This document shows positions 1 through 64,000 of a stretch of DNA of 64,000 nt, one piece after another. The stretch is from assembly GCA_963823665.1 (NCBI GenBank), contig CAWGMQ010000012.1:32001-96000 (forward strand), in the 5' to 3' direction. The notes below the pieces were generated by a model that saw only the letters and a program-made list of their open reading frames with translations, did not search any database and was not told the DNA's origin. Both the position numbers and the translations under genes were made by a program. The DNA comes from an uncultured Planctomycetota bacterium (GTDB lineage: Bacteria; Planctomycetota; Planctomycetia; Isosphaerales; Isosphaeraceae). Numbering within the stretch: position 1 is the first letter of the stretch; every line of letters starts with the position of its first letter.

Positions 1-27
1 TGTTTAATGCATATAATTGTATAGGAC

Positions 28-1029
28 GTGTTGATTGTCGGACCGTCCGCGCTGCGTGTTTGGTGGCGACGGCAAGCCTGTGGCTTTCGCTTGCGGGGGG
101 TTGCGTACCGCGCGAGACCGCTTCCGAGCCAGACGGTGCGACGGCTTCCCAGCATGCGGCCCACCTCCGCAAGAATCGAGCGCCAAGGGGGGTCGTCGCA
201 AACGACTACAAGCTCAAGGGGGTGGTCACGAAGGTCGAACCAGAAAATTTGCATGTGAGAATACGTCACGAAGCCATTCCCAACTTCATGGACGCGATGC
301 CGATGAGGTTTTCGCTCAAGGATCGCGAATTGCTCGCGGAATTGCACCGGGCGACGAAGTCGAGGGAACCTTGCACGTCGAGATGCTTGACGGCGCGGTC
401 AACGATTACGAGCTGCGCGGCGTGGTCGTCACCAAGCCCGCGCCGAAGGAGACGATGGTCCTGCGCCTCTCTCAGGGAAAGGCCGAGCTAGTGCCGGCTC
501 CCAAGCAGCTTCAGGTGGGCGAAGCGGTTCCGGATTTTGCGATGACGATGCAGGATGGCAAGGTGGTCAGATTGTCCCAGCTCCGGGGCAAGGTCGTCGT
601 GCTGACGTTTGTCTACACCCGATGTCCGCTCCCAGACTTCTGTCCACTAATGGATAAAAAGTTCGGGGCGCTCGCCCAGAGCATCGCCGCTTTCCCCCAA
701 CGCGCCCAGCACATCCGGCTGATCTCCCTCTCATTTGACCCGGAGCATGACACTCCCGAAGTTTTGCGCAAGCATGCGCTCATTCGCGGGGCGATGCCAC
801 CGCTCTGGTCGTATGCCGTCGCCAATCATGAAGAACTTGCAAAGGTTGCTCCCGGTCTCGGTCTCGTCTATGGCGCGGTCGGGGCGAGGTCATTCATAAC
901 CTCTCTACGGCCGTAATTGATGCCGACGGCAAGCTGGCTCGCGTTGAAATTGGGACCGAACACAACCGATGGGAAACTGCTGATCTCCTCAAAACAGTTT
1001 ATTCACTTATTCCGACTTCAGGTAGATGA
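28..1029 (+). CDS. SCO family protein with N-terminal CusF-like copper-binding domain, probable lipoprotein; frameshifted
   Basis: ORF 60..491 gives a lipobox-like LAGGC and YKLKGVVTKV...IRHEAIPNFMDAMPMRF. ORF 35..916 gives the SCO motif FVYTRCPLPDFCP and SFDPEHDTPE. A further shift near 885 gives HNLSTAVIDADGK and a stop TGA at 1027-1029. The start is uncertain. Confidence 0.8.
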
Positions 1030-1206
1030 TTGTGAAACGGTGCTTTTCCTATATGTCGTCTGCGTAGAGGTTTATGGTTAATTCTGGGTTCCCCTTGATG
1101 TCGCAGGTTGTGTCGAATGAGCCGCGCGCTAGGGTGTAAGTTTTGGCATCGGCTTTCTCGAACAAATGTGACGGATCAAAGCAATATAAAAGATTGCAGA
1201 TTACGG

Positions 1207-1234
1207 TTGACAGTTGTTAGAATAACCTTAAGAT
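1207..1234 (+). promoter_or_regulatory. sigma70-type promoter upstream of the ArsR gene
   Basis: TTGACA (1207-1212), a 16-nt spacer, then TAAGAT (1229-1234), in an AT-rich intergenic stretch. Confidence 0.6.
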
Positions 1235-1589
1235 GTCCTCAAGCACCCACGTTGAGATACGTTGGCGCAAGATCGTGATCGAGGCGTTTTGATTGTCGCC
1301 GGCTCATGCGTCAATTGATCGACGTGGCCGCAGGGCGTCGGGCAACCTCGGCTAAGAGCGTCAACACGAAGGCTCTGGGCTGGTTGGTTGATCGCACGCC
1401 CGGCCGGTTTCAGGTCGGCATCTTAGTTTGCAACCGCCAAGTCGTGTGCCGGATGCGGTTTGTCTGAGGGCGACGTAGGTCCCCAGTTCGACTGCATTCG
1501 ATGCCGTTAGCCCCGGAGATGGAGACGGGGTGCCGATGATTTCCCGCGCGCAGCAACACCGAACCAATTCAGGTCAGGAGGCTAGAGCT

Positions 1590-1952
1590 ATGCCACCGTC
1601 AGTCAAGACCAGTGTCAAAACCGCTCCCGCATCGAAAGCCGCCGTCGCTCGTCCTAAGACTCAGAAGGCAGCCGAGCAGAGGTATCACCAGGCACGCCGC
1701 GCTTCGATCCTGCTCAAGCACGTCAGCGACCCGACCCGCCTTCAGGTGATCATGATCCTGTCGCAGGGAGAGCGGCATGTCGGCGCCCTCTGCTCCCAGC
1801 TTAGCCAAAGCCAGCCCGCCGTGAGCCATCACCTCGCCCTCCTGCGTCATGGCGGCATCATCGCCCCGCGCCGCCAAGGCAAGAACAATTTCTATAGCCT
1901 CACCGACACCGGCTCCGACCTCGCCCGCGTCGTCAAGAATCTGATCGCTTGA
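1590..1952 (+). CDS. ArsR/SmtB family winged-helix transcriptional regulator
   Basis: LLKHVSDPTRLQVIMIL...SQPAVSHHLALLRHGGII..RRQGKNNFYSL. The ATG at 1590 is preceded by AGGAGG. Confidence 0.9.
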   Translation: MPPSVKTSVKTAPASKAAVARPKTQKAAEQRYHQARRASILLKHVSDPTRLQVIMILSQGERHVGALCSQLSQSQPAVSHHLALLRHGGIIAPRRQGKNNFYSLTDTGSDLARVVKNLIA

Positions 1953-2196
1953 TCGCATCGCTGGCCATCCGTCGCTCGCAATTGGTCGCGACCTCCGCGA
2001 TTCATGCATACAACCAACCAGCAAATCAGCGGCGACATAGTGCCCTGTCTATCTTGAATTGAGAAGTTGGAGTCCCGACTTTAGCCGGTCCGGATTGCCT
2101 AGAGGCGGTACTCCAACTGATCAATCAACGGTCAATACGCACCAAACGGGCGGCTCACATGGAGGTTCGCTCTCCCGTTCCGTCAACTTACAGCCG

Positions 2197-3883
2197 CTAA
2201 GGAAGGATCCGCTGGCCGACCACGGTGTTGAGCGTCAGCATGCTCCGGCGATGCCGGACGGCCGAATCCAGGTAGGACTTGGCGGTGTCGTTGTACTTGC
2301 GCTGGGCGTCGAGAAAAGCAAACCGCGTCGCTTCGCCCTCGTCGAAGAGCCGCTCTCGCGCTCGCGATGCTCGCTCCAGTCCTGCGCAATACTTCGGTTC
2401 TCAGGGTGCGCGTGACGCGAAGGCTGACTGCGTATTCGGCCAGAGCTTGATGGACCTCGGTCATGACCTTGCGCTCTTGCGAATGGAGCTGAACACCGGA
2501 CTGGTTGACATTGATCCGAGCGCGCTCGATGTTTCCCTGGTTCCGGTTGAATATCGGGAAGGGCACCGTGAGCCCCACGGCCCAGGACGTTGCGCTCTCG
2601 GTGCGGTAAGGCGCGTTGTTCTGAAACGTGTAGGGCTGGTAGAGCAAATAGGCATCCGAAAAGCGATTGGCGAGCTGAAGCCGAACATTCGCTTCGGCCG
2701 CTTGAATCCCGAGTTGAAACCCCGCCAGATCAGGCCGGCACGAGAGGGCGATCTGGTACAACTCTTCCTTGGAGGGTGGCGGCGGCCCGCGATCGCCGAT
2801 CGTGCCCCGCAGGTCGATCTGCTCGGATTCCTCGGGCGAAAAGACCAAGAGCTCGCCGAGACTTCGCTTCTTCTGAAGCAGGAACTGCTCGGCATCGTCC
2901 AGCCCGGCCGCGGCGATGTCGCGCTCCGACCGCGCTGAATCGACGTCGGCACTGGTCGCATTGCTTCGCTTCAAGAGCGCCTCATTGGTTCGCACGTAAT
3001 CATCAAGCCCTAGCACGCTCGTTTTCACATATCTCACTACTTCGCGCGCGGCGAGCACGTCTACATAGGCGTTATAAAGGTTTTGAATCGCCAGCCGCAC
3101 TTCATCCTGATACTGGGCCTCCATGACCTGAAGCGCGCGGGCCGCGTAGGCCGTTCTCGCCTGCCGCTTGTGCGAGAAGTCAATCGGTTGAGAAATATTC
3201 ACATCATATTGGGTTGGGCCTCCGGGGCGGTGGATCGAGTCGCTGCCGTAAGGGACGAGCTGGCTGTCCGCGTAGAAAATCGGGTTGGGCGCAGACTGGC
3301 TGTCAAGACGTCGGCGCGGGCTTGCGGAATCTCCAGATACTTGGCTCGCAAATCGAGATTCCGGTGGACCAGGAGCTCGATCGCCTGGTCGAGAGTCAGC
3401 CCATTGGCAGGTCCCTCGTCGATCTCCTCTTTGGGTAATTCCAGCCTCCCGTAGAACGGTGCGCGAGGCAACGGATTTGGCTGGGGCGCGGCTGAACCCT
3501 GACGAGCCGGCGGCCCCTGGTAGACGCCCCCGGGCGTCGTGACCGCGGTCGGAACCCGCGGGAATGCAGTGCCGATCCGGCCCAGCAGCATGTCGTCTCG
3601 CCCAGGTTGCGTCCTGCCCACTCCACCCGCCGAGCCAGGCATCGGTCCCAAGAGCGAGTCCATCGAGCCAGGGCGTGAGTTAGTCGGCCCGGCTCCCCCG
3701 ATCATTCCCTGTTGCTCGATCGTTGGAGCCTGTGCCGCATGCCGATGGCGACCGCTCTGCTACAAACGTCCAAAGCACGAGACAGATGAGCCCCAATTCG
3801 CCGCGGCGAACCGCCATGGCTTGCAGCCCCTTCGTCTTATTGGTCAACCCAGCGTTCCCAGCCCGATACTCGTCCCGCTGCAA
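2197..3883 (-). CDS. TolC/CzcC family outer membrane efflux protein; frameshifted
   Basis: Stitched from ORFs 3680..3883, 3199..3705 and 2183..3202. Motifs: LTLDQAIELLVHRNLDL, IPQARADVLTASLR, PIFNRNQGNIERA. The C-terminus ...MLTLNTVVGQRILP* ends at TAG 2197-2199. The start is uncertain. Confidence 0.8.
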
Positions 3884-4206
3884 TCACTCAGTGCGTCCGC
3901 TGTGCGATCTGTTTGCTCTTTGTGGCGACTTTATCGGCTTGATCCACAAGTCGAGTTGAACGGAATTTACGCAAGTCACGCATTTTCACTATATTCGCTA
4001 CAATCGTACCAACCGATAAAGTTTTCCCAGATTTGTTGACACTCCGTGCAGCGCGAGACGATGTGTCTTGGAAAGAACGGGGGCAGGGGAGAATCGAGTG
4101 CAACGGCATTTCGGACGCGACTTCGATCTGTCGCATCGCCGTTGGTTCGCGTTACGATGCCGGATTGGAGACGACGCGTAAGGATAATCGGGGGAGAGCA
4201 AAGGCG

Positions 4207-5515
4207 ATGAGCACGATCGAAAAAAGCGGCTCGGCAATAGCTGTTGGAATGACGCGGCGCGATTTCCTCCGGGCGGGAAGCCTCGGGATTGGGTCATTGG
4301 GTTTCAGCCAGTTTGGGCTGCTGGGCGCAACGAATGGCGCGGCTGATCGTTCGGTCATTCTGCTGCTGTTGGTCGGTGGGCCCAGTCAGTTGGAGACCTG
4401 GGATCCGAAGCCGGACTGCGCCAAGCGACGTCAGAGGTCCATTTCGGTCGATCGCGACGACGTGCCCGGGAGTGCGAGTCTGCGAGCATTTGCCGCGGTT
4501 GGCCGCGAGGATGGACCAGATCGCTCTCGTTCGATCGGTCCATCACGATGAAGCCCCCATTCACGAGACCGGCCACCAGTTGCTCCAGACGGGCAGGCTT
4601 TGCCAGGAAGCTGACGAAGCGCCTCATTTCGGCTCGATGGTCGCTCGGCTCAAGGCAACGCGATCGGGACAGCCAGTCTCGGTGATTCTCCCTCGCCCGA
4701 TCGCCAGCACCGGTGTTCCGATTCCCCATGGCCAGTCGTCCGGTTGGCTAGGCAGAGTGCGACGACTCGTTCGTGCTCGACGCCAATCCCGGGTCCCCGG
4801 ATTTCGATCCGAAATCCGCTCTGGATCGCGCATCGGCATTTGTTGACGAGGCCGCGAGCGGTCGTCCACCGCGAGCAGCGGCCCTGACCCAGACGAGCGA
4901 ATCCGTTTTGGTTCCGAGAGTTCGCAATGCCTTTGACCTGGGCGATGAGCCGAGCCAAACTCGCGAAGCTTACGGACGATCGACGTTCGGCCAGAGTTGT
5001 CTCCTGGCGCGGCGGTTGGTCGAGGCGGGGGTGCGCGTCGTCACGGTCAACATGTATGCCACCGTTTTCAACCAGGTCACCTGGGACTGCCATGGGTCAG
5101 GGCCATTCAGCACGCTGGACGACTACGCGCGCGAGGTGCTTCCCACCTTCGATCAGGCGTTTTCGGCGCTGATCGACGAACTCGACCGCTGCGGCCGGCT
5201 CGATTCGACGCTGATCGTCGCGGCGGGAGAGTTTGGCCGCACGCCGCGGCTCAATGCGTCGGGCGGCGAGCGACCACTGGCCGGGGGTCTGGAGCATCGC
5301 CCTGGCGGGCGGCGGCGTTCGCGGCGGCCAGGTGATCGGAGCCAGCGACTCCCATGGCGGTGCGCCTGCCCGAGCGCCCCGTCTCGCCGCAGGACTTACT
5401 CTCAACGATCTATCACAGCTTGGGTATCGACAGCGCTCAATACGTCAGCGGAAGCGACGGCGGGTCAACGCCGATCGTCGAGAATGGACGACCAATTCAC
5501 GAACTCTTCGTGTAA
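4207..5515 (+). CDS. DUF1501 domain-containing protein with Tat-like RRDFL signal; frameshifted
   Basis: TRRDFLRAG, LVGGPSQLETWDPKP, YGRSTFGQSCLLARRLVEAGVRVV, WDCH, GEFGRTP, DHWP, GGGVRGGQVIGASD, ending RPIHELFV*. Confidence 0.9.
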
Positions 5516-5631
5516 GATTCGGTGGGTCGCAGTAACTTGGGGTTGGATCGCCTGGGCTTGTTCACACGCCGATTCCCAGACGATCACGGCGACGCGGGCA
5601 CGACCCGACAGATCGGCGAATTCGGCAGCCC

Positions 5632-6229
5632 TTGTGTGCGCCTCGTTCGAACCGGACAAGCTACCGGAAGGGCGCCTCGGTCCTTTGCCGACAGCGCTCC
5701 CTGCCGAGGTTTTTCTCCTGCGCGAATCAGGTCGGCTATAGAGCCAAGGAGACCAAGTTCGCCGTCGCCTTCTCGGTGTCGCCACTGCCCGGGAAGTTTT
5801 CCGTGGTGGCCGCCGAGTCCGGCAAACCGGCCTTCGAAGACAAGCCCGTTCTGCTCTTCGGTGGACGCTGGGGGAAATTCGACAATCATGCCGAGCTCGA
5901 TTTCACCGAGGTTACGCAGCCGGGCCGCTACCTGCTGCGGATCGGTGAGATGTTCACGGAGGTAGGTGGTGTGTTCCCCAAGGACGCACACCTGCAAACG
6001 ACGAAGCTCACGGTGCAATTTGTGTGCGGTGGCCTGGTGGATGGCCCCGTCTCGTCTATGCACGCATCTTCCGCTTTAGCTCGGCGTCTCGATCACTCAA
6101 CCGGACCCGTTCGCGGCTTTTCAGGACGAGCGCGCGGTTTATCACGACGACATCAAGAATTATGTGATCAACGAACCGACCATGGATGGCACGGCGGCCG
6201 CGATAATCATGTGGGTGGCAAGACCGTGA
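5632..6229 (+). pseudogene. glycoside hydrolase family 9 (cellulase-like) remnant with a large internal deletion
   Basis: The N-terminal Ig-like segment NQVGYRAKETKFAV...DFTEVTQPGRYLLRIG is joined directly to C-terminal GH9 motifs GGLVDGPV and, after a shift, YHDDIKNYVINEPTMDGTAAAIIMW. The catalytic core is absent. Confidence 0.7.
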
Positions 6230-6230
6230 T

Positions 6231-7825
6231 TCACTCCGGCCGGAGGACCCGGAAGCTCTCGAATGTGACGACGAATGGCTGGCGTGACGAGCTGATCGCA
6301 GCGACGCCCAGCTTGAGCTTCGCAGGTAACTTGATAATGCGCGGCGGAAAGGCGCGCCAAGCCATGCCGTCGATGCTGACCTGCGCGCTGAATTGATCGC
6401 CATGACGTTCCAGGTGCAGCAGGGTTGGTTCGTCAGGGAGCTGATGGCCGCCCTCCGGCGGTATGAGCCGGCCGTCGCGACGTTCTTGAAAAAGGGAGTA
6501 CGGAATCAACTGGCCGTTCCGGACGATCGCGGCGCGTTCCAGCCGGAGGTAGTTACCCTCGTCACTCCATAGCAACAGCCCCGCACCGACGAACGGGAAA
6601 ACCCTGGGATTGGCCGACGGCCCGCCGGGCTTGAGTGTGCCCCCTACTTTGAGATCAGCGATGAAGTCTCCCTCGATTTGCGCAACACTCGCGGCGCATT
6701 GAGGGTCTTTGCCTCGGCCTCGAGACCGTGCCCTTTCCGTGGCGCTGCCGGTGCGGGTACCTTGATCGTGAGCCGGCCGTCGGCCAAGTTGAACTCGCAA
6801 TCGCCATCAGGATCGATCGGCTCGCCCCATCCCTTCAAGATGCCGCGCGAGGAGACGGCCCTCTTCTGAGTCTCGGCGACTTCGGGAGCGGGAGCGACGG
6901 CCACAATGGCGAGGGCTGGACTATCCCCGGCCGATGCCTTCCCTACCGACGCATAGGACACTGCGACTGCCCCGCCCGTCGCCAGACCGGTTGCAAGCAG
7001 GGACAGGCCGATCCATTTGAGCTGGGTGAGCTTCATGGTCGTGAGAACTCCCTCAGTGAGAGCGAGCACCGGCGCCGCTGCGGTGTCCACCTGACTCGTC
7101 GTGGCCGAGCTCCATCGAACCACCGTGTCGACGGTCGCAGAAACCAGCGACGGCGGCACGACCTCGATGCAATCCCCGGCCGGTACGCTCGGCCGGCGCC
7201 GAAGAACGCAGCCGTCGGTACGTATCCCTGTCGCGTCAGGCGTTTCTTGAGCAAGTCGCGTCCTCGAGCCAGGCGGCTGCGGCACGGTACCGACGGGGCA
7301 CGAAAGTTCCCCGGCCGCTTCGTCGTGGGTCCGCCCTTCGAGGTAGCACAATATCAGTGGCGCCCGATACCTTTCGGGCAACCGGTTCAACTCCTGTTCG
7401 AGCGCCGCGGCCGCCTCGCGGTCTTCCGAGGAATTGCTCGCTCCAAGAGCCTCGGGAGTCGCGACGAGCAGCTCGCAGTTCCGACGGCGCAGCGCACGCG
7501 CCCGTGCGTGCCGTGCGATTCGGAAAGCCACTCGGTAGAGCCATGTCGCCACAAAGGTTCGGTCGCGGATCGCCCGGCCCGTACGAGCCAGCGTCAAGAA
7601 CGTTGCCTGAAAGGTGTCTTCAACATCCCGTGGGTCGCGGAGCATCCGCCGGCACAAACCCAGCACCATCGGACCGTGCCGATCAACCAAGACCGCGAAC
7701 GCCGTCTCGTCGCCGTTCGTCAGGTAGTGCTCGAGAAGCTGTCCGTCTGCCAGACCGCCCAGCGTCCCGTCGCTAAACAGTTGACGAACTTGCCGCAAGA
7801 CAATCCCCCGCCCGGCGCACGACAT
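6231..7825 (-). CDS. ECF sigma-70 factor with TM segment and C-terminal DUF1349/ConA-like domain; frameshifted
   Basis: DGQLLEHY..DETAFAVLVDRHGPMVLGLCRRMLRDPRDVEDTFQATF, LPERYRAPLILCYLEG, a hydrophobic segment, then WGEPIDPDGDC, NAPRVL, GAGLLLWSDEGNYLRLERA and LKLGVAA. Confidence 0.85.
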
Positions 7826-8145
7826 CAGTTCTCCTCCTCGAATCAGATGCCCGATTACCTATGTTAGTGTGCGTGGAGCCCAAACCAATCCATGAATTTG
7901 ACAGACATCCGTTTTTTCGGTGGATTGCGAGGGCAATCGTGGAAGAGCAGGACAGACAGGTAGTCTAGAATGAATTCTGGATCTGGGCCCAATGCCATGA
8001 TCCGCTCCGCACGGCGTCGCAATGTTCCGTGAAGCAAGCTCGCCATGGGCGCCATTCTCCGGCGCGGCCCAGGTCCGCCAGGACTGCCCGTGGAGGTCAA
8101 GGTCCGTCAGAGCGACCTCTGTCGTGGAACTGACCAAAGCGCGAG

Positions 8146-9921
8146 TCACCTCGCCGCTGCCTGATCGCCCGCTCGCTTGTATCCCGGTGCGGCGATGATG
8201 GTGCGCAGCAACTTCCCATCTGCCAAATTCCATAGCCGGACTTCACCATCCCAGCTTCCCGACGCCGCGGTCTTGCTGTCGCGCGAGATGGCCAGGGAAT
8301 AGACCCAATCCTGATGGCCCGCCAATTTGCGCACCTGAGAACCTTTGTCGGTGAAGACAGCAACATTTTTATCGGCCCCACATGCCAGCAGGTTTTTTCC
8401 GTCCGGCGTGTAGCGCAGCTTGAAAACCGTACCGCCGAAACCGGCGATTTCGCGGATTGCCTTGGCCTCATTGTCGGGGTTCCAGATTCGGATACGGTTA
8501 TCCTCTCCGCCGGTGGCAATCCCTTTGCCGTCAGGGGTAAACGAAATCGTGTAAACCGGCGCGCCGTGACCCGGAAAAGTCACGATTGCTTCCTTCTTCT
8601 CCACGTCGAAGACCTTGGCCGTCTTGTCGCGGCTCGCCGTCGCCACTCGTTTGCCATCGGGGCTGAACGCGACTCCAAGCACCCAGTCGGCGTGATCTTC
8701 GACCTGAAATTGCAGCTTGCCGGTCTCGACTTCGAAGACGCGCAAAGTCCGATCGGCTCCCGCGGTGGCGATCTTCTTGCTGTCCGGGCTGAATGCGACG
8801 GCAAAGACTACGTCCTGGGTTTCGACCAGGTCAGAAACCGGCTTGAGCTCTCCTTTCGGCTCGGGCTGCCAGAGCCGGACGACGCCGAAGACTCCCGGGT
8901 CGCCGCTGGCGGTAGCCAGCCATTTGCCGTCGGGGCTGGTGGCAATATCGTAGACCCGCTCGGCCAGACCGCTCTGCCTGCGCACCAGCTTGCCAAGGGC
9001 GGTGTTCCAGAACGTGATTTCGTGATAGCCCGACGCCGCCAGAGTCGTGCCGTCCCGGCTGAATTCGAGGGCCGTGATCGGCACTGTCGCCGGATACTCC
9101 TGGGGGATCGTGACTTTTCGCGTCTTTCGCAAGACGATCGTCCAGTCGCCGGTGGGCGAGCCGCCGTCATATTTGGCTCCCTCTGCAACCCACCGCTCGA
9201 TGATCGCGATTTTTTCGGACGTCAGTGGATCTTGCTTATACGGCATGCGGGGCTGACCATCCGGGCGGATCAGCTCGACCAGATTGCTCTCGTCGGGTTT
9301 GCCCGGCTCGAGCGTGGTACCCTCGCCCTGCTGACCACCCTTGGCGAGCTGGGCAAACGTCGTCATGACATACTTGCTCTCGGTTTTCCGCGGATTGTGG
9401 CAGGCAATGCAGCTTTCGACCAGGATGGGTGCGACGTCGTGAATGAAACTCACGGCCTTGCCGGCAGGCGGTTTTGTGGCCACCGCGGGTAGGGTGGCAG
9501 ACTTGGCTTGAGCTGTCACGCCCTTGGGCGCGGCCGGCGACGCCTTCGCTTCGGCTGCGGGCGCCGATTCTGGCTTCGCGGATGGTCTCGTCGTCTTGCC
9601 AGACGCATTCGCCGTCTTGGCGGGGATCTCCGCGGTTTTGCTGGGCGCGTTCGTGGATTTCGGGGGCGCGTCCTTGGCCTTGGTCGGCTTCGCGGGCTCT
9701 TTGCTCTGCTCGGATCCGGTCCGCGCCGGGTCCTTCGACTCGCCCTTCGCTTGCACCCCGCTAGATCCGGGACGCTGGCCCTCTTGGTCTGCCTGGCCCT
9801 GGTGGGTCACGGCCAAAAATCCGACTACCAAGCTCAGCCGGAGGAAAAAGCCCGGCGAGACAGAGCGGAGCGTGTTTCGAGACATTCGCGGAATTCTCCG
9901 TGCCACGGCAATCAGTCGCAT
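8146..9921 (-). CDS. planctomycete cytochrome c domain + WD40 repeat protein
   Basis: Signal peptide, an A/K/P-rich linker, VSFIHDVAPILVESCIACH (CxxCH), PGKPDESNL..RMP..WVAEGA, then several WD40 repeats. Confidence 0.9.
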   Translation of the reverse strand: MRLIAVARRIPRMSRNTLRSVSPGFFLRLSLVVGFLAVTHQGQADQEGQRPGSSGVQAKGESKDPARTGSEQSKEPAKPTKAKDAPPKSTNAPSKTAEIPAKTANASGKTTRPSAKPESAPAAEAKASPAAPKGVTAQAKSATLPAVATKPPAGKAVSFIHDVAPILVESCIACHNPRKTESKYVMTTFAQLAKGGQQGEGTTLEPGKPDESNLVELIRPDGQPRMPYKQDPLTSEKIAIIERWVAEGAKYDGGSPTGDWTIVLRKTRKVTIPQEYPATVPITALEFSRDGTTLAASGYHEITFWNTALGKLVRRQSGLAERVYDIATSPDGKWLATASGDPGVFGVVRLWQPEPKGELKPVSDLVETQDVVFAVAFSPDSKKIATAGADRTLRVFEVETGKLQFQVEDHADWVLGVAFSPDGKRVATASRDKTAKVFDVEKKEAIVTFPGHGAPVYTISFTPDGKGIATGGEDNRIRIWNPDNEAKAIREIAGFGGTVFKLRYTPDGKNLLACGADKNVAVFTDKGSQVRKLAGHQDWVYSLAISRDSKTAASGSWDGEVRLWNLADGKLLRTIIAAPGYKRAGDQAAAR

Positions 9922-9930
9922 CCCTTTATC

Positions 9931-12297
9931 CTACTTGATCGGCGCGATCTTCACAGCGAGGGGAGTCGTCGGAACCGGGTAGTCCTTCTTGTTAACCTGG
10001 AAGACCAGTGCGAGCTGCGTGTTGGCGGATGTGGGTGCGGCTTTGGGCTCGGCAGCGACTTTCAAGGCGAAGACCGTCGCCGCGCCAGTGAGCGTGACCG
10101 GATTGGCCTTCACTCCGGCCGGCAGCCCATTGATCCGCACGGTCACCGGTCCGTCAAACGATCCCTTGCGGACGAGCTTTCCTTTGAGCTCGATCGTCGA
10201 GCCCGGCTTGACCTCGACGCCGGCAGAGGCCAGCTCGACCGAGACCGGATGGACGACGTTAAGGGTCACGACGGGCACAGAGATGGTTCGGTCCGCACCG
10301 CCGAGTTTGCTCTTGGCTTCTAGCGCTAGCGTCATGCTCCCAATCGAAGTCTCCAGTGGAGCGTTCACCGTCACGCTTCCCTCGACACCCTTGGCGGCGA
10401 TCGTTGCATTGGCGACGGTCACTCCGGGAGGCAAGCTCAAGCCGGAGATCGCGATCGCCGCATCAGCGCCCTTGCTGCGAGCGACCTTGACCGGGATCTT
10501 CGCGCTGAAACCATGGGCGACTTCGATCGGATCCGAAGGGGTGTCGAGCACCACAGGTGTGGGACGGGCGGGTGCGATGACGAGCCCGTGCTGGGTGAGC
10601 GTTCCGGCCGGCGGAGTGGCCGCGGGGGTGAACACCACCAACCGTGACGCGAGCCGTTCAAACGGGCCGTCTGTCCGCTGGCCCCGCCCGATCAGTCGGA
10701 TCGGAGCGGCCGGAAACTTGGCGTCGGCGCTCGCCGCGAGCGTGATCACCCCGGTCGTCTGGCCGGCTGCGATGCTTCCCGGCCGAACCATGAGACCAGC
10801 GGGCGGCTCGGCGACGGTCAAGGTGATCGGCCCGCTGTAGCCCTTGCGCCGAACCGTCGCTAAGGCGGTCGCGAAGCCACCGCGCGGGACGCTCACCTGG
10901 GGCTCGCTCATGAGGAGCTCGAAATCGGGCAGGATCGGCTCGACCACGATCCGGTAGGGGAAGCCCACTCCTCCTCGCCGTTCGAGGTCGCGAATTAGCA
11001 GCGTGATCTCGGTGGTACCGCCCGGAATCGTCAAGTCGATTGAAGGATCGGGGAAGACGATCGGCGGGGTCGGCTGACCATTTTTGGGGGGCTGGGGGAT
11101 CGTCGTATCATCGGCATTGGCCAGAACACTGCCTCCTTTGCCGAGGACCGAAACGACGGGGTCGAGATTCGAGCCGAGGTCCGCGGCCTGTACCGTGATC
11201 CGCAGCCGCTCGCCCGGCGTTACGACCACGGTAAACCGATCGTCGTCGCCCGGAGGATCGAGCCGGCCGTTGAACACGACCGGTGCAACGGCGCGGTCGG
11301 GCTGATCGGCGCGAGCGGCTGGCTCGCGCAGCTCGGGATAACGCGAGGCAACCAGGTTCGGGAGCGATTCCACGTCATAGTTTGGCTCACCAGTGCGAAC
11401 GCCGCCCAACATTCCGGTCGTGATCCGGGGCGGGAATAGCTCGGTGCCCGGCAGGGGGATCACGGACGTCGCGGCGATCTTCACGCCGGTGAGCGAGCCT
11501 CCCCGAAGCTCAACACCCAGCGTCTCGCCTGTTCTGCCTCCCAGTGGATAGACCTCCTCGGCCATCGGCAGATCGCCGATTACGAGTCGATAACCCGGCC
11601 GGCTCGCTCCCTGGTAGCGCGAGTCGGAGATTTCGACGACGTAATCGGTATCCTCGGGCAAGATAGCAACGAGCCGCGCGTCGGTCACGAGTCCAGGCGA
11701 GTCGTCGGCCGAAGCGATATAGGTCTGCGTGGCCGACGCCTTCGTCAAACGAATGGTCGGATCGATTGCCGAGCCGAGCCTAGCGCATTGCGCGTCGATT
11801 ATGATTTTTTGCCCCCGCTTGCCGTGAAATCGAAAGAAATCGACGTCGTTGGCGGCGACTTGACCCTCCACAACAAGCGGCGGGTTGGGAATCGGCTGGG
11901 CCGATTCAAAAACGCTGTTCTCTTCCTTCTCGCCGACCTGGGGCAGTTGACCGACCGCGAAAAGGAATGGGTTGGAGATCCCATCGTCGGTCTGAACCCG
12001 GATCGGATAAACGCCCACTGCGACGTCAGCCGCAATCGTCAACCTGGTCTTCCAATTGGCTGCGGTCTGGCCCGCCGGCGGCGATTCGATCTTGAACGGA
12101 AATGGTGCGATCAGCCGAGGATTTCCCGCAAGGTCCGAGCCGGTGATTGATAGCTCCGTGGCTACACCGCGCTGTGCGCCATAAGGCGCGATCTCGCCAA
12201 TCTTCGGAGGGGTTGCGAAACACTGGCTCGAGCACGCGGTCAAAGCGATTATTGCCAGCGCGAGCGCGGCTGGCATCGAGCGGCGGGAAAAATGCAT
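9931..12297 (-). CDS. secreted PPC (pre-peptidase C-terminal) domain protein, planctomycete type
   Basis: Intact 788-aa ORF with a signal peptide. Motifs: PYGAQRG, EKEENSVFESAQPI, DVDFFRF, RLGSAIDP, NGRLDPPGDDDRF, YRIVVEPILPDF. Confidence 0.8.
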   Translation of the reverse strand: MHFSRRSMPAALALAIIALTACSSQCFATPPKIGEIAPYGAQRGVATELSITGSDLAGNPRLIAPFPFKIESPPAGQTAANWKTRLTIAADVAVGVYPIRVQTDDGISNPFLFAVGQLPQVGEKEENSVFESAQPIPNPPLVVEGQVAANDVDFFRFHGKRGQKIIIDAQCARLGSAIDPTIRLTKASATQTYIASADDSPGLVTDARLVAILPEDTDYVVEISDSRYQGASRPGYRLVIGDLPMAEEVYPLGGRTGETLGVELRGGSLTGVKIAATSVIPLPGTELFPPRITTGMLGGVRTGEPNYDVESLPNLVASRYPELREPAARADQPDRAVAPVVFNGRLDPPGDDDRFTVVVTPGERLRITVQAADLGSNLDPVVSVLGKGGSVLANADDTTIPQPPKNGQPTPPIVFPDPSIDLTIPGGTTEITLLIRDLERRGGVGFPYRIVVEPILPDFELLMSEPQVSVPRGGFATALATVRRKGYSGPITLTVAEPPAGLMVRPGSIAAGQTTGVITLAASADAKFPAAPIRLIGRGQRTDGPFERLASRLVVFTPAATPPAGTLTQHGLVIAPARPTPVVLDTPSDPIEVAHGFSAKIPVKVARSKGADAAIAISGLSLPPGVTVANATIAAKGVEGSVTVNAPLETSIGSMTLALEAKSKLGGADRTISVPVVTLNVVHPVSVELASAGVEVKPGSTIELKGKLVRKGSFDGPVTVRINGLPAGVKANPVTLTGAATVFALKVAAEPKAAPTSANTQLALVFQVNKKDYPVPTTPLAVKIAPIK

Positions 12298-12445
12298 GGG
12301 AAAGCACTCACGGCGGGCATGAGGTCGTAGGCGGGGTGCCGTCTTGTTCTAACGTAAATTCAACGTCCCACGAACGCCGTGCTTTGTCAAGGATTTGAGC
12401 GAGCGGGACGGGCGGGCGCGCTCGACAGAGCGCGCATAAGAAAGC

Positions 12446-12832
12446 TCAGCGATGGGCCGCGGTTCGTTCCTTCCAAGCTGCCAACGCCGCTTCGAGCAGT
12501 TGCTTCAACCCAGGGTTTGCGACGTCGTCTACACTGCGGAGCTGCACATGGCGGTGAACCTTGCCGCTTCCCTGTAGCAACCCATGAGGATCCGGCAGCT
12601 CAGTGCCGCGCGCGATCCCAACTTTGACGCCAGTCTTGCTCATGAGCAGCGTGCAGATCGTGTCCTTGTATCCCGGTCCGTAACCGTAACCGAGGAGCCG
12701 CGCCGATCGATCGACCGTTTCGATCGCATTCGGCACTGTCTGCCCGACAAGCTGACGCGCTGCTCGCGCGATCTCTTTCACAGCCAGTGGATAGAGGGCC
12801 AGAAACGCGTGAACATCTGGTGGGATCGGCAT
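12446..12832 (-). CDS. DUF1801 (YdhG-like) family protein
   Basis: ARQLVGQTVPNAIETV...ICTL...GTELPDPHGLLQGSGKVHRHV. GAGGAG lies upstream of the ATG at 12832. Confidence 0.75.
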   Translation of the reverse strand: MPIPPDVHAFLALYPLAVKEIARAARQLVGQTVPNAIETVDRSARLLGYGYGPGYKDTICTLLMSKTGVKVGIARGTELPDPHGLLQGSGKVHRHVQLRSVDDVANPGLKQLLEAALAAWKERTAAHR

Positions 12833-12977
12833 TTTGCTTCTCCTCGTTGCCGCATCGGCGCATCGGCATATGACGCGCACCGATCCTGCCTTTTCAGCCC
12901 GGCGCGTCAGTGACGGGGGAGTTAAACCAGCCTCTTGCACCCCCGGCACCCTAGTATCGTCAGACGGCCCGCTCCCT

Positions 12978-13580
12978 TCAACTCCCCGCCACCTCTTTCC
13001 ATCGCTTGTCCCATTCCCACATTTGAAGCGCCTGTTCCGGCGTTAGCGGCGCGCCGAGTTGACTTGCCCAGTGGCAGATCTGGCCCCGGTGGTGGGCATC
13101 GTGGGTGATCGCGCCGCAGACGAGGGCGACGACATCCGGACGAAGGTCGGGCACGTGGCCACCGCCTTCGATCGAGTGTTTGATCAAGCGTACCATTGCG
13201 GCCGCGCTCGTCGCGAGCGCCTCCTTGGCGTCTTCGGGTGTGACCTCCGCGCGGTCGAGTCTGGCCGGCGGATTCTCGCTCCGGAGTGACATGGCAAGCC
13301 GCATGCAGCGCACGTTATGCATGTGGGCAAACGTCGTGGCGATGTTGCGTCGTTTGGAGCAAGGGGGCTGGGCGCGCCAGATCTTGGGGTCGAGAGCGGC
13401 GATCAGGACCTGGTTGATGCGCTCATTGGTCAGGTAAGCCTCGACCAAAGCACGTCCCAAGTTGACCGGCTCGCGCCGGTTTCGTGCCGCGGCGTTGCTC
13501 GGCGGCTTGAGCGGCAATTTCTTCGTCGACTTTACCGGGTCGGGAGATTTTTTGCCGTCTGTTGCGTTGCTCTTGGGCAT
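12978..13580 (-). CDS. DinB family protein
   Basis: His motifs FAHMHNVR and HDAHHRGQI, ending in MWEW. Confidence 0.8.
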   Translation of the reverse strand: MPKSNATDGKKSPDPVKSTKKLPLKPPSNAAARNRREPVNLGRALVEAYLTNERINQVLIAALDPKIWRAQPPCSKRRNIATTFAHMHNVRCMRLAMSLRSENPPARLDRAEVTPEDAKEALATSAAAMVRLIKHSIEGGGHVPDLRPDVVALVCGAITHDAHHRGQICHWASQLGAPLTPEQALQMWEWDKRWKEVAGS

Positions 13581-13670
13581 GTGCGATCTCCGCAAGTGGC
13601 CGACCTGACTTTGAATGTTTCCAGGTGAATGCAATAATCGAACGGTCTGAAGCCATTGCAGGAGACCACC

Positions 13671-13860
13671 ATGCCCGCGGCATCAGTGTCAACACCCTTG
13701 CTGACTGCCGAACATTTCGCCGAGCGGCCCGATTCGGGCTACCCCGAGGAGCTTGTCCGGGAATGGATCGTCGCCATGCCTCAGCCGAAGCCCCGTCACG
13801 GCGAGATTTGGAGCAAAGCCGATCGAATCCTCGGCGTCTATGTCGAGGAGCGGGACATCA
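13671..13860 (+). pseudogene. Uma2 family endonuclease, 3'-truncated
   Basis: MPAASVSTPLLTAEHFAERPDSGYPEELVREWIVAMPQPKPRHGEI resembles a Uma2 N-terminus. Similarity stops where the convergent gene's stop codon begins, and no PD-(D/E)XK core follows. Confidence 0.7.
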
Positions 13861-15225
13861 TCACTTCCTCAGAAACAGCCAGACGTAGCCATGCGGGGTA
13901 TCCTGGCCGTTGGCAATCGTTCCCGGGCCTGGAGGCTTGAGGTAGCGCTTCAGGCTCTGGATTATCGGTTCCATCTCGTCGGTGATCGCTTTGTTCTCGG
14001 GCCTCGCTTCGATCTCTGCCTGCTTTTTGCGAACTTTCGCCTGAACCTCGGCCGTGAGTTGCTCTTTAATGGGAATCGGCTCCCAGAACTTCAACATCTC
14101 CTCCTGGATCTTCCTGTTTCGTTCGGCTACGGTCGGCTCAAGCCGTTCCAGCCTAGAGCGGAGCTCGGCGACTTCCCCGCGCTCGGCTTTTGAGAGATTG
14201 GCGCGGGGCGAGATGTAGGTGCAAAAATCGCCGACAAGTAGGTCCAGTTTGCCATCGCGGTTGTAATCGGTTACGTCGATCTGGGAGCGAATGCCCGGCT
14301 TCGGCTCTTCTTCGGAGTCAAGAAACTCCGAATAGCCAATTCCCTTGTGCCGAGTGCACTAGCTCGACGGCCTCGGCCAATTCGGGGCGCCCAGCGTTTC
14401 CGACGTTTCGGAACCAGTAGACCGCCCCGGTGGCCGCGCCGGAGAGGATGTCCCAGCGTCCGTCGCCATCCCAGTCGGCAACCACCGGCGTACAATGGCC
14501 CTCCGGGATCTGGATCGGCTTGCCTCCGGCCGCGATCACGATGTTGCTCGTGGCGAACGCCGGCGCCCGACGCGTTCCTTCGTTGAGTCGTAAGTTCAGG
14601 CCGCCGACGTATGCCGCCGAAGAGGAGGTCGAGGTCTCCATCTCCGTCCCAGTCGACCATCGCCGGCCAGCTCCCGAACGACTCGACGCTAACCTCTTGA
14701 TCGGGCTTTCGCAGCACGGGCTTGCCCGACTTGTCCTTGATCGTCTCTCGGGCCTTGAACTTGCCCTTTCCCTCGCCGCGAAAGAGATAGATCTCGCCAG
14801 GGTCATACGAGCCGCTGATCAGGTCACGAGTGCCGTCGCCGTCGAGGTCCACAAACTGTGGACTGGAACCGATGCATCAGTAGATGGGCACTGTGGCGAC
14901 GACACCCCCAGCCATGAGCAACTCGCCCGCGGCGAACTTCGGCTCCAGGACCGTTCCAACGTTGCGATAGAGGCGGAACTCTCCGCTAAAATCGCCCACG
15001 AGCAGATCTCGCCGGCCGTCGCCATCCACATCGTGGAGGCACGGGCCCGGAGTGGGCCCACTGGGGGCCGGAATCGATGACCGCGCCGGCCGCCATGAGC
15101 CGGACGGGTTTCTGAAAGACCGAGTTGGGGGCATCGTCCTTCGTGGAGGTGGAGGATGGCGGCGCTTCCGCCCCGAACGCCGCAACCGCGGCCAGCGCCG
15201 CGATGGACCGGCAGAGCTTTTTCAT
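13861..15225 (-). CDS. exported FG-GAP/VCBS-repeat beta-propeller protein; probable selenoprotein (in-frame TGA at 14877-14879); also frameshifted
   Basis: Signal peptide MKKLCRSIAALAAVAAFG. Repeats: DVDGDGRRDLLVG, DLDGDGTRDLISG, DWDGDGDLDLL, DWDGDGRWDILSG, DYNRDGKLDLLVG. ORFs 14877..15185 and 14271..14852 are in the same frame across TGA (VPIY*CIGSSPQFVD). It ends HGYVWLFLRK*. Confidence 0.85.
14847..14863 (-). promoter_or_regulatory. putative bacterial SECIS element
   Basis: Minus strand reads TGA, 13 nt, then GTCCACA-GTT-TGTGGAC. This is a perfect 7-bp stem with a G-U-U apical loop starting at nt 21 after the TGA. Confidence 0.7.
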
Positions 15226-15321
15226 TCTGTCCTCCTGTGTGGTGTCGCTCAGCTCGGCTAGTCGGATTTGAACGGGCCGTGGAGTCGAAACTGCACCGAT
15301 GGACGATTAACCGTGCTGTGG

Positions 15322-16711
15322 TCAGCGGCTCCGTCTGGCCGTCTGTGCGCGCACCTTGTTCTTTTGGTGCTGCGCTACCAAGATCTCGAACAAGTCGTCC
15401 TTCTCGCCGCGCTGGGTCAGATCCTGGCCCGATTTCACGACACCAATATATCCCACGCACATCTCGTCCGTCACTTCGTAACCCCATTTGACAATCTTGG
15501 GTGGTCGGTGGGGATTGCGCGCGTGGTCCGAGTTGTCAAAGTGGGCCACCACAGATACGACTGAGCCCCTGGTCAGACGGATTGGTTCCTCGAAGGAGTA
15601 TGTGTTCTGCCAGGAAGGGTCCCAGTCAGCGATGTAGATCAGGTCCTGCCTGCGACCGCCGGGGTAGGTGACTGTCATGCGAAAATCGCGCCCGAGCTGG
15701 TGCATGTGGGGAGTGACAGCGAGGGCTTCGACGTCGACGGGGACGTACCAGGTTGCTTTGACCTCGACGTTCTTGTTGCCGGGCGAAAGCCGGAAGTCGG
15801 AATTCGTGACGTTAGCCCACTGGAGTGTCCGTTTGACCGGCTTACGAGCGAAGTGAAGCCCCACGCGGGTGCGGTCGACCTCGCGCTTGCCGTCGGGGTG
15901 GTAGTGGACTTGCAGGATCACGTCGGCCCCGCGGGGCAAAGAGCGGCCGATCCCATCAGGGAGGCGCCGGGCTCGTTGCCGGCGGCCCAGCCGCCCAGGT
16001 CGCCGGCGATCTCGACGCCCGCGCCCGCATATGAGGTATACCCCGGCCCCGGCTCGGCCGCGTCCCGCTGGCGGCCGTAGCCGTGGGTGTCGACGAACGC
16101 CATCATATGGTGCACGACGCGGCGATTGCCCGGATTGTATTCAATCGCGGAGATCAGCACGTCACGCGGAAGGTCCGTCGGGATCACAAAGCAGCGGTAG
16201 ACATCCGGGCCCGCGGCGGGGACGTTGAAGTCTTCCGCTAGCTCGATAACGAAGTCGGGCGCACCGAGCGCCCACCCCTCGCTAAACCGCGCCGGCGCGG
16301 GCATGTGCTTCGGTTCACCCCGCGGCGCACCCGCGCCCGCCCACGCCGTGAGCACGGTGATCTCGTCGTCGGTCATCGAACGGTCGTGCATGAGTTTGGG
16401 CCGACCCCAGACGTCGGCTTCCAGGGAGGCATCGACCGGTCGAGAGCCACCGCGGCAATATCCAACGAGCGCTTCCGAACTTGCTCGTACGTCTCCAACC
16501 CGAACGGGCCGATCTCACCGCGACGATGGCAACCCTGGCACCGCTTTTGAAGGATCGCCGCCACGTCCTTGGTAAACGTCGGCGTTCCGGCTTTTCGAGC
16601 CGGCTCTTCGCCCTGCGTCACGGAAGTGCCAAGCCAAAGGCCCCAGACGGCGAAGCCCAGACGCGCGAGGATTGACCACCCCACGGCAGCACCGATTTGT
16701 CGCAACCTCAT
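15322..16711 (-). CDS. cytochrome c + copper type II ascorbate-dependent (PHM-like) monooxygenase domain protein; frameshifted
   Basis: PTFTKDVAAILQKRCQGCH, MPPW, DVYRCFVIPT, RRVVHHM, LQVHYHPDG, PHMHQLG, WDPSWQ, FDNS, DEMC. Confidence 0.85.
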
Positions 16712-17028
16712 GCAGACGGGCCCTCAAAAGCGAAAAGAATGTGATCAAGAGGCTAACACAAACATCGCTAACAATCCAATTAATAATTCATCTATTTTCC
16801 TGTTTTCCAGAGTGGCGTTCATCACAGGTTCATGGCCCGCCTGTATACCCGGGCCCCCCTCGGCCGAGGCCCGTCGGTGGGTCACGGTGATCGCTTGAGC
16901 GTTCGCCCACGGCTCGTTCTTTTCCACGAAAGAATTCGTTCTCGTCTTGTCGCCGGAAGCCGCGCGGGAGACTGGATTGGTCATGCCTCACTCCTCGGAG
17001 TTCATTTCTCCATCCAGGGGGGTTACTC

Positions 17029-18203
17029 ATGCTTCGCTCGGTTCGCCCGCGCAGCGGGTTTACGCTCATCGAGCTCCTGGTGGTCATCGCCGTCATCGGA
17101 GTCTTGATCGGATTGCTGTTGCCGGCCGTCCAGTCGGCGAGAGAATCGGCAAGACGCACGCAGTGCGTCAACAACTTGAAACAACTGGGGCTGGCCGCGC
17201 AGAGTTACCTGACCTCAACCAATGTCTTGCCGGCACAGACTCTCGATAACGTCATGCTTCCCAATGGAACAGGGCCCGTGAATTGGTTCACGTCTTGGAC
17301 CGCGTGCCTTCTTCCCAATCTCGAACAGCGGCCGCTCTGGAACGCGATCAATTTCAACGTCCCCATGATGGAGCTGGCGCCGCCGATCTTGGGGGCCAAC
17401 ACGACAGTAGGCCTAACGACGCTCTCGACGTTGCTTTGCCCTTCCGAGAGCGTCGGCAAGGCATTGAGCTTTTCGCTTTCGTCCGGCGCGGGCACGAGCG
17501 GTTACACGGCTCAATTCGCCGTGTCCAACTACGCCGGCAACTATGGCGGACCGCCCATGATCCGCTCGTGCAACGGCGCAATCGTCCCGGTCGGCAACAA
17601 GACGCTCGTCTTCAACCTGATGACGGCGGCGAAATTGACCCCACCGGCGGTGCCAGCCGTGCGCATCCAGATGATCACCGACGGAGCCGCCAACACCGCA
17701 CTTTTCAGCGAGCACTTGCTGTCGACGACTGCTCCCTATACGGCCGGCGACGCGAGCGTCTCGCCCGGGCGCAGAATGCCCGGCGCGGGCTTTATCAGGT
17801 GCCCATCACGGTAACCTTGGATCAGGCAAGCACGGCGAATGCGCAAGCGTTCGTTAGCGCATGCGAGGGCTTACCGGCGGGCACCCCCGCGCTTGCCGGC
17901 ATCGGTTTCGGCGCCCAATGGCTCATGAGCCTCGACTACGCCACGGCCAACAACGCCTACAGCCATGTGATGGCACCTAACACCATCTCCTGCACGGGAT
18001 CGAACGACCCGACGGGTTATTACTCCAGCGACAACGGAGGTTTCGGCGCCGCGATCACCGCGACCAGCAACCATCCCGGCGGCGTGAACGTCGGCTTTTG
18101 CGACGGCTCGGTAAAATTCATCAAGAATTCCACGGCCCTCGCAACGTGGTGGGCGCTGGGAACGCGCAGCGGACATGAGATCATCAGCGCCGACACCTAT
18201 TGA
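17029..18203 (+). CDS. DUF1559 prepilin-type N-terminal cleavage/methylation protein with H-X9-DG C-terminal motif; frameshifted near 17770
   Basis: [55 protein letters not shown] and [19 protein letters not shown]. Confidence 0.92.
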
Positions 18204-19509
18204 GCAGGTTTGGCTGGAACGCGGCACTCGCACACGGCACTCCAGACACGAGTCACCGAAGGCCAGGTGGGATCGGTGGACAGGAGTTTCGAGAGAGCGC
18301 AGAGACTTCAAAGGGCGAAAGGACCACCGCACACGCCTGCCTTCTGAAGTTTGTTACTGAGGCGGATCCACAGCACAATTCTGGTCTTCTCGGTGTCGTC
18401 AGCGCGGCGTGGTTTCAGCGCGGTTTTCCGCTGGTCGAGTCTGTCGGCGTGCCACGGCTAAGGCCTGTGATCGGCGTTCTCGACCGCTCCACCACTCTGC
18501 AAGGTTTTTCACACGCATGGCATTTCGGTCTCGGCCGGTACCGCGTGTTGAATCGTAGGGCTCCATGTTATGACGGATGTCGTCGAACTCCCTGGCATCA
18601 ATGTACCAGTTAAGCGTTTCGACGTTTTGCCGATCTTGGCCTGATTGCACGGTGTCGCAAGTGAAGATGGCAGAGCGGAAAAACTCTTCGTCGCCTGTTA
18701 TATTGCTGAACATCGCCTGGAGTCCCAGAATCTGTTCATCATTTCGGAAATACATCGACGAGTCGCGTGCCGTGGCGACGCCTTCAAACGGAATAAACAC
18801 GGACTTCACGCCGTCGGCCGCCAGGAAGATCAACCGGGGAAGGAAATGGGCCGCTTGCTCGATCCTGGGCTCGAGTTCATTGGTCGCTCCGTCGGCCGAG
18901 GAGAACTCCTGAATGTCCGTGTCCAGGGTCTTGAGCCGCCTTTCGTTGGGGAAGGCGGCGAATCTGGATTAGCAGCACCCCCGCCGTGTTCTTCTTGATC
19001 CAGAGGCGGTGGCTCGCAATCCAGGCGGCGGCGAGGTTCACTCCGTAGTTATCGTAGTAGCCGGCGTCGACGACGTGGCGAGGCGGTTCCGTCGGCAGGG
19101 TAACCGACGAGGTGATGTAAGGAAACGTCGCACTCATTCGCACGGCGCTCGCCAGCCGCAGATTTTTCCGACTCTCCTCCCCCAACATTTCGAACAGCTC
19201 GACGGCCGAGACCGAGGCGAGGCCCGGGTACTCCAGGTCGTAGTCGGTGGGCGATCCCTGGCTACCCGTCGTCTGCTTTTCGTTCGTGAACTGGTCGCGC
19301 AGGCCGGCGACATCATCTCCAAGCAGGGCGGTACCCAGATTGACCGCGAGGTCGTTGAGCGGTTGATTGCCGATCAGCAACCGGCGGCCATCCTCGACGA
19401 GCATCGGCGAAAAGACGATCGAGGGGATCAGTCCCTCTTGCTCGTTTTGCCTGATCTGGGCGAAGGTGTGAGCGATCCCGCGGTCGAATTCGATCCAGGC
19501 GTCCTCTAA

Positions 19510-21170
19510 GTTCGGGTTTCGCATTTTTAGGATCAGTCGTATTCAGGAACGTCGATGGTTCTCTTCGCGTCCCCGATCCGTTAGCGTCGTGCGCGTTCGA
19601 CTCGCGCCTGGTGATTTGATGTCGGCTTCCTCGCACGGAATTGGCATGCTGTCTGGGTCCAAACCGGACAACTTTCCCGGCAAGGAAGCCGACCCATGGA
19701 ACTTACACCCTCGTTCGTCCACTTGCTACAGCACTTTCACGCCGTCTTCACCGTCCGACCTTCCAGACCTTCGTGTCGATCGTCACGGGGTGGATCCTCT
19801 CCCATCGCCACCGCTATATCACCGAGGTCATCTTCTCCTGCGGCAAGGTCGGCAACGGCCATTGGTGCCGGTTCCATCGCTTCTTCAGCCACGCCGCCTG
19901 GGACCTCGACACGTTCTCCATGCACCTCGCCAAGCTCGTCGCCACCATTCTCGCTCCAGGCGCCACTCTCTCCTGGGCCGTCGACGACACGCTCTGTCGC
20001 AAACGCGGACTGACCCTCTACGGCGCCGGCATGCATTACGATCCCCTCATCTCCAGCCGCGCCAAATCCCTGGTCAGTTGGGGACACGACTGGGTCGTTC
20101 TCTGCTTGATCATCGTCCATCCCTTCTGGGCCCCCACCAAGGTCTTTGCCTTACCCGTCGCCTTCCGCCTCTACCGCAACCGCCAAGGTCTGACCAAGGG
20201 GAAAAAGAACCGGGGAAAGTCGACCAAGCCCAAGGACGATCCGAATCATCGCACGCGACCGGAATTAGCTCTTGAACTGATCAAGTTGGTCGCCGAGTGG
20301 TTTCCCAACGATGAGATCGTCGTCACCGGCGACAGCGCCTACGGCGGCCAGAGTATCTTGTCTATCTGCCGCCCAACGTTCACCTCATCAGCCATGTCCA
20401 TCCCAAAGGGGTGCTCTACGAGCCGCCCCTCCCAAGACGGAAAAGACCAAAGGGCGCCGCAAGAAAGGAAAACGCTTGCCCGGCATGAAGGAGTGGGCCG
20501 AAGATCCGAACCAACCCTGGACGAACCTCGACTTCAACCAGTTTGGGCTCCATGCCACGCTGGCGGTCAAGACGATCCAGGCCCTCTACTACACGGCTGG
20601 GAGTGACCGACTCCTGACCATCGTCTTGGTGCGCGACCTGGAGGGGAAACGACCCGAGCAGATGTTCTACTGCACCAAGCTCGATTGGACCGCCAGGCAA
20701 ATCCTCTCGACCTACGCCTGCCGTTGGGCCATCGAATGCACCTTTGAAAATTGCAAGCAACTCTTGGGTTTGGAGGATCCCGCCAATCGTCTTCCCAAGG
20801 CAGTGGAACGAACCGCACCGATGGCGCTGATCCTCTACAGCTTGGTGGTCGTTTGGTTCCACCAGACGGGTCACAGTTTCCTCGCTTTCCCTTCCGCCCC
20901 TGGTACCCCAGGAAGGAAGAGCCGTCCTTCGCCGACATGTTGACGACCCTGAGGCGGGTCAGCTACGAGGAGAAAACCGAGAGACTGCTTCCAAAACCGT
21001 CCCGTCTGAAAACCTGGGTCGCCCAGCTCACCGAGCTTCTCAGCCGCGCGGGCTGAGCGCGCACCGGCCTGCGTTTCTTGCCTCAGGTCGATCGTCTGGA
21101 TGGAATCGCCGGAGGGATTTTCACTCCCCGGGCCGCTCGCGAACTGCTTCAGAAAATGCGAAAGTCGAAC
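19510..21170 (+). mobile_element. IS701-like insertion sequence (DDE_5-type transposase), 1,661 bp
   Basis: The left end GTTCGGGTTTCGCATTTTTAGGATCAGT matches the reverse-complemented right end GTTCGACTTTCGCATTTTCTGAAGCAGT at 22/28 positions. TAA is duplicated on both flanks (19507-19509 and 21171-21173); the duplication could equally be read as CTAAG. Confidence 0.9.
19696..21056 (+). CDS. IS701-like DDE transposase; frameshifted
   Basis: FHRFFSHAAWD, AVDDTLCRKRG..GAGMHYDPL..WGHDWV, VVTGDSAYG, YACRWAIECTFENCKQLLG, WYPRKEEPSFADML. Confidence 0.88.
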
Positions 21171-23093
21171 TAAGGCGTCGCCGCGATTATATGTTGCCCA
21201 GGGGAGTAGAGAGCATGGGAAGAAGTCGCGGAAGGCGATGTGCCAGGCAATCGGTGTGAGGTAATCGGGCACTTTCAAAGGCTGGCCCGGTGCGCCGAGG
21301 ACGCCGGTTCCATCGTTGTGGCCGCTGACGTACCGTGCCGCCGAGCATGCCGCCCAAAGCACCCGTGATCAGGCGGACGTGATGGTGAAAGTCGTCGATC
21401 TTCTCGTCCAGGGATCCCAGCACGGTCTCGGTCCAGAGGGCGGCGCGAAGGGCTCCGCCGCTGGCGGTTACGACTACCAGGATTGGCTGGCGGCGTTCTG
21501 CCGACGACCCGACCGGTTTCTCGAAGGACTGAGCCCAGCGATCGAGCAGCGCCTCGCGTTCCTGCCACGCGCGGCGCGGGGCAGTCGGGGGCATGCTCTT
21601 CTGGAAACCCTGGAGGCTTACGACACGGGCACGGAGCGGGGCGCAGGCGCACGGGGGATAACCTGGTCTCGAAGCTGATTGAAGGCTGACGGGTACCAGG
21701 CGCTGAGATCGCGGACCTCGACCTCGTAGCTGAGCGTTCCGGTCGCCGCCATGAGCGCCAGCATGACGAAAACGACCGCAATCCGTGCCGGCCAGCGCTT
21801 CATCCCGAGGTAGGTGGTGAAGGTCGCCACGACGCCCAGCATGACGCAGATCGAAAACGCGGGCGGAATGATCCTGTGCATGCGGTCGTGGCCAACAAGC
21901 GGCTCGAGGAACGAGGCCGCCAGAAGAACCCCGACGATGACCAGGATATTCTTGGCGTTGGCGTGGGGGTCGAGTCTGTCTGGTGCGAGGTCGAGGACCT
22001 GCTGCAATTGGAACTGGCGCGACACGACCTGCCGCCACAGCTCATGCATCCGGGTCGCGACGCGTGCCCAGACGACGACGACGATCACCACGACGCCAAT
22101 GCCCATTCCGGCCAGCCAGGGCCATGCGATGCCCGGTGGGCCGGCCCCCGGACGCACGGCAGGAACGACTCGCCGGAACAGCCAGGGACAAGAGAGCCGG
22201 CAGCCCCGCATACGCGAGGAACCAGCGCAACCGCGGCACGCTGTCGGCGACCTCCGTCCCGCGCCGAAACAGACCGGTCAAGCCGCTGGCCTCGAGTACG
22301 GGGGCGAAGCGAACCCATACTTGGCGGTCGGGATGGTGGCGATGCACCTCGAAGTCTCGGACGAAGAGAAGGTAGAGCATCCAATACAAAAAAAGCGTTA
22401 CGCCGAGCGCGGCTTGGATCATGGTCGAAGGATTCGGGCTCCAGAACAGTCCGGGCATGCCGATGCTCGCCAGGCCGCCGTAGACTAGCCAGAGCACGAG
22501 CCGATCTCGGCCGCGACCAGCAGACCGGAGAGGCTCGAAAAGACGAGGGCCGACACCACTGGAACCAGCTTGCGGAAGTACCAGAAGGAAAGCGCCGCCA
22601 CGACCAGCACGATAGTCTTTTGAGAGTAGCCTTTCACTTGAGTGACCATGGCGGCGACCGGTCCGTCCGCCGAGGTGTTCGCTCGCGCCTGGTCGCGCGA
22701 CTCCCAACGATCGATGAATGGTGGGACGATCGCGATCAACAAAATGACGAGAACGAGAGCCCAGAGCTTTCGAGCATGGCCCCCGTGGGAAGCTGCGGGA
22801 ACAGGGCGTTCGATCACGAGATGCTCCCTCTAGCCTCTAGAGAAGTAGGCCGCTTCAACACTGCCATGTATTCCATACGTCAGGACGTCGGCACGCAAGC
22901 TCCTGCCGATCCTCTCTCCGAGTTTTGGTGGTACTCCGCAGTTGGTCGGGTTAGTAGATTCCCGCCGAGGCGGATAGATTTGTGTTGTTCACGACGAATC
23001 GGCTCTTGCAGGGGAGTCGTTGCGGGCGTTCCTTCCGTTGACGTAGAGCATCACACTCAAGTTCGCGAGAAGCCGGGGCAGGGGGCTCATTGC

Positions 23094-23869
23094 ATGGCGA
23101 ATTCTTCCGGCCCAAAACCCCGAATTGGCCTGGGGCATTTGCTCATCGCAATCGCCGGGTGTGGGATCGGCTTCGCAGCTTACCGCACACTCGTACCGGT
23201 CTCATTCCCCGCGAAGTTCGCGCTCTTGTTGTGGGGTTATAGTCTAGGCATGGGGACGGCGTTTGCGCGATTCTGGCTGGCTCATTTCTGCTGTGCTTCC
23301 GTACCTGGCGGGGCGGCGAATCGCGTCCTTATCTTCCCGGCCACTGGCTCCTGCTATTGGGCCTGGCGGTGTTGCCGGCCGACGCCGCCGCGGTTCTTGC
23401 TTACAACGACCGTGCCGCGCGCGATCCGTCCTTCACCGTCCCTGTGTACCTGGCCCAATTTATCGCCGGCAAAATGAGGACCTGGCCGCACATGCACCAT
23501 CAGGCAGCCGGATGGGGCTCAGGAGCGTTGATCACATGCGGGTTCCTCTGGTTTCTCCACGGCCGGGTCTCGCGATCGTGGTTCGCTGCGTTCCTGGTCG
23601 CTGCTCTTGGCGTGCTCATTCTCGCCGTCGGCCATATCGTCTCGTTTGTTCTGGCCGTTCGCGGAATCGCCATGCCCGGATTGAATCGGCAGTTCGTCCA
23701 CCTGTATGCCATTGGCGTGGCTTTCGCGGCGATCGCCGTCGCTTCGGCTCTAGCGGCCGACTTGAGAAGCGGCGCTCGAACGGATAATCTCCACTACGTC
23801 GGTGTTTCGGCGTGGCTTGGCATCGCTGCCATCCAACTTGGCACGTACGCCGCTTTCCTCTGGCTCTGA
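23094..23869 (+). CDS. hypothetical integral membrane protein; frameshifted
   Basis: MANSSGPKPRIGLGHLLIAIAGCGIGFAA followed by several hydrophobic segments (ORF 23357..23869), ending LHYVGVSAWLGIAAIQL. Confidence 0.6.
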
Positions 23870-24014
23870 CGACGGCCCGTCCGGCTGATCGCTGGCGCAG
23901 GTGGAGTTACCAGAGGGTACAGGGAGAAACGAGGCAGCGGGTTGGCGGGTCGGTATAATCAGCGCTTCATCCACCGCTTCATGTCGAAGCGGTTCCCTTC
24001 CGGAGGGCGACAGC

Positions 24015-26896
24015 GTGAAAACTGCCGGCGCTGACGGTAATCTCCTTTTCGGCGTGGTTGCACTGCAGACCGACGCAATCACGCGGACGCAATTCGTCGA
24101 TGGCTGTGCCCTATGGGCCAGCCAGAAGGAGCGCTCGCTTGCGGACATTCTCGCGGAGCGGGCGTGGATCACGGCCGAGGATCGGGCCGACGTGGAGCGC
24201 GTGGTCGGTCGGAAGCTCCGTCGGCACGGCCTTCAGCCCCGACGCCCGGTCGCTGTTCGTGTCGGAAAATAAGCGATCTGTCATCAACCAGAACAACAGC
24301 TTCTTCGGTCAGGTCTGGGATCCGGGCAAGGGAAGACCGATTACTGCTCCCATGACAAGCACGAAGTCCGTTTTGTACTCGAGCGGCTGATTGTCTGGTG
24401 ACGAATACCAACAACCTGTGGGTCGTACATGATGCCAAGGACGGCCGCGTGAGGGGTGCTGGCCTTCATGCCGGGACTGCTGAATGGCTTGATTCGCGTC
24501 CGTTTGGTCGCACCATGCTTGCCGCGTCCCATCGCGACGTTCATCTGTGGCAGATATCAACGGATTCAGAGCTGGTTCTCCGTGGAGGAACCGAGTCGCA
24601 AGCATCGCTCTCGGGATCGAGCCGCGAGCCGGATGCGGGATATCACCTCATTCTGGACCGGGCTGTGGACGACGGGGCGAATCGCGATTGCACTGGCCAA
24701 GCGGGCGGGCGAGCCAGCACTGATCCGATTCTCGGATCCGGCGACGGGACGCACTCTGGGAAGGCCCGCCTCGCACTACCCCGGCTGGAAGTTCGGTAGC
24801 TTCGCAGTCAGTCCCGACGGCCGATGCCTCGCGACCGAGAGCCATCAGGACGGTCGCTTCGCGAGCGAGGTGCGACTCTGGAACGCGAGCACGGGCCGGT
24901 TGCAGTGCCCGCCGATTCCGCAACTCAACTACGTCGCGGCCCTGGCCTTCCAGTCCGACGGCAAGGTGCTGGCCACCGGCGATTTCTACGGACTGGTCCG
25001 GCTCTGGGATACCTCGACAGGCCGGGAGATCGGGCATCCGCTTTTTCAATGCGAGATCGTGCTCAGCCTGGCGTTCAGCCCGGATGGCCAGATGCTCGCG
25101 GTGGGGCTTTCCAACGATCATACCGCCAAACCGGGCGTCCGGGTCTGGGACACCGGGACACGCCAACCCGTCGGCGATTTGCTGCCGAGCACCCATCCCG
25201 TCAACCGGATTGAATTCCGTCCCGATGGTCGAGCCCTGCTCGTGGATGCCGGTCCCACCACGCGGCTCTGGGATCTGCCCCGACGGCAGACGATCGGCGA
25301 GCCGATCATTGACGAGGTGTCTTGCGGATTCCGTAGGGATGGTGGGGCGTTCCTCACGGTCGGAAGTGACGGCACGGTCAAACTTCGCGACGCAGCGACG
25401 GCGGCGGTTATTTCCAGCCTGCTCTCCAGCACGTCGCCGGCCACCTGCGCGGCGTTTCGCAGTGATGGTGCGCTCGTCGTCGCGGGGTTCGCGGATGGCA
25501 GCGCCCGGCTCTGCGACCCGGCCACATCGCAGCCGGTCGGTCCACCGCGCTTGCTAAGTCACGGCGTTCATCACGTCGCGTTCGCGCCCGAAGGCCGGAC
25601 TTTTGCCGCGATCGACGAGTTCGGCGAAGCCCGCACCTGGCCCGTTGCCGAGCCGGTCCAGGATGCCGAGCTCGCCGACTTGACGCTGCGGATCGAGGCC
25701 CGGACCGGCCTCCGGATGGACACCGGTCAGGCGATCTCGCGGCTCGACGACCGGGCCTGGCGCGACCGGCTCGAGCGGTTAGGGCAACTCGATCCCACCG
25801 CGTTGCAGCCGGATGACGATTCCGCCTGGTACGAGTTGATGCTCAGTGAGGCCGAGCGGAACGGCCATGCGTTCGCGGCGCTGTGGCATCTCGACCGCCT
25901 GATCGCCGCGCGGCCCGACGATTGGTCCCTCTATGCGCACCGGAGGCGTGCGCGGTCCTTGTCCGACAACTCCGACAGGTTCGCCAAGGCCGCCACGGAC
26001 TACGGGCAGGCGGAGCGGCTGGGCTCCCGCGAGGAGGTCTTGGATTTCCAGACTCAGTGCGTGGTCGACTGCACCGAAGCCGGGCGCTGGGCCGAGGCCC
26101 TCTGGTATCTCGACCGCCTGATCGCCGCGCGGCCCGAGGACGGTTTCCTGCACGAGGACCGCGCGGCGGTCTTCGGCAAACTGGGGCGCGAGGCCGACCG
26201 CCAGGCCGAGCTTGCCCGCGTCTTCGAGCTGGGGGCCGACCAGGGACTGGTCATTCCCCGGGCCGAGGAGCTCGGCAAGGCAGGCCGCTGGGCCAAGGCC
26301 GCGGTCCTGCTGGCGCACTGCGGCCGGACCGGTCCGCTGAGCCGGGAGCTCGCCCAGGCCTGGGTGATCGCCTGTATGAGGGCGGGTGATCGCGCGGGCT
26401 ACCGCGAGGCCTGCCTGCGTTCATCGCCTGCCATCGACCGGAACCGACGGTCTTCTGGAACACCCTGGCCGCGGCTTCGTTCATTGGCCTGGGGGCGCAG
26501 GGCCTGGACGACTACCAGGTGCCAATACACTGGTGCGAAAACCGGCTTGCCGCCGTCCCCGCGCCGGGCAAGCTGGCTCGTCACCTGTTGGTGAGCGCCT
26601 GGGAGGACTGCTGCTCCGGGCCGGCCGGGAGGATGAGGCGATCGCGCACCTGAACGAAGGAATCAACCTCGGAGTAATGGAATTCGCCACCGACTGGGCC
26701 TTCCTGGCAATGGCGGGCGCGGAAGGGAAGGATCGAACAAGCCCGCCGCTCACTGGAGCGTCTCCGCGCTGCGGCTCCGGATCCGTTGGGATCTTTCTGG
26801 GAATTCCAGGAGCTGGCCCTCCTGCGGAGCGAGGCCGAGTCAATGCTCTTCGATGCCGGGTTTCCGAGTGACCCGTTTCACGGTTCGAAGCCGTGA
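24015..26896 (+). pseudogene. Ser/Thr kinase-WD40-TPR protein lacking its kinase domain; frameshifted
   Basis: GGAGG plus a GTG start. The typical planctomycete STK N-terminus DGNLLFGVVALQTDAI...RKLRRHG is joined near 24228 to WD40 repeats (AFSPD...). TPR-like ALWHLDRLIAARP repeats follow, and it ends FPSDPF. No HRD or DFG motif is present. Confidence 0.7.
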
Positions 26897-27061
26897 TCCC
26901 GGCGGCATTCGTCCGACAAGCGGCTTCCGAACGCGATCTCGATTCGCTCCGAAACTACGCCGATTTCCGGGCGCTCAATGCCCGACCGGACTGTCCCACG
27001 CGATCCATTCGCTCGACCGTGACGACCTCAGTCTCATTTTTGTCTGGGCGCCGCCACTGAT

Positions 27062-27592
27062 TCATCCTTGATTGTCCTCGCGGGGAGCATGCCTTGCGGG
27101 CGGCCGTTCGGCGCACCTGGACGGGTTTAACGCCGCCGCGGCCATGCGTCGTTCGAGCACGGCGTGAAGACGGCTGACCGTTCGTAGCAAATCAGCTCGG
27201 TCAACTTCACTCAACTCATCGAATACCGTCGTCATTGCCCTGCAATGTTCTCCCCAAACCCGCTCGCCGACCTTGCTCCCTTCAGGAGTGGTTTCGATCA
27301 CGGTGGCGCGCCGGTCGGTGCAATGGGCGACGCGCCGGACCAACCCCTCGTGCTCGAGCGCATCGACCAGCTTGGTAATGTTGCGGGCCGAGACGTCGAG
27401 CCTCACGCCCAGTTCGCTCATGATCATCGGCCCTTTGACGTGTAGCATGCCGATCAGCTTGAGCCGAGCGTAGCTAATCGATCCCTTCTCATACTTTAAC
27501 TCGAGCCAACGCCTGAATAATGGCATGAGGCGCCCGAAGGCTTCAACGAGGGACTGGGAGTCGGACGTGCGGTCCGAGGAAGACCTTGACAT
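27062..27592 (-). CDS. MarR family transcriptional regulator
   Basis: GPMIMSELGVRLDVSARNITKLVDALEHEGLVRR....DRRATVIETT. Confidence 0.9.
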   Translation of the reverse strand: MSRSSSDRTSDSQSLVEAFGRLMPLFRRWLELKYEKGSISYARLKLIGMLHVKGPMIMSELGVRLDVSARNITKLVDALEHEGLVRRVAHCTDRRATVIETTPEGSKVGERVWGEHCRAMTTVFDELSEVDRADLLRTVSRLHAVLERRMAAAALNPSRCAERPPARHAPREDNQG

Positions 27593-27610
27593 TTCAGACT
27601 CGACTCTCAT

Positions 27611-27659
27611 AATACTGGACCGGTACAATATCAACTCGGTAAGTAGATCGGTCGATATT
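27611..27659. promoter_or_regulatory. putative MarR operator region in the divergent promoter
   Basis: AT-rich stretch with the inverted repeat AATATCAAC (27627-27635) / GTCGATATT (27651-27659) and the imperfect palindrome TACTGGACCGGTA. Confidence 0.35.
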
Positions 27660-27773
27660 ATAAACCGGCGACAGGCCCCTGGACAGCAAAGCCCTCAACC
27701 GGCCCCGACAATAAGTCGGGCTCCAGGGCGGAGGCCGACACGGGGCCTGCACAGTAAAAACGAAGGCGACGAC

Positions 27774-28205
27774 ATGGATGCGATGCTCCGGATGCTGTTG
27801 GGATCTCACCGTTGGGACGTCGCCCAACGTGAGTATCCGCGCGTTGATCGAGCCGTCGATCGGTCCAGCATCCCAGTCATGCCCAGAACAATGGAGGCGC
27901 GGAAAATGGTGCTTTATCTCCTTTGGCTTCTCACACTTTCGGCACCCTTGATTGCTCTGGCGCTAACGGCCGGTTGCACACCCTTACAGAGGACGGTTTC
28001 CGAAACGCGCTTCGTCGCGACGACCGCCAGCGATGCGACTGCTGCGGCGGCGCCACAAGAGGCCGCAGGGCAGTCTCGGAAGCGCGAGCACTCACGGGAG
28101 ATCAAAATCTGGCGCGGCGGAATTGTGTCGATCATCGAAAGGGAAGGTCCACTCGATGAAGAATCGACCGTGGGCCGACGGGTAGACCACACCGCGTCGC
28201 CGTGA
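27774..28205 (+). CDS. hypothetical protein, possible lipoprotein
   Basis: Open frame with the hydrophobic stretch MVLYLLWLLTLSAPLIALALTAGC. No family recognised and the start is uncertain. Confidence 0.35.
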   Translation: MDAMLRMLLGSHRWDVAQREYPRVDRAVDRSSIPVMPRTMEARKMVLYLLWLLTLSAPLIALALTAGCTPLQRTVSETRFVATTASDATAAAAPQEAAGQSRKREHSREIKIWRGGIVSIIEREGPLDEESTVGRRVDHTASP

Positions 28206-28274
28206 CCGTTCGGCGGGCGGCGGCCATAAAACAAACGATTGGACCCTGATCGAGACTCTAGGGAAGGATTCTTC

Positions 28275-29227
28275 GTGCCCTCTACAGAACTCAGCCGCCG
28301 ATTGTCGCGTCAAGAACGCTTGATCTTGCTTGTCCTGGCCACAGTGCAGTTCACGTCGATCGTCGACTTCATGGTGATCATGCCGCTGGCACCTCAGCTC
28401 AAGCGGGCGATCGGCCTGACGACGGACCGATTTGCCTTGGTGGTGGCGGCCTACACCATCGCGGCAGGATTGGCCGGTCTGATTTCGACGGTCTTCCTGG
28501 ACCGGTTCGCGCGGAAACCGACGTACCTGGTGCTTTTCGCCGGGTTTCTGATCGGGACGCTCGCCTGCGGCATCGCTCCCGACTTCGTCAGCCTGTTGGC
28601 GGCCCGCGCACTGACCGGCGCGTTCGGCGGAATCTTGGGTGGCATGGCGATGACGATCATCGGCGATGTCTTCCCCGAGAATCGCCGTGGAACGGCCACC
28701 GGCATCCTGATGGTATCGTTCTCGATGGCCTCGGTCCTCGGAGTACCGATCGGCCTGACGCTCGGGCAGGAGTATGGTTGGCACATCCCGTTCCTTGTCC
28801 TCGCGGCGCTTTGCGTCCCCTTCTTCATCCTGGCAGCTCGGGTGTTGCCCCGACTGGAATGATCACCTCGAGTGTCGTCCCGCGCCTTCGGGGCGGCTTC
28901 ATGGGTGCCAACTCGGCCATTCAACATCTCTCCTCGAGCCTCGGGGTCATCGTCGCCGGTTTCATCCTGTTCGAGCCCAAGAATGGGCCGATCGAGCACT
29001 TCCCCGTCGTCGGCCTGATGGCTGCCATCGTCTCGCTCTCGACCTTGTGGCTTGCCGGCCGACTTCGGGTGGAGGGTGTTGCCGCGGACGAAGCGGCCGT
29101 GGAACCGGTGAAGTCTCAGCTTTCGGTAGCGCACGGACAGGAGAAAGTGCTAAAACCAGCCGTAACAACAAGAGTCGTCTTGTCTCGGGAGGACCAGGTC
29201 GCCCCGATCTCGGCCCGCACCGGATAG
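28275..29227 (+). pseudogene. MFS transporter with internal deletion
   Basis: The N-terminal half (VQFTSIVDFMVIMPL, DRFARK, GDVFPENRRGTATG) ends at VLPRLE*. It is immediately followed in another frame by the late C-terminal motif MITSSVVPRLRGGFMGANSAIQHL. Several TM helices are missing. Confidence 0.75.
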
Positions 29228-29248
29228 ACGGAGCAGGAGGAATCGGCC

Positions 29249-29527
29249 ATGCGCTTTGATCACATGCACTCTGCGGAATTCCTGGAACTGTGCTCCAGAT
29301 TTCCACTGACGCCGATCGAGGATGACGGTTCGTACCGGGCTGCGATCGGGATCCTCGATCGTCTCTTCGAACTTGATGACCTGCGGACTCCGGCCGAGCT
29401 GGAGTATTTCCGGACGTTGGCACAATTCGCTGCTGAATATGAAATGAAATCCAATTCGACGCCCGCCAGCGTTGTTTCCTTCGCCGGCGCGGCGAGCGAC
29501 GAAGCACTGGTGTCCGGCTCGTCTTAA
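29249..29527 (+). CDS. small protein resembling the N-terminal domain of HigA-type antitoxins (no HTH)
   Basis: FLELCSRFPLTPIEDDGSYRAAIGILDRL...ELEYFRTLAQFAAEYE, with a strong SD (AGGAGG). Confidence 0.55.
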   Translation: MRFDHMHSAEFLELCSRFPLTPIEDDGSYRAAIGILDRLFELDDLRTPAELEYFRTLAQFAAEYEMKSNSTPASVVSFAGAASDEALVSGSS

Positions 29528-29537
29528 CGCAGGCGGA

Positions 29538-30098
29538 TCAGAAGAACCATATCACCGGGACCGAGACCATCCACAAGGCAGCCAGGAGGCGGCCGAAACG
29601 GTCGATCCAGCTCGGCTCGGGATACCAGCGGCGAGTTGCGATCAAGCATACCCAGGCCAGCGGCGCGACGGCGGTGACCAACACTCGGAGGCTGATAACG
29701 ATGATTCGCCCGGCGGGCCCAGGAACGCCGAGGAAGGCAAAGGGCAGAGAGGCCAGGAAAACGGCGCAAGGCGGGGCACAGGCGGCGAATCCAGGCTGGC
29801 AGATCAGCGAACGCAACGGAGCACGCGGGCGCTTCAGTCGCATAATCACGAAGGCCGGCAGCAGGAAGAAGAGGAAGCAGAGCACGATGATAATGAGATA
29901 CTTTGCAAGTGTCAGGGAGTTACCGAAATTCCAGAAATAGTTGACCGGGACCGAGCGGATTTTGAATGCGAGCGAGAAGAGGGCGGGCCGGGCCAACGCG
30001 AGCCCCAGCGCCAACGCGATGATGAGGATCATGGCATCGCCCACCCTGAACGGGCGCCGCTGTCTGTGGTCGATGCCGGTGACTGTCGGGTGCTGCAT
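29538..30098 (-). CDS. hypothetical integral membrane protein
   Basis: RRPFRVGDAMILIIALALGLA...QPGFAAC...WYPEPSWIDRFGRLLAALW, with several TM segments and GGAGAGG upstream. Confidence 0.65.
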   Translation of the reverse strand: MQHPTVTGIDHRQRRPFRVGDAMILIIALALGLALARPALFSLAFKIRSVPVNYFWNFGNSLTLAKYLIIIVLCFLFFLLPAFVIMRLKRPRAPLRSLICQPGFAACAPPCAVFLASLPFAFLGVPGPAGRIIVISLRVLVTAVAPLAWVCLIATRRWYPEPSWIDRFGRLLAALWMVSVPVIWFF

Positions 30099-30633
30099 CG
30101 ATCGGTCCTCTCCCCGTTCGTTGTCGGCGTGCGTCGTCTCGCCAGATAAGCCAATGGCCGCTCGCCCAGGGCGTAGGCTGCCACGTGCACTCAGCTCGGC
30201 ACCCGAAAGATGTCCGCGACCACGTTTCACCTGCTAGTATCTTTTGCGGCAGGTTGTGTCTGTTGAATGAGTTAGTGAAATATGGATGAAGCCTTGTTCT
30301 TCAGTTGGTGATGACAAGCTTGCCTTTTGTGAAGGCCAACGACTGAATTGCCAAAACCGTCGCCCAGGAAGAAGAGGACATTGCCGCCTACTTATCTCGT
30401 GTTTTCCATTGCGAGCATGATCGCTCTGGGTGTATTGCTGCCTGGATATCAGATCATCGTGTTCCCGTGGCGTGGACTCGAACGGCTGTGGACTGCGACA
30501 CCTGGGCCGGGCCAACCAGCCGAGGTTTTGTAGGTCCGGCCCTGTTGCGGTTCGGCTCGAAGCGCTGAAGGATGGAGGGGTTGATGACCGTCAATGACAA
30601 CGGACGACTGTCCGCAACCCGTTTACAACCGCC

Positions 30634-31581
30634 ATGCACGAATATGACAAGTGCGGAAAATACCAGATCCAGCACTACGGCGACTCGATTCTTCGGATGG
30701 CGCGTGTGCGGGCCATCTCATCGTGGAAGCCGGTGCAGGCCGAGCTCGTCCAGCACCGGCGGCTTCCGGATGGGCTGATCGAGGTGCTGCACGTCGGCGA
30801 AGACGAGCTCGACACGTATCTTCTGGAAATTGCCACTTACCCCGAAGCACGTGTCGCGAGTCAGGTAATGGACGACATCGCGCTTTCGTGGCTGGGGCGA
30901 CATGTACTTCCGGAGGTCGTGGTCCTATTCCTCTACCCCAAGGGAAATGTCTTGCCGGCGGAAACCATCAAGTTGAAGAGCCGCCAGGGCTGTACGACGT
31001 GGGATGCGTCATGGCGCATCGTCAAGCTGTGGGAAGTGCCGGTTGGCGAGCTACTGGCGACCGGCGATATCGGTGTAGTTCCGTGGGTGCCGCTGGCGCA
31101 GTTCGATGGACCGCCTGAGCCGATCATCCGCGAATGCCGAGCTCGCATCGACAAAGTCGGCTCGCGCGTCGAGAAGGAAAATCTGCTCGCAGTGACTCAA
31201 TTCCTGGCACGCTTGCGGTATAATGACGAGGCGTTGTTCGAGATCCTGGGAGGGCGAAAAGGCATGATCGAGTCGCCGCTGCTTCAAGAGCTCAAGAAAG
31301 AATGGACCGAAGAGGGGAAGCGCGAAGGGAAGCGCGAAGGGAAGCGCGAAGGGAAGCGCGAAGGGAAGCGCGAAGGGAAGCGCGAAGGGAAGCGCGAAGG
31401 GAAGCGCGAAGGGGAAATCGAATCCCTCATGACGTTCTTGATACGGCGGTTTGGCACCCAAGCTGCGTCGCTCAAGACAGAGATCACGGCGATCGCCGAT
31501 GACGCGCGGTTGAAAGACTTGATCGAGCATGCCGCCACGTGCCGGAGCCTGGCGGCGTTTCGCAAGAAGCTCACGTCATGA
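30634..31581 (+). CDS. Rpn/YhgA-like PD-(D/E)XK nuclease-family protein with DUF4351-like C-terminus
   Basis: EYDKCGK, RRLPDGLI, YLLEIATYP, VKLWEV, WVPLA, MIESPLLQE, (EGKR)n, LIRRFG, LKDLIEHAATC. Confidence 0.7.
   Translation: MHEYDKCGKYQIQHYGDSILRMARVRAISSWKPVQAELVQHRRLPDGLIEVLHVGEDELDTYLLEIATYPEARVASQVMDDIALSWLGRHVLPEVVVLFLYPKGNVLPAETIKLKSRQGCTTWDASWRIVKLWEVPVGELLATGDIGVVPWVPLAQFDGPPEPIIRECRARIDKVGSRVEKENLLAVTQFLARLRYNDEALFEILGGRKGMIESPLLQELKKEWTEEGKREGKREGKREGKREGKREGKREGKREGKREGEIESLMTFLIRRFGTQAASLKTEITAIADDARLKDLIEHAATCRSLAAFRKKLTS
31315..31410 (+). repeat. perfect tandem repeat, 8 x 12 bp (GGGAAGCGCGAA), encoding (GKRE)8
   Basis: Directly visible as 96 bp of identical units. Confidence 0.97.
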
Positions 31582-31675
31582 TGCCTTTGTCGGCTCGGCG
31601 GAGATTGTCTCTGAGCACTCTCAGGCTTGTGGCCAAACTAGCAGCGTCCCTGTTTCCGTCCCCTGTTTCCGTCCC

Positions 31676-32134
31676 ATGAAATCAATCACCGCAACGAATT
31701 ATCAGAAAGACAAACTTTATCCCGCGGTCGCGCGGGCCGTTGCGGAAATCCTCCAAACGACGAACGTGGTCACTCCGGTCGAGTTGCTGCTGCGCTTGCA
31801 GCGGATCACGAAAGCGCAGTGCGAGGATTGGCGGTTCGGACGCATCCCCTATCTGGAGCGCGTCTGCGTTGGGAACCTCTCCAAGCTCTCCGTCATCCTG
31901 CGGCTTCTTGACTACCACGCCCGAACTATCGGATTGAAACCGTCGCAAACCATATATCATAAATGGGGCCGCGGTGGTAAACATATCGTGCTTCGTTTCT
32001 CGAAGAGCGGTGCACCGGCGCTGGAGGCGGCGTACGCCCGGCACTACGTGGCGACGGACCGGCTGAAGAAAGGCGACGGCGATCAAGCTCGTGGCGAGCA
32101 TCTTCGCGTCGAACGTGGTCCAGGATCGCTCTGA
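31676..32134 (+). CDS. conserved hypothetical protein
   Basis: VVTPVELL...EDWRFGRIPYLERVCVGNLSKLS...LKPSQTIY...LRFSKSG..LEAAYARHY reads as a real protein, but its function is unknown. Confidence 0.7.
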   Translation: MKSITATNYQKDKLYPAVARAVAEILQTTNVVTPVELLLRLQRITKAQCEDWRFGRIPYLERVCVGNLSKLSVILRLLDYHARTIGLKPSQTIYHKWGRGGKHIVLRFSKSGAPALEAAYARHYVATDRLKKGDGDQARGEHLRVERGPGSL

Positions 32135-32400
32135 CCCAAGGCACCCATCGCGAAGCCGAGGTGGTGAAGAGCGCCGGCGTGGAGATCGGTGATTGACAAT
32201 GAGGTCAGGCGTCCGCCGAGGTTCGACGAGTTCCTGTCATCACGAGAAACCAACAACGCGGCCGCCCTCGCCGAAGCGGCGCATCTCGTTTCCATGATTA
32301 AAATTCCGGGAATGTTGGAAGAAAAGGCCGTCCGGACGACATGATAAGGACGAGCCTTGTACGCGAGGATGAGATTGGACGCCGGTAAAGGATCATCACA

Positions 32401-34611
32401 ATGTCGATGCTAAGAAGATGCGCGGGCGACGCCAGCCTTGCAATGCTGTTCCGCTTCGGCGCAACCGGTGCCCTCAGCGACCTTGAGCTGCTGGCGCGGT
32501 TTACCGCCAAGAACGACCGCGACGTATCCGAGGCGGCCTTTGCCGCGCTCGTCGCGCGACATGGCCGGATGGTCCAAGGGGTCTGCCGGCGGATCCTCGG
32601 TGACGATCACGACACGGATGACGCTTTCCAGGCGACGTTTCTGATCCTGGCTCGCAAGGCCACGTCGGTGCGAGTGGAGGATTCGCTGGGACGCTGGCTG
32701 CACGGGGTCAGCGTGCGAGTCGCTCGCCGCGCAAGGGCGATTGCCATCGCGCACCGTCGCCGTGCCCAGCCGCTCGACCGGATCGATCCGTCCGATGTTC
32801 CCAGCGCGTCGAACGCCATGGAACGCGAAGAGTTCCGGTCGGTAATCGATGACGAGATCGCGCGGTTGCCGGCGCGATATCGTTCGGTCATCGTCCTTTG
32901 CTGCTTGGAAGGGGCTAGCGACGAGATGGCGGCGCACCGGCTCCGTTGCCCGGTCGGAACGATCCACAGCCGGCTGCACCGTGCCCGTGAACGATTGCGC
33001 ATCCGGCTCAAAAGTCGCGGGCTTACCCTCGGCGTCGGCACGCTCGCGGCGCTCGCCGATCGATCGTCTCCCGCGGCGGCCATTTCTCGAGGACTGGTGT
33101 CATCCACGGCCAATGCCGCGGTGGGTCTTGTATCTGGCAAATCAACTGCCGGGATTGTTCCGGCCACCGCCCTCGCGCTGGCGGATTCTGCACACAACAG
33201 CATGTTCTTGATGCGTGCGGCACTCGTGGCTGCGTCGGCCCTCATTGTCTTCGAACTCGCCGCGCCTGGTCTGGGCGCTCGAGCGCTGCAGAATCAAGTT
33301 CCAACGCCCGAGACCGGCACGTCGCCAAGGGCGAACGGCGATTCATCGAGCCGTAAGCCCGCGCCGAAAACCGCGACTCTCGAAGAACGCTATCATGCAC
33401 TTGAGAAGGAATTCGAGGCGAAGAATAACGCTTACACGAATGAATATCGACGGTTGACAGCGAGCGCCACGAGTATCGACGACCACCGCAAGGCCGCCCA
33501 GCAGATCAAGTTTCCCCCTCCGGACTACCTCGCCTACACCATGCGGTTCCTGGCGCTGGCGCGGGAACAACCCGATCATCCGGCCGCGGGTGATGCCGCG
33601 TATTATGCCCACCAGATTGTTTTCAAGGTGGAGCAGTTGCACCCTCTCCCGGAAGATCGAGACAGCAAAGCCTACTGGGCCAAATACTGGCAACCCTACG
33701 TCCTTGCTCTCACTCTGCTGCGCGAGCATCACGCTGCCAGCCCCAAGATGGCGGGGTACCTCCAGCAGATCGGTCTTTTTGCGGGCCCTGAGACCGAGGC
33801 TCTGTTTCGAGCCGTCCTGGCCAAGAACCCGTCGCAGACGGCGAGAGGACACGCCCTGCAAGGGCTGGCGCACGCCCTTGCCGTCAAGTCCCAGACCGCC
33901 CAGTCGCTGCTGGAACACCCTGAAACGAAGAAGGAGCTGGAGGTCCGTGGTGGCGATCGAGTCATCCGTTGGGCCGTCGGGCAAGACGCAGCCGCTCTGA
34001 TGGTCGAGGCAACGGCGTTGCACGAGCGAGTTCTCAAGGAGTTTTCGGACGTTCGCTTGTTTCCCGATTATCCCAATGACAAGAAAACCATCGCCCGGAC
34101 GTCTCAAGATTGGCTGGCGAACCATCGCCAATCCGTCGTTGGCACTCCGGCCCCGGAGATCGACGGGACCGACCTTGACGGCAAACGTTTCAAGCTGAGC
34201 GACTTCCGCGGCAAGACCGTCGTCCTCGTCTTCTGGGCAAGCTGGTGTGGCCCATGCTTGCAAGAAATCCCCCACGAGAAAGAGCTGGCCAGGCGATTTG
34301 AAGGCAAGCCGTTCGTGATCCTCGGAGTCAACCGCGACTACACCAAGGAAAGAGCCAGGGCCGTGGTGGAGAAGGTGCAGATTACGTGGCCCAACTGGTA
34401 TGACGGCGACGACAGTGGTCAGGATGGGATCGCCGCCTCGTACCATATCCAGGAAATCCCGGCGGTTTACGTGCTTGATGGAGACGGGATCATCCGATTC
34501 AAGGACGTGCGGGGCGAGGCACTGGATCGAGCGGTCGAGGAAGTCTTGAAGAGACCGGCAGCGCCGACACGGGATGCGCGGAACGCGATTCGGGGGCCGC
34601 GATCGCGTTGA
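32401..34611 (+). CDS. ECF sigma-70 factor fused to a C-terminal TlpA/thioredoxin-like domain
   Basis: SDLELLARF..SEAAFAALVARHGRMV..DDAFQATFLILARKA and CPVGTIHSRLHRAR, a hydrophobic segment, then APEIDGTDLDGKRFKLSDFRGKTVVLVFWASWCGPC. The 736-aa ORF is intact. Confidence 0.92.
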   Translation: MSMLRRCAGDASLAMLFRFGATGALSDLELLARFTAKNDRDVSEAAFAALVARHGRMVQGVCRRILGDDHDTDDAFQATFLILARKATSVRVEDSLGRWLHGVSVRVARRARAIAIAHRRRAQPLDRIDPSDVPSASNAMEREEFRSVIDDEIARLPARYRSVIVLCCLEGASDEMAAHRLRCPVGTIHSRLHRARERLRIRLKSRGLTLGVGTLAALADRSSPAAAISRGLVSSTANAAVGLVSGKSTAGIVPATALALADSAHNSMFLMRAALVAASALIVFELAAPGLGARALQNQVPTPETGTSPRANGDSSSRKPAPKTATLEERYHALEKEFEAKNNAYTNEYRRLTASATSIDDHRKAAQQIKFPPPDYLAYTMRFLALAREQPDHPAAGDAAYYAHQIVFKVEQLHPLPEDRDSKAYWAKYWQPYVLALTLLREHHAASPKMAGYLQQIGLFAGPETEALFRAVLAKNPSQTARGHALQGLAHALAVKSQTAQSLLEHPETKKELEVRGGDRVIRWAVGQDAAALMVEATALHERVLKEFSDVRLFPDYPNDKKTIARTSQDWLANHRQSVVGTPAPEIDGTDLDGKRFKLSDFRGKTVVLVFWASWCGPCLQEIPHEKELARRFEGKPFVILGVNRDYTKERARAVVEKVQITWPNWYDGDDSGQDGIAASYHIQEIPAVYVLDGDGIIRFKDVRGEALDRAVEEVLKRPAAPTRDARNAIRGPRSR

Positions 34612-34823
34612 TCGTTGCATCCGTTGCAAGCCGGATAAAAATCCCAGGTTTTCTGGTCGACGAAATGGCCGAAACAGGAAAGTGGATCCATAATATACAT
34701 AGCTCAGTCTCGATCGCTGACACCGGAGTCGGCGTGAGGCACCACCCATGTCTCTGGAACCGGGAATGACTGCTTCGTTTGCTCGAGCGCGTGCTCGAAG
34801 GACTCGGCTCGGCCTGGCCACGC

Positions 34824-34942
34824 CTGTGCAGTGGGCAAAACGCGGCCGGACTGCGCTTGTAAACGGGTGGCGAGTCGTGGGTGGCGGGTGGCGGGAGGCT
34901 GTGCAGTGGGAAAAACGGGGCCGGACTGCGTGTGTAAAGGGG
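34824..34942. repeat. imperfect direct repeat, 2 x 44 bp
   Basis: CTGTGCAGTGGGCAAAACGCGGCCGGACTGCGCTTGTAAACGGG (34824-34867) versus the copy at 34899-34942, with 5 mismatches. Confidence 0.85.
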
Positions 34943-35236
34943 GATTGGTGCGCGACGAAATCCCCCCGAATTCTGAGCTGTGCCGGGCGTGGACAGGTCT
35001 GGACCACGGCCCGGGTGAGTTTTCACCTGTTGGGCCGCGGGATCACGGAGCGGGATTGGTGGCGTTATCCTCTTTGGCTATCAGGATTTCCGTGCTGGTC
35101 CAGGGCGTTCCGGCCAGCCATCGGACGGGGCTCAAGAAATCAAGCCAGATGAGACTTTTTCAGGGTCAAGAGTCCCATCTAGTTCCATTTAGGGCGCTCG
35201 ATGGAGAGCGGATCGCAGTGACCGGCGCTGCCGGGC

Positions 35237-35392
35237 GCTGTTCCCGTAATCCTTGTGGCGTAAGGGTGCGCGGCGAATGTACAAAACGACGTCCGGCCTG
35301 GTTCAAGCGCCGCTACCAGTCAGACCGGCACAAACCGGAGCTGTTCCCTTAATCCTTGTGGCGTAAAGACACGCGACAAATCTACAAAACGA
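35237..35392. repeat. imperfect direct repeat, 2 x ~53 bp
   Basis: GCTGTTCCC.TAATCCTTGTGGCGTAA...TACAAAACGA at 35237-35289 and 35340-35392. Confidence 0.8.
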
Positions 35393-35453
35393 ACTCGCCC
35401 CGGGGCGGAGGCCGAAAGAAGGACGCTCATGCCGGCACTGTCGGGCTGGGGTG

Positions 35454-35475
35454 GTCAGGCTCAAGCCTGACCTAC
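35454..35475 (-). repeat. GTAG-type REP-like palindrome
   Basis: Minus strand reads GTAG-GTCAGGC-TTGA-GCCTGAC. Confidence 0.65.
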
Positions 35476-35506
35476 ACATACGAGCTTGCTCCGGTCGCGG
35501 TCGTCG

Positions 35507-35579
35507 CGTTCCAGGGGCTGACGCACCGTGGCTACGTGCTCTCGCCCCCTCCGGGGGCCGAAAACGTAAGGTCGCGGGT
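35507..35579 (-). repeat. REP-like dispersed repeat, copy 1 (inverted copy at 60901-60974)
   Basis: Near-identical to the reverse complement of 60901-60974. It contains a GTAG + hairpin and a GCCCCC-GGA-GGGGGC hairpin. Confidence 0.85.
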
Positions 35580-35779
35580 TTGTCGAAGCGATCGTTCTCG
35601 TCACGCCTCGACACGCTCTCGACACGCCATCGACACGCACTTAACCTCTGTTTTGAGAAGCGGTTCTGGCGAAAAACGGGCGAAAATCGTGAACATTGTG
35701 AAACATCCTCGACACGCGTAAGTCTTTGCGCAGGAAGGATATGACGAGAATGCGGCGATTTTCGTGGTTTGGTTCTTTT

Positions 35780-37408
35780 TTATACGCCCTTTTGTTCGTC
35801 ATTCATGGACGTGGTGCCCAGGATTTCCATTGCGGCATTGCGGCCGTTGATGGCGATCACACTGCCGCCGGGGTAGGTGCAGGCGCCGCACAGGAAGAGG
35901 CCAGGCATCGGGGTGCGCGGGGCGAAGCGGCGGTCCCACATGTTGCCGGGGAGGCATTCGCCCTGGAAGATGTGGCCGCCCGAAAGGCCTACTTCACGCT
36001 CGATATCGGGCGGGCCCAGGACCTGGGCGTCGATCACGGCTTCCGGGATGTTCTCGCAGAAACGAGCGATCGAGCGGATGGCCAGGTCGCGCACTTCATC
36101 CCGGTGAGTGTTCCAATCGCCGAGGGCAAACGTGTGGGGGACGTACTGGGCGAAGACGCTCATGGTGTGGATGCCGGGCGGGGCCACGGTCGAGTCGTGG
36201 GCGGTTTGAAAATAAAGCTCGCACCAGAGCCGCTCGGGCAGGCGGCCGGCGCGGGCGGCCTCGTAGCCGGATTGCCATTGGGCCTTCGAGAGGGGCGTGT
36301 TGATTTGCCCGAGGTGGTGCGGCATGCGGGTTCCGGGGCGAGCCTTGAAGCTGGGCAGCTCCTTGAGCGCCAGGTTCAGCTTCACGGTGCAGCCGGTTTG
36401 GGGGATTTCCAGCACGCGGTCTCGCCATTTCTGGTCGGCGGCGTCGCCGAGCATTGCGAGGGTCGTCCGCGGATCGGCATTCGAGACGACGCACGATGCC
36501 GAAACTCGCTCGCCGCCGGCGAGCTCGACGCCGGCGCCAGGGATGATGCGGGCGACCGGGATGCCGGTGTGCACAACGGCGCCCGAGTTGCGCGCGATGT
36601 CGCAGAGAATGAAAGAAACCATACCCATCCCGCCCTGGACGTAGCCCCACATTCCGGGGGTTCCCCCCTGCCGGCCCGACTGGTGGTGAAAGTGGATCGA
36701 GGCCGTCCCGGGATCGTGGGGGCTGGCGAAAGTGCCGATGACGCCCTGGCCCAGATAGGCTGACTGGAGGCGGAGGTCTGAGAGGAAATGCTCCACGTAT
36801 TCGACCATCGACCAATTGAAGAGCACGTTGCGAGCTTCGTCGTCGTTTCCCAGCCGGCGCTCGAGCTCGGCGCGGCTGGGGGCGCGGCCGATCCAGAGAT
36901 CGTCTCGACCGGAGGGGCGAAGGGCGTCGCGGAGCCGGCGCTTGACGTCGCTGAAGGCTCGCCAGCCTTTCAGGTCGCCGGGCGCGAGCTTTGCGACTTC
37001 AGCATCGCAGAGGGCGTCGTCGTCCCAGAGCTGGATGCTCGAGCCGTCATCAAAGGGAACGAACATGCCGGCAGTGGCCGGGGTCCAGCGGAAGCCGTAG
37101 TCGGCCATCGCGAGCTCGTCGATCACCAGCGGGTGCAACAGCCCGGCCAGATAGGCGCAGGGGGAGATCCGATGGCCTGGCCAGACTTCATGCAAGGTGC
37201 AGGCGCCGCCGACTCGCTCACGGGCTTCGAGGACGAGCACTGATTTGCCGGCGCGGGCCAGGTAGGCGGCGCACGCCAATCCGTTGTGACCGGCGCCAAT
37301 AACGAGCACATCCCATTTCTTCTGGAGGGTTTCCCTGACCGTGCCGGTTGGCTCGAGCTTTCCCAGATTCGCCGCTGCGGGGATGTGACCGTTCTTCGTC
37401 GTCTGCAT
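35780..37408 (-). CDS. phytoene dehydrogenase-like FAD-dependent oxidoreductase
   Basis: DVLVIGAGHNGLACAAYLARAG..VLEARERVGG, GYVQGGMG, GGHIFQGE, GLFLCGACTYPGGSV..INGRNAA. Confidence 0.9.
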   Translation of the reverse strand: MQTTKNGHIPAAANLGKLEPTGTVRETLQKKWDVLVIGAGHNGLACAAYLARAGKSVLVLEARERVGGACTLHEVWPGHRISPCAYLAGLLHPLVIDELAMADYGFRWTPATAGMFVPFDDGSSIQLWDDDALCDAEVAKLAPGDLKGWRAFSDVKRRLRDALRPSGRDDLWIGRAPSRAELERRLGNDDEARNVLFNWSMVEYVEHFLSDLRLQSAYLGQGVIGTFASPHDPGTASIHFHHQSGRQGGTPGMWGYVQGGMGMVSFILCDIARNSGAVVHTGIPVARIIPGAGVELAGGERVSASCVVSNADPRTTLAMLGDAADQKWRDRVLEIPQTGCTVKLNLALKELPSFKARPGTRMPHHLGQINTPLSKAQWQSGYEAARAGRLPERLWCELYFQTAHDSTVAPPGIHTMSVFAQYVPHTFALGDWNTHRDEVRDLAIRSIARFCENIPEAVIDAQVLGPPDIEREVGLSGGHIFQGECLPGNMWDRRFAPRTPMPGLFLCGACTYPGGSVIAINGRNAAMEILGTTSMNDEQKGV

Positions 37409-37539
37409 CGTGGCTGCTCCGTTCTTCCGCAGTGCTTCGCGCCAACGCGGCGGGCGTTGATTGTATCTTGCCGCATGGGGACGTCATAATCGAGTTTGCG
37501 GGTCGCGGCCGATCCACGTGAATCAAGAGGCGCAGAGCG

Positions 37540-38578
37540 ATGGCGATAGCCGGTGCGGTGGTGAGTCGAGTATCCGACCTGGTCGACGGCCAGGAGGCGG
37601 TCTGCTTCGCGGCGCTGGTGCGGAAGTCGCGAGGGGTGACGAAGTCGAACAAGCCTTACCTCAAGTGTGTCTTTCGCGACAAGCGGGCCGAGGTGGAAGC
37701 GGCACTCTGGCACGACAGCCGGTGCTATCAGGACGCGGATTCATGGGTCGAGGGCAACGCGTACCGGCTGCATGTGCAATGCCGGCACGACGTGCGATTC
37801 GGTCTCCAGCTCGACATCCTGTCGGCCCGTCCGGCGACCGATGCCGACGCGGCCGACGGCTACGACTTTTTCGACCTGGTGCCCAGCAGCAAGATTCCGC
37901 CGGAAGAGCTTCTGGAGAAGCTCGACGTGCTGATCGATCGCTCGATCGACAGAAGGGCCGCTCAAGACCATGGTGCGCAACATCCTTGCGGAGAACCACG
38001 CGCTCTTCGTGCGGATGCCGGCAGCCCAGAACATGCACCATTCATACACGTCGGGCCTGCTCGAGCACGTCTGGAGCATGACGAGGATCGCCAGCTTCCT
38101 GGCGGACCATTACGCCAAGTACTATGACGGTCTCGATCCGCCGCTGAACCGCGGCTTGATTGTCGCGGCCGCGATTCTGCACGATATCGGCAAGCTGCGC
38201 GAGCTGGAGTATCATCCGGTCGAGGCGAAGTACACCAAGGAAGGGACATTGATCGGGCACGTGCTGATGGGCCGCGACATGGTGCGAGAAGCGGCGGCGA
38301 AGATCGACGGGTTTCCGGAAGAGCTGCTGCTGTGCCTGGAGCACGCGATCCTGGCACATCACGGCAAGCGGGAATTCGGTGCTCCGGTACCCCCGGCCAC
38401 GCTGGAGGCGCTGATTGTTTCGTTCGTCGACGATCTGGATGCCAAGGTCAATATGGTGGCGCAGAAGCTGATGGATCCGCAGAATGGCGAGGCGTTCACG
38501 GACAAGATCTTTGCGCTCGATAATCGCAAGTTTTACCGCGGGATATCCGAGGACGGACCGGGCGAAGCGGTGCGCTAA
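37540..38578 (+). CDS. YhaM-like 3'-5' exoribonuclease (OB fold + HD domain); frameshift near 37955
   Basis: KPYLKCVFRDK..EAALW, PAAQNMHHSYTSGLLEH, AILHDIGK, LIGHV, HAILAHHG, DDLDAK. Confidence 0.88.
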
Positions 38579-38698
38579 GCGGCTTTCCTCCAAACGGGTT
38601 CCAAGCAGCCTTGGCGGCTCGGACGTGGGGTGGGTAGAATTGGGGTCGCCGTTGGGAGAGCGTTTTTGTTTGCTTAAACATTTCGCGAGCGACCTGCG

Positions 38699-39235
38699 AT
38701 GAACATCAAGACGAAATCATTCGGTGCGATTGTGATACTGGGTTCCCTGGTGGGATGTGCCGGCGACGAAGGCACGTCACCGTCAGCGGCCGAGCCGAGC
38801 CCGGGGCAGAGTCCGGTCCGGAAGCCGGGCCCGATGGTCAAGAAGAATGACGAACCGGCCGCAAAGCCGGGCGATGGCAAGATGGAGGCACCGAGCGCGG
38901 TCCCGACTGCTGCTCCGGCCCCCAAGGCGAACGAGGCCCCGAAGATCGAGGGGCCGAGCAAGACCGATACCTCCAAGCCGGCCGGCTCGGGCGTGAAGCT
39001 CTGCGCCAAGGAACTTGCGGACATCAAGGAACTGCCCCAAGCTGATCAGGACGCGGCTATCGCGCAGGCTGTTTGCCCGGTGAGCACCCACCACCTGGGG
39101 TCGATGGGCAAGCCGATGAAGGTCACGGCGGAGGGCCGAACATTCTACATCTGCTGTGACGGTTGCGAGGAAGATGTCAAGACAAAGGGCAAGGAGATTG
39201 TGGCCAAGCTCGACAAGCAGAAGGCAGGCGACTGA
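38699..39235 (+). CDS. lipoprotein with C-terminal YHS/TRASH-like Cys-rich domain
   Basis: Lipobox LVGC, a P/A/K-rich linker, then QAVCPVS..LGSMGKP..FYICCDGC. Confidence 0.75.
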   Translation: MNIKTKSFGAIVILGSLVGCAGDEGTSPSAAEPSPGQSPVRKPGPMVKKNDEPAAKPGDGKMEAPSAVPTAAPAPKANEAPKIEGPSKTDTSKPAGSGVKLCAKELADIKELPQADQDAAIAQAVCPVSTHHLGSMGKPMKVTAEGRTFYICCDGCEEDVKTKGKEIVAKLDKQKAGD

Positions 39236-39520
39236 CCACAGTTTTGCGAGGCTGATAAGATATGCGGCCCCCGAGACGATGTCTCGCCGGGGCCGCTCGT
39301 ATTTAGCCGGCTGCCCAGCCCTGGAAGATCCGTTCTTCACACGATATACTTTTCCCCAACGTGAACCGGGAAGGATCGTGCACCCCCAAGGATTCCCGGG
39401 GCACCGGCCTGCGGCCAATCCAGGATCGGCGTCTCTCCCACGCTACGTCCAGATCGAATCTGCATTCCGTGTGTGAAGCTTGAACTACTCATCCGTCGTT
39501 GCGTGCATTGGAGAATCCTC

Positions 39521-41707
<2,187 letters not shown>

Positions 41708-41754
41708 AGCGATTGCGCTCGGATGAAGTTCGGGGCAGCAGATGCCGGGACGCA

Positions 41755-41778
41755 CTTTCGCGGAGCGAAAGGCGACTA
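41755..41778. repeat. short REP-like palindrome between glnA and GDPD
   Basis: CTTTCGC-GGA-GCGAAAG (41755-41771) followed by GCGACTA. Confidence 0.55.
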
Positions 41779-42764
41779 TGAGAACGCCGCCTGTGGATTC
41801 TCGGCCAAGCTGCTGCCCCAATCGATTCCTGGCGATCTTGCTTGAGGCACGGGCGCATCCGGTCATCATTGCCCATCGCGGCGATTCGTTCCGGGCGCCT
41901 GAGAACACTCTCGAGGCCGCAGAACTGGGCTTTCAATCCGGCGCAGCGGCGTGGGAGCTTGACGTTCAGCTCACGCGCGACGGCGTGCCGGTTGTTCTGC
42001 ATGATGAGTCGCTGCTGCGAACGACCGACGTTGCCGAACGGTTCGCCGGTGATCCCCGGGCCGGCGATGGCTTTCGAGTTTCGGATTTCGATTTCGACGA
42101 GGTTCGATCGCTCGACGCGGGCTCATGGTTTATTTCCGCGCGGGGCGGTCCGCGGTCCGCTCGCGAGTTCGGCAGCTTGGGGCAGATCAAGCCTTCCCAC
42201 CTGAGTCGATACGTCTCGGGAGGAGTCAAGATCCCCACGCTTGCCGAGGCATTGGCGTTCACGCGAGAACACGATTGGCTTGTCAACGTGGAGATCAAGT
42301 CGTTTCCGGAACGGCCGCGGTCGTCGGTCGAGCCGATCTTGCGGGTCATCGCCGAGACCGAAACTGCCTCTCGCGTGTTGATTTCTTCGTTTGATCATCG
42401 CGACGTCGCCGCTGCGAACGTGGCAGGACGAGCATATGCTCTCGGCATCCTGGCCATGACTCCGCTCCATCAGGTCTTGCGTTACACCCGCGAGCTCGTC
42501 GGTGCCGAGACGGTCCACGTGTCGACGGATGTCGTCGGTTGCGAGACGGTTGAGTATCGAACGCGTCGCTCGCCGGTTTCGCTCGAGGGGGAGCTGGTCG
42601 CAGAGCTCTCTCGCGGCGGGGTGCCGACTCTGGTGTATACCGTGAACGATAAGGGACCGGGGAGCCTTGCGGAAGACCTCGCGGCCATCGGCGTTGCGGG
42701 GCTTTTCACGGATGATCCTATGGGGCTGGCCACGAGCTTTTCATCGCGGCTGCCGACGGCGTGA
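41778..42764 (+). CDS. glycerophosphodiester phosphodiesterase family protein
   Basis: IIAHRG..APENTL, WELDVQLTRDGVPVVLHD, IPTLAE, NVEIK, SSFD, YTVND, GLFTDDP. The start is uncertain. Confidence 0.92.
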   Translation: MRTPPVDSRPSCCPNRFLAILLEARAHPVIIAHRGDSFRAPENTLEAAELGFQSGAAAWELDVQLTRDGVPVVLHDESLLRTTDVAERFAGDPRAGDGFRVSDFDFDEVRSLDAGSWFISARGGPRSAREFGSLGQIKPSHLSRYVSGGVKIPTLAEALAFTREHDWLVNVEIKSFPERPRSSVEPILRVIAETETASRVLISSFDHRDVAAANVAGRAYALGILAMTPLHQVLRYTRELVGAETVHVSTDVVGCETVEYRTRRSPVSLEGELVAELSRGGVPTLVYTVNDKGPGSLAEDLAAIGVAGLFTDDPMGLATSFSSRLPTA

Positions 42765-43734
42765 TCGGCCTCGGGGCGGACGAAGCGGCCGGCTCGATCA
42801 CTCGTGGCAGTCCAAGGGCGTCGGAAATGGCGTTCATCTGGCTCCTCACCGGACGCCACTTCGCCTCAAGGCCAGCATGCCGTGGCAGATTCAGCAGCCG
42901 GCCTTCGGCTCGCCACAGGTTGCGCCGGGCATCGCGAAATGAAATCCGAGTTTCTTCGACCGACGGGTCGAGGGAAAGCAGCCGGCAGAATCTCTGGAGG
43001 CGTTCGAGCGTGCCGGCGAGATCCGCGATCAGGGCATCGTGCTCGGGGCGGCCGTGGCCGGCAGCACCGAGTGTGGCGATCAGGTCGACCAGCAGGTTGG
43101 CGGCGATTTGCGCCTGGCGACGGAGGGAAGCGGGGCTGGCCAAAGCCTGGGCAGGCGGAGCCTGGCTCGAGGCGTTCGATTCCAGTGTTTCCACGAGCGA
43201 ATCGACGTGTCCGAGGAGCCGCGAGAAAGACTGGAGATCGGATGCCGCGCGACCGGAAAGGCCCGGGAGGACGCCGAGGGTCGACTGGACGCGGCGATGG
43301 CCGGCGCTCACGGCGGCGAGCAGGTCGCGCACTCGCTCGAGGCTCTCGAAGTCGTCCAGCGGAGCATTATTCACGTAATCGTAAAACGCCTGAGAATCGT
43401 TCCAGAGCGCCGTGATCTCTTGATCGAGCTCTTCGCCGCCCTGGCTGTCGGGCAGGTCGGCGCGCACGTTGACCAGCATCGAGATCGCGTTGAGGACGGC
43501 CAGACGTGCAAGTCGTGGAAGGTCGTCGGGGAGATATTCACCGGTTTGTGCGAGCCTGCTCAGCACGTTGGTTTCGACCGAGTCGCTGGCCGGCGCCTGC
43601 AAGGCCGGGAGGCGGTGCTGCATACCATCCTGAGCACGGGACGCGGGCGAGCCCGCGAGCACGATTAGCACCGCAATCGCCGGGATGAGGGTCCGGCGCT
43701 TTCTGCCCATGGAATTCGCGCGGGTCGTGGTCAT
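42718..43734 (-). CDS. hypothetical exported alpha-helical protein
   Basis: Signal-like RKRRTLIPAIAVLIVLAGSPASRA and a long helical ORF directly downstream of the M28 gene. Its 3' end overlaps the GDPD gene. Confidence 0.6.
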   Translation of the reverse strand: MTTTRANSMGRKRRTLIPAIAVLIVLAGSPASRAQDGMQHRLPALQAPASDSVETNVLSRLAQTGEYLPDDLPRLARLAVLNAISMLVNVRADLPDSQGGEELDQEITALWNDSQAFYDYVNNAPLDDFESLERVRDLLAAVSAGHRRVQSTLGVLPGLSGRAASDLQSFSRLLGHVDSLVETLESNASSQAPPAQALASPASLRRQAQIAANLLVDLIATLGAAGHGRPEHDALIADLAGTLERLQRFCRLLSLDPSVEETRISFRDARRNLWRAEGRLLNLPRHAGLEAKWRPVRSQMNAISDALGLPRVIEPAASSAPRPITPSAAAMKSSWPAP

Positions 43735-43744
43735 GTCCGTCAAT

Positions 43745-45361
43745 TCATCGGCTATCTGCCGTCTTGGCTTCGTCACCGGCTTTGATTTTTTTGGGCGTGT
43801 CTTTCTCCTGGGCGACCTGCCAACCCAGGCGGTAAGCAGTGCGGGCGACTCGGGCGGCCTTTTCGAAGTCGGCCTTGGCGACATCGTCGGTCGCGCGGTG
43901 GTAGTCTTCGTGCACACCGCAGAAGAAGAATATCACCGGGATGCCCTTGCGGGCGAAGTTGTAGCTGTCGGTCCGGAAGTAGAAGGCATCGGCGTCAAAC
44001 TTGGTGGTGAGCCCCTCTTCCTTGGCGGCGGCGCGGCGGCGGGGATCAACGTTGAATAGTCGGCGTGCCTGTCCGACGGAGTGATTCCGATGGTTTTGCC
44101 GTCGTTGCGGCTGACCATGTCGAGGTTGATATCGGCCACGATCTTGTAGCCGTCGGGCAAGGTCATGTGATCGGAGAACCACTGGCTGCCAAGCAGGCCT
44201 TTCTCTTCGCCGGAGACCCAGAGGAAGGCGACGCTGCGGGCCGGGCGTGGGCCGTCGCCGAAGGCCTCGGCGATTTCAAGGAGCGCGCTTGTGCCGGACG
44301 CGTTGTCGTCAGACCCGTTGAAGATCTCGCCTTTCTCGTCGACGCCAACGTGGTCGTAGTGGGCGCTGTAGATCACCACTTCCTTGGCCTTTTCGGGATC
44401 GGTGCCCGGGAAGAGGCCGATGACGTTGCGGTCTTCCTTCGACACTTTCTTGGCGGCATAATTGAATTTGACGCGCAATTCATTGAGGAGCCTGGGCTTT
44501 GATTCGGCCGTCAAACCGGTTGCCTTGAGGATCACGTCGCGGATCGGGTCGCTGAACGACAGGGTTGGCAGCCGGGTGGGCGCGTGGCCGAGCGTCATCG
44601 ATGGCTGGCCGAAGCCGAAGAGCGCCATGGGCGTTGCGGGATTAGGGGACGCCTGGCCGCCGGCGGCCGGTGCGGCTATCACGATCGTGCCGAGCGCACC
44701 GCGTTCGAGGGCCTTGTCCGATCCGCCCAGACCTCGGGCGAACATCCGCCTGCCGCGCCGCGGGGGGCGGTGCGTCGGCTGTTTTTGTGGCCGTTGTTGA
44801 TGTCTTTCCGGGCCGCTCTCCGGAGAAGATGAGGATGAAGTGGCCCTTGGCGTCGATGCCGTCGAAGTCGTCGATCTTCTCGGCCGGGTTCACCTGGCCG
44901 AAGCTGGCGAAAACAACGGGCGCATCGATCTCACCGGCGGTGAGCCCCATGGGGAAGAACGAGACATCCACACCCAGCTCGCAAGGGACGACTCGCTTGG
45001 AGCCGTTCTGCTCGATCGAGAGCGAGACCGAGGTTCCCTCGAGCTGCGGCGTGACGACTTCAAGCGGGAATCGCTGAAAGTACGTCTTGCCACCGAAGCC
45101 CGATTCACCCGCCGGTTGAGCGCCTGCGGCGGACAGCCGGCTGGCGATGTATTCGGCGGCAATGCGAATTTCCGGGCTTGCCGTGTCCCTGCCGCGCATG
45201 AGGTCTGATGCGAGGAACTTCATATGCCCGCCAAGCTCACGGCCGGTGATCCCCTTGACCACATCCGGCACCGCCTGAGGCGAGTGCGAATCATCCGCAT
45301 GTGCGGCGCTGAGGCATGGGAATAGGTTGAGAACGAAGGTAACGATGAGCATTCGTTTCAT
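43745..45361 (-). CDS. M28 family metallopeptidase with PA-like insert; frameshifted
   Basis: FLASDLMRGRDT, RNVIG, SAHYDHVG, GSDDNASG, GEEKGLLGS, NLDMV, RTDSYNF, HEDYHRATD. Confidence 0.9.
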
Positions 45362-45574
45362 AGGTATGCCTGTCGCCAGGAGCGGAGCCTGCGGGCTTCT
45401 TCCGGAGGTGCCCGAAAACCGTATGGTCACTGGTCTCCGATTGTATCAGGCTGGCGCGCCTGAAAGTATCATCAAATGACCAGGATGTTCGGTTTTGTGT
45501 GATCGCGCCTCGGCTGCGGTCGTGGGCTCAGGAATCAGGGCCCAGGCGGCAGAAGAGAAAGCCTCGAAAATCGA

Positions 45575-45600
45575 CAGCGATGCGAAACGCCGCACCGCTG
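45575..45600 (-). terminator. possible intrinsic terminator after the ECF-STK operon
   Basis: Hairpin CAGCGGTGCG...CGCATCGCTG followed by T-rich TCGATTTTCG on the minus strand. Confidence 0.35.
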
Positions 45601-45622
45601 CCCTTTGACCGCCGCCGGCGAA

Positions 45623-46255
45623 TCACCAGCCCAGGCCGTCAACCTCGCGCTGGATTTCTTCGACCCGCCTGGAGATGATCTCCGAGCGGCTCTCCTGGCG
45701 TTTTCGCACAAGCTCTTTGAGCTTCGCGACCTGGCGTTCGAGAGTATCGATCTCCGCGTTGTGCCGCTTCTGCCTGAGGTCGAATTGATCGGCCAGCGTC
45801 TTGGAAAGCTTGGTCCGGATCTCGGCTCGCTGGTTATCGCCGTTGGCTCGCTCGAGCATCTTCTTCAGCTCATCCGCCTTTTGTGAAAGCGCAGATTCAG
45901 CCTGTGACATTTCGTGTTGCAGGCCGTCGGAAGCGGTGTACCATGACGCCTGAGGGCGGAACATGTTTTGCCTCGGGCCGTAAGGCAAGTCGTCATTCAC
46001 GTACGCGGTTTTACTCGGGATACGATCCCCGTCCGCAGTCTTTGCCACTGCATCCGGGTTTCCTTGATCCGCGTCCGCACTCTTTCGCACCTTCTGCGGA
46101 TAGGGTTCGTCAAAGGGCGCCTTGGCTGTTTCCCTCGGCCGGATATCCTGCTGTGCGTAGACAGCGGCGACCGTCACGAGTCCCAGGCAAGTCAACAGCG
46201 CGACGATGTACTTCAATTTCATGATCTGCTCCGTACAACGAACGAAAGGGGTCAT
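45623..46255 (-). CDS. hypothetical exported coiled-coil protein
   Basis: Signal peptide MKLKYIVALLTCLGLVTVAAVYA and C-terminus LADQFDLRQ..EIDTLE..RQESRSEIISRR...GLGW. Confidence 0.75.
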   Translation of the reverse strand: MTPFVRCTEQIMKLKYIVALLTCLGLVTVAAVYAQQDIRPRETAKAPFDEPYPQKVRKSADADQGNPDAVAKTADGDRIPSKTAYVNDDLPYGPRQNMFRPQASWYTASDGLQHEMSQAESALSQKADELKKMLERANGDNQRAEIRTKLSKTLADQFDLRQKRHNAEIDTLERQVAKLKELVRKRQESRSEIISRRVEEIQREVDGLGW

Positions 46256-46270
46256 CTGAACAACTCTTGA

Positions 46271-47764
46271 CTAGTTTCGTGCCTGTTCACGCGAGAGGAT
46301 TTCGCGTTCGAGAGTTTGAGCGCGATTGAACAAAATCATGCCGCGGGTTGAGATCGGATCGATTGCCGGGCCCGTCTCGCGGCGCAACAAATCGTTTTCC
46401 GTCTGGGCGGCCCGTTGACGGCTTTCTCCGATGAGCTGCTCGACCTTGTCGGCTGCGGGGCTCGCCGGCCACGATTCGTTCCGGACCAGATCGGCGGACG
46501 TCGAGGAACTCGTACTCGCAATCGGGTCGGGGCCGCGCTTGCTCCAAGCGGAAGTCAGAGCGATTACCGCGCCGGCACAGACGATTGATGCCAGCACGGC
46601 GACCGGCTTCCAGGCTTTCTTGATCGCCGCCCGCTTCCAGTGGGCGCCGAGCCCCGCCGGCAGCGGCGAGGAGAGCGGTTGCTGGACGTGGGCAAGGCAT
46701 TTCTTGAGCACATCAAATGCCTCATCGGCCGTCTGATATCGTTTCGAAGGATCCTTGGCCATCAGCCGCGCGATCAGGGACTCGAGCCAGGGCGGTATGT
46801 CCGGATTGACTTCGCGGAGCGGGCGAGGCGAGTCATCACACACCCGGCGAAGCACGGCGAGCGGAGTCTCGGCCCGAAAGGGAGGGTGGCCCGCACAGAT
46901 CGCATAGAGTGTGCTGCCGAGGCTGAAGAGGTCGGCGCGGTGATCGGTGGTTTCTCCGCGTGCTTGCTCCGGCGACATGAAGTACGGCGTGCCGGCCACG
47001 ACCCCGCTGTGAGAAATACCGGCGTCGGCAACGGCCTTCGCCAGCCCGAAGTCACTCAGCCGCACTCGTTCGACACTGTTCTCCAGGAGGATATTGGCAG
47101 GCTTGACATCGCGGTGGACGAGCCCCTGGGCATGGGCAGCGGCGAGGCCGGCGGCCGTCTGCATGCCGATTCGAAGGATCTCGGTGACGGCAAGGGGGCC
47201 GTCACGGTCCAGACGGTCCTGGAGCGAGCGCCCGGAGACGTACTCCATGACGAGGAAAGGCAATCCCGCCGCCTCGGCCACGGCGAAGACGCCCACGACG
47301 TGCTCGTGCACGACCGCGGCGGCGGCCCTCGCCTCGCGCAGGAACCGTGCCCGGGCTGCACCCGTTGCGGCCAGCGAAGCGGACAGGACCTTGACGGCGA
47401 CGTTCCGGTTCAACGCGGGGTCAAACGCCTTGAGCACGATGCCCATGCCGCCGCGGCCCAGAATGCCCTTGACCTCGTATGTTCCCAGCCTTCCCATCGA
47501 GTCGGGCCAATCGCTGGGAGCGAGGAAATGGAGTGATTCAATTGTGTGCGGCGGCTGCTTGAAGACGCTGGGCGACTCGTCGTCGAGGAACACGCGCACG
47601 GCCTGCAGGCACTGGTCGCTGCCGAACAGGTTGTCAAGCGTGTTGCGGCAGGGTGGGCATTCCTCAAGGTGCTGTTCCAGGCCGAACGTGTCCTCGGGCG
47701 AGAGCCGATCGTCGACCAGGAGCTTCAGCCTGTCCGGGTCACACTCGGTCGAGCCCCGCGCCAT
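46271..47764 (-). CDS. Hanks-type Ser/Thr kinase with N-terminal zinc-finger (ZAS-like) domain and C-terminal TM
   Basis: HLEECPPC (HxxxCxxC), LGRGGMGIV, VAVK, HRDVKPAN, DFG, GTPYFMSPEQ, DLFSLG, and TM VAVLASIVCAGAVIAL. Confidence 0.95.
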   Translation of the reverse strand: MARGSTECDPDRLKLLVDDRLSPEDTFGLEQHLEECPPCRNTLDNLFGSDQCLQAVRVFLDDESPSVFKQPPHTIESLHFLAPSDWPDSMGRLGTYEVKGILGRGGMGIVLKAFDPALNRNVAVKVLSASLAATGAARARFLREARAAAAVVHEHVVGVFAVAEAAGLPFLVMEYVSGRSLQDRLDRDGPLAVTEILRIGMQTAAGLAAAHAQGLVHRDVKPANILLENSVERVRLSDFGLAKAVADAGISHSGVVAGTPYFMSPEQARGETTDHRADLFSLGSTLYAICAGHPPFRAETPLAVLRRVCDDSPRPLREVNPDIPPWLESLIARLMAKDPSKRYQTADEAFDVLKKCLAHVQQPLSSPLPAGLGAHWKRAAIKKAWKPVAVLASIVCAGAVIALTSAWSKRGPDPIASTSSSTSADLVRNESWPASPAADKVEQLIGESRQRAAQTENDLLRRETGPAIDPISTRGMILFNRAQTLEREILSREQARN

Positions 47765-48381
47765 GATTCACCTCGCTCAAATCGTCCAAAGAGTCCTGGG
47801 CAAGAGTTTCTACGCGGCGCCGGATCCGTGCCAGGACCCGGCTGCGGGCGACGTACACCGAACCGAGGGAAAGCCCGAGCTCGAGCGCGACGGCCGCGGG
47901 CGGGCGATTCTCGATGGCCGTTTGCCAGAACGCCTGCCAGGTTGCCGGTGCGAACTCTGCTTTCACGGTCGCTGCTGCCGACTGAAAGAGCTGCCTCTTG
48001 TACTCATGCATCGAACACCGCCGTCGCCGATTCGTCGCGAGCCGGATGGGCCTCGAGGAGATCCTGAACGCTGGTGGCCCCGCTGCCGCGCACGTGATTG
48101 CCTCTTCGGGTCAGAAAGTTGATCATCAAGTTGCGTGCGATTCGAGAGATCCATCCGCGGAAGCTGCCGCGGTCCGGGTCCCATCGATCGACTGCCCCGG
48201 CGACAGCCCGAAACACTTCCTGGACAAGGTCTCTCGAGTCGGCGTCCTGCAAGCCCTTGCGCCGTGCCAGCCGGTAAACAAGCGGCTCGTAAAGCTCTAC
48301 GAACTCGCTCCATGCGGCGGAATCAGCCGGGTCGCGAAGCTTGACGATCAGGGAATGTCGGGTCGCGGGCGAATCGTTCAT
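47739..48381 (-). CDS. ECF sigma-70 factor, kinase-associated planctomycete type; frameshift near 48005
   Basis: TRHSLIVKLRDPADSAAWSEFVELYEPLV, GSFRGWISRIARN, RGSG, TWQAFW, GSVYVARSRVLARIR. Its 3' end overlaps the kinase start. Confidence 0.9.
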
Positions 48382-48569
48382 CCATCCTCCCCACTTCAAG
48401 GTATACACGAGAGGCGACGATTCCTTACACGCATTTTGTCCGCGGCCAGTCCGAGAACGGAATTTCGGTCGCTAGGTCGGGCGCCGGATCATGTATAGTG
48501 GCGGGGCCCTCGCTGGTGCTCAATTGCGCGAGGAGAGAGACCTGGCTACAACGGTGAGGCCCATTCGGC

Positions 48570-49736
48570 ATGCCAAGAAATCTCGTGATCTGCTGTGACG
48601 GTACGAACAATCAGTTTGGCACGAACAACACGAATGTGGTCCGGCTGGTTCAGGTGCTTGACCGCGATCCGACGAAGCAGTCGCTGTATTACGACCCCGG
48701 CGTCGGAACGCTGCCGGAGCCGAACGCGTTCACCGCATCTCAAAAGTGGTTGTCCAAAGTGATGGGCCTGGCGTTTGGTGCCGGCTTGCAAAGCAAGGTC
48801 GGCCAAGCTTATGGCTACTTGATGGAAGAGTGGGAGCCTGGCGACCGTGTGTATCTCTTCGGCTTCAGCCGCGGAGCTTACGCCGCACGCGTGCTGGCGG
48901 GCTTGCTCCATTCGCTCGGACTCTTGCCGCGCGGCAACACGAATCTCGTCCCGTACGTGCTTCGTCTGTACGCGTCTCTTCGAGACGGTGGTCCAGGCGG
49001 CCCAGGCGGCGGCACGAGCTACTGGGATCTCTGCGATTCATTCCGTGAAACGTTTGCACGTGAAGCTATCCCGGGCGATCCCGAGCGGCGGTTTCCGGTG
49101 CACTTCCTCGGCGTCTGGGACACGGTCTCCTCGTACGGCTGGGTGTACAACCCAAAGGCGTTCCCGTTCACGCGCACCAATCCGAGTGTGCAGACGGTGC
49201 GCCATGCGGTCTCGATCGACGAGCGGCGCTGCTTCTTCCGCCAGAATCTGTTGGATGCAGAACCCGGTCAAACCTTCGATCAGCAGTGGTTTCCGGGCGT
49301 GCACTGTGATGTCGGGGGCGGGTATCCCGAGGCAGAAGGCGGGCTGTGGCGCGAACCGTTCGCGTGGATGCTCGAGGGTGCGGAAGGGGCATTGCTCGCG
49401 GTCGAGAAGGCTCGCCTGAAGGAGCTGCTCGATCGGCCCCCGGTCTCCGGAATGCCTTGGAGTGATCCGATGCATGACTCGCTGACCTGGCTCTGGAAGC
49501 CCGTCGAATATCTGCCGAAAAAGGTCTGGCAGTCCGCAGCGCGCCGGTGGCGGCTGAAGCTCGGACTCGGGCGGCCGCGTGTGATCGAGGACGGAGCGAT
49601 CCTGCACCGATCGGCACTCAAGCGGATCCAGCTCACGCACGGCTATGAGCCTCTGAACGTGTCCGCGGATTTTCGCAGCCGGGTTCGGGCCATCAGCAGT
49701 ACGGATCTGCCCGACGCGATGGCGTACACTCCTTGA
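48570..49736 (+). CDS. DUF2235 (Tle1-like alpha/beta-hydrolase) domain protein
   Basis: LVICCDGTNN, TNVVRL, YYDPGVGT, FGFSRGAY, FLGVWDTVSS, HAVSIDERR, WFPGVHCDVGGG. Confidence 0.92.
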   Translation: MPRNLVICCDGTNNQFGTNNTNVVRLVQVLDRDPTKQSLYYDPGVGTLPEPNAFTASQKWLSKVMGLAFGAGLQSKVGQAYGYLMEEWEPGDRVYLFGFSRGAYAARVLAGLLHSLGLLPRGNTNLVPYVLRLYASLRDGGPGGPGGGTSYWDLCDSFRETFAREAIPGDPERRFPVHFLGVWDTVSSYGWVYNPKAFPFTRTNPSVQTVRHAVSIDERRCFFRQNLLDAEPGQTFDQQWFPGVHCDVGGGYPEAEGGLWREPFAWMLEGAEGALLAVEKARLKELLDRPPVSGMPWSDPMHDSLTWLWKPVEYLPKKVWQSAARRWRLKLGLGRPRVIEDGAILHRSALKRIQLTHGYEPLNVSADFRSRVRAISSTDLPDAMAYTP

Positions 49737-50074
49737 TAGAAAACGAGACACTCCTGATTCTCTCTCTCGGTGCGGCCCGTCTGGCACGTGCTTGGACGTT
49801 CCGCGGACGTCGGACGTGGCCGGACGCCCTGTAACGGCAACCGCGACTCCTCCCGCCCCATCACGAAACGTGTGCGCCCACCCCAGGCCCCCAAAATCGC
49901 CGTCACCGCTGTCATGTGCTTACGTGCTTTGTACTTAGAAACGACGGCCGCATAATCGGACCAAATTCTTCAGCCAATACCCAAGATGGCCACTGATGTT
50001 GCGTAATGCCGGCTGAATAATCGGACCTTCGCCAAATCGGCCGGGCTCAAATGCAGCAGCGATCCGGACGGTTG

Positions 50075-51961
50075 TCAGTCCGTTCCGATCTTGGCCACAT
50101 CCCACACGAGCGTCGTCCCGTCATCGCTCGCCGATGCCAGCAGCTTGCCGTCCGGCGAAACGGCGATCGACTCAACGTCGCCGACGTGGCCTTCGAGCCG
50201 ACGGCGAAGCTGACCGGTCGAGCAATCCCAGATCTGCACGGAAGAGTCACCCAGCGTCGCCGCCGCGAGGCTTTTGCCGTCCGGCAGAAAGGCGAGCGTT
50301 GTTCCATTCGGCGCATCCTCCCCCGGCCGGCGGTCTGATCGGAAGTCGCGCAGTCTTCGTCCGGTCTCGACATTCCACACGCCGAAGCCGCCAACCGAGT
50401 CGATCGTCGCCAGGTTCTTGCCGTCCTGGCTGAACGCCACGGCTTGAACAACCTCGAGATGGTCGAGCTTGTGCCTCTCACGTCCAGTCGACACCTCCCA
50501 GAGAAAGACCCCGTGTCCATACACCGCGGCCAGGGTCTTACCGTCCGGCGCGAAGGCGAGGCAGCGAATGCTCCGATTGAACCGCGGAAAGCGAAGGATC
50601 TCCCGCCCCGTCAATATGTCCCGGAGGCTCGTGCCGCGGTTGACCGAGGCCGCAAAAGTCTTTTCGAGTGGCGCAAAGGCGATCGTGGGGATCTCCTCCA
50701 GCTCAACCCCCGGGCGGGACGCCCCGACGCGAGCCGGGTCTTGGACGCGGCGAAGCTCACGGCCAGTACTCAATTCCCAGAGGATGACTGTTCCGTCGAT
50801 GTCTCCCGACGCGATGAACTTGCCGTCCGACGCAACGGCCACCTCGAACACCGCGGCTCGATGTCCTTTGAACTGGACGGCCTCTCGGCCCGTGGAGGAT
50901 TCCCAAAGGCGCACGGTCGTGCCGTCCGCCGTGACCAGGGTCGATCCCGTGGGCCCGAAGGCGACGGATTGCACCGGTTGCTGCTGGGGAAACCGCCGGA
51001 TCTCCTGACCACTGGCAATGTCCCGGTGGCGGAAGTACCTTCCTCCTGTGATCAGCCGCTTGCCGTCGGGCGTAAAGACGACCCCGTGACCTGCATCCTG
51101 ATGCGCGAACCGCCGGAAAGCCTGCCCCGTCTCCACGCTCCAGAGGCAAAGGCTCTCGGGAGTGTCGCCGGCAGCCAGCAGCTTGCCGTCCGGGGAGAAC
51201 ACGATGTGAGTTTCCGATGTCTCGTCAACCAGGTCACGCGAGCGCTGCAAGTAGGGGAATCGACGAATCTCCCGGCCCGTCGCCAGGTCACGAAGAATCA
51301 ACCGGTCGCCATCACCGCTGAATTGAACCCGGAGCTTGCCGTTTGGGGAGAGGAAGCGAGTCCAGATTTGATCAAGGCCGTCCGGGAGTCGATCGCCGCG
51401 GGCGAAGCTGCGGATACGTTCTCCCGTGGCGATGTCATGAAACCGGGTGTTTCCTCCTACATATTGCACAGCCAGCATCTTGCCATCGGGCAAGAACCGC
51501 AGGCCGGAGACCGGATCACTACCCTGGATCTCGAGCACTTTCTGACCGGTATCCGTCCGGCCGATCCTCACGGTCCCGTCGGCGTCGCCTGCGGCCAGTA
51601 GGTTGCCGTCGAGGGAGAACGCGGCGCTCAAGATGCACACGGCCACCCCGGTCGGCGGACCCAGCTGCTTGAGCTCGAGAGTCACCCGCCCGGTGGAGAC
51701 GTCCCACAGCCGGAGCGGGATATAAAAATACCCTGAAGTCGCAGTCAGCAGCTTTCCGTCCGGCGAGAGCACGATATCGCCGCTCTCGAACCCGATGTAA
51801 TCGCGCAGCGAGCCCAGCCGCGCGACTGCGCCCGAAGGCAGCGGGTCGCCATAGAGGTCGAGATGCGCAGCACGCGCCTCCCCGCCATTCGCCTGCTCCG
51901 CCGCGGCTGCGCCGGCCACCAATCCGCCAACCACGAGAGTTAGAACAGCAACGATTCCCAT
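50075..51961 (-). CDS. exported WD40 repeat protein
   Basis: Signal peptide, DLYGDPLPSGAVARLG, more than 10 WD40-like repeats, ending LASASDDGTTLVWD. Confidence 0.9.
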   Translation of the reverse strand: MGIVAVLTLVVGGLVAGAAAAEQANGGEARAAHLDLYGDPLPSGAVARLGSLRDYIGFESGDIVLSPDGKLLTATSGYFYIPLRLWDVSTGRVTLELKQLGPPTGVAVCILSAAFSLDGNLLAAGDADGTVRIGRTDTGQKVLEIQGSDPVSGLRFLPDGKMLAVQYVGGNTRFHDIATGERIRSFARGDRLPDGLDQIWTRFLSPNGKLRVQFSGDGDRLILRDLATGREIRRFPYLQRSRDLVDETSETHIVFSPDGKLLAAGDTPESLCLWSVETGQAFRRFAHQDAGHGVVFTPDGKRLITGGRYFRHRDIASGQEIRRFPQQQPVQSVAFGPTGSTLVTADGTTVRLWESSTGREAVQFKGHRAAVFEVAVASDGKFIASGDIDGTVILWELSTGRELRRVQDPARVGASRPGVELEEIPTIAFAPLEKTFAASVNRGTSLRDILTGREILRFPRFNRSIRCLAFAPDGKTLAAVYGHGVFLWEVSTGRERHKLDHLEVVQAVAFSQDGKNLATIDSVGGFGVWNVETGRRLRDFRSDRRPGEDAPNGTTLAFLPDGKSLAAATLGDSSVQIWDCSTGQLRRRLEGHVGDVESIAVSPDGKLLASASDDGTTLVWDVAKIGTD

Positions 51962-51970
51962 GGTCGCCTT

Positions 51971-53443
51971 CTACACAAACGGTCGCGAATTGCACCCATG
52001 CGCCAGCGGCGCGGGAAGGTCCGATGTACCCATCAAAAATTCATCAATTCCACGGGCAGCCTGGCGGCCTTCGGCGATGGCCCACACAATCAAGCTCTGG
52101 CCGCGCGTCATATCTCCGGCCGTGAAGACCTTGGGAATATTTGTAGACTTGGATTCATTCGCCTTGACGTTAAGAGCCCTGTCCAGCTCCACGCCAAGTT
52201 GCTCGAGCAGTCCGCGTTTCTCAGGCCCTACGAAACCCATCGCCAGCAACACGAGGCTCGCCGGATAAACCCGCTCGGTCCCCGGGATCTCGACGAAATC
52301 CATCCGGCCGTTATTCGACTTCAGTTCGACCTGCACCGTCTCAAGTGCGCACACGTGTCCGTTCTCGCCCCGGAACCGCTTGGTGCTGATCGAGAATTCG
52401 CGGTCTCCCCCCTCCTCATGCGCTGATGAAACGCGAAGGATGTTCGACCATTGCGGCCAGGGATTCGACGGCGATCGCTCATCGGGCGGCCGAGGAACTA
52501 TCTCGAACTGATGCACACTCTTGCATCCCTGGCGGTGCACCGTGCCGAGGCAGTCCGCCCCCGTGTCGCCCCCGCCGATGATGATCACGTCCTTACCGTG
52601 GGCCGAGATAAAAAGCGTATCATCAACCGCGTCGCCTGCACCCCGACGGTTCTGAAGCGTCAGGTAATCCATCGCGAAGACGATCCCGCTGAAGTTGCGC
52701 CCTTCGATCGGCAAGTCCCGCGGCCGGATCGAGCCGCCGCAGAGGCAAACAGCGTCAAACTGATCAAGTAGTTGTTGAGCAGGAATATCAACACCAACAT
52801 TCGCATTGACGACGAACGTGACCCCCTCGGCCTTCATCTGCTCGACGCGCCGGTCGAGGTGTCGCTTCTCCATCTTGAAGTCCGGAATCCCATAGCGCAG
52901 CAGGCCGCCGATCCGGTCCGCCCGCTCATACACCGTCACTGCGTGGCCGGCCCGCGCAAGCTGCTGGGCGCAGGCGAGCCCCGCCGGGCCCGAGCCGACG
53001 ATCGCCACCTTCTTGCCGGTCTTTTCAACCGCCGGCTCTGGTGTGATCCAGCCTTCTTTCCAGGCCATCTCGACGATGCTCGCCTCGATCTGCTTGATCG
53101 TCACCGGGTCGTTGTTGATGCCGAGCACGCACGAGGCCTCGCAAGGCGCCGGGCACAACTTGCCGGTGAACTCAGGGAAGTTGTTGGTCGCGTGCAACCG
53201 CTCGATCGCGGCCTTCCACTGGTTCTTGTAAACCAGGTCGTTCCAGTCGGGAATCAGATTTCCCAGCGGGCATCCTTGATGGCAGAACGGAATCCCGCAG
53301 TCCATGCAGCGAGCGCCCTGGGCCCGCAGCTTCTCGACCGAGAACGGCTGGTAGACTTCGAGGTAGTCGGAGACCCGCTCCGCGACCGGCCGCCGCGAGG
53401 GCAGCTCCCGGCGATGTTCGAGAAAGCCCGTCGGCTTACCCAC
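51971..53443 (-). CDS. gltD: glutamate synthase small subunit
   Basis: [70 protein letters not shown]. Confidence 0.97.
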
Positions 53444-56400
53444 GGCTCACCTCCAGCATCATCGGCCGCTCGGTCACCGATTGGGTGTGGCCGTTTGTTC
53501 GCAAATGGCCCGGGTAACGCTCTTGCCACCACGCTTCGAGCGAGATCGGGTCCGGCCGCGCCGCAACGGCTGGATTCTGCTCCGCGAGCACCCGGCGGTA
53601 ATCAAGCGGCATGACCTTGACGAAGGCTCTCACCGCAAGCTCCCAGTCCTTGAGCAGCCGCATGGCGACCGTGCTCCCGGTGCACACGGCATGCTGGGTC
53701 AGCAGGTCGCGCACCAGCTCGATGTCGTCCGCCTTGGCCAGCGGCTCGAGATCGACCATTTCCAGATTGCAGCGCCGGGGGAAGTCGTGCGATTCATCGA
53801 GCACGAACGCTCGGCCGCCGCTCATCCCCGCCGCGAAATTGCGGCCCGTCGGTCCGATCACCAGAACCACGCCACCGGTCATGTACTCACAGCAGTGGTC
53901 GCCCGCGCCTTCAACAACAGCCAGGATTCCGCTATTCCGCACTGCGAACCGCTCGCCGGCCCGGCCGCGGAAAAAGGCCCGGCCTGCCGTCCCGCCATAG
54001 AGCGCCACGTTGCCGATCAACACGTTCTTCTCCGGGACAAACCGCGAGCACTTGGGCGGATACACAATGATCCTCCCGCCCGAGAGCCCCTTGCCGATGT
54101 AGTCATTCGCGTCACCCTCCAGCGTCAGCGTGATCCCTCGCGGCAAGAACGCGCCAAAGCTCTGACCGGCTGTGCCGTTGAACTTGAGCGAGATCGTGCC
54201 GTCCGGAAGCCCCTCGCCACCGTGCCGGCGCGTCAACTCGCTTCCCAGGATCGTGCCGACCGTGCGGTGGATGTTCCGGATCGGATACTCGCGTACCACC
54301 GGCTCGCCCCGCTCCAGGGCCGGCATGCAGTCGGGCACCAAAGTGGTCCGGTCGAGCGTTGACTCAAGCCCGTGGTCCTGTGCAATCATTCGCCGGCATG
54401 CAGCTCCGGGCACATCGGGACGAAGCAAGATCTTGCTGAAGTCGAGCCCCTTGGCCTTGTAATGGTCCAGCGCCCGCCGCATCTCCAGCAAGTCGCAGCG
54501 CCCCACCAGCTCGTCGAACTTGCGGAAGCCCAGCCGCGCCATCAGCTCGCGCACTTCCTGGGCGATGAACTCGAAGAAGCGGACGACATGCTCGGCCTTG
54601 CCGCGGAATTTCTCACGCAGCTCCGGGTTCTGGGTGGCGATTCCCACCGGGCACGTATCGAGGTGGCACACTCGCATCAGGATGCACCCCATCACGACCA
54701 GCGGCGCGGTCGCGAACCCGAACTCCTCGGCACCCAGGAGCCCGGCGATCACCACGTCGCGTCCTGTCTTCAACTGGCCGTCGGTCTGCACGATGATCCG
54801 GTCGCGCAATTTGTTGAGCATCAGCGTTTGCTGTGTTTCGGCCAGCCCCAGCTCCCAGGGAATTCCGGCATGCTTGAGCGAGGTTAGCGGGCTGGCGCCA
54901 GTGCCGCCGTCGTGGCCGCTGATCAGCACCACGTCGCTGTGCGCCTTGGCCACCCCCGCCGCCACCGTTCCCACACCCGTCTCGGCCACCAGCTTCACGC
55001 TGATTCGCGCCTGCGGATTGCTGTTCTTCAGGTCGAAAATCAACTGCGCCAGGTCTTCGATCGAGTAAATATCATGGTGCGGCGGCGGGCTGATCAGGCC
55101 CACGCCCGGTGTCGAGTAGCGCACCTTGGCGATCCACGGCCACACCTTCTTGCCGGGAAGCTGGCCCCCTTCCCCGGGCTTGGCCCCTTGCGCCATTTTG
55201 ATCTGAAGTTCGTCGGCGCTCACCAGATACGCACTCGTCACGCCGAACCGCCCTGATGCCACTTGCTTGATCTTGCTGCGGCGATTGTCGAGATACCGCG
55301 CAGGGTCTTCGCCCCCCTCGCCCGTATTCGACTTGCCGCCGATCTGGTTCATGGCGATCGCCAGAGTCTCGTGCGCCTCGGCCGAGATCGAGCCGTAGCT
55401 CATGGCGCCGGTGGCGAACCGCTTCATGATCTCCCGTGCGTCTTCCACCTCCGCGATCGGCACTGGTAGGGCTTTGTCGAGGTTGAACGCAAAGAGCCCC
55501 CGCAGCGTGCAGAGCCGCTCATTCTGTTCGTCAATCAGCGTCGTGTACTTCTTGAAGATGTCATACCGGCCCGCGGCAGTCGCGTGCTGCAGCCGGAAGA
55601 CCGTCTCGGGGTTGAACAGGTGATATTCGCCGTCGCGGCGCCACTGATACTGCCCGCCGTCGAGGAGCCCGGGCACCCGGGCTTCGCGATTCGCGAACGC
55701 GCGGTGGTGGTGATAAAGCGTCTCCTCGGCGATCTCATTGATGCCGGCGCCTCCCACTCGCGTGGCGGTCTTGTCGAAATAGCGCCGGACGAAATCCTCG
55801 TTGAGACCGATCGCCTCGAAGATCTGACCGCCGCGATAACAGTGAATGGTGCTGATGCCCATCTTGGACATCACCTTCACCACGCCTTTCTTGATCGCCT
55901 TGCGGTAGCGGTAGACGGCCTCGTCGTGGTCGATGCCGCTGATCTGCCCCTGCCGGATCATGTCGTCGAGCGTCTCGAACGCGACGTACGGATTGATCGT
56001 GCCCGCGCCATAACCCAGAAGGAGTGCGAAATGATGGACCTCGCGCACATCGCCGCATTCAATCACCAGCCCGGCCTTGGCGCGCAGCCCGCGGCGCACC
56101 ATCTCGTGATGCAGGCCCGAGCACGCCAGCAGCGATGGAATCGGTGCCATGTCCACAGTCACGCCGCGGTCCGAAAGCACGATCAGGCTGGCCCCCTGCT
56201 CGATCGCCTCGCAGGCCTGCTCGATCAGCGATTGCAAGGCCGAGGCCATTCCGGCGGCTCGCTCCGCCACCGGGAAAAGCATCTGGAGCGTCCGCGTCGT
56301 GAAGCCGCGCCAGTTCTTGAGCTGCTTCAGCCGCGCCAGCTCGTCATTGTCGAGGATCGGCGTCTCGAGCGCGATCTGCCGGCAGTTCTCCGGGCCGGGA

Positions 56401-58075
56401 TCGAGCAGGTTCGCTTCGGCACCGGCGCCGGTGAAGACCGAGGTCACCAGCTCTTCGCGAATCGCATCCAGCGGCGGGTTCGTCACCTGCGCGAAAAGCT
56501 GCTTGAAGTAGTTGAAAAGAGGCTGCGCCCGCTCGGAAAGAACCGCCAGCGGCGTATCCGTTCCCATCGAGCCGATCGCCTCTTCGCCATTCTCGCCCAT
56601 CGGGCCGACGATGTACTTGAGGTCTTCAATCGTGTATCCGAAGGCGATCTGGCGGTTCAGGAGCGTGTCGTGATCGGGCCCGGGCCCCCGTGGCGCCGCC
56701 GGCAGATCGGCCAGCGAGACCATGTTCTCCTTGAGCCACTGGCCGTACGGCTTGGCACCGCGCCACCCGGAGCTTGAGCTCCTCGTCGTCGATGATCCGC
56801 CCTTCCTCGAGATCGACCAGGAACATCTTGCCGGGCTCGAGCCGTCCCTTGGAGACGATCGATTCCGGCGCGATGTCGAGCGCTCCGACCTCCGAGGCCA
56901 TGATCACCCGGTCGTCGTCGGTCACGACATAGCGGCTGGGCCGCAGCCCGTTGCGGTCGAGCACGGCGCCGATCGAGCGGCCGTCGGTGAAGGCCACCGA
57001 GGCCGGCCCGTCCCACGGCTCCATCAGGCAGCTATGATAGCGGTAGAAGTCGCGCCTCTCCTGCGCCATCGTGTGGTTGTTTTCCCAGGCTTCGGGAATG
57101 AGCATCATCATCGCGTGCGCCAGGCTGTAGCCGGACCGCACCAGCAGCTCGACGGCATTGTCGAGGCAGGCCGAATCGGAAAGCCCCTCGCGGATGATCG
57201 GCTTGATCTTCTTCAAGTCGCCCGGCTCGTACAGGTCCGAGGCGAAGAGCGCCTCCCGGGCCCGCATCCAGTTGATGTTGCCCCGCAGCGTGTTGATTTC
57301 TCCGTTGTGCGAGATCATCCGGTAGGGATGCGCAAGCTGCCAGCTCGGAAACGTGTTGGTGGAGAAACCGCGAGTGAACCATGCACATCGCGCTGGAGAG
57401 CAGCGGGTCGCCCAGGTCGTCGGCGAAGTAATGGCCGAGCTGGGCGCTCGTGAGCATTCCCTTGTAGACCAGGGTCCGGCACGAAAGGCTGGAGAAATAA
57501 AAATACTTGTGATCGTCGAGCCCGGCCTTGCGCGACCTCGCTCTCGAATCGCTTGCGGATGACGTAGAGCTTGCGCTCGAACCTCTCGGCATGGTCGAAC
57601 CGCGGCCCGCGGCCCACGAAGGCATGCCACATCCGCGGCTCGACCGTCCGGGCGCTCTCTCCCAGGGATGATGAATCGGTCTCGATCCGCCGCCATCCCA
57701 GGAAGCTTTGCCCTTCCTGGGCCACCAGCTCCTGGAACAGCTCCTGCCCGCGCCGCTCGGCCGCCGGGTCACGCGAGCTGAAGAATGCGCCCACGCCGTA
57801 GCTTGCCGGGCTCCGGCAGCGCGATCGAGCAGCTGCTGACACCGCGAAACGAGGAAGTCGTGCGGAATCTGGATCAAGAGACCGGCGCCATCGCCCGTAT
57901 TATTTTCACATCCACATGCACCGCGGTGACTCATGTTCTCGAGCGCGGTGATGCCGTCACGCACGATCTGGTGCGATTTCCGCCCTTTCAAATTGACGAT
58001 GAACCCCACGGCGCAGCTGTCGTGTTCGTTGTTCGGGTCGTAGAGACCCTGGGCTGCGGGTAGGCCTGCATGCAT
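53436..58075 (-). CDS. gltB: glutamate synthase large subunit; frameshifted in its 5' third
   Basis: [104 protein letters not shown]. Confidence 0.97.
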
Positions 58076-58183
58076 GTCTTGGGGTCCTGCTTACCGGCAA
58101 AAATGGCCCGTGAGGAGGGTTTCGCACCCTGGCGCGGCTATCCACCGGAAGAAGAGCCGGCCACCGGTGCTTTTGATCGCGAC

Positions 58184-59107
58184 CTAGGTCGCCGTCACGC
58201 CGTTTGCCGTGACGTCTTGTCCGATCAAGAGTTCAAGAAACTTGGCGGCGGGGCGCTCGAGGCACGCCTGCCGCCGGTGGATGATGGCCAGCGGCCGCGT
58301 CAGGCGATCGCTCGGATCGAGCCCCTCGATCACGATCGCCTTGAGCGTCCCCGCCTTGACTTCGTGTGCCAGGGAGGGTTCCGGCAAGATGGAGATTCCG
58401 GTGGGCACTTCAATCGCACGTTTGATGGTTTCAATATTGTCGAATTCAAGAACAACGTTGACCGCCACATCGTGCCTGCGCAGGAAGCGGTCGATGGCCC
58501 TTCTGATCCCGAGCTCGGTGTCGAACGCGATGAACGGCTCGCCGTCAAGCTCGGACACGGGCACGCTCGTGCGGTTCGCCAGGCGATGTGCCGGGTCGAC
58601 CGCCAGGACCATCGTCTCTTCCCGCCACGTCCGCACCGTCAGCTCGGGCCACTTCTTGGGGTAGGAAAGCAAGCCCAGCTCGGCCTCGCCGGAGGTCACC
58701 CGCTCGACCACTCGCTTGGGATGAAGGTATTCCAGCCGCACACTGGCGTGGTTGTACCGCTCCTCGAAAGCCTTGACGTACTGGCTCATGCTGTGCAGAC
58801 CGGAGTAAATCGCGGCCACCCCCACCGTGCCGGCCACCGTTTCCAGATCGTCGAGCGCCTGCACCCGGTGCTCGAGCTCCTGGTACCGCTCGACCAGATC
58901 GCGGCAGCCGTCGTAGTACACCCTCCCCGCCTGTGTCAGAACCAGCGGGCGCTTCGAGCGATCGATCAGCTTCAGCCCCAGCCGCTCCTCTAGATGCTGG
59001 ACCGCCTGGCTCGCCGACGACTGAGAAATATCGTTCTCGACCGCCCCGCGCGAAAAGCTCGCCGTGCGCACCACATCGCAGAAGATTTTGAGGGATTCAA
59101 ACTGCAT
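58184..59107 (-). CDS. LysR family transcriptional regulator
   Basis: MQFESLKIFCDVVRTASFSRGA...SQSSASQAVQHLEERLGLKLIDRS and EFDNIETIKRAIE. Confidence 0.93.
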   Translation of the reverse strand: MQFESLKIFCDVVRTASFSRGAVENDISQSSASQAVQHLEERLGLKLIDRSKRPLVLTQAGRVYYDGCRDLVERYQELEHRVQALDDLETVAGTVGVAAIYSGLHSMSQYVKAFEERYNHASVRLEYLHPKRVVERVTSGEAELGLLSYPKKWPELTVRTWREETMVLAVDPAHRLANRTSVPVSELDGEPFIAFDTELGIRRAIDRFLRRHDVAVNVVLEFDNIETIKRAIEVPTGISILPEPSLAHEVKAGTLKAIVIEGLDPSDRLTRPLAIIHRRQACLERPAAKFLELLIGQDVTANGVTAT

Positions 59108-59483
59108 CGGACTCTCAGTGCACGCCCATTGAGGCCCTTCGCTCCGCCAAGGGATTCGCCTTGCGCGGAGCGACACGACACAGCAATTATCGGCGTTTAT
59201 TTGATACTGCGCACAACCTCTTATCAAGAAAGCTAATACTAGTGACGGCCGGTTCGATGAGTCAAGAGGTTGCCCCGTAAAACTTTGCATAGGCCAAGTA
59301 CTCGCCGTCTCGTCGAGTCCGCCCAACTCTCGCCGCGGGAGATCAGATGATGATAAGGGCGCCCCCATCGCTTTGTTCGCGCCGGTCCGCTCGCGCAACT
59401 TGTCCGTTTTTTCCAGAAAGTTGTATGCCAACGCTACAATTCGCGCAGTAGTGAGATGGTACGAGGTTTCGGGAGGCTGACGG

Positions 59484-60893
59484 ATGAATCGAACATGCGG
59501 CGCCGCGGTCGCCCGGGGACTTGAGCGGCTCGTCGACCCGGGGACGGTCGCCGGGCTCTCCGAGCGCCAGGTGCTCGCGCGATTTGTCGAGCGGCGTGAC
59601 CCGGTCGCGTTCGAGGCGATCGTTGCCCGGCATGGCCCGATGGTCCTCTCCGTCTGCCGCCAGACTCTCCGCGACCCCAATGACATGGACGATGCGTTCC
59701 AGGCGACGTTTCTGGTCCTGGTCCAGAAAGCCGGCGGCCTCAAGCAGCCTGAGAGGCTCGCGGCCTGGCTCTACGGAGTAGCGCATCGGGTCGCGTCCCG
59801 AACGCGGAGGCGACGGCGGGCCGAAGGTCTCCCCGGCGAGCTCGAAGGAAGGCGTGTCGGGGAAGATCCGGCGCAAGCCGAAGACCTGGCGGTCGTCCAC
59901 GACGAGATCCAGCGCCTGCCCGAGAAATACCGGCTGCCGATCGTGTTGTGCTGCGTGAACGAGGAATCGCACGATGCAGCCGCTCAACAACTCGGCTGGC
60001 CACTTGGAACCGTGCACGGTCGCCTGGCGCGGGGCCGAGACCTTCTTCGCGGCAGACTCCTCCGCCGCGGAATGGTCATTCCCGAGGCGATCTCCCGCCA
60101 AGACGTCGCGGCGCGTCCAGCGCGAGAAAAAGCCGTGCCTGGCCCGTTGTTGCGGTCCACGCTCGCTCTCCTGGCCGGTCCAATCCCCAATCAACTTCAC
60201 CATCTCGTGAACGGAGCCCTTTCTACCATGTTCATCGAAAAACTGAGAACGGCCGGTCTGGTGCTCGCCGTTACAACTCTCGGCGTGGCGTCCGCGGCAA
60301 CGGCCCTGATGGCAGTCCAGGAGCCGGCGAAGAAAGCGGCCCAGCCAGCGGGCGACGTTGGTGCCCAGGCGCCGAACGCCGCGACGAAGATAGCTCGGCG
60401 CCAGCCCGCAAGTGATCCCTTCGCCGGCACCGCCGGTGCCGTTTTCACAGCCCCCGCCGCCACCGCCGTCGAAGAGGAACGCGCCGCCGAGGAAGCCGGC
60501 ACCTTGCGAGCGAAGGTCGAGCTTCTCGAGCTTGAAAACGACGGCCTCCGGACGCGAATCCAGCGAGGGTTGGCCTGGCTCGACGAGGTTGAACACCCCT
60601 TGCTGGGAGAGAGGCCTGCCCTCACCGAGGAGCAGTTCATAGAGGAGAGGAAAAGGGTGGAAGAAATGCGTGCACGCAAAACGGAACAGGTCGAAGGCTG
60701 GAACCGACTCTACTTGAAAAACGGCGTAGAAATCGCCCGGCTGAATTATTGGATCGCCAGGATCCCGCGATCGCTGGCGGAGGCGGAGCGTGATGATTCT
60801 GGCAAGACGCTCCACGATCTCATTCGCCGCATGGATCGACTGGAAGCCAAGGTGGATCGGCTCGCCGATTTGATTCGCACCGCCCGGCCGTGA
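59484..60893 (+). CDS. ECF sigma-70 factor with TM segment and coiled-coil C-terminal extension
   Basis: SERQVLARF..DPVAFEAIVARHGPMV..DDAFQATFLVLV, LPEKYRLPIVLC, WPLGTVHGRLARGR, and C-terminus RMDRLEAKVDRL. Confidence 0.92.
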   Translation: MNRTCGAAVARGLERLVDPGTVAGLSERQVLARFVERRDPVAFEAIVARHGPMVLSVCRQTLRDPNDMDDAFQATFLVLVQKAGGLKQPERLAAWLYGVAHRVASRTRRRRRAEGLPGELEGRRVGEDPAQAEDLAVVHDEIQRLPEKYRLPIVLCCVNEESHDAAAQQLGWPLGTVHGRLARGRDLLRGRLLRRGMVIPEAISRQDVAARPAREKAVPGPLLRSTLALLAGPIPNQLHHLVNGALSTMFIEKLRTAGLVLAVTTLGVASAATALMAVQEPAKKAAQPAGDVGAQAPNAATKIARRQPASDPFAGTAGAVFTAPAATAVEEERAAEEAGTLRAKVELLELENDGLRTRIQRGLAWLDEVEHPLLGERPALTEEQFIEERKRVEEMRARKTEQVEGWNRLYLKNGVEIARLNYWIARIPRSLAEAERDDSGKTLHDLIRRMDRLEAKVDRLADLIRTARP

Positions 60894-60900
60894 AAGTCAG

Positions 60901-60974
60901 ACCCTCGACCTTACGTTTTCAGCCCCCGGAGGGGGGCGACCGCACGTAGCCAGGGTGCGTCAGCCCCTGGAACG
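60901..60974 (+). repeat. REP-like dispersed repeat, copy 2
   Basis: CGACCTTACGTTTTCAGCCCCCGGAGGGGGGCGACCGCACGTAGCCAGGGTGCGTCAGCCCCTGGAACG is an inverted near-copy of 35507-35579. Confidence 0.85.
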
Positions 60975-62817
60975 ATTCGCCCACCGAAACATCGGGTTCG
61001 TTCGGAAACACCCCGCGCCGGCGCTCAAACTCGTTCCTCGCCATGTCCCGTCGCCGCCGCCGTCTCTCCCGCCTGGAAACCGGCTCCGGCGCCCGAGGCG
61101 GCAAAACACAACCCTCTTCGCCCGAAGGCGCCCGTAGATCATCACCGCCGGCGTCCTCCTGGCAGTCTGTCTCGCCCCCTTCGTGTCGACCGGCCGCCAA
61201 AGCTTCGATCGGTGCGTTGCCCGCAGCCTCGCTTCGTTCGTCGTCCACGATTTCGTTTTGTATTTTTGTCGCGGGCTCTTTCTCTGTAAGGGTTAAGGGA
61301 ACGGAATCGCTCCGCCCAACCTGTCCGGATTCGGTGCCCGCGTCCTCGATTTCCGCCTTCGTGAGGCTCTGGCTCTGCACGGTGTGGCCCGGGCTCTGCT
61401 CCGCGTGGCACTGGCCCTGCCACTGGTCAGGTGTAGCAGGCACACTCCGTGTGCCGTCCGCCGAAGTTGCGGGTAGGGTGGCACTGTCTCCGCAAGTGCG
61501 GCTTGGATGGCCCTGGCTCTGCAAGTGTTCTGGCTTCGCGCCCGCACCATTCGGAATGCCATGGCTGTAGCTCCCGCCGCCAGCGCCCTGCGCACGAAAA
61601 TAAGGATCCTCACAAGGCTGCCGCCCGTTCCTCGCCTCCCAGCGAGCCAGTCCTGCCTCAAGGTCGCCGTCATAGCCCTGAGCATCGTGAATGGTCCCAT
61701 GCTCGTCGATCACAAACCGCTCATCGATCATACGCCCGCGTCGTGCTTGCTCTTTCAGTTTCTCGCGTTCCCGCCGGGCCTTCCCCCACCCTTCCGCCTC
61801 ATACCGTCGCGCCCTTTCAATCACCTCAATGTTCCGCACCACCAGTCGATTGGCATTCTCCCGATGGCGCTGAATCTGTGCCATCGTCTTGCGCTCCTCG
61901 TGGCTCGGGAGATTGCACTGAACCTCCTCGAGGAAGTCGGCGACTTCCCTCCGCTCGGCTTGGAGCCTCAGCAACCGGTCAATCGCTTTGTCGACGATCT
62001 CCAAGAGCGCCTTCCGCCCGGCCGCGGTATCGGCCGGAGTGATTGCCAGCCACTCGTCCCGGTCGAGCTCGCCCTCAAAATTCTCAACCTGATCATAATG
62101 GATCTCGCACCGAAGCTCGTGAAAAGCCGTCGCAAAATTCGGACTGATGGCGTGGCTCGCGAGGAACACCATGGCCACCTCGGGATCACAAATGGCATCG
62201 AGCGGCTGCTTGCCGAGCAGGCGAATGGCTGTGAGTTTCTGACACGAAAGCCAGCCCGATCCATCCTCGCTCTCGTTCTCGATCGGCTTCCTCAGCTCGA
62301 ATCACCAATCCAGCAGCCAGCCGCAGCCCTCGGGGGTTGATTCAAGCTCGCGCACGATCACCGCCGGCTGATCGGGGTCAACAGGCTCCCCCGAATCCGA
62401 GGTCCGCGGCTGCTTGTGCTCATAGTCTCGGGACGGAAAAAGCTGCCAGGGCCCGCGGCGGTCGAACAACAAGCGACGACCGAGCCCCGCGACTTCATTC
62501 CCCGTGCGAAGCGCATCGGCATCCGGGCGCGTCACAATATCGCACGTCAGCCGGACGGTCTCCAATCGGTTGGCCCGTTTGGCCTGTCAGCACGCCATCG
62601 CCGCCATCTCGGCCAGGCCTCCCTCGACCTCGTCTCGCGTCTGATACTTGGCTTTATAAGCATCGATCTTCGCCTGAAGCTCCGCCGGATCTTCCCCCGG
62701 CAAAACCGGCGTCTTCGCCGTGAGCCCATGCTTGATCGCGTTGAATCGCGAACCGTTGCGGGTCGAAGCTCGCTCATCGTTCATTCCAACAACCGCCGCA
62801 CCCTGCTGCTCACTCAT
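60919..62817 (-). CDS. hypothetical protein with NAIKHGL motif; multiply frameshifted
   Basis: SRFNAIKHGLTAKTPVLPGEDPAELQAKID, LGRRLLFDRRGP, LESTPEGCGWLLDW, helical middle and low-complexity tail (ORFs 62587..62964, 62302..62565, 60919..62178). Confidence 0.65.
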
Positions 62818-63539
62818 CGCATTACCATGACCCTCTCCGTCGCCCGAGCGTCCAGAAACCCCGCCCGCGATCGACCACGTAGTTAAAGAACGAGAGATAA
62901 ATATGTGCGGGCAGACCGTCGTCTTGGTAACCCCGGTGGCTCGCGCCGTTTTGCCGCCGGCCAAGCCCTGGACAATTCAAAGCGCGAGTCGCGTCCGCGT
63001 GCTCATTCTCTGTTCTTCTGTTCTCTAGTTTTGGCACGAATTGGTACCCAGTGGTACGAAAAACCAAGAACACCTCGCGCGCTTGCCATCCCCGGCCCAC
63101 GCCCCGACGCTATCCCTGATACGCAATCGACGGTCGACGGAACCGCACGACCCGCGGCCTGGTTCAAACGTAGCAAGGGCACGATCACACCCGCGACGGT
63201 TCGCCACACAAACGAGCCAAAAAACCGGCATGGACAAGTCATTGCAGTCCGCCACAACAGGGAATCGATCGACACCCGGACGCCCCAGCACGGACGACCG
63301 TCCTGGCTGACGCACGGTGCCCAATTTGCCCTGTCAATCTAATATATGGGACATTTCTACTGGAATAGCAAGATAACTCCATTTTTTAAGAAAATAATCC
63401 CGCGTTAGAACCGGCTCAATCCTCGCAATCCCACCAACTGTCAAATTCGCCAAGGCCTTCGCCCTGACTCCCGAGTAGCTCACGCGTCTAGCCCGACGCG
63501 AGCCACCCCCATCGCGTGAGACTCCGCCCGGCGCAAACC

Positions 63540-63585
63540 AAAAACGCCCCGCGACCGGTCCGCTACCGGACCATCCCCGGGGCGT
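63540..63585 (-). terminator. intrinsic terminator-like hairpin
   Basis: Minus strand reads ACGCCCCG-GGGAT-GGTCCG-GTAG-CGGACC-GGTCG-CGGGGCGT followed by TTTT. Confidence 0.6.
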
Positions 63586-63775
63586 AGCTCAAGAATCCCT
63601 GTCGTCGTCTAAACCAATCGCGACTCGGCCAGATCTGATCAGATCAACTCATCTGCTCCGAAAACTTAGCGGCAGGGGTGCGGTGATGCCAAGGGAGTCT
63701 CCGTTCCCACCAAAAGATGGGAGAAGGGACAAATGACCGCTGGCCCCTCGCGATTTCCGCGGCTTCTTCTCGCCG

Positions 63776-63920
63776 CTAGGCTGTGTGGTCCTTCGGCTCG
63801 AGCGTGACGACGTAGCCCAAACTTTCCAGGCGCTTGACCAGATAGCGCCGAAACTGCTCGGCCTTGAGCTTGAGCTTGTCAAAGTAGTCAGGGCCCAAGT
63901 CGGTGTAGTGGACCTCCTTG
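63776..63920 (-). pseudogene. IS110 family transposase, C-terminal fragment
   Basis: Minus-strand frame not in the ORF track: KEVHYTDLGPDYFDKLKLKAEQFRRYLVKRLESLGYVVTLEPKDHTA*. This is the Y.(D/E)LG.DYF...LV..LE.LGY.V.L tail I associate with IS110 transposases. Sequence upstream of ~63920 does not look like IS110. Confidence 0.65.
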
Positions 63921-64000
63921 AACCTCAAGGCTGATTCCGATTGATGGGATTTCCGCGCCAGAAGCGGATCGACCGATCCACGCTCGCGGAGATCAGCGTG

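Follow-up and report, generated by a model that had tools for sequence, protein, structure and literature searches.

A gene carried by an uncultured Planctomycetota bacterium of the family Isosphaeraceae very probably encodes a selenoprotein in which an in-frame UGA is recoded to selenocysteine (Sec, U), a prediction made from sequence data. The gene lies on the minus strand, at positions 13861-15225 of the window, that is, the whole stretch of 64,000 nucleotides that was analyzed (GenBank assembly GCA_963823665.1, contig CAWGMQ010000012.1, positions 32,001 to 96,000). The full explanation proposed, namely one exported beta-propeller gene whose UGA is recoded by means of a SECIS element and SelB and whose product bears a putatively redox-active Sec-Cys (U-C) pair, is regarded as quite probable; the specific assignment of the pair to a redox centre, rather than to another role, is evenly balanced. 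A selenoprotein had been suggested at this locus by an initial annotation of the window. That interpretation is supported by the results described here, and none of the tests that it had named as able to refute it did so.

Gene Structure and Reading Frame

The features of the gene and the evidence for each are listed below in the direction of transcription.

13861..15225, minus strand: whole gene, predicted exported FG-GAP/VCBS beta-propeller selenoprotein; ATG at 15225, own stop TGA at 13863-13861
15169..15225, minus strand: probable Sec-type signal peptide, MKKLCRSIAALAAVAAFGA..., judged by eye; in the L025 model, the corresponding residues 1-26 score pLDDT <50
15049, strand not applicable: extra base, frameshift 1, missing in one independent contig (run X1)
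14877..14879, minus strand: in-frame UGA predicted to be read as Sec, codon 115; unchanged in contigs of runs X1 and X2, TGA in 57 sites, Cys in full-length homologues
14874..14876, minus strand: Cys codon TGC directly after the Sec codon (vicinal U-C pair); from the translation and conservation in homologues
14847..14863, minus strand: putative bacterial SECIS core, 6-7 bp stem GUCCAC(A)/(U)GUGGAC with apical loop (A)GUU(U); perfect hairpin GTCCACA-GTT-TGTGGAC, 13 nt after the UGA
14614, strand not applicable: extra base, frameshift 2, missing in one independent contig (run X3)
14356, strand not applicable: extra base, frameshift 3, missing in two independent contigs (runs X1 and X3)
13939..14190 (approximate), minus strand: helical hairpin inserted ahead of the last strands, placed from the homologous residues 342-424 in the model of L025
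13864..13893, minus strand: probable closing strands of the propeller at the C-terminus, HGYVWLFLRK (strands 438-441 and 443-447 of the L025 model)

After three extra bases are dropped, the gene comprises 453 codons, in which codon 115 is the sole internal TGA. When TGA is translated as U, the minus strand gives ...GGVVATVPIY-U-CIGSSPQFVDLDGDGTRDLISGSYD..., in the same frame on either side, and the DNA around the codon reads GTG CCC ATC TAC TGA TGC ATC GGT TCC AGT CCA CAG TTT GTG GAC CTC GAC GGC GAC GGC. The initial annotation had located the TGA on the minus strand within one continuous frame and directly ahead of a Cys codon, and both observations hold: the flanks translate in frame, the FG-GAP_3 family (PF13517) matches on both sides of the TGA, the pieces of the window's gene scoring 66.6 and 32.7 bits, above the curated cut-off, and TGC occupies 14876-14874. 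Its further statement that the TGA is not an indel break stands for the TGA itself, which has the same frame on both sides, but the gene also holds three frameshifts, to which it had only alluded.

The three frameshifts most likely reflect assembly errors in which a single base was inserted, the natural gene being intact. The extra bases at 15049, 14614 and 14356 are missing in independent contigs, which argues for one uninterrupted natural frame of 453 codons; these contigs are 151-349 bp long with a depth of 2-4, at which differences seen in one contig can be errors, and they might derive from a close strain rather than from the same organism. A neighboring gene in the window is broken in the same manner, and assembly error therefore fits better than decay. 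Breaks aside, the window sequence retains every invariant residue of the family, and in the orthologues L025 (450 aa) and L026 (461 aa) the single TGA is the only interruption of the frame. TGG or TGC in reads of the codon itself had been named as a result that would refute the reading; metagenome contigs from two runs belonging to two studies (X1 and X2), which cover 14774-15142, have TGA at 14877-14879 with no difference. No further paralogues were detected in the source genome, where the next matches score 26.6 and 22.6 bits. We infer that the protein is exported; a short hydrophobic leader occurs at the start of all the homologues aligned.

Conservation of the UGA Codon and Sec/Cys Exchange

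Among 101 related genomes, the 15 best rows (at least 77 bits) contain exactly one in-frame TGA each, and in the 14 loci that were verified this TGA falls in one shared alignment column. When these loci are taken together with a scan of genome contigs, the stop in the column is TGA in 57 of 57 homologous Sec sites. Neither TAA nor TAG occurs in the column across the scanned sites, and Trp is likewise missing from it among the homologues, in which only TGA or Cys is found; variable stop codons and Trp had both been named in the initial annotation as observations that would speak against recoding. The TGA is directly followed by Cys in 52 of the 57 Sec sites, and C113 and C114 are nearly invariant in an alignment of 93 rows (A3).

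The protein databases reflect the same exchange. Twenty of the best 120 database proteins are C-terminal fragments of 329-332 aa, which comprise every match above 54% identity, and the two that were inspected (P0002 and P0012) have as their first residue the Val in the FVD encoded by the hairpin; the splitting of the gene by gene callers, as anticipated in the initial annotation, is thus evident in public records. Cys-Cys stands at the position of U-C in 99 of the other 100 proteins (the remaining one was unscored) and also at nine sites in the DNA loci. The Cys-forms are single continuous proteins, and cultured strains are among those with Cys-Cys homologues (in records under the names Lacipirellula parvula and Novipirellula rosea). 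Sec-forms are present in single-contig or near-complete genomes. The family is widespread in Planctomycetota and occurs also in Verrucomicrobiota and Bacteroidota.

The Predicted SECIS Hairpin

A perfect hairpin at 14847-14863, 13 nt from the TGA and with its loop starting 21 nt after it, had been noticed in the initial annotation and is present in the sequence. It consists of a 7-bp stem and a GUU loop, has a spacing of 20 nt and a folding energy of -8.4 kcal/mol when taken alone. Consensus bacterial SECIS elements have a loop of 3-9 nt, a stem of at least 4 bp, a G in the first two loop positions, a spacing of 16-37 nt and a minimum free energy not above -7.5 kcal/mol (PMC13188914, Fig. 2 legend), and the window hairpin lies within every one of these quoted constraints. 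The 54-nt fold of the SECIS region reaches -16 kcal/mol; by itself, this energy is not distinguished from that of shuffled sequences (z = -0.26, with 80 of 200 shuffles folding at least as well), and no Rfam match was obtained on 14700-15000 at E up to 10.

The comparative evidence is more informative about the hairpin. In the 57 aligned sequences, 92.4% of the stem cells pair, in comparison with 28-48% in slid controls, and compensatory two-sided changes occur in four of the six pairs; this covariation, which amounts to 10 cells in total within a highly conserved stem, was matched by none of 500 shuffles. The counts are those of column-based pairing, which are the reliable ones, a script that picks the hairpin with the longest stem having chosen another stem in 11 of the 57 sequences. 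All five core pairs are kept in 48 of 52 U-C forms, whereas at the Cys-Cys sites, which encode similar peptides, seven of nine have one to three core pairs, one has 5/5 and another 4/5. The codons of the hairpin had been described as unusual for this DNA, and the Pro codon bears this out: CCA is used in 40 of 52 U-C forms and in 0 of 9 Cys-Cys sites, but elsewhere in 41 Sec-form genes it accounts for 8.1% (82/1011) of Pro codons. Since the hairpin overlies the conserved peptide PQFVD, its conservation is partly due to the protein; on the pairing and codon evidence taken together, it is predicted to be selected as an RNA structure and not for the peptide alone. The column and hairpin comparison that had been proposed for the homologues returned TGA or Cys in the column and a hairpin kept with compensatory changes.

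Selenocysteine Machinery and Proposed Decoding

The source genome encodes selA (421.6 bits), selB (364.1 bits) and selD (381.1 bits), all above the curated cut-offs, and a tRNA-Sec with anticodon tca (75.2 bits, likewise above its cut-off); the search for these genes, suggested in the initial annotation, thus recovered the complete set. Of the 14 relatives with a verified TGA, 12 yielded a SelA match, and the two genomes without one are 76% and 73% complete. This co-occurrence discriminates weakly, because SelA is common in the group (66 of 101 genomes). UGA doubles as a normal terminator, being also the stop codon of the gene itself. In the mechanism proposed, the UGA at codon 115 would be read as Sec by the ordinary bacterial route, in which the SECIS hairpin, located 13 nt downstream within the coding sequence, would bring in SelB and Sec-tRNA(Sec), with selA, selB, selC and selD of the genome providing the machinery.

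Three other accounts of the open frame have to be weighed against recoding. That the gene is dead, with real frameshifts and a TGA that is either a further lesion or a Sec codon inherited by a pseudogene, is improbable: three frameshifts in 1.36 kb as assembled would fit decay, as would the short, shallow and possibly strain-derived nature of the contigs without the extra bases and the absence of any match to the gene in the same-genus sister genome G001 (84% complete), but every break is a single extra base missing in contigs that are at least 99% identical or have few differences, and the similar break in the neighboring gene and the retention of all invariant family residues also argue against it. 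Lower still is the probability that the UGA is a true stop separating two genes, one for an N-terminal product of 114 aa and one for a product of 329 aa that starts from the GTG of the hairpin. Public gene calls do give 329-aa products from that GTG; such a division, however, would cut the propeller inside blade 1/2 and leave the C-terminal piece without a signal peptide, and it has against it the uniform use of TGA as the stop, the continuity of the Cys-forms and the co-variation of the hairpin. The insertion of another amino acid at UGA, through a deviant code or general read-through, is extremely improbable, as the open frame is all that favors it, and it is opposed by the termination of the gene with TGA, by the complete Sec machinery in the genome and by the Cys at the homologous residue, which is the signature of Sec. 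The recoding of UGA to Sec in one intact gene is accordingly the reading followed below.

Predicted Fold and Position of the Sec-Cys Pair

From the confident model of a close orthologue, the protein is predicted to be a five-bladed FG-GAP/VCBS beta-propeller that carries a helical hairpin towards its C-terminus. Orthologues match PF13517 with 82-102 bits, above the curated cut-off, and the family protein has five DxDGDG repeats. The AlphaFold2 model was built for the orthologue L025 and not for the window protein (pLDDT 91.8, pTM 0.88); its helices span residues 342-377, 388-403 and 405-424, and in the C-terminal strand region G442, V444 and W445 are invariant in the homologue alignment A1. 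Compared with the whole structure bank, this model finds its best matches in five-bladed propellers (Z 18.6 over 246-273 residues, rmsd 3.4-3.8). A seven-bladed propeller of the integrin type was considered and rejected, given the five repeats, the five-bladed best matches and TM-scores of 0.27-0.36 of the L025 model with integrin-type structures. The model would place the Sec-Cys pair in the loop leading into the innermost strand of blade 2, its position relative to the central channel being derived from strand order alone. Conserved residues elsewhere in the protein include Y137, D138, H240, R309 and Q311 (L025 numbering).

The repeat signature with DxDGDG loops is that of FG-GAP/VCBS propellers (PF13517, PF01839). 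Foldseek against the PDB ranked integrin alpha, the PVL lectin, CRTAC1, ITFG2 and the TcB propeller at the top, with TM-scores of only 0.27-0.36; unlike these, the best structural matches of the L025 model are the five-bladed GH43, GH62 and GH32 propellers with Z 18.6. The likeness to these glycosidases concerns fold geometry only, at 8-12% identity, and is not read as a function. To our knowledge, none of the propellers compared, whether FG-GAP or GH43/GH62/GH32, has Sec or a conserved Cys-Cys at the corresponding loop.

Possible Function of the Sec-Cys Pair

The pair, or Cys-Cys in the Cys-forms, may constitute a redox-active vicinal selenenylsulfide/disulfide centre located outside the cytoplasm. 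The Sec-form L059 (679 aa) contains a DsbD_N domain (PF11412, 36.7 bits) with the motif YQTCNAEMCYPP, the same domain is detected in the Cys-form L055 (30.1 bits), and an invariant YQxCxxxxCLxP motif marks the C-terminal domain of thirteen Cys-forms, each about 600 aa in length; the domain is missing in the window's own protein. The occurrence of this DsbD_N-like domain in part of the family, with one Sec-form among the members concerned, suggests a redox centre outside the cytoplasm, which in those members may be recharged through the fused thiol-disulfide relay domain. A complex test of the propeller against this domain in the Cys-forms of about 600 aa lends weak support, with a median score of 0.45 and 0.01 for the best control. 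In the calibration, 116 of 157 solved complexes and 2 of 215 mismatches attained the mark; at scores of 0.60 or less, it was attained by only 18 of those 157 complexes and by both mismatches. The runs shared at least 47% of contacts, with a partner pLDDT of at least 79.

Genomic context offers no operon clue, as no shared neighbor gene was found by Pfam among 28 ORFs around the window gene, the Sec-forms L054 and L059 and the Cys-forms L055 and L056. The 120 longer relatives listed (789-2250 aa) are generic multi-domain FG-GAP proteins, and no redox domain was recognized in their precomputed Pfam lists.

The alternative for a real selenoprotein gene is that U-C forms a soft-metal or metalloid site (Hg, Cu, As, Se and others) in a periplasmic binding or detoxifying protein, which is considered unlikely. 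Most of the catalogued motifs with Sec adjacent to Cys belong to metal-related families, among them GxUC in the CopZ family and CU in the MerB-like lyase SaoL, HgcA, SaoC and the metal-binding MbdU; CU is also listed for the KCU-star family, and UGC for DUF1573 and TlpA-like proteins (PMC13188914, Table 1). Against a metal site, the domain fused to both Sec- and Cys-forms is a thiol-disulfide relay domain and not a metal-handling one, and no mer, ars or cop genes were present among the neighbors examined. Returning to redox chemistry, a more far-reaching proposal is that the family represents a new class of extracytoplasmic selenoenzymes, in which a Sec-Cys selenenylsulfide at the mouth of the propeller channel would be catalytic and would be reduced by the DsbD pathway; this is put forward tentatively, with doubt outweighing confidence. 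Candidate substrates for such a selenoenzyme include an oxidized small molecule, a metalloid or a component of the cell envelope.

Comparison With Known Systems

The gene resembles other SelB/SECIS genes, of which E. coli fdhF is the type, in having an in-frame UGA, a hairpin that follows it immediately within the ORF, a G succeeded by U in the apical loop, which lies 19-20 nt from the UGA, the selA, selB, selC and selD genes and Cys homologues. It differs from selenoproteins of the fdhF type in that the family protein is neither a molybdoenzyme nor of thioredoxin fold, and in that the hairpin sequence is specific to the family.

Vicinal pairs of this kind have precedents. Mammalian thioredoxin reductase has a C-terminal Gly-Cys-Sec-Gly, in which an eight-membered selenenylsulfide ring is possible and which acts as a redox centre. 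The present family shares with it the vicinal Cys/Sec pair; the reductase, a flavoenzyme, instead has the order C-U, as opposed to U-C, within a flexible tail, and depends on a eukaryotic SECIS in the 3'-UTR. The PQQ methanol dehydrogenases contain a vicinal Cys-Cys disulfide in an eight-bladed periplasmic propeller, and thus likewise combine Cys-Cys with a beta-propeller, in this case without any sequence relationship to the family; we know of no Sec form of these enzymes. The YQxC...C domain found C-terminally on one Sec-form and 13 Cys-forms resembles the N-terminal domain of DsbD (PF11412), a periplasmic electron relay, but is joined to a propeller and not to the membrane and thioredoxin-like parts of DsbD.

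The selenoproteins catalogued with Sec and Cys also have an adjacent or near-adjacent pair, and many of them are exported or act at the envelope, but their folds and domains are unrelated and no FG-GAP/VCBS entry exists among the 119 families (PMC13188914). The placement of the protein outside the classical selenoprotein families, first suggested in the initial annotation, agrees with the absence of the family from this table (Table 1 of the 2026 review). NCBIfam holds no model for the family, with matches at chance level only. Nothing relevant was found in full-text literature; the S9 Table of PMC4807772, a set of selenoprotein candidates from two planctomycetes, could include a member.

Significance

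The frameshifts of the window, as probable assembly errors, should not be taken as decay of the gene. A large and widespread family is absent from both the selenoprotein list of PMC13188914 and the annotation models of NCBI. As a result, public genomes and metagenomes systematically carry each of its genes as two false ones. A thioredoxin-like fold is found in the majority of known selenoproteins (PMC13188914). If the present reading is true, a beta-propeller with adjoining Sec and Cys would widen both the chemistry and the range of structures in which selenium is used.

Gene Layout and Integrity

The gene at 13861..15225, which the initial annotation had read as a probable selenoprotein gene, is supported by the sequence data as a real one that would be intact in nature; TGA conservation, Cys homologues, the hairpin and the selenocysteine (Sec) machinery all bear this reading out. 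Its features are the following:

15225, minus strand: ATG start of the ORF, with a hydrophobic leader at the start
14879-14877, minus strand: in-frame TGA after ...VPIY, then TGC (Cys), the frame continuing ...IGSSPQFVDLDGDG...
14863-14847, minus strand: hairpin GTCCACA-GTT-TGTGGAC, 13 nt 3' of the TGA
near 15049, 14614 and 14356: the three frameshifts of the assembled gene
13863-13861, minus strand: own terminator, TGA

In the window sequence the TGA, the neighbouring Cys codon and the hairpin, with its spacing, lie exactly where they had been placed, and the frame is open across the TGA as proposed, pieces on both sides matching PF13517, a profile of FG-GAP-like repeats (66.6 bits). Since the gene's own terminator is also TGA, UGA is an ordinary stop too in the source organism.

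A search of public runs located parts of the window in seven soil-metagenome runs from two studies, and contigs of four of these were compared. Two contigs from different studies (runs X1 and X2) cover 14774-15142 with 1-2 base differences, none at 14877-14879, so the TGA, for which inspection of reads had been advised, is unaltered in independent assemblies. At each frameshift site a single base of the window is absent from independent contigs (15049 in X1, 14614 in a further run, X3, and 14356 in X1 and X3); the disappearance of all three breaks matches the prediction of assembly insertion errors, in contigs of 151-349 bp and depth 2-4 that possibly originate from a close strain. Deletion of the three extra bases by script yields a continuous 453-codon frame whose sole TGA is codon 115 and whose end reads ...HGYVWLFLRK. 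The breaks, about one per 450 bp, are single extra bases, none inside a long homopolymer.

Indel breaks had been described as common in this contig, and the upstream gene (15322-16711, minus strand) is indeed broken in a similar manner, into three overlapping ORFs (16373-16711, 15918-16391 and 15322-15939) with frameshifts as the apparent cause; it is possible that further apparent pseudogenes of the contig are assembly errors. The first of these ORFs carries a CxxCH haem motif (KRCQGCHR) and the last matches PF03712, the C-terminal domain of copper type II ascorbate-dependent monooxygenases (32.3 bits). The downstream neighbours within 12446-13634 (minus strand) belong to the DinB family (PF05163, 30.5 bits) and to DUF1801 (PF08818, 39.1 bits) and have no evident link to the selenoprotein.

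Selenocysteine Machinery and Distribution

The machinery that the Sec reading demands, sought as the initial annotation had advised, is present throughout in the source genome (16.46 Mb, 12 contigs, 91.9% complete): selA (421.6 bits), selB (364.1 bits, cut-off 242 bits), selD (381.1 bits) and tRNA-Sec (75.2 bits; called SeC, anticodon tca, by ARAGORN). SelA occurs in 66 of 101 related genomes (E <= 1e-30) and in 12 of the 14 relatives with a verified TGA, the exceptions being G004 and G030 (76 and 73% complete); this co-occurrence is compatible with Sec but not sharp, because SelA is common in the group. The distribution of the family is patchy even among close relatives. SelA is present in G001, a genome of the same genus (16.1 Mb, 84% complete), where the studied gene has no match at E <= 1e-8, and no paralogue was found in the source genome.

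Conservation of the UGA and Cysteine Homologues

When the 101 related genomes were searched with the 144-residue in-frame segment, matches were obtained in 49 (E <= 1e-8). The best 15 rows (at least 77 bits) contain exactly one in-frame TGA each, which falls in the window's alignment column in 14 loci, and the weaker rows mostly represent another FG-GAP paralogue, stop-free and 650-700 aa long. A second scan, with one genome per species, retained 79 loci, many of them distant FG-GAP proteins. In total, 57 sites, the window included, have TGA in the studied column, each after at least 30 open codons (one extra pattern match was excluded for upstream stops); all stops that the scanned loci have in this column are TGA, with neither TAA nor TAG among them. 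By record label these Sec-forms belong mostly to Planctomycetota (Gemmataceae, Isosphaeraceae, Phycisphaerales, Sedimentisphaerales, Brocadiaceae, Tepidisphaeraceae), with Verrucomicrobia, Marinifilaceae or Chitinophaga as the label of a few bins. A contig (L068) whose bin is labelled as Chitinophaga sp. holds two adjacent Sec-form genes of different subfamilies with separate hairpins, at 6277-6336 (VW-U-CTSSTPQFVD) and 7692-7751 (NW-U-CIGMAPQFVD).

Cys immediately follows the TGA in 52 of the 57 sites. The other five loci, L034, L064, L041, L122 and L073, read U-D, U-D, U-S, U-K and U-G, and three of them have a Cys 3-5 residues on (U-DIGFC in two, U-KGANFC in one), which suggests from sequence that Sec may in some members pair with a residue other than its immediate neighbour.

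A collection of 5.8 billion proteins was searched with L025, an intact orthologue of 78% identity to the window gene over the segment, and 1859 proteins at E <= 1e-10 were obtained among 8000 scored candidates. Twenty of the best 120 are pieces of 329-332 aa corresponding to the C-terminal 73% of the query, and all 19 matches above 54% identity among these 120 are such pieces. In two that were aligned (P0002, P0012) the start M replaces the Val of FVD, that is, a GTG within the hairpin; gene callers do cut the Sec-forms in two, as had been anticipated. The remaining 100 are full-length, and Cys aligns opposite the TGA, with Cys-Cys at the U-C position in 99 (93 called by pattern and six by eye; the site of one protein lies outside the displayed alignment). 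Both Cys positions are almost invariant in the 93-row protein alignment. The matches listed carry the database names "hypothetical protein", "FG-GAP-like repeat-containing protein" and "VCBS repeat-containing protein"; none is named a selenoprotein.

Fit of the Hairpin to the SECIS Model

In the bacterial SECIS consensus the apical loop has 3-9 nt and the upper stem 4-16 bp, G occupies loop position 1 or 2 and is usually followed by G or U, the UGA-to-loop distance is 16-37 nt, and the minimum free energy is -7.5 kcal/mol or lower (PMC13188914). The window hairpin, with a 7-bp stem and loop GUU (or 6 bp and loop AGUUU), a spacing of 20 nt and -8.4 kcal/mol alone, agrees with this consensus on every point. 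The same helix was recovered by RNAalifold on a 57-sequence nucleotide alignment, in which 92.4% of cells are paired versus 28-48% with the partner column shifted by 1-3 positions. The covariation proposed as a check is also found: both sides change in four of the six pairs (10 cells), a level reached by 0 of 500 shuffles, with compensatory variants such as CCG...GCG (L074, L086, L122), CUG...GCA (L087), CCC CGG...GGG (L041) and CAU...AUG (L061).

Because the hairpin stretch encodes a conserved peptide, PQFVD, Cys-forms with similar peptides were used as control. All five core pairs are kept in 48 of the 52 U-C forms and four in the other four, versus 5, 4, 3, 2, 2, 2, 2, 2 and 1 in nine Cys-Cys sites; the Pro codon at the hairpin is CCA in 40 of 52 and 0 of 9, respectively, and in the rest of 41 Sec-form genes 82 of 1011 Pro codons are CCA. 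Two results speak against the hairpin: the 54-nt stretch in the window has a folding energy typical of its composition (z = -0.26), and an Rfam search of the region gave no family match.

Novelty of the Family

No FG-GAP/VCBS or propeller protein figures among the 119 families and subfamilies of prokaryotic selenoproteins in Table 1 of PMC13188914. The words VCBS, propeller, FG-GAP, Planctomyc- and repeat are absent from that paper and from the deep-Sep paper (PMC12013277). A full-text literature search for an FG-GAP, VCBS or beta-propeller selenoprotein, its coverage excluding most subscription journals, returned only unrelated papers. The family is large, and we did not find it catalogued. 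Its novelty lies in the family itself and not in the mechanism of UGA recoding, which is textbook knowledge.

Protein Fold and Position of the Sec-Cys Pair

An AlphaFold2 model was obtained from the protein alignment with L025 first and Cys in place of Sec (mean pLDDT 91.8, pTM 0.88). It shows five repeats with a DxDGDG loop in each, a long helical hairpin at residues 342-424, the invariant HGYVWL motif as the last two strands and a leader (residues 1-26) at low confidence. FG-GAP propellers (TcB propeller, ITFG2, PVL lectin, CRTAC1, integrin alpha) occupy the top Foldseek ranks, at TM-scores of only 0.27-0.36. In a whole-bank structural alignment the top ranks go to five-bladed propellers from glycoside hydrolase families 43, 62 and 32 (Z 18.6-18.4, 246-273 residues aligned, rmsd 3.4-3.8); the model resembles them in five-bladed geometry at 8-12% sequence identity, and these matches are taken as evidence for five predicted blades. 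A sugar-cleaving function was not read from them at this identity.

In the model, Sec113-Cys114 sits in an 11-residue loop leading from the outer part of blade 1 to the first strand of blade 2 (120-122). The first strand of a propeller blade is the innermost, which would place the pair close to the mouth of the central channel.

Possible Function

An NCBIfam scan of the protein gave chance matches only and no curated family, a Pfam scan gave repeats only, and gene neighbours vary between genomes. The sole functional lead is the fusion, in some members, to the N-terminal domain of DsbD, through which a thiol-disulfide relay passes electrons on in the periplasm. This domain (PF11412) was detected in a 679-aa Sec-form (L059, 36.7 bits, motif YQTCNAEMCYPP) and in a Cys-form (L055, 30.1 bits), and 13 of the best 120 database homologues, all of about 600 aa, combine a C-terminal domain bearing an invariant YQxCxxxxCLxP with an invariant Cys-Cys. 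A predicted complex of the propeller part with the fused DsbD_N-like domain of Cys-forms received weak support, with a median of 0.45 (runs 0.66, 0.01 and 0.45) versus 0.01 for the best control; contact agreement between runs is at least 47% and partner pLDDT at least 79. On calibration of the tool, 116 of 157 solved complexes pass the mark, as do 2 of 215 mismatches, and at 0.60 or below it is passed by no more than 18 of these solved complexes and by both mismatches.

The main rival reading is a soft-metal binding site, and adjacent Sec/Cys motifs are frequent among metal-handling selenoproteins (PMC13188914, table). The DsbD_N fusion and, weakly, the complex prediction favour a redox centre. 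With chances that we put at about even, the Sec-Cys pair would act as a redox-active vicinal selenenylsulfide/disulfide centre outside the cytoplasm.
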